Below are positions 1 to 13,062 of a stretch of 13,062 bases of DNA, one piece after another. The stretch's first letter is position 1. The number at the start of each line of letters is the position of its first letter. The position numbers and the translations under genes are program-made. The stretch is from the NCBI GenBank assembly GCA_019058275.1, contig JAHLVW010000038.1, positions 1 to 13,062 of the forward strand, read 5' to 3'. Origin of the DNA: Candidatus Heimdallarchaeota archaeon. GTDB taxonomy: Archaea; Asgardarchaeota; Heimdallarchaeia; JABLTI01. The notes below the pieces were generated by a model that was not told the origin of the DNA, made no database searches, and worked only from the letters and a program-made list of their open reading frames with translations.

Positions 1-1259
1 AAGCAAACATTGAAGCAAAAGTAGAACTTACAGGTTCATTCTCCAGAGATACTTGGATCTCGGGAAGCAGGGATATTGATATTTTTGTTATATTACCTTA
101 CAAAAGTGAGTTTACTCCAAATGATATACTGAAGGTAATTAAAAAGGGAATAGATTTCCAATGGATAAAAAAACATGCTAAACATCCTTATTTATTCGCA
201 ATTTCAGATGACATCAAAATTGAGATAGTTCCTTGTTATGAGTTTAAAGTAGGAAGGGAAATTCGAAGTGCTGTAGACCGTTCTCCTCTACATAAGCAAT
301 TTGTTATTGATAATCTTCCAATTGGTGCTATAGATGAAGTGAGATTACTAAAACAATTCATGAGGGGAGTTGGTACTTATGGTGCTGAAATCAAAGTACA
401 TGGATTCTCTGGATACCTAATTGAATTACTAATTATTAACTATAAGGGGCAATTTATCGAAGTACTGAAGAATGCTCAAAAATTACTAAATAATGTTATT
501 ACTTTTCAAGAAAAACTAATTGTGGATGAAAACAAATTTGAGAATGGACCATTAATTGTTGTAGATCCAACTGATAAAAATAGAAATGTAGCTGCAGCAG
601 TTAAAGAACAAACTTTGGCAAATTTTATTGCTGCTGCAAAAAGCTATCTGAAAAATCCTTCAGAAGATTACTTGTTTCCTAAGAAAATAACCATTACAAA
701 AGGCAGATTACAAGAAATAAAAAATAGTGTTTTACATTACTCAGCAATAATTCACAAAGAGTCTGATATCTCTGACGATATTTTGTGGGGACAAATTAGA
801 AAGTTTGAAAAGAGTCTCTTAAATTATCTCAAAAATGAAGGAATAGAACCTATCAATATTGATTCAATGATTTCCAAGGAGGAGATAATGACTATTATTA
901 TTTCACAGAAAGGTACCACACCAGATTATAGATGGAAATTAGGTCCACCAGTTAACAACAACGGTCAGGATGAATTCTTAAAGAAATATAAGGACAATTC
1001 TCGAGTGGTTTTTGGTCCTGCTATTATTAAAAATAGATGGAAAATTCTACTGAAAGAAAAACAAAGAACCATTTATGAAATAGTTAAGAAAGGAATTAGC
1101 GAAAAGATCATTTCCTTGCCATCACATCTGCAAATGGATTTATCATCAATTGAAATTTTAAGCAAAGAGAAATTAATAACAAGAATAATGGATGATAAGG
1201 AAAAAATGACTTATCTTTACAGAATACTAACTGGGAAACCAAATTACTTGCTGAAATAA
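1..1259 (+). CDS. cca: Archaeal class I CCA-adding enzyme (tRNA nucleotidyltransferase), 5' end lies upstream of the window
   Basis: Frame 3 is open from base 3, well upstream of the ORF-track start at 339. It reads ...VELTGSFSRDTWISGSRDIDIFV (GS...DxD nucleotidyltransferase motif), then HPY, EIVPCY, AVDRSPLH, RLLKQFM..GTYGAE..GFSGYLIELL, DPTDKNRNVAAAV and LWGQ, all typical of archaeal CCA enzymes. Confidence 0.95.
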   Translation, partial: ANIEAKVELTGSFSRDTWISGSRDIDIFVILPYKSEFTPNDILKVIKKGIDFQWIKKHAKHPYLFAISDDIKIEIVPCYEFKVGREIRSAVDRSPLHKQFVIDNLPIGAIDEVRLLKQFMRGVGTYGAEIKVHGFSGYLIELLIINYKGQFIEVLKNAQKLLNNVITFQEKLIVDENKFENGPLIVVDPTDKNRNVAAAVKEQTLANFIAAAKSYLKNPSEDYLFPKKITITKGRLQEIKNSVLHYSAIIHKESDISDDILWGQIRKFEKSLLNYLKNEGIEPINIDSMISKEEIMTIIISQKGTTPDYRWKLGPPVNNNGQDEFLKKYKDNSRVVFGPAIIKNRWKILLKEKQRTIYEIVKKGISEKIISLPSHLQMDLSSIEILSKEKLITRIMDDKEKMTYLYRILTGKPNYLLK

Positions 1260-2486
1260 TTATTTGCGACGTTTCTTCCTTTCAATATGGGGGTATTTTG
1301 GCTTTAACATTGATTTGATTCTTTTGTTAGTCCATTTAGTTCGAAGAGCATATTCTACTCCTTTTATGAATTGCTTTACATGGTTTTCCCAAGTTCGTCC
1401 ATCAACCAATTTCTCGCCATTGATTGCTAGCTTCTTACGGAGTTCCTTATCTCGAGCCATGAGTAGAATGCTATCTTTTATCTCATCAGGATTCATTATA
1501 TCTGAAACAAGAATGGTATTTTCCTTATGTTTCACATCTGGGTCGTGCCTATATTCTGAGGTAATAACCGGTAAACGGCAAGACATGGCTTCAAAAACAG
1601 TAAAGCAACTACTTTCGTTAAGCGATGGATTAGTAAAGAAATCAGCAGCAACATAATGACTAGGCAATTCTACATCTGGAACAAATCCAGTGAATATCAT
1701 TCTATCTTTGTTTTTATAGGGATGATTTGCATAATAATCCCATTCTGGTCCTTTACCTACAAATAATCCGTAAAGATTAGGTTCTTCCTCTAAAGCTCGA
1801 TCCATTCCTTCCAACATATTGGCAACATTTTTCTCTTTAGCTAATCTACCAACATAAATTGAAACTATAGCATCACTTGGGATATTGTGTCTTGTGCGAA
1901 TATCAAATTGATTGTTTTTGGGATTAAATCTTGATTTGTCAATAGCAAATGGTGTGTGAAAGATTTTTTCCTCAGAAATGCCAAAATCGATGAGCTTACC
2001 TTTGAACCTTTCTGTAGCATGAAAGAAGACATCAATAAATAACTGGTAGTAGATTTGTGATAGAGCAATCATAGAGACATTATACCATACTTTAGGTGTT
2101 TGTAGGATTTTCCATAAAACAATTCTCTCATCTTGATGGATAAAAATACCAATCTTTTTTCTCAGGATTCTTGCTAGTAAGGCACCGAATACACCTAAGG
2201 TAGCAACAGAATGCACAAAAACAAAATCAGCATTTCTTACTGCTTTTAGTAATCTTTTATCAGGATAAGCAATCCAATAACCTTGAGTGTAAATACGAGT
2301 ACTAGTGCATCGCACAACTTCAAACCCTTCAAAGGGATATTCATAATGCTCAGTACCGATAAACCAAGGACCAACTAGAGTTACTTCATGCCCAGCTTTA
2401 ACTAATTCTGGAATTAAATAATCAAAGTAACGTACGACTCCATCATAAATTGGTTTGTATGAATCGCATACGAAGCAAATTTTCAT
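1260..2486 (-). CDS. Glycosyltransferase family 4 (GT-B fold), copy 1
   Basis: N-terminus MKICFVCDSYKPIYDGV, then VGRLAKEKN, FTGFVPD and an Ex7E motif (NESSCFTVFEAM). SD-like GGAGG upstream. Its stop codon abuts the cca stop with no gap. Confidence 0.92.
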   Translation of the reverse strand: MKICFVCDSYKPIYDGVVRYFDYLIPELVKAGHEVTLVGPWFIGTEHYEYPFEGFEVVRCTSTRIYTQGYWIAYPDKRLLKAVRNADFVFVHSVATLGVFGALLARILRKKIGIFIHQDERIVLWKILQTPKVWYNVSMIALSQIYYQLFIDVFFHATERFKGKLIDFGISEEKIFHTPFAIDKSRFNPKNNQFDIRTRHNIPSDAIVSIYVGRLAKEKNVANMLEGMDRALEEEPNLYGLFVGKGPEWDYYANHPYKNKDRMIFTGFVPDVELPSHYVAADFFTNPSLNESSCFTVFEAMSCRLPVITSEYRHDPDVKHKENTILVSDIMNPDEIKDSILLMARDKELRKKLAINGEKLVDGRTWENHVKQFIKGVEYALRTKWTNKRIKSMLKPKYPHIERKKRRK

Positions 2487-2622
2487 CCCTTATCCTCCAG
2501 GAATAATTATTTTCGACACAATTTAACAATTAACAAATCGTAAACTGCCTTTTTTATAGTTTATCTTACATTCTCAATAATGTTTTTGGAAGAAAGAAAA
2601 AAGCTATTAGAGAATAATTAAA

Positions 2623-3831
2623 TTACAAACCCACTGATTCTTGAGACCTACGTAAAATACGTTTCAATAGTCTCTTTCTTTTTGTTTCAACTTGCAATGT
2701 TTCATTTATCCCTACTAGGAATTTCTCTGCATGGTTTTGCCAGGTACGAGATGCAATCAGTTTCTGACCATTTAATGCAATGGTTTCACGTAATGCTTTA
2801 TCATTAGCTAGACGAAGAATATTCTCTTTAATTTCATGATGATTAAGGACATCGTTAATAAGTAAAGCATTGGTTCCATGAATAATGTCTGGGTCATGGT
2901 CCTTTTCTGCAGTAATTACTGGTACTTGGCAAGTCATAGCTTCGAAAACTGTGAAACAACTGCTTTCGTTTAAAGTAGGAGTTACAAACATATCACAAAC
3001 AGCATAGTGACTTTGGAGTTCTTTTTCAGGTACGAACCCAGTGAAGATAAAACGATCATTATTTTTCCTTGGATGATTAATGAAAAGTTCCTCATTGGGA
3101 CCACCACCAACCATCAATCCGTAAAGATTTGGGTTTTGATCCATAGCATCATCCATAGCTGAGATAATATTATCAACATTTTTTTCAACTGATAAACGTC
3201 CAAGATAACAAGAAATGATGCCTTCTTCTGGAAGATTATAGCGTTTGCGTAAATCAAACTCCGGTTTGGGGTGGAAGGAGTTAGAATTAATGGCAAAAGG
3301 AGTATGATAGATTTTGTCTTCAGGTGCGTCAAACCAAACCAATTTGCGACGAAAACGCTCAGTTGCGTGGAAAAAGACATTGACAATCTTTGTATAGTAT
3401 TTTCGGATAAGCCAAAACAGAAAGCGAACAAAGAATGGCCTGAGTTTAATAATATCTTGAAGGATTACCCGTTCATCGTGGTGGCAAAATAAGCCCACTT
3501 TTTTGCGGAAGAATTTAGCAACTAAACCGCCAACTGTCCCTAAGGGCATCAAAGAATGCAAAACAACAATATCCGACTTTCGTATAGCCCTTGTAAGTCG
3601 CCAGTCTGGAAGGGCAAAAACGTAGGCATTTACTTTAAAGCGAGTAGTAAAAGTTCGAATTATTTTCAAATTTTCTCTTGGGAAAGAAATGTGCTTCTCA
3701 CCTTTAAAGTGGGGGCAGATAATAGACACTTTATGACCTTGTTTAAGTAACTCTGGAATTAAATAATCTAGGTAACGAACAATACCATCGAAGGTAGGAT
3801 GATAGGTGTCAGTTATCATGCAGATTTTCAT
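2623..3831 (-). CDS. Glycosyltransferase family 4 (GT-B fold), copy 2
   Basis: Same motifs as copy 1 (MKICMITDTYHPTFDGI, LGRLSVEKN, NESSCFTVFEAM). Start moved from the TTG at 3876 to the ATG at 3831 by alignment with copy 1 and an upstream AAGGGGA SD-like sequence. Confidence 0.92.
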   Translation of the reverse strand: MKICMITDTYHPTFDGIVRYLDYLIPELLKQGHKVSIICPHFKGEKHISFPRENLKIIRTFTTRFKVNAYVFALPDWRLTRAIRKSDIVVLHSLMPLGTVGGLVAKFFRKKVGLFCHHDERVILQDIIKLRPFFVRFLFWLIRKYYTKIVNVFFHATERFRRKLVWFDAPEDKIYHTPFAINSNSFHPKPEFDLRKRYNLPEEGIISCYLGRLSVEKNVDNIISAMDDAMDQNPNLYGLMVGGGPNEELFINHPRKNNDRFIFTGFVPEKELQSHYAVCDMFVTPTLNESSCFTVFEAMTCQVPVITAEKDHDPDIIHGTNALLINDVLNHHEIKENILRLANDKALRETIALNGQKLIASRTWQNHAEKFLVGINETLQVETKRKRLLKRILRRSQESVGL

Positions 3832-4055
3832 AACATTAATCCCCTTATGCCATAGTTCTAATTCTAACTCAAACAAATACTCAGAACTTTTATTTTATAA
3901 AGCTCTAAATGAACTGACGAAAAAACAAGTATCAATAAAAAGTGTAGAGTTTAAATGATAAAACAGTATATTTTTATATGGAGATTAAGTTCTTCAAAAC
4001 AACAAACCTTAATTTTAACAACGTGAGTTGAGAAAAATAAAGGAGAAAAAATAAC

Positions 4056-4214
4056 ATGGAAAAATACGAATGTACCGTTTGTGGTTATATTTACGATCCT
4101 GACAAGGGTGATCCTGATTCTGGCATAGCTGCTGGAACATCTTTTAAAGATTTACCTGATGATTGGGTATGTCCAATTTGTGGTGCCGCTAAAGGCGATT
4201 TTGAGCCACTCTAA
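4056..4214 (+). CDS. Rubredoxin, 52 aa (not in the ORF track)
   Basis: Manual translation gives [52 protein letters not shown], with two CxxCG iron knuckles. AAGGAG SD at 4040-4045. Confidence 0.97.
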
Positions 4215-4278
4215 TTGATTTCTCTTATCCCACATATTTTGTTTTTTTAACAAATTTTTTCTTTCTTTCAAACTCCAA

Positions 4279-4872
4279 ATGAATAATGTTTTTGAATTGC
4301 TAAAGAAAGATGAAACAATGAAAGGAATTATTGAGAAAGAGGGTGAGATTGAACTTTCAAAAAGCACTGATTATTTTGTTTCATTAGGAGAAGCGATGAT
4401 TTATCAACAGATAAGTTGGAAAGCTGCTAAAACCATTTATGAGAAATATAAGAAACTTTTCCCTAATGAAAGAATATCACCAGAAGAACATATAAAACTA
4501 AATGAGAATGACTTGCAAACTGCAGGTATCTCGAGGCAAAAAAGAACTTATTTAGATAGCCTAGCTGAGAAATTTATTGATAAAACCATCAAACCAGAAA
4601 AATTTGACCAAATGACCGATGAAGAGATTATTAGAGAACTAGTACAAATAAAGGGTATAGGACGTTGGACAGCTCAAATGTTTTTAATTTTCTCACTTGC
4701 TCGTGAAGATGTTTTTGCACCTGATGATTTAGGGTTAAGAAGAGCTATAATGCAAATATATGGATTCAATGAACTCCCTTCTCCTAAAGAGTTAGAACAA
4801 TTCTCTACTCGCTGGCAAACTTACAGATCATATGCTTCTCTCTATCTTTGGAGATTTACGCGTAAACAATAG
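4279..4872 (+). CDS. alkA: DNA-3-methyladenine glycosylase II family (AlkA-like, HhH-GPD)
   Basis: MIYQQISWKAA, GISRQK, the HhH motif LVQIKGIGRWTAQMFLIF, DVFAPDDLGLRRA and the C-terminal W.TYRSYASLYLW. Confidence 0.9.
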   Translation: MNNVFELLKKDETMKGIIEKEGEIELSKSTDYFVSLGEAMIYQQISWKAAKTIYEKYKKLFPNERISPEEHIKLNENDLQTAGISRQKRTYLDSLAEKFIDKTIKPEKFDQMTDEEIIRELVQIKGIGRWTAQMFLIFSLAREDVFAPDDLGLRRAIMQIYGFNELPSPKELEQFSTRWQTYRSYASLYLWRFTRKQ

Positions 4873-4909
4873 AAAATGTTGTTTTCAACGTTATAATATC
4901 ACTATTTGA

Positions 4910-5157
4910 TATCTCGAAGCAAAAAGGAACTTATTTAGACAGCCTTACTAAAAAATTCATTAATAAAACTATTAGACCATAGAAATTTGATTAAATGACC
5001 GATGAAGAGATTATTGCCGAACTAAAGCAAATAAAAAGTAATGTAGTCGGGTTTTTTTATGGACAATTAGGACATGGACTTGCTTTCAATCGGTGCGTTA
5101 GAAAGTAAAGAAGGAGTAAATGCTTCCCTCTACTTTTATAATTTACCCTTGCAATAG
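4910..5157 (+). pseudogene. Decayed second copy of the alkA-like gene
   Basis: 4910-5040 aligns without gaps to 4527-4657 (107/131 identical by hand count). It translates ISKQKGTYLDSLTKKFINKTIRP*KFD*MTDEEIIAELKQIKS, with two in-frame stops. 5120-5157 resembles the gene's 3' end (4832-4872). Confidence 0.85.
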
Positions 5158-5416
5158 TTAAACCATTTGGATTTCGATAAGACTTTTTAGGTAGTATACA
5201 TAGTCATGATAATTTAAAAACTATCTAAAACTAAAAAACAAAAGTAAATGCTTCAGTTGACAATATAATAGCCATCGAATTTCGTAAAAACTGGTTGCTG
5301 AACAGTCTTATCTCTTTTTTTAAAGAGAAAATTAAGTGGTTTTCCAATAAAGATTTATTAGCAATTAGGGCTATATTTTATTAGAGAGTGGTAGGCTAAT
5401 TTGTTTGGTGATCTGT

Positions 5417-6187
5417 ATGAATAGGAAATATCGATTACTGTCAGTTATTGCTATTATTATTGGATTGGTTATACTACCTCAAATTACTTCAATAATCGCT
5501 CCTCATTTGCCAAAAACCGAATGTGAAGGTGATGTAGCATGTATTGTTGATAACGAATTTGAGAAAATGGGCAAACAACCATCGATAGATATTATGTCTT
5601 TTAACAATAAAGTTTCTTCATCTCAAATAGAGCTTTATTTAAATGGCACTCCTATACTTGATCATTCTCATGGATATAGGATAATAATAAACTGGAATGG
5701 TCACCTTAATAGGGGATGGATAGGGAACTGGACTCATATATACTGGGATTTTGTTATACCCCCCTCATCCAATATTACTTTATGTTTTGCAGGAGGAATT
5801 AGTGGTTTTGGTGTGACAAATGGATCATACAATAGGATTTGCAATAGTTCAGGCATCCCCATTTTTACTGAAATGAATAATGATTCTGTAAGTATAGTTG
5901 GTAATTCAATTATCTTTCCTTTTAACCAAACATTGATAACCACATCTAAAAATCCTTACGATATTTTAGTTCTGACTACCTATAATACTACCAGATTGGA
6001 GATTAATGAGGATAATACTACTACGCTCTTAGCTATTACTTGGATGGATTCGATGAAAGACCACTTCATTATCAATTTGTTCACATTGGTAACATTAGAC
6101 AACAAAATTAATTTTGCAGTCTTTATGACCACGTTAGTATTCATAGGTGTTAGCCAAGTAATTTATCTCAAGAGAAGAAGAAAGTGA
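5417..6187 (+). CDS. Hypothetical surface/membrane protein with an N-terminal signal or TM segment and a C-terminal anchor
   Basis: Basic then hydrophobic N-terminus (MNRKYRLLSVIAIIIGLVILP) and a C-terminal hydrophobic helix followed by KRRRK. Nine N-x-S/T sequons. GGTGA at 5407-5411 favours the ATG at 5417 over the TTG at 5405. Confidence 0.75.
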   Translation: MNRKYRLLSVIAIIIGLVILPQITSIIAPHLPKTECEGDVACIVDNEFEKMGKQPSIDIMSFNNKVSSSQIELYLNGTPILDHSHGYRIIINWNGHLNRGWIGNWTHIYWDFVIPPSSNITLCFAGGISGFGVTNGSYNRICNSSGIPIFTEMNNDSVSIVGNSIIFPFNQTLITTSKNPYDILVLTTYNTTRLEINEDNTTTLLAITWMDSMKDHFIINLFTLVTLDNKINFAVFMTTLVFIGVSQVIYLKRRRK

Positions 6188-6216
6188 ACATTAAGAACTA
6201 GTTTTAATTAAGCTTA

Positions 6217-6255
6217 AAATAAAAAAGAAATAAATTTGAGAGTAAAAACTCTCAA
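6217..6255 (-). terminator. Hairpin plus U-rich tract between convergent genes; likely terminator of the EF-2 paralog
   Basis: Perfect 8-bp stem TTGAGAGT (6236-6243) / ACTCTCAA (6248-6255) with a 4-nt loop, 5 nt past the EF-2 stop. On the minus strand it is followed by ATTTATTTCTTTTTTATTTT. Confidence 0.6.
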
Positions 6256-6260
6256 TTTAC

Positions 6261-8480
6261 TTATTGTCTTTTATAGATAAATCTTCCCCAATTTTCTGGG
6301 GTAGGAATTTCTTCTGGTAAACCTTTGCGCTTACGAACATCTAAAATGATTTCAGTTTCAAGGCTTGAAGGTAATGGTTCAAATGCTTTGAATTGATAAC
6401 CCCAAAAGCTTCGACCAGAAGTAGCACTTCGTAACTTGTCTGCAAAATCACCTATAGTTTCAGAAGTTGGTAGAACACCTTTAACTCTAACTTGATCATC
6501 TTCGTCAACTGTTTTTTCTACACGACCTCGGTGCTGACTAATAAGTCCCATAACTGAACCCATGAAATCCTTAGGAGTTTTTATGTCTACAGTTAACATT
6601 GGTTCATAAACATGAGGATCTGCGGTTAGAAATGAGATGTTCAAAGCTGAAGTTGTCATACCTAGAATTTCTGAAAAGCCTGTATGAGCAGGATCTGTGT
6701 GTATTGTAGCATCTGTGATGACAACCTTTAGACCAAGGGTTGGTTCTTTGGCAACAGCTGCAGAGTAAGTGAAGTCTTTAAAGATTTGAATGACATATTG
6801 CTTAATTCGATCCATTCGTTGGACACCAGAGCTAGCATTAATAATCATGTTGTGGCCTTCAATGTCCCAAATTTTTCGTGCGAATTTTGCATCCCAACCG
6901 GCTTTATCATGGAGAATACCTGCACGAACTTTTTCGTTTTGTTCCATTGTTATCTCCTTTGATCTTATAAGAGCGAGAGCTTTATCATCTAAAGGTTCAA
7001 TGTATAATTTCAAACGATTATGACCGTTTGGAGATTTAGTGTGAATTTCCATTCCAGCTCTATTTATCCTTTCACGGTAAACAATGATTGGGTCAAAGAT
7101 ACGGATTTTTACTTGCTCATGAATTCTCTTTGTTAGGATTTCAATTTGCAATGGATCAATACCTGACAGAATATACTTGTTACTTTCTTTATCATGTCTG
7201 AAAGTAGCTGTTGGATCTGCCATAATCCACTTGCTAACAACTTCGCCAAGTTTGGCGATGTCTTGAGGATCAATAGCCTCAATAGCTCGACTAACAACCG
7301 GTTCAGCAGCATAGGAGATCTCTTCAAATCCTTTGGAACTTGATCCAGGTTCTCTGAAAGATTCACCGCTGGGAGCAATGAATCCGTAAACTGCGAATAA
7401 GTTTCCTGCAGGAATTTCATCACAGTCAAGGATATCAGTAATTTCCATAACACCAAGACGTTTAACTGGTACTTTCTTCTTCTGACCAATTAACTCGAGA
7501 TCTTGACCGGCTCTAATTGTTCCAGAGAAAACTCGACCAATTAAAGTTGGACGTTTACTCTTAGGATCGATAAAGATTTTAGTAATCATACCAATAAGAG
7601 GACCATCACGATCACAGTTGACAAGTGATCGTCCTTCTTTGGATTCAAGGTCACCAGACCAGATGTGGGGAATCTTGTACTTCTGTGCATCAGCAGGATT
7701 AGGTAAATGATCAATGACCATACGTAATAAGGCATCTTCAAGATGAAGATTATCACGAAGCCATTGTTTGTCATCTTCAGCATACTTTTCGAAAACAATG
7801 CTGGGGTCCTTGTGACCAGCTGCCTTCAAAATATCAAGAGTGAAAGCCCAACCATCTTTAGCAGAACCTATAGCAACACTGTTCTTAGTAAATGAAACTT
7901 GCCATTTCTTGCCAAATTCAGGAGGAGCGAACTTTTTGATTTGCTCGTTAACCTGGCTGATAATGGTATCAATACGTTCGAAAACTTTGTTAGGAGGAAG
8001 CTTTAATTCACTAATCAAACGATCAACCTTGTTAATGAATAAAACAGGTTTACACAATTCAGAGCCAACAGCTAATTGGATATTGGTAATAGTCTGGGTC
8101 ATTAAACCTTCAAGAGCATCAACAAGAATGATAGCACCATCACTACCACGAAGAGCACGACTAACCTCACCAGTAAAGGAAATGTGACCAGGAGTGTCGT
8201 TAATCTCAAACAAGTAAGTCTTGTCATCACGCTCGTAACTGAGAAGAACAACGCTGGTAAAGATAGTAATACCACGTTCTTGCTCTTCCTCATCAGAGTC
8301 AGTCATAAGCTTAAGACCAGCATCATGATCAGACATAAGACCAGCCCTGCGAAGAAGGTAATCGCTAGTAGTGGTCTTGCCATGATCAATATGAGCAGCA
8401 ATGCTAAAGACACGACGCTGATCCATAGGATGGTTTTTAACCATGTCGCGAATCTCATCAGCGTTTTTAATACGAACCAT
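6261..8480 (-). CDS. Translation elongation factor 2 family GTPase, probably the Asgard-type paralog (aEF-2p)
   Basis: G1 AHIDHGKTT, RGITI, G3 DTPGH, G4 NKVD, KSPNGHNRL and LRSATSGR; about 739 aa from the ATG at 8480 (GTGAG upstream). Divergent GHISF (canonical GHVDF) and diphthamide loop HTDPAHTGFSE (canonical HxDxxHRGxxQ). Not next to S12/S7. Confidence 0.9.
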   Translation of the reverse strand: MVRIKNADEIRDMVKNHPMDQRRVFSIAAHIDHGKTTTSDYLLRRAGLMSDHDAGLKLMTDSDEEEQERGITIFTSVVLLSYERDDKTYLFEINDTPGHISFTGEVSRALRGSDGAIILVDALEGLMTQTITNIQLAVGSELCKPVLFINKVDRLISELKLPPNKVFERIDTIISQVNEQIKKFAPPEFGKKWQVSFTKNSVAIGSAKDGWAFTLDILKAAGHKDPSIVFEKYAEDDKQWLRDNLHLEDALLRMVIDHLPNPADAQKYKIPHIWSGDLESKEGRSLVNCDRDGPLIGMITKIFIDPKSKRPTLIGRVFSGTIRAGQDLELIGQKKKVPVKRLGVMEITDILDCDEIPAGNLFAVYGFIAPSGESFREPGSSSKGFEEISYAAEPVVSRAIEAIDPQDIAKLGEVVSKWIMADPTATFRHDKESNKYILSGIDPLQIEILTKRIHEQVKIRIFDPIIVYRERINRAGMEIHTKSPNGHNRLKLYIEPLDDKALALIRSKEITMEQNEKVRAGILHDKAGWDAKFARKIWDIEGHNMIINASSGVQRMDRIKQYVIQIFKDFTYSAAVAKEPTLGLKVVITDATIHTDPAHTGFSEILGMTTSALNISFLTADPHVYEPMLTVDIKTPKDFMGSVMGLISQHRGRVEKTVDEDDQVRVKGVLPTSETIGDFADKLRSATSGRSFWGYQFKAFEPLPSSLETEIILDVRKRKGLPEEIPTPENWGRFIYKRQ

Positions 8481-8542
8481 GTTTTTACAACTCACTAAAC
8501 TTTTATTCTTTTAATTTTTCGTCTATTTTATTAGACTTTTAT

Positions 8543-9631
8543 TTAGTTATCCCTTCGCAAGTGGTTTTTTTCTGCGATTAGTGGATGGTTTTCATCCTTC
8601 GCAGACCGTTCCTGAAGAATAGCAGTTATTTTTTCTACCCCTTTTTTCGATGGGTTGATGCGTTTCAGCACCAATGACTTAGATAAGAATTTTTCGTTTT
8701 CTTCTTCTTTTTCTTTAGTCGGTAGTGAAACTATCTTTACTCTATTATTCTCGAGTGTTATTTTTCCCTTTTTAAAATCATTGATTAATAGGTTAACTGC
8801 AAGTAGTAGATGCGTTCTCAGTTTGTTGTTTGCATAAGTTATTGTTTCGTAGAATCTCGCGATTGTTTTATTGTAGTATATATAATTGTAGAGTGCATAA
8901 ACTGAGTGTTGTTTTGTCGCTATTTCTTCTGCTACTGCTTTGCAGTCTATCTCTCCGTTTTCATAGTCGTATCTTTTTTCTTCTTTTCTTGGTATCCTTC
9001 TGTTTAGGAATGATGCTAAACCGTCATATTTCCTTATGATTGGTATGAGCCAGTTGTTGTTATTCTGCTCCGATCCATTTTCATGATGTTTCTTGCATGC
9101 TTCTCGAATGAAGCTGTTTGTTATCTCTACTTCGTGGTAGATCTTGCTGCTGTGTTTTTCTGTGTGTACGAAATCATGCAGGAGTAGTGCTTTGATCGCT
9201 GTTTGTAGTGGTTTTGGGTGTTTCCCTAATCCTTTTCTTATTGTTAGTTTCTTTTCTTGAGGAGTCTTTCTTACTGGAGTAATTTCTTGTTGTTCTCTCC
9301 ACTTTATTTTTCCCATTCCGTTTTTTTGATGTGCTCCTAAACCTTCTAGTGATAAGAACCTTTGTAATTTCTCTCTTGCTTGGTTGTTGTTTCCTGGAAA
9401 ATCTACTACCACAAACCCTTGGAAGCATTTTTTGATTGTTGGTGCTTTTCTTACTCCTTTGATGAGTTTTCCATAATATTTTTTTCTTGGATAGGGTAGG
9501 TATCCTTTTTCATTTTCTCGAGGTTCTTTTGTTACGGAAATCTTGCATCCCTTGATATAGAAAAAAGGAGTATTAATGACTATTGGTGTGATTAATTCTC
9601 CTATTAGTCTTGAGCGTTTGTTTTTGGCCAT
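8543..9631 (-). CDS. Cas5-like minimal RAMP domain fused to an HD nuclease-like domain
   Basis: First strand plus ITP motif (LIGELITPIVI) and a glycine-rich loop GLGAHQKNGMGKIKW (about 9311-9343). Then ALLLHD (HD at 9173-9178), a further H, KKHH, IIRKYDGLAS and a late LRTH. The ATG at 9631 has GGAGG upstream and overlaps the upstream RAMP gene by 28 nt. Assignment to the Cas5 group specifically is inference. Confidence 0.7.
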   Translation of the reverse strand: MAKNKRSRLIGELITPIVINTPFFYIKGCKISVTKEPRENEKGYLPYPRKKYYGKLIKGVRKAPTIKKCFQGFVVVDFPGNNNQAREKLQRFLSLEGLGAHQKNGMGKIKWREQQEITPVRKTPQEKKLTIRKGLGKHPKPLQTAIKALLLHDFVHTEKHSSKIYHEVEITNSFIREACKKHHENGSEQNNNNWLIPIIRKYDGLASFLNRRIPRKEEKRYDYENGEIDCKAVAEEIATKQHSVYALYNYIYYNKTIARFYETITYANNKLRTHLLLAVNLLINDFKKGKITLENNRVKIVSLPTKEKEEENEKFLSKSLVLKRINPSKKGVEKITAILQERSAKDENHPLIAEKNHLRRDN

Positions 9632-10407
9632 GCTTTCATCCCTTCCTCCATTTCTTTCCATAGGTTTCGAGTTTTTTCTTCTTCGATTACTTTTCCTTGT
9701 TTGTCAAATTCTCTGCTTCGAACTACTTCTTGGAGTGTTATTTGTTTCAACTGCACTCTTCCTCCTCCATTGTTCACACTAGCCCCTAGTCCTAGTTCTG
9801 GTGCATAGAGTATTGCTTTTAGTAAGAAGCCTAATTCCTCTTGAGTAAGTTCTCCTAGTAATTCTATCTTTATTGTCAGTTCTCCTGAGAAGTATCTCTC
9901 TCCAAAGTCTTGTATGCTGAACTTTGACTTACTCTTTAGTGCGTTTCTTCGTTCTGTAGCTATATGCACTGCCTGGGTGTCTGTTTCCCTCTTTCCTTTG
10001 CTGTTTGCTTCTGAGACAATTATTACTGGTTCAAATTTCAGCTTGGATTGTTTTACTATTGATCCCATTAGCCTGTGCTTGATGCACTCTTTTTCTGGAT
10101 AGCATTTACCGTTAGCATGGAATCCTTCCGGTAGTAGGTTTTCACCTTTTTGGGTTTCCGTTTTATCTGATGTATGACAGATTTCTACTCCTTCTTCTTT
10201 TGCTATTGTCATCATTGCATGATTGATCCAACCACGAATGCCTTTTACTAAGTATCTTTTTCCATTTCCATTGTCTTTCTCTGAGCCATTTCCTAAAAGT
10301 AATAAATTATTTACTTTCCCTCCAACAGCTGGACCATTTCCCGTCTTACTGATGGGTGTTTGGGCGAGAATGACTAGACGTTTGAATTTTCTAGATATTT
10401 CAGTCAT
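9604..10407 (-). CDS. Cas7-group RAMP protein (Csm3-like)
   Basis: RAMP motifs in the canonical order: LVILAQTPIS, KGIRGWINH (cf. slKG.lR), a Cys/His insert ending ECIKHRLMGS (cf. C..C.lFGs), SKLKF, thumb ATERRNAL, ERYFSG and a G-loop GLGASVNNGGGRV (about 9761-9792). ATG at 10407 is preceded by GTGA. Confidence 0.82.
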   Translation of the reverse strand: MTEISRKFKRLVILAQTPISKTGNGPAVGGKVNNLLLLGNGSEKDNGNGKRYLVKGIRGWINHAMMTIAKEEGVEICHTSDKTETQKGENLLPEGFHANGKCYPEKECIKHRLMGSIVKQSKLKFEPVIIVSEANSKGKRETDTQAVHIATERRNALKSKSKFSIQDFGERYFSGELTIKIELLGELTQEELGFLLKAILYAPELGLGASVNNGGGRVQLKQITLQEVVRSREFDKQGKVIEEEKTRNLWKEMEEGMKAWPKTNAQD

Positions 10408-10550
10408 AATAATCACTTATTATATTTATTATTTCTATTAAATATGCTAAAATTAGCAAATATAAACCCCTCGCTAATAGCTTTAATAATACTTTATATA
10501 TTATTTTTACAATACATAGAATAAGAACCAAAATCCTAAGAGGGAAACTT
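10408..10550. promoter_or_regulatory. Divergent promoter region with a palindromic candidate operator
   Basis: TATA-like TTTATATA on + (10493-10500) and TTTATATTT on - (10458-10466), each about 50 nt from its ATG. Perfect inverted repeat TGCTAA-AA-TTAGCA at 10445-10458 and a related GCTA-A-TAGC at 10473-10481. Confidence 0.55.
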
Positions 10551-10715
10551 ATGAAATTTATAGGTAGTTCAAAAGTCACAAGACAAGGGCAAGTATCAAT
10601 ACCAGCGGATATTAGGAGAAAATTAGCTATTTCGATAGGTGATCATATTGTCTTCGTGGAAGACAAAAATGGTCGCATTTTTATAACAAAGGAGATTTCT
10701 CTCCCTCCAGAATGA
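10551..10715 (+). CDS. AbrB/MazE/SpoVT-family DNA-binding protein, 54 aa (not in the ORF track)
   Basis: Manual translation gives MKFIGSSKVTRQGQVSIPADIRRKLAISIGDHIVFVEDKNGRIFITKEISLPPE, matching the swapped-hairpin signature (KV..xGQxxIP..IR..L.I..GD). Confidence 0.92.
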   Translation: MKFIGSSKVTRQGQVSIPADIRRKLAISIGDHIVFVEDKNGRIFITKEISLPPE

Positions 10716-10785
10716 ACACACTAGGTTATTTTGTGTGATGTTTATTATTTGAGATTATTAATTATCAGATGAAGATGAGGATAGT

Positions 10786-12399
10786 ATGACACTTACTTGG
10801 ACTAATGATCCCCAATTATTAGATAAACATCCAATTAACTATAACAATTGGGAAACCGCAAATACACTCATAGAACAGGAAGGACTAAAACGCGTTATTA
10901 ATGAAGACCTTTCTTTCACAAATCTGTATGGTATTATGGTTCGAAAGATTGATTTTGTCCGGAAAAAAAAGAGTGATCGTATCATAGCAAGATTTTCTTT
11001 TCTCGTAATAACTGATGAACAGAAAGAACAGATTCAAGCAAAGATTCTCCTCATTGCTGAAGCTGCTCGAGATTATTTTTATCGATCGATCAATAAGTCA
11101 ATTCTTACTTGGCGAGATGTACTTGCTGATTATCTTGAACGAGGAGCCATTCCTTTCCCACTATTTCGTTGTGCTCAAGCAGTTATCCCAGATTTACAAT
11201 TACCTGTAAGAAATAGCCAAATCTCTTTCACCAGTGCTCGAGGGGAAGCATTCACTTTTCCGCTTTGCATAACGAAACCTTTAGCTTACCTTTGTGGTGT
11301 CTGCAACGGTGATGGTAATCTTCGGAACTACTGGGTAATTATTGTTGATGAAACAAAAAAACACATTATAAACTTGTCAAATATGCTTGGTGATTTATTT
11401 GGTAAAAAAGGACATATAATGCAAGATAAAGGAGCTTGGGTAGTAAAGCTAAATCTTTTATGGACTGCCAGGTTGTTTAATTTCATTACCGATCAAACAA
11501 TCAATGCTCCAAAGTATGATTCCTTAAGAGAACCATTGCTATTTCAACAACTAGGAGCTCCCTACAGAAACTTATACTGGCGAGGAGTTTTTGACTCGGA
11601 TGGGTCATTTAAAAACCAATTAACTTTTTGCTCTATTAGTGCACATTTATGTGAAGATTTTCAGAGCTTTCTTACAGATGTATCTATCACTAATAAATTA
11701 ATAGAACAAAAAATTGGTGGTTACCAAGTTAAGATTCCAGCCAGAGAAAAGCTAAAATTTGCACAAGAAATAGGTTCATTACACAGTAAGAAAATAGTGG
11801 ATTTCATTGCTTTTTTAGAGAAATCTCTTCCTTCAATTCAATTTCAAGGATTTAATAATCAAAATCTGACTTCTACTGGTTTCTTTAATTTTCATTTACT
11901 GCCAACAATGTCTGTGTTAGGATTGGAACAGTTTTTTAAAAATGCACAACCAACTTTACAAGAATTGCTTTCCACTAAAGAAATACGTCGTTACACAAAT
12001 GGTAAAGGAATTACTATTAGAAAATTAGCTTCTTTATTATCGTCCCAAAAAACTGATTTAATGGAGTTTTTAAATAATTTTCATGAAAAACTATTCTTCC
12101 AATCTTCTATCTCATCAAAAATTAAACTTTATTTGAAGCCAACTAATGAATTTGCAAAAACCTTGAAGTTTATAGTTCCAACCACAAGAGGTGCAACACT
12201 ATATGGAGAAACCCAAGTCATAACTATTATAATTGAAAAGCAATTTTCCATATCAATTCAAAATAACAAAATCCAAAATAAGTTACTAAGTAAATATTTC
12301 CGAACTTTTTGTGTTTATGCTCCATCGGAAAAGGAACTTGAAAATAAAGACGAATTCATCTTATCTTGGAAAAAAGACATAATTTCTCCAGAAAATTAG
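10786..12399 (+). CDS. Free-standing double-motif LAGLIDADG endonuclease-like protein with N- and C-terminal extensions
   Basis: Two LAGLIDADG-type helices: LAYLCGVCNGDG (11281-11316) and YWRGVFDSDG (11575-11604), about 100 aa apart. It has its own start with GAGG upstream, and no intein splice termini are visible. Confidence 0.8.
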   Translation: MTLTWTNDPQLLDKHPINYNNWETANTLIEQEGLKRVINEDLSFTNLYGIMVRKIDFVRKKKSDRIIARFSFLVITDEQKEQIQAKILLIAEAARDYFYRSINKSILTWRDVLADYLERGAIPFPLFRCAQAVIPDLQLPVRNSQISFTSARGEAFTFPLCITKPLAYLCGVCNGDGNLRNYWVIIVDETKKHIINLSNMLGDLFGKKGHIMQDKGAWVVKLNLLWTARLFNFITDQTINAPKYDSLREPLLFQQLGAPYRNLYWRGVFDSDGSFKNQLTFCSISAHLCEDFQSFLTDVSITNKLIEQKIGGYQVKIPAREKLKFAQEIGSLHSKKIVDFIAFLEKSLPSIQFQGFNNQNLTSTGFFNFHLLPTMSVLGLEQFFKNAQPTLQELLSTKEIRRYTNGKGITIRKLASLLSSQKTDLMEFLNNFHEKLFFQSSISSKIKLYLKPTNEFAKTLKFIVPTTRGATLYGETQVITIIIEKQFSISIQNNKIQNKLLSKYFRTFCVYAPSEKELENKDEFILSWKKDIISPEN

Positions 12400-12699
12400 A
12401 AATACCAGAGCATAAAAAAAATAAGTCTATCAGAGGGGACTGTTCGAAGATTTTAGCAGTGAGAAACAAGTCTAACAGTTGTTTGGGTTTGATATATAGT
12501 TGTTTTGCTGAACTGGGCTTTAGGAATCGTTCTTTCCTTGAAAGAGGTTATCTCCTTCCTTATTCCAGTGTTCTTTTTAACCTTCGTTTTTCCTCTTGTT
12601 CGTTTTTTTGTGATTTGGTTCTTTTTCGTTCTTTTTCATCCGATTTTTTGTGATAGTATTTTGCTTTCTTGCTTAATTTTCTCCCCATTTTAAGCTCTT

Positions 12700-12944
12700 T
12701 TTTGTTCTAAAGGTTGTCGAGTGTTGGTACGTACTATTTAAAGTCTTTCCTTGACATGAGACCCGCCAGCTTTGAGTTGAAAAGAAACCTTCTCCTACCT
12801 TCTTTTTGTTATTCTTTCTTCAAAATCTGTCGAGTCTTTTTAAAGGGTGTACCACTTTGGGTACCCGACAAGATGGGTCATCGAAATCTTTTTCTAGATC
12901 CAGGAGAATAGCTTTTTCACCTCTTAGGCGCTTCTGGAGCGTCC
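12700..12944 (+). promoter_or_regulatory. Putative CRISPR leader / promoter region
   Basis: No convincing ORF. TATA-like TTTAAA elements near 12737-12742 and 12837-12844, each downstream of a TGTCGAGT 8-mer (12715-12722, 12828-12835). It adjoins the intact repeat. Boundaries are approximate. Confidence 0.4.
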
Positions 12945-13058
12945 GTTGCAAAAGTAAAAGCTCAATTATGAGTATTGAAATCCAGGTACATGGACTCCAG
13001 GAGTTTTAGAAGCTACTGAAGGTTGCAAAATAAAAAGCTCAATAATATGTAGTGATAG
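12945..13058 (+). CRISPR. CRISPR-like mini-array: 37-nt repeat, 40-nt spacer, degenerate 37-nt repeat
   Basis: R1 (12945-12981) GTTGCAAAAGTAAAAGCTCAATTATGAGTATTGAAAT; spacer 12982-13021; R2 (13022-13058) GTTGCAAAATAAAAAGCTCAATAATATGTAGTGATAG. The repeats are 29/37 identical without gaps. R1 has the GTT...ATTGAAAN ends of class 1 repeats and a GCTCA/TGAGT hairpin just before the last 8 nt. The window ends 4 nt after R2. Confidence 0.72.
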
Positions 13059-13062
13059 GAGG

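Follow-up and report, generated by a model that had tools for sequence, protein, structure and literature searches.

A Heimdallarchaeota ARAMP cassette copy beside a CRISPR array of type I-B class, with a structured RNA in the 3' end of its RAMP-HD gene

In the passages on ARAMP in PMC8730458 and PMC12669027, which draw on Makarova, Wolf, Shmakov, Liu, Li & Koonin (2020, CRISPR J 3:156), the module is described as Asgard-restricted, type III-derived and array-less, with diverged Cas7 and Cas5 proteins, with associated nucleases that are mostly of the HNH or PD-(D/E)xK type and, in most loci, with a distinct large Cas1. HRAMP (Makarova et al. 2019, FEMS Microbiol Lett 366:fnz079) is presented in the corresponding passage of PMC8730458 as a distant relative of ARAMP. 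The window analyzed here, a stretch of 13,062 nucleotides, is the entire contig C25 of a Candidatus Heimdallarchaeota archaeon assembly and ends 4 nt past the second copy of a CRISPR repeat. It contains the following features:

8543-9661, minus strand, RAMP-HD gene (372-aa ORF)
8551-8717, minus strand, structured RNA element inside the 3' end of the RAMP-HD ORF
9604-10416, minus strand, Cas7/Csm3-like RAMP gene (270-aa ORF)
10551-10715, plus strand, AbrB/MazE-fold gene (PF04014 and TIGR01439)
10786-12399, plus strand, p537, a LAGLIDADG-like gene (537 aa)
12424-12652, strand not given, element A, a conserved non-coding block between p537 and the CRISPR leader
12700-12944, plus strand, CRISPR leader (245 nt), with homologous copies elsewhere in the genome
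12945-12981, plus strand, first CRISPR repeat (37 nt)
12982-13021, plus strand, leader-proximal spacer (40 nt)
13022-13058, plus strand, second repeat copy (7-8 mismatches)

An initial annotation of the window had proposed a two-protein, RNA-guided class 1 effector with a single-spacer mini-array as its dedicated guide source. The gene content on which it relied was largely borne out: the two RAMP genes are overlapping ORFs on the minus strand, the divergent AbrB gene is present (PF04014, 7e-12, 45.6 bits with a cut-off of 24.7; TIGR01439, 1.9e-11, 43.5 bits with a cut-off of 28.3), the LAGLIDADG gene corresponds to p537, albeit with a borderline LAGLIDADG_3 match (E 1.4e-4, exactly at the cut-off), and family profile and PADLOC searches of the window found no canonical cas1, cas2, cas3, cas6, cas8 or cas10. 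The RAMP operon, which had been thought to be closed on both sides by non-cas genes, is so closed on the EF-2 side only. On the other side, the locus crosses two arrays and continues to a Cas4-like PD-(D/E)xK gene and a 688-aa Cas1-fold gene, located 8-10 kb past the contig end; in the intact sister genome, no canonical cas genes were found within ~20 kb of the window-type array.

The Cas7/Csm3-like protein (likely start M4 at 10407) matched Csm3 in PADLOC (8.5e-5) and has 101 Asgard homologs, with PF03787 in many of them. Searched against the PDB, its family profile retrieved type VII Cas7 as the best match (1.3e-4), with Cas7-11 next. The protein has an invariant Cys/His cluster (C80, H81, C105, C111, H114) plus a C-terminal G-rich loop, and the columns of the homolog alignment contain no invariant Asp at the position of the Csm3 RNase residue. 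The RAMP-HD protein (likely start M11 at 9631; PADLOC Cmr1 match, 1.2e-4) consists of a Cas5-like single RAMP domain (residues 14-135, G-rich loop G109..G115xG117..W121), a Cas10/Csm1-type HD domain (residues 149-312) and a region predicted to be disordered (residues 316-372). HD residues H162, D163, H170, H192, H193, D213 and H284 are invariant in 28 homologs. An AF2 model of the protein (pLDDT 78.5) retrieved type III/VII RAMP subunits in Foldseek (probability 0.96-1.0), and VIA-align superimposed the HD domain on that of Csm1 (6mua_A and 6ifk_A; Z 8.1 and 8.0) and the RAMP domain on Csm4, Csf, Cmr3, Cas6 and type VII Cas5 (Z 6-8). The proposed Cas7-like protein and Cas5-HD fusion are thus confirmed by PADLOC, PDB profile, Foldseek and VIA-align comparisons, with RAMP folds in both proteins and a Cas10-type HD domain in the second; structure prediction and Foldseek, by which the initial annotation had suggested its fold assignment be checked, upheld the RAMP fold of the RAMP-HD protein.

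Nearly all of 36 other loci have the two genes side by side, and the proteins are predicted to bind each other. The modeled interface scored an ipSAE of 0.68 (best control, 0.00), with at least 76% of contacts in common between runs and a pLDDT of at least 78 for the partners; of 80 solved complexes, 58 attain the mark applied to ipSAE, as do 2 of 110 mismatched pairs. This pass may reflect mere likeness, as Csm3-Csm4-type complexes have already been solved.

The structured RNA element at 8551-8717 comprises seven helices with 41 pairs and overlaps the codons of the disordered RAMP-HD tail. Compensatory changes occur in 15 of the 41 pairs, and 90.6% of cells are paired, compared with 38-48% when the partners were slid; none of 500 shuffles reached the observed values. 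A covariance model, R1, detected the RNA at the 3' ends of RAMP-HD genes in nine other searched copies away from EF-2 (the R1 matches amount to ten loci, L060 and L080 being the same C11 copy). We therefore infer that the RNA partner of the RAMP pair would most likely be this RNA from its own 3' end, rather than the array. Alternatively, the structured RNA could be a cis-regulatory or stabilizing element.

Instead of forming a two-protein system, the RAMP pair belongs to a larger cassette with about seven genes. The overlap with ARAMP that had been suspected was verified: the homologs are Asgard-only, and Cas1-fold and PD-(D/E)xK partners are present. Named homologs come from Heimdall-, Hod-, Thor- and Promethearchaeota or Borrarchaeum MAGs, with few, probably mis-binned, exceptions. 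The RAMP genes are thus a real copy of ARAMP, a new copy of a module already catalogued, and at least six copies of the cassette are found in the source genome, the Cas7-like proteins of the other copies being 62-67% identical to that of the window. The small AbrB protein has the swapped-hairpin AbrB/MazE DNA-binding domain of the SpoVT-AbrB type; the position of its gene is kept in L016 (two copies), L017, L020, L021, L022, L025 and L027, and no AbrB gene was found at the other paralog modules of the source genome. It is probably a transcriptional regulator of the ARAMP subfamily represented by the window. p537 is a core neighbor of ARAMP modules in the Heimdall clade, with more than 20 paralogs in the source genome, of which p531 also matched LAGLIDADG_3 (3e-4); its neighbors in a language-model atlas are LAGLIDADG-like (0.81). 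At four paralog loci of the source genome the RAMP pair has a divergent p537 alongside, and a block encoding p537, ~250-aa, ~620-690-aa and ~225-aa proteins and a PD-(D/E)xK protein recurs on C16, C48 and C89. The 688-aa protein (C91; L018:7920-9986) has Cas1 or casposase structures as all of its top 50 fold matches (best E 2.8e-6), a wHTH, two Zn fingers and invariant H510 and D523, and a paralog shows a weak PF01867 match. The 245-aa Cas4-like protein (PDDEXK_1, 9.2e-17) is encoded in the locus of the intact sister genome and on C91.

The single-spacer mini-array turned out to be an assembly artifact: the window stops within the leader-proximal start of an ordinary multi-spacer array that is actively acquiring spacers. 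Contig C4 starts with the identical 37-nt repeat, contributing four more copies in all, and the near-identical genome GCA_019058195.1 has seven repeats and six spacers at the same place. The first repeat, at 12945, contains the hairpin GCUCA-AUUA-UGAGU, followed by the 8-nt handle AUUGAAAU. The copy at 13022 with its 7-8 mismatches is not covered by contigs of four metagenome runs and represents either repeat degeneration or an error at the assembly tip. The array spacers are 38-41 nt long; the 40-nt leader-proximal spacer of the window is unique to the source assembly and was not recovered by exact matching to viral or metagenome contigs. The source and the near-identical genome have one older spacer in common and differ in their leader-proximal spacers, and in the four metagenome runs a minimum of five distinct spacers was seen after the repeat. 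The locus thus exhibits at least three near-identical repeats, regular unique spacers, a leader and strain turnover, as expected of a bona fide array.

Copies of the leader, 70-80% identical, stand beside repeats on C76 (next to cas4-cas2-cas1), C39, C91 and C42 of the source genome, and homologs also lie beside canonical Cas1 orthologs (G004, G011) and a full type I-B operon (G010). In the latter genome, which belongs to the same genus, Cas8b, Cas7b, Cas5b, Cas3, Cas6, Cas4, Cas2 and Cas1 adjoin a repeat of the same class (G010:C15). Of this set, the source MAG, which is 93% complete, yielded Cas6 (C74) and Cas1-2-4 only, and orthologs of the G010 type I-B effector were not found in it. The leader and repeat class of the window belong to the type I-B machinery of the genus. 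Like the type I-B arrays of the genus (G010:C15, C76), the window array has the same repeat hairpin loop and 8-nt handle class, a homologous leader and polarized acquisition; unlike them, it is an 'orphan' inside an ARAMP cassette, without a canonical cas gene within ~20 kb.

Element A, upstream of the leader, is ~92% identical across genomes whose proteins are 70-93% identical, and it has a second copy on C71. In metagenome contigs, its depth is 2-3 times higher and alternative upstream joins are seen. Its folding z-scores (0.7 and -0.3) gave no signal, and neither covariation nor an Rfam match was found. Element A is present in the close ortholog L020, where the remaining 230 nt after it contain no leader or repeat.

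These data also bear on whether the array serves the RAMP genes. The initial annotation had itself named a lack of repeats near homologous loci as evidence against a dedicated guide, and indeed no array lies within 10 kb of any of 36 other ARAMP loci. In addition, genomes that are 85% identical in the stretch from the Cas7-like gene to EF-2 and ~70% identical in p537 share 94-99% identity in the array island; the island thus arrived recently, and its history is different from, and more recent than, that of the RAMP genes. Together with the type I-B class of leader and repeat, these observations argue against a dedicated guide array. The window cassette is nevertheless flanked on both sides by leader-bearing arrays in three genomes, one array following p537 (window; L016, L017) and one lying divergently upstream of the Cas1-fold operon (C91), a pattern that goes beyond one coincidental adjacency. 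RAMP complexes of type III descent are known to use type I arrays via the 8-nt handle, so that crRNA loading in trans would be mechanistically easy. Overall, use of a crRNA by the RAMP pair appears doubtful.

Based on these results, we suggest that the locus is probably one ARAMP cassette copy beside an ordinary CRISPR array that is not its own. The Cas7-like and Cas5-like/HD proteins would then probably assemble into a small ribonucleoprotein of type III origin. Its nuclease might be the fused Cas10-type HD domain, in Cas10's stead, and its RNA may be the structured RNA from the 3' end of the pair's own second gene. AbrB would act as a local regulator, and the p537, Cas1-fold and Cas4-like PD-(D/E)xK genes make up the rest of the cassette, while the array of the 37-nt, type I-B-associated class could be processed by the Cas6 of C74 and extended by the Cas1-Cas2-Cas4 of C76. 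An unlikely alternative, which amends the mini-array idea to multi-spacer arrays, is that the ARAMP cassette acquired arrays in the source lineage and became a compact crRNA-guided system. Cas6 acting in trans would generate crRNAs with a AUUGAAAU handle, to which the Cas5-like domain would bind; the Cas7-like protein would coat the spacer, the HD domain would cut the target, and the Cas1-fold and Cas4-like proteins might add spacers. The placement of arrays straight after p537 and upstream of the Cas1-fold operon fits this scheme, as do the interleaving of the whole cassette with three arrays that are actively acquiring spacers, the failure to find type I-B effector orthologs for the repeat class in the source MAG, and the crRNA binding of the type III and type VII subunits to which, among solved structures, the two RAMPs are most closely related. 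37-nt repeats also occur near cassette genes on C104 (p537 paralog), C117 (PD-(D/E)xK fragment), G010:C12 (RAMP-HD fragment) and G010:C27 (p299-like gene). However, given how many p537 genes (more than 20) and modules (at least six) each genome has, a degree of adjacency is to be expected in defense islands, and at least five other modules in the source genome are array-less, like the 36 other family loci. Both leader and repeat are shared with canonical cas4-cas2-cas1 and type I-B loci, the RAMP genes have been at the site for much longer than the array island, and the module has a conserved RNA of its own. Moreover, searches for canonical Cas1 in 2 of 5, and for PF01881 Cas6 in 5 of 5, other ARAMP genomes gave no match, an argument weakened by MAG incompleteness. 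That ARAMP captured growing arrays in one Heimdall-group genus, giving an adaptation-competent, crRNA-guided minimal class 1 system with no large subunit, is unlikelier still; such capture would overturn the 'array-less' description of ARAMP and leave the 3'-end RNA as an additional scaffold or regulator.

We consider least probable that the cassette is mainly a mobile or selfish 'aCas1' element (p537, Cas1-fold and PD-(D/E)xK genes), with the RAMP pair as cargo or a maintenance function, the arrays as favored recombination or insertion sites and no guide-RNA immunity. The paralog number of p537, the occurrence of the cassette at several loci in varied order, a mosaic of identities with breakpoints at arrays, repeats flanking gene cassettes on C4 and C42, and a half-repeat that remains where the sister genome lost array 3 would all be in line with such an element. 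It is at odds with the purifying selection on the RAMP-HD catalytic residues and the RNA structure across distant copies, which argues for a working ribonucleoprotein, whether host or element benefits.

ARAMP is an already catalogued CRISPR derivative. The window does not represent a new minimal effector with a one-spacer guide, and that reading is corrected to a contig-end artifact beside a known cassette. The locus offers a useful experimental entry point to the question of 'own RNA' versus 'borrowed crRNA' for the whole family, as it represents the sole ARAMP lineage found here between leader-bearing arrays, with a defined Cas6 in the same genome and, in its own 3' end, a structured RNA that is well supported. 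In the Cas5-HD fusion, nature also provides a clean class 1 example of an HD nuclease that outlived the loss of Cas10.

Compared with known systems, the window locus has all four ARAMP components (Cas7, Cas5, PD-(D/E)xK nuclease and large Cas1-fold protein) and is likewise Asgard-only; with the associated PD-(D/E)xK nuclease present, the fused HD domain is a second nuclease. The subfamily carries an additional AbrB gene and, unlike the array-less ARAMP of the passages cited at the outset, the window copy and its orthologs in two genomes lie between type I-B-class arrays. HRAMP, compared by its description in the passage of PMC8730458, is similar in being array-less, with highly diverged Cas5 and Cas7 and extra nucleases, but is found in another phylum and lacks Cas1.

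The closest structural counterparts come from type III (Csm/Cmr) systems. Csm1 residues 1-227 align with the HD domain (Z 8), Csm4 and Cmr3 with the RAMP domain, and Csm3 models with the Cas7-like protein. Type III complexes contain a Csm3/Cmr4 backbone, Csm4/Cmr3 (Cas5) and Cas10 with an N-terminal HD domain, and often borrow the arrays and Cas6 of co-resident type I systems. The window locus differs in lacking Cas11 and a Cas10 palm/cyclase (Cas10 or palm searches gave no match in the window or the 20-kb sister locus), in having its HD domain at the C-terminus of the Cas5-like RAMP, and in the absence of an invariant Asp at the Csm3 RNase site of the window-type Cas7-like family. Type VII (Cas14 beta-CASP, Cas7 and Cas5; PDB entries 8yhd, 8z4j and 9j9e) is another reduced type III derivative; type VII Cas7 is the best PDB match of the Cas7-like profile, and the RAMP domain aligns to 8yhd_G (Z 6.5), a chain taken as Cas5 from its length. 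Unlike type VII, whose loci own their arrays, the window locus has an HD nuclease, and no beta-CASP or metallo-beta-lactamase family match was found among the locus proteins. Type IV systems contain Csf1, often with DinG and Cas6, and have arrays; Csf1, DinG and Cas6 are absent at the window locus, and its HD domain resides on Cas5, not on the large subunit. In type IV-C, the Csf1 large subunit carries a C-terminal Cas10-like HD domain (PMC8730458). Like it, the window locus encodes a reduced class 1 effector in which a Cas10-type HD domain persists without the palm, and type IV Cas5/Cas7 chains are indeed among the fold matches of the RAMP-HD protein (7xfz_B, Z 7.6; 8rc2_F, Z 6.6).

The window spans the whole of contig C25 (13,062 bp), one of 118 contigs of a 4.1-Mb metagenome-assembled genome (MAG; G000) that is 93% complete and is assigned, by the names of homologues, to the Heimdall group of Asgard archaea. 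Its left 8.5 kb carry housekeeping genes (CCA-adding enzyme, two GT4 glycosyltransferases, HhH-GPD glycosylase and EF-2), followed by these features:

8543-9661, minus strand: RAMP-HD gene, 372 aa (Cas5-like RAMP fused to HD), overlapping the Cas7-like gene
9604-10416, minus strand: Cas7-like RAMP gene, 270 aa, overlapping the RAMP-HD gene
10551-10715, divergent from the RAMP pair: AbrB gene, 54 aa
10786-12399: gene for p537, a LAGLIDADG-like protein of 537 aa
starting at 12945: first CRISPR repeat, 37 nt, then a 40-nt spacer
stopping 4 nt short of the contig end: second repeat copy, with 7-8 mismatches

Non-coding DNA of 545 nt separates p537 and the first repeat, and Rfam and tRNA scans of the whole window gave no match. 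In a comparison of loci, the AbrB gene occupied the same position in seven further cases; it is specific to the subfamily of Asgard RAMP (ARAMP) modules to which the window belongs.

The 270-aa protein has 101 homologues, almost all from Asgard MAGs; for many of them a RAMP domain (PF03787) is precomputed. Its matches to Csm3 are weak (8.5e-5), and a profile built from 29 Cas7-like homologues retrieved type VII Cas7 as the top PDB match (1.3e-4), with Cas7-11 next. An invariant Cys/His cluster and the C-terminal glycine loop are retained. For the 372-aa protein, with 72 homologues, a Pfam search returned no domain and the family profile matched nothing significantly among PDB sequences (best Csm3, E 0.4), so that a fold search was needed to place it. 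Its AlphaFold model (pLDDT 78.5) falls into three parts: residues 14-135 resemble Csm4, type IV Csf, Cmr3, Cas6 C-domains and type VII Cas5 (Z 6-8), residues 149-312 resemble the N-terminal HD domain of Csm1/Cas10 (6mua_A, Z 8.1; 6ifk_A, Z 8.0), and residues 316-372 are disordered. Residues H162 D163, H170, H192 H193, D213 and H284 are invariant in the family. Taken as far as prediction reaches, the profile match, the Foldseek/structure alignment and the invariant HD residues uphold the initial annotation of the pair as Cas7-like plus Cas5-HD.

Of 36 further loci, almost all have the two genes side by side. A predicted complex of their products gave an ipSAE of 0.68 vs 0.00 for the best control and passed the controls; this mark is attained by 58 of 80 solved complexes and by 2 of 110 mismatched pairs. 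At least 76% of the contacts were common to the model runs, with a partner pLDDT of at least 78. Because Csm3-Csm4 complexes have already been solved, the modeled interface may only reflect likeness to these.

Two reviews describe ARAMP modules as Asgard-specific, type III-derived and array-less: Cas7 and Cas5 are diverged, extra nucleases (HNH, PD-(D/E)xK) occur, and a distinct Cas1 is usually present (PMC8730458, PMC12669027). In a near-identical sister genome (GCA_019058195.1), whose RAMP-HD protein is the same, the locus is intact on a contig of 2.26 Mb, in the following order:

positions 1-5: HTH-240, 688-aa gene, 225-aa gene, PD-(D/E)xK gene (245 aa), small genes
positions 6-9: array 2, then 132-, 197- and 217-aa genes, array 1, leader
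positions 10-14: p537, AbrB, Cas7-like, RAMP-HD, EF-2

In G000, these genes are spread over contigs C91, C4 and C25. The 688-aa protein combines an N-terminal wHTH with two Cys4 clusters and the invariant pair H510...D523. Its family profile detected the N-terminal wHTH alone among PDB sequences, and Cas1 was visible by fold search only; there, the top 50 matches were all Cas1/casposase (best E 2.8e-6), and we conclude that the protein is predicted to fold as a Cas1/casposase. As Cas7-like, Cas5-like/HD, PD-(D/E)xK and Cas1-fold proteins were all found, every listed ARAMP component is present in the cassette. The overlap with ARAMP that had been suspected is thus confirmed by an Asgard-only RAMP pair with PD-(D/E)xK and Cas1-fold partners; the notion of a two-protein system was not, since the pair belongs to a larger cassette with p537, Cas1-fold and PD-(D/E)xK genes.

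G000 harbors at least six RAMP pairs (C25, C88, C89, C11, C105; partial copies on C82 and C86), and at four of its loci a p537-type gene lies divergently beside the pair. More than 20 p537 paralogues (30-66% identical), often adjoining ARAMP, Cas1-fold or PD-(D/E)xK genes, occur in this one genome, a copy number that suggests a mobile or homing-type gene. A block of p537, ~250-aa, ~620-690-aa, ~225-aa and PD-(D/E)xK genes repeats on C16, C48 and C89.

While all genes of the initial annotation are present, its single-spacer mini-array is not: C25 breaks off within an array, and the identical repeat begins C4, where four further copies lead into a trailer shared with the sister genome. The sister array has 7 repeats and 6 spacers, of which one older spacer is common with C4 and the leader-proximal ones differ; the array of a third genome (locus L016) has 7 repeats and six different spacers. 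These differences are the pattern of an array gaining spacers. Across four metagenome runs, the repeat precedes at least five different spacers, and its depth is several-fold above that of its flanks. Positions 12846-12944 and 13004-13062, the latter spanning the degenerate second repeat, lacked contig cover in these runs; the repeat-spacer junction of the window was not found in metagenome contigs, and its spacer had no exact protospacer match in viral contigs.

The 245 nt ahead of the first repeat (12700-12944) constitute a leader, copies of which (70-80% identity) lie at the repeat sites of contigs C76, C39, C91 and C42. C76 bears cas4-cas2-cas1 (an exact-sequence look-up of its Cas1 in public assemblies gave no match on record), and the same leader adjoins Cas1 orthologues of three other genomes (G004, G010, G011). 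In G010, a 14-repeat array of the 37-nt class lies beside Cas8b, Cas7b, Cas5b, Cas3, Cas6, Cas4, Cas2 and Cas1. The 37-nt repeat comprises a short predicted hairpin and then an 8-nt handle, AUUGAAAU, an arrangement typical of Cas6 substrates; a Cas6 gene at the end of C74 in G000 encodes a protein 64% identical to that of G010. Of the type I-B set of G010 (contig C15), G000 retains Cas1, Cas2, Cas4, a 306-aa neighbour and Cas6 (C76, C74), all at contig ends. Orthologues of G010 Cas8b, Cas5b, Cas7b and Cas3 were not found in the 93% complete MAG, either through loss of the genes or because these escaped binning. G000 also has a second, canonical operon resembling type I-B (C26:7800-16956 and C68; Cas6, Cas7b, Cas3, Cas1), whose array of at least 11 units is built on a different repeat of 30 nt; this ends in GTATTGAAAT, the handle of the 37-nt repeat. 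The last 99 nt of the leader (12846-12944) are kept in the window and L016 and deleted in the sister genome (locus L017); this deletion, joining 12845 to 12945, also predominates in two metagenome runs. Upstream of the C91 leader lies a partial repeat, as if an array were nested in an array.

Between p537 and the leader lies element A (12424-12652, ~230 nt), a non-coding block about 92% identical across genomes, the neighbouring proteins being 70-93% identical. The motifs CCGATTTTTTGTGA and TTTTTTTGTGATT occur within the block, and a second copy lies at G000:C71:3039-3268. In metagenome contigs its depth is raised 2-3 times and its upstream joins vary. A structured RNA was rejected for this element (z-scores 0.7 and -0.3, no compensatory pairs), and Rfam gave no match to it; it could serve as a regulatory site or form the distal part of the leader. 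The 217-, 197- and 132-aa genes between array 1 and the leaderless, degenerate array 2 (G000:C4:407-2021; L018:14298-15915 in the sister genome) include a weak HEPN match in the 132-aa protein, and the Atlas neighbours of the 197-aa protein are all hypothetical. Homologues of the 197- and 132-aa proteins again precede a repeat in a genome of the same genus (G008:C42), close to a Cas6 gene. Another cassette lying between 37-nt repeats (G000:C42:56-2084; L010) encodes a 382-aa RmrA/CapP-like HTH-metallopeptidase and a 163-aa protein, with repeat copies on both sides.

We consider it unlikely that the RAMP module uses crRNA from the adjoining arrays, the guide source initially proposed. Among 36 other family loci (from GTDB representatives, with flanks of up to 10 kb), none had an array of at least three repeats or a copy of the 37-nt repeat, and the remaining RAMP modules of G000 have no array nearby. 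A close orthologue (L020; Cas7-like protein 93% identical) has element A, yet the 230 nt that remain before its contig end hold neither leader nor repeat. Moreover, between the sister genome and L016, the segment from the Cas1-fold gene to array 2 is 98.9%, the array-1 block 94% and the leader 87% identical, whereas the stretch from the Cas7-like gene to EF-2 is 84.7% and p537 about 70% identical; the array island (94-98.9%) was therefore exchanged recently, and its history is not that of the RAMP genes. On the other hand, the divergent upstream neighbour of the Cas1-fold operon is another leader bearing at least two repeats (C91:1-600; a truncated half-repeat in the sister genome, L018:6680-7170), several further repeat sites are close to cassette genes, a search of G000 gave no orthologues of the type I-B effectors that go with this repeat class, and type I arrays can be shared by type III-derived complexes. 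With a leader and repeat of type I-B class and arrays at 0/36 other loci, a dedicated guide array is not supported.

The breakpoints of the mosaic identity between the sister genome and L016 fall at the arrays, which suggests recombination through CRISPR repeats. Array 2 spacers are identical in C4 and L016; we rejected a fixed, selected guide as their explanation, since identity is 98.9% across the entire 4.3-kb segment, so that spacer conservation reflects the recent exchange.

A better RNA candidate than the array resides in the RAMP-HD gene itself. Its last ~190 nt, aligned for six EF-2-adjacent orthologues, encode the disordered tail and are strongly conserved at the nucleotide level. RNAalifold predicted seven helices with compensatory changes in 15 of 41 pairs; 90.6% of alignment cells are paired, vs 38-48% with slid partners, and the observed values were reached by 0 of 500 shuffles. 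A covariance model located the element on the gene strand at the RAMP-HD 3' end in nine other copies, none EF-2-adjacent (E 5.6e-11 to 1.6e-3; ten loci, as both L060 and L080 span the one copy on C11), and a whole-genome search of G000 placed it on contigs C86 and C89. Because the element also occurs behind RAMP-HD genes away from EF-2, we discarded the idea that it is a 5' leader belonging to the EF-2 gene. The covariation supports a candidate RNA intrinsic to the RAMP module, a putative guide, scaffold or regulator.

Compared with Csm3, in which an Asp serves as RNase residue, the alignment of the Cas7-like family contains no invariant Asp at the corresponding position. To the known ARAMP modules, the locus adds one uncommon trait, in that it is flanked by arrays, which makes it a good test case.

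Follow-up and report, generated by a model that had tools for sequence, protein, structure and literature searches.

A 13,062-nt contig from a metagenome-assembled archaeon ends in two imperfect 37-nt repeats around a single spacer, raising the question of whether this is a self-contained mini-array with a task of its own or the part of an ordinary CRISPR array that the assembly happens to show. An earlier note on this DNA had favoured the former, proposing a single crRNA that serves in competition between elements, in homing or as a CreA-like regulatory RNA. Our analysis points the other way: the two repeats (R1 and R2) are very probably the leader-proximal start of an ordinary CRISPR array that belongs to the host's second type I (I-B-like) system.

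The repeat pair and its contig

The stretch analysed here (the window) is the entire contig C25, positions 1-13062, of the genome under study (G000), an AT-rich archaeal metagenome-assembled genome from sediment (118 contigs, 4.12 Mb, completeness 92.8%, contamination 6.8%, GC 32%). Because the window is a whole contig, the R1/R2 feature lies at an assembly break; the contig ends 4 nt past R2, the sequence stops after R2 because the contig stops there, and whatever lies beyond is unreadable. The AGGAGG that the earlier note took for a possible ribosome-binding site of a gene just outside therefore leads into an assembly break. The last 41 nt have no overlap with any other contig of the assembly, and an exact-pattern scan for R2 plus tail came up empty in metagenome contigs and species-representative genomes.

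The contig encodes an archaeal CCA-adding enzyme, two glycosyltransferases, an HhH-GPD glycosylase, EF-2, two RAMP-like proteins and one LAGLIDADG-like protein, and no cas gene was found in its 13 kb. The flanks of the array are chromosomal housekeeping genes (CCA-adding enzyme, EF-2 and glycosyltransferases), and no integrase, terminal repeat or other mobile-element hallmark was seen at the locus. Look-alikes of the EF-2 are both archaeal and eukaryotic, which is compatible with an Asgard archaeon and no proof of one, and the upstream 537-aa ORF, looked up by exact protein sequence, turned up in no other assembly. The features of the array region are as follows.

12690-12944, plus strand: CRISPR leader of ~255 nt with two similar modules, recognized by alignment with other loci
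12715-12768, plus strand: leader module 1, with TGTCGAGT at 12715-12722, TTTAAA at 12737-12742 and ACCCGCCA at 12761-12768
12828-12870, plus strand: leader module 2, with TGTCGAGT at 12828-12835, TTTAAA at 12839-12844 and ACCCGACA at 12863-12870
12945-12981, plus strand: R1, an intact 37-nt repeat, GTTGCAAAAGTAAAAGCTCAATTATGAGTATTGAAAT; contig C4 has four further copies of precisely this variant
12960-12973, plus strand: repeat hairpin of R1 in its lowest-energy fold, stem 12960-12964/12969-12973, loop ATTA
12974-12981, plus strand: ATTGAAAT, the predicted 8-nt crRNA 5' handle, directly after the R1 stem
12982-13021, plus strand: 40-nt spacer, of a length that fits the repeat family (periods of 75-78 on C4)
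13022-13058, plus strand: R2, a decayed repeat whose stem and handle are gone
13059-13062, no strand assigned: GAGG, the last 4 nt of the contig, forming AGGAGG with 13057-13058

R1 and R2 start 77 nt apart and are identical at 29 of 37 positions, with 16/18 in the 5' 18 nt and 13/19 in the 3' 19 nt (20/22 if the 5' part is extended to 22 nt). When we recorded the best identity to R1 at offsets of 68-84 for 20,000 random genome positions, the highest value was 24/37, excepting one draw that fell on a real array; the resemblance between R1 and R2 is far beyond chance. The R1 hairpin comprises 5 bp (G-U, C-G, U-A, C-G and A-U, one of them a G-U pair) around a 4-nt loop, and R2 has a fold energy of -0.2 kcal/mol, which amounts to no fold. 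What the earlier note had read from the letters is confirmed in the sequence, namely the repeats, the 5-bp stem with its G-U pair, the 8-nt ATTGAAAT and the AGGAGG at 13057-13062, and alignment and folding likewise bear out its statement that R2 lost its stem and handle and kept 20/22 at the 5' end. Its expectation that standard finders would miss the pair also held, in that Tandem Repeats Finder gave no report of R1/R2; Rfam matched no family, CRISPR-DR included, on 12300-13062 at E up to 1. Overall, the locus has the makeup of a CRISPR array, with 37-nt direct repeats and a unique 40-nt spacer of similar length. R1 looks like a genuine repeat that is fit for processing, and a cut 8 nt from its 3' end is predicted by analogy with known Cas6 enzymes of type I and type III systems.

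The spacer did not lead to a target. Its best match in its own genome was 14 nt, which is chance level and leaves no partial self-target, and in the 11 genomes of the family only repeat parts were matched. Viral contigs (searched with two sub-patterns) and JGI metagenome contigs (exact pattern) returned nothing, and phage records gave Klebsiella and Clostridioides phage matches at E 0.05 or worse, which we took as chance. The missing protospacer is weak evidence against a spacer that targets a competing element.

Repeat family, leader and cas genes

The earlier note had suggested searching the genome for cognate arrays, and this search was productive: the same 37-nt repeat occurs across G000 and its genus, in arrays of up to 14 or more repeats. 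Within G000, the exact R1 variant is confined to C25 and the four copies on C4. Family members were found as two arrays on C4; as an array running off the contig start (C42a) plus a leader with a single 31-nt repeat (C42b) on C42; as a leader with a single repeat on C39; as a leader with two intact repeats and one decayed repeat on C76; as a leader followed by an array that runs off C91; and as a single repeat on C104. Outside G000, the family is present in seven further genomes of the same genus and in one of a sister genus, with 14 repeats found in G010, 16 in G007 (an array of 14 and a small one of 2) and 8 in G004; G006 has several arrays of its own. The two arrays on C4 (3-269 and 2142-2540) flank a cassette of three unnamed genes that matched no Pfam family. 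The first of these arrays, which opens the contig, is built from the exact R1 variant; among the repeats of the second, nearly every one is different, and all except the terminal one keep GAGTATTGAAAT.

Alignment of the repeats, comprising 16 variants, revealed that positions 26-34 (GAGTATTGA) are invariant in 16/16 and that positions 35-37 are nearly so. Of the stem pairs, three never vary and a fourth (U-A) fails to pair in one variant; at the loop-closing position, 8/16 have A-U, 3/16 have G-C and 5/16 have no pair, such that 92.5% of stem cells pair, versus at most 41% when the partners are slid. The hairpin and 8-nt handle are therefore kept with a compensatory change at one pair (A-U to G-C), although the three G-C sequences are related and the covariation probably reflects one event. 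We regard this as modest covariation support for a repeat hairpin.

The sequence upstream of R1 is a conserved, AT-rich leader that abuts the first repeat and, at other loci, lies on the adaptation-gene side. It aligns over ~260 nt at five loci (C39, C76, C91, G004:C45 and G010:C15), with only the proximal 100 nt aligning at C42b, and all aligned leaders end at the first repeat; at C25, a conserved junction block, CTAG..GCGCTTCTGGAGCGTCC, abuts R1. Copies of the leader are ~70-77% identical to one another. On C76, G004:C45 and G010:C15 the order is cas1-cas2-cas4-leader-array, with a DUF2797 gene ahead of the cas genes and the leader directly after them, and this placement beside adaptation genes fixes the orientation of the C25 array, which is on the plus strand with R1 first. 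Each leader module contains an inverted repeat, with consensus TGTCGGGT and ACCCGACA, around a TTTAAA box, and these boxes are probably archaeal TATA boxes. The inverted repeats flanking the boxes (12715-12768 and 12828-12870) are kept in all full-length leader copies and look like paired, putative protein-binding sites around promoters.

As the earlier note had supposed, Cas6 is encoded elsewhere in the genome, and in fact two cas6 genes are present, on C26 and C74. C26 (7497-16956) carries a complete type I-B operon, cas6-cas8b-cas7-cas5-cas3-cas4-cas1-cas2, followed by an array with at least 11 copies of a 30-nt repeat that runs off the contig. The last 10 nt of this repeat, GTATTGAAAT, are the same as in the 37-nt family, and it thus has the same ATTGAAAT end. 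On C76, cas1, cas2 and cas4 precede a leader and array of the 37-nt family. In G010, a second type I operon is arranged back to back with a 37-nt array and its leader; it is composed of three unnamed genes, cas7 (Csh2-like), cas5b, cas3, an unnamed gene and cas6; no model matched a large subunit of this operon type. The ortholog of the G010 Cas6 in G000 is encoded at C74:42574-43365 (64% identity; 64.6 bits versus PF10040), near a contig end where the operon runs off. Together, the C74 cas6, the cas1, cas2 and cas4 of C76 and the C26 operon provide cognate cas genes, cas6 among them. A cas7, cas5, cas8 and cas3 set to match the 37-nt family was not found in the 92.8%-complete bin, which yielded only the I-B set of C26. 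A DUF2797 gene lies directly upstream of cas1-cas2-cas4 in both genomes (G000:C76 2418-3293 and G010:C15 2826-3788; 54% identity) and may be accessory to the adaptation module.

From these elements a conventional route to a crRNA can be proposed. The conserved leader would supply the transcription start, probably ~25 nt beyond its second TTTAAA box and ~75 nt upstream of R1. Cas6 would bind at the R1 hairpin and cut 8 nt from the 3' end of R1, giving a predicted crRNA that begins at 12974 with ATTGAAAT, continues through the 40-nt spacer and takes its 3' side from the conserved 5' part of R2. The likeliest enzyme would be the Cas6 of C74, being orthologous to the Cas6 whose gene adjoins arrays of this kind in a sister species; the Cas6 or Cascade of the C26 I-B system may also use these crRNAs, because both repeat types share the handle.

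What counts against an ordinary array is that no cas gene lies in the window, that effector genes of the family were not found in the bin, that the contig tail has no independent confirmation in four related sequencing runs and that the spacer has no known target.

Array length and variation between populations

Decay of R2 follows a pattern seen elsewhere in the family. Terminal repeats that keep their 5' half and are decayed in their 3' half occur at C42a (18/18 and 11/19) and C76 (17/18 and 11/19), and also at G006:C68, and no such decay was found in internal repeats of the long arrays examined. R2 thus decays like the three visible terminal repeats, which favours a true array of one spacer. 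A degenerate terminal repeat is a general feature of CRISPR arrays, and R2 resembles such repeats in keeping its 5' half, which supplies the 3' tail of the last crRNA, and in lacking the hairpin and handle, which only a further spacer would require; unlike the usual case, R2 would follow the very first spacer, and a contig end adjoins it.

Other observations point to a continuation on C4. This contig starts with 'AT' followed by the exact R1 variant, that is, in the middle of an array with the same orientation, and its positions 436-2027 are collinear, at 67% identity, with G010 genes that follow the orthologous locus 740 nt downstream; the syntenic gene is single-copy in G000 and present in two copies in G010. 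Given the shared exact repeat variant, the orientation and the synteny with G010, C4 is probably the downstream neighbour of C25. The visible unit may therefore be a worn-down array of one spacer, or the array may continue beyond the contig, probably into C4. We put the first at about an even chance and a longer or compound array somewhat below it, leaving a small share for something else.

We also considered C24 as the continuation and dropped it, since its start matches a fossil trailer at C42b and in G007 and the contig looks like a C42 paralogue or a copy from a second strain. The same ~110-nt trailer is found at G000:C42 2013-2260, G000:C24 1-100 and G007:C127 4750-4930, that is, in two species and on a third contig, where it follows a leader with a single repeat (in G007, a very small array). 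Its sequence, GGATACTTGATGATAGG...TGCATTACTAAATGCACC..., has a palindromic motif at the end, TTCTTCTAAAT..CAGAAGAATTACTTT, and it appears to be the fossil end of an array, retained across species.

Population data bear on both the reality of the contig tail and the behaviour of the locus. Five DNA sequencing runs are on record for this stretch, none of them RNA. Over 12400-12845, the window is matched at 100% identity by Logan contigs from four runs of a single sediment study; words of 12855-12944 and 12982-13062 are absent from these contigs, although Logan contigs drop rare variants, which makes absence there weak evidence. Logan coverage of the window is missing at 12860-12944 and 12998-13062, which neither confirms nor contradicts the tail. 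In two runs the dominant contig (depth ~140) joins 12845 directly to the repeat, such that 12846-12944 (99 nt) are missing and the first repeat comes right after the second TTTAAA box; beyond the repeat it contains a different spacer and then at least 30 nt of another repeat. The lengths of its pieces (316 + 37 + 39 + 30) add up exactly to 422, and the two sides have a single letter in common at the joint, which speaks clearly against a k-mer artifact there, although Logan contigs are built with 31-nt words, shorter than the repeat, and a path through the repeat may be chimeric. Taken at face value, close strains hold different spacers behind the same leader. A different first spacer fits the turnover of a defence array, not a conserved regulatory RNA, and as the spacers behind the C25 leader differ between close populations, the locus could be used as a strain marker or, given viromes from the same sediment, as an aid in linking viruses to hosts.

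The same data allow a reading in which the contig tip (12846-13062, ~200 nt) was assembled from a rare or chimeric haplotype, such that R1-spacer-R2 would not be representative of the main genome. This would account for the words missing from the four related runs, for the dominant form that joins 12845 to the repeat and goes on to another spacer, and for the end of C25 only 217 nt past the branch point. We nevertheless consider it very unlikely. The 99 nt missing from the variant are kept in all other leader copies, making the window form look ancestral and real, and at ~70-77% identity the leader copies are too different for a mis-join. The eight differences in R2 are no sequencing errors and follow the terminal-repeat pattern of the family, and the loss of rare variants from Logan contigs weakens the argument from absence.

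Known systems and other explanations

The start of an ordinary array, our preferred reading, has its closest counterpart in the canonical archaeal type I-B arrays processed by Cas6b, with Haloferax volcanii, Methanococcus maripaludis and Clostridium thermocellum as examples of the system. The resemblance includes weakly structured repeats (30 or 37 nt) whose end, ATTGAAA plus one base, becomes an 8-nt 5' handle, an AT-rich conserved leader, the presence in G000 of Cas6, Cas8b, Cas7, Cas5, Cas3, Cas4, Cas1 and Cas2, and a related Cas7/Cas5b/Cas3/Cas6 operon beside the 37-nt family in G010. C25 differs from these arrays in having no adjacent cas gene, one visible spacer and no Rfam CRISPR-DR match, and the G010-type operon differs in that its large subunit matched no model. 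Methanocaldococcus jannaschii, in which long-repeat/short-repeat units are dispersed in one genome, offers a second parallel: conserved leader copies are likewise spread across G000 and followed by few or single repeats (C25, C39, C42b, C76 and C91). The repeat and leader sequences are unlike those of M. jannaschii, and the leader copies of G000 have diverged to ~70-77% identity.

A self-contained mini-array of one spacer, with a non-defence or element-borne job such as a CreA-like RNA or a weapon or homing guide of a mobile element, is what the earlier note had proposed, and on the present evidence it is very improbable. It fits the single visible spacer and the decayed R2, the LAGLIDADG-like gene upstream, and the absence of the leader-array module from the orthologous locus in four related species, which implies that the module was gained or lost here. 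The mini-arrays of SPV1 and SPV2 (Saccharolobus) and the CreTA modules share with C25 one or two spacers, imperfect repeats, the lack of adjacent cas genes and the need for a host Cas6 and effector. Unlike them, the C25 unit has a full host-type leader, of the type that adjoins cas1-cas2-cas4 elsewhere, and sits among chromosomal genes (CCA-adding enzyme, EF-2 and glycosyltransferases), not on a virus, plasmid or mobile element. Its spacer has no detectable target, matches its own genome over at most 14 nt and is replaced by a different first spacer on contigs that are identical upstream. CreTA modules, which are regulatory RNAs of type I systems, sit inside cas loci and have a pseudo-spacer partly complementary to the promoter of a nearby toxin gene; C25 has no adjoining cas operon, and the 14-nt self-match of its spacer is at chance level. 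The special roles envisaged by the earlier note (competition, homing and CreA-like regulation) are not supported, given the standard leader, the housekeeping surroundings, the lack of a self-target and the changed first spacer in contigs that are identical upstream.

Beyond annotation, the assignment of the locus to an ordinary array has little significance. What it adds to the record, for one genus of sediment archaea, is a 37-nt repeat family, the conserved two-module leader that belongs to it, a second type I system and numerous loci with short arrays or a single repeat, and it illustrates that array ends at contig breaks can resemble 'mini-arrays'.

Another conceivable role for the array is to supply guide RNA to the neighbouring ARAMP-like RAMP pair, which is otherwise 'array-less' and is encoded on the minus strand at 8543-10416 by two overlapping genes (372 and 270 aa). 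Neither gene matched a Pfam family; the pair is 32-67% identical to six cassettes of G000, on C89, C88, C86, C82, C105 and C11, two of which pass PF03787. We had considered the RAMP matches on C105 and C11 as type III effectors and rejected them, because neither has a cas operon around it. A distance of 2.5 kb separates the array from the RAMP pair, yet the array is not a conserved neighbour: in four orthologous RAMP/LAGLIDADG/T-rich loci (G004, G007, G010 and G008) the T-rich element is followed by neither leader nor repeat, none of the six other RAMP cassettes of G000 has a family repeat or leader nearby, and the leader and repeat are those of the type I system. Across the loci compared, the leader-array module is lineage-specific at the C25 site and its association with the RAMP genes is not conserved, which leaves a guide function for the pair extremely unlikely. 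Equally doubtful is a combined reading, in which leader, one spacer and decayed repeat would make up a complete minimal array, placed beside the RAMP cassette in this lineage and now serving as its guide source; if true, the minimal array would be the first natural guide source for array-less, ARAMP-like CRISPR derivatives.

The T-rich element itself measures ~235 nt (12424-12661), lies just downstream of the LAGLIDADG-like gene and outside the CRISPR leader, and contains two copies of CCGATTTTTTGTGAT. A second copy of the element was found at G000:C71:3039-3268 (88%), and it occupies the same position in the RAMP/LAGLIDADG loci of G004 (92%), G007, G010 and G008.
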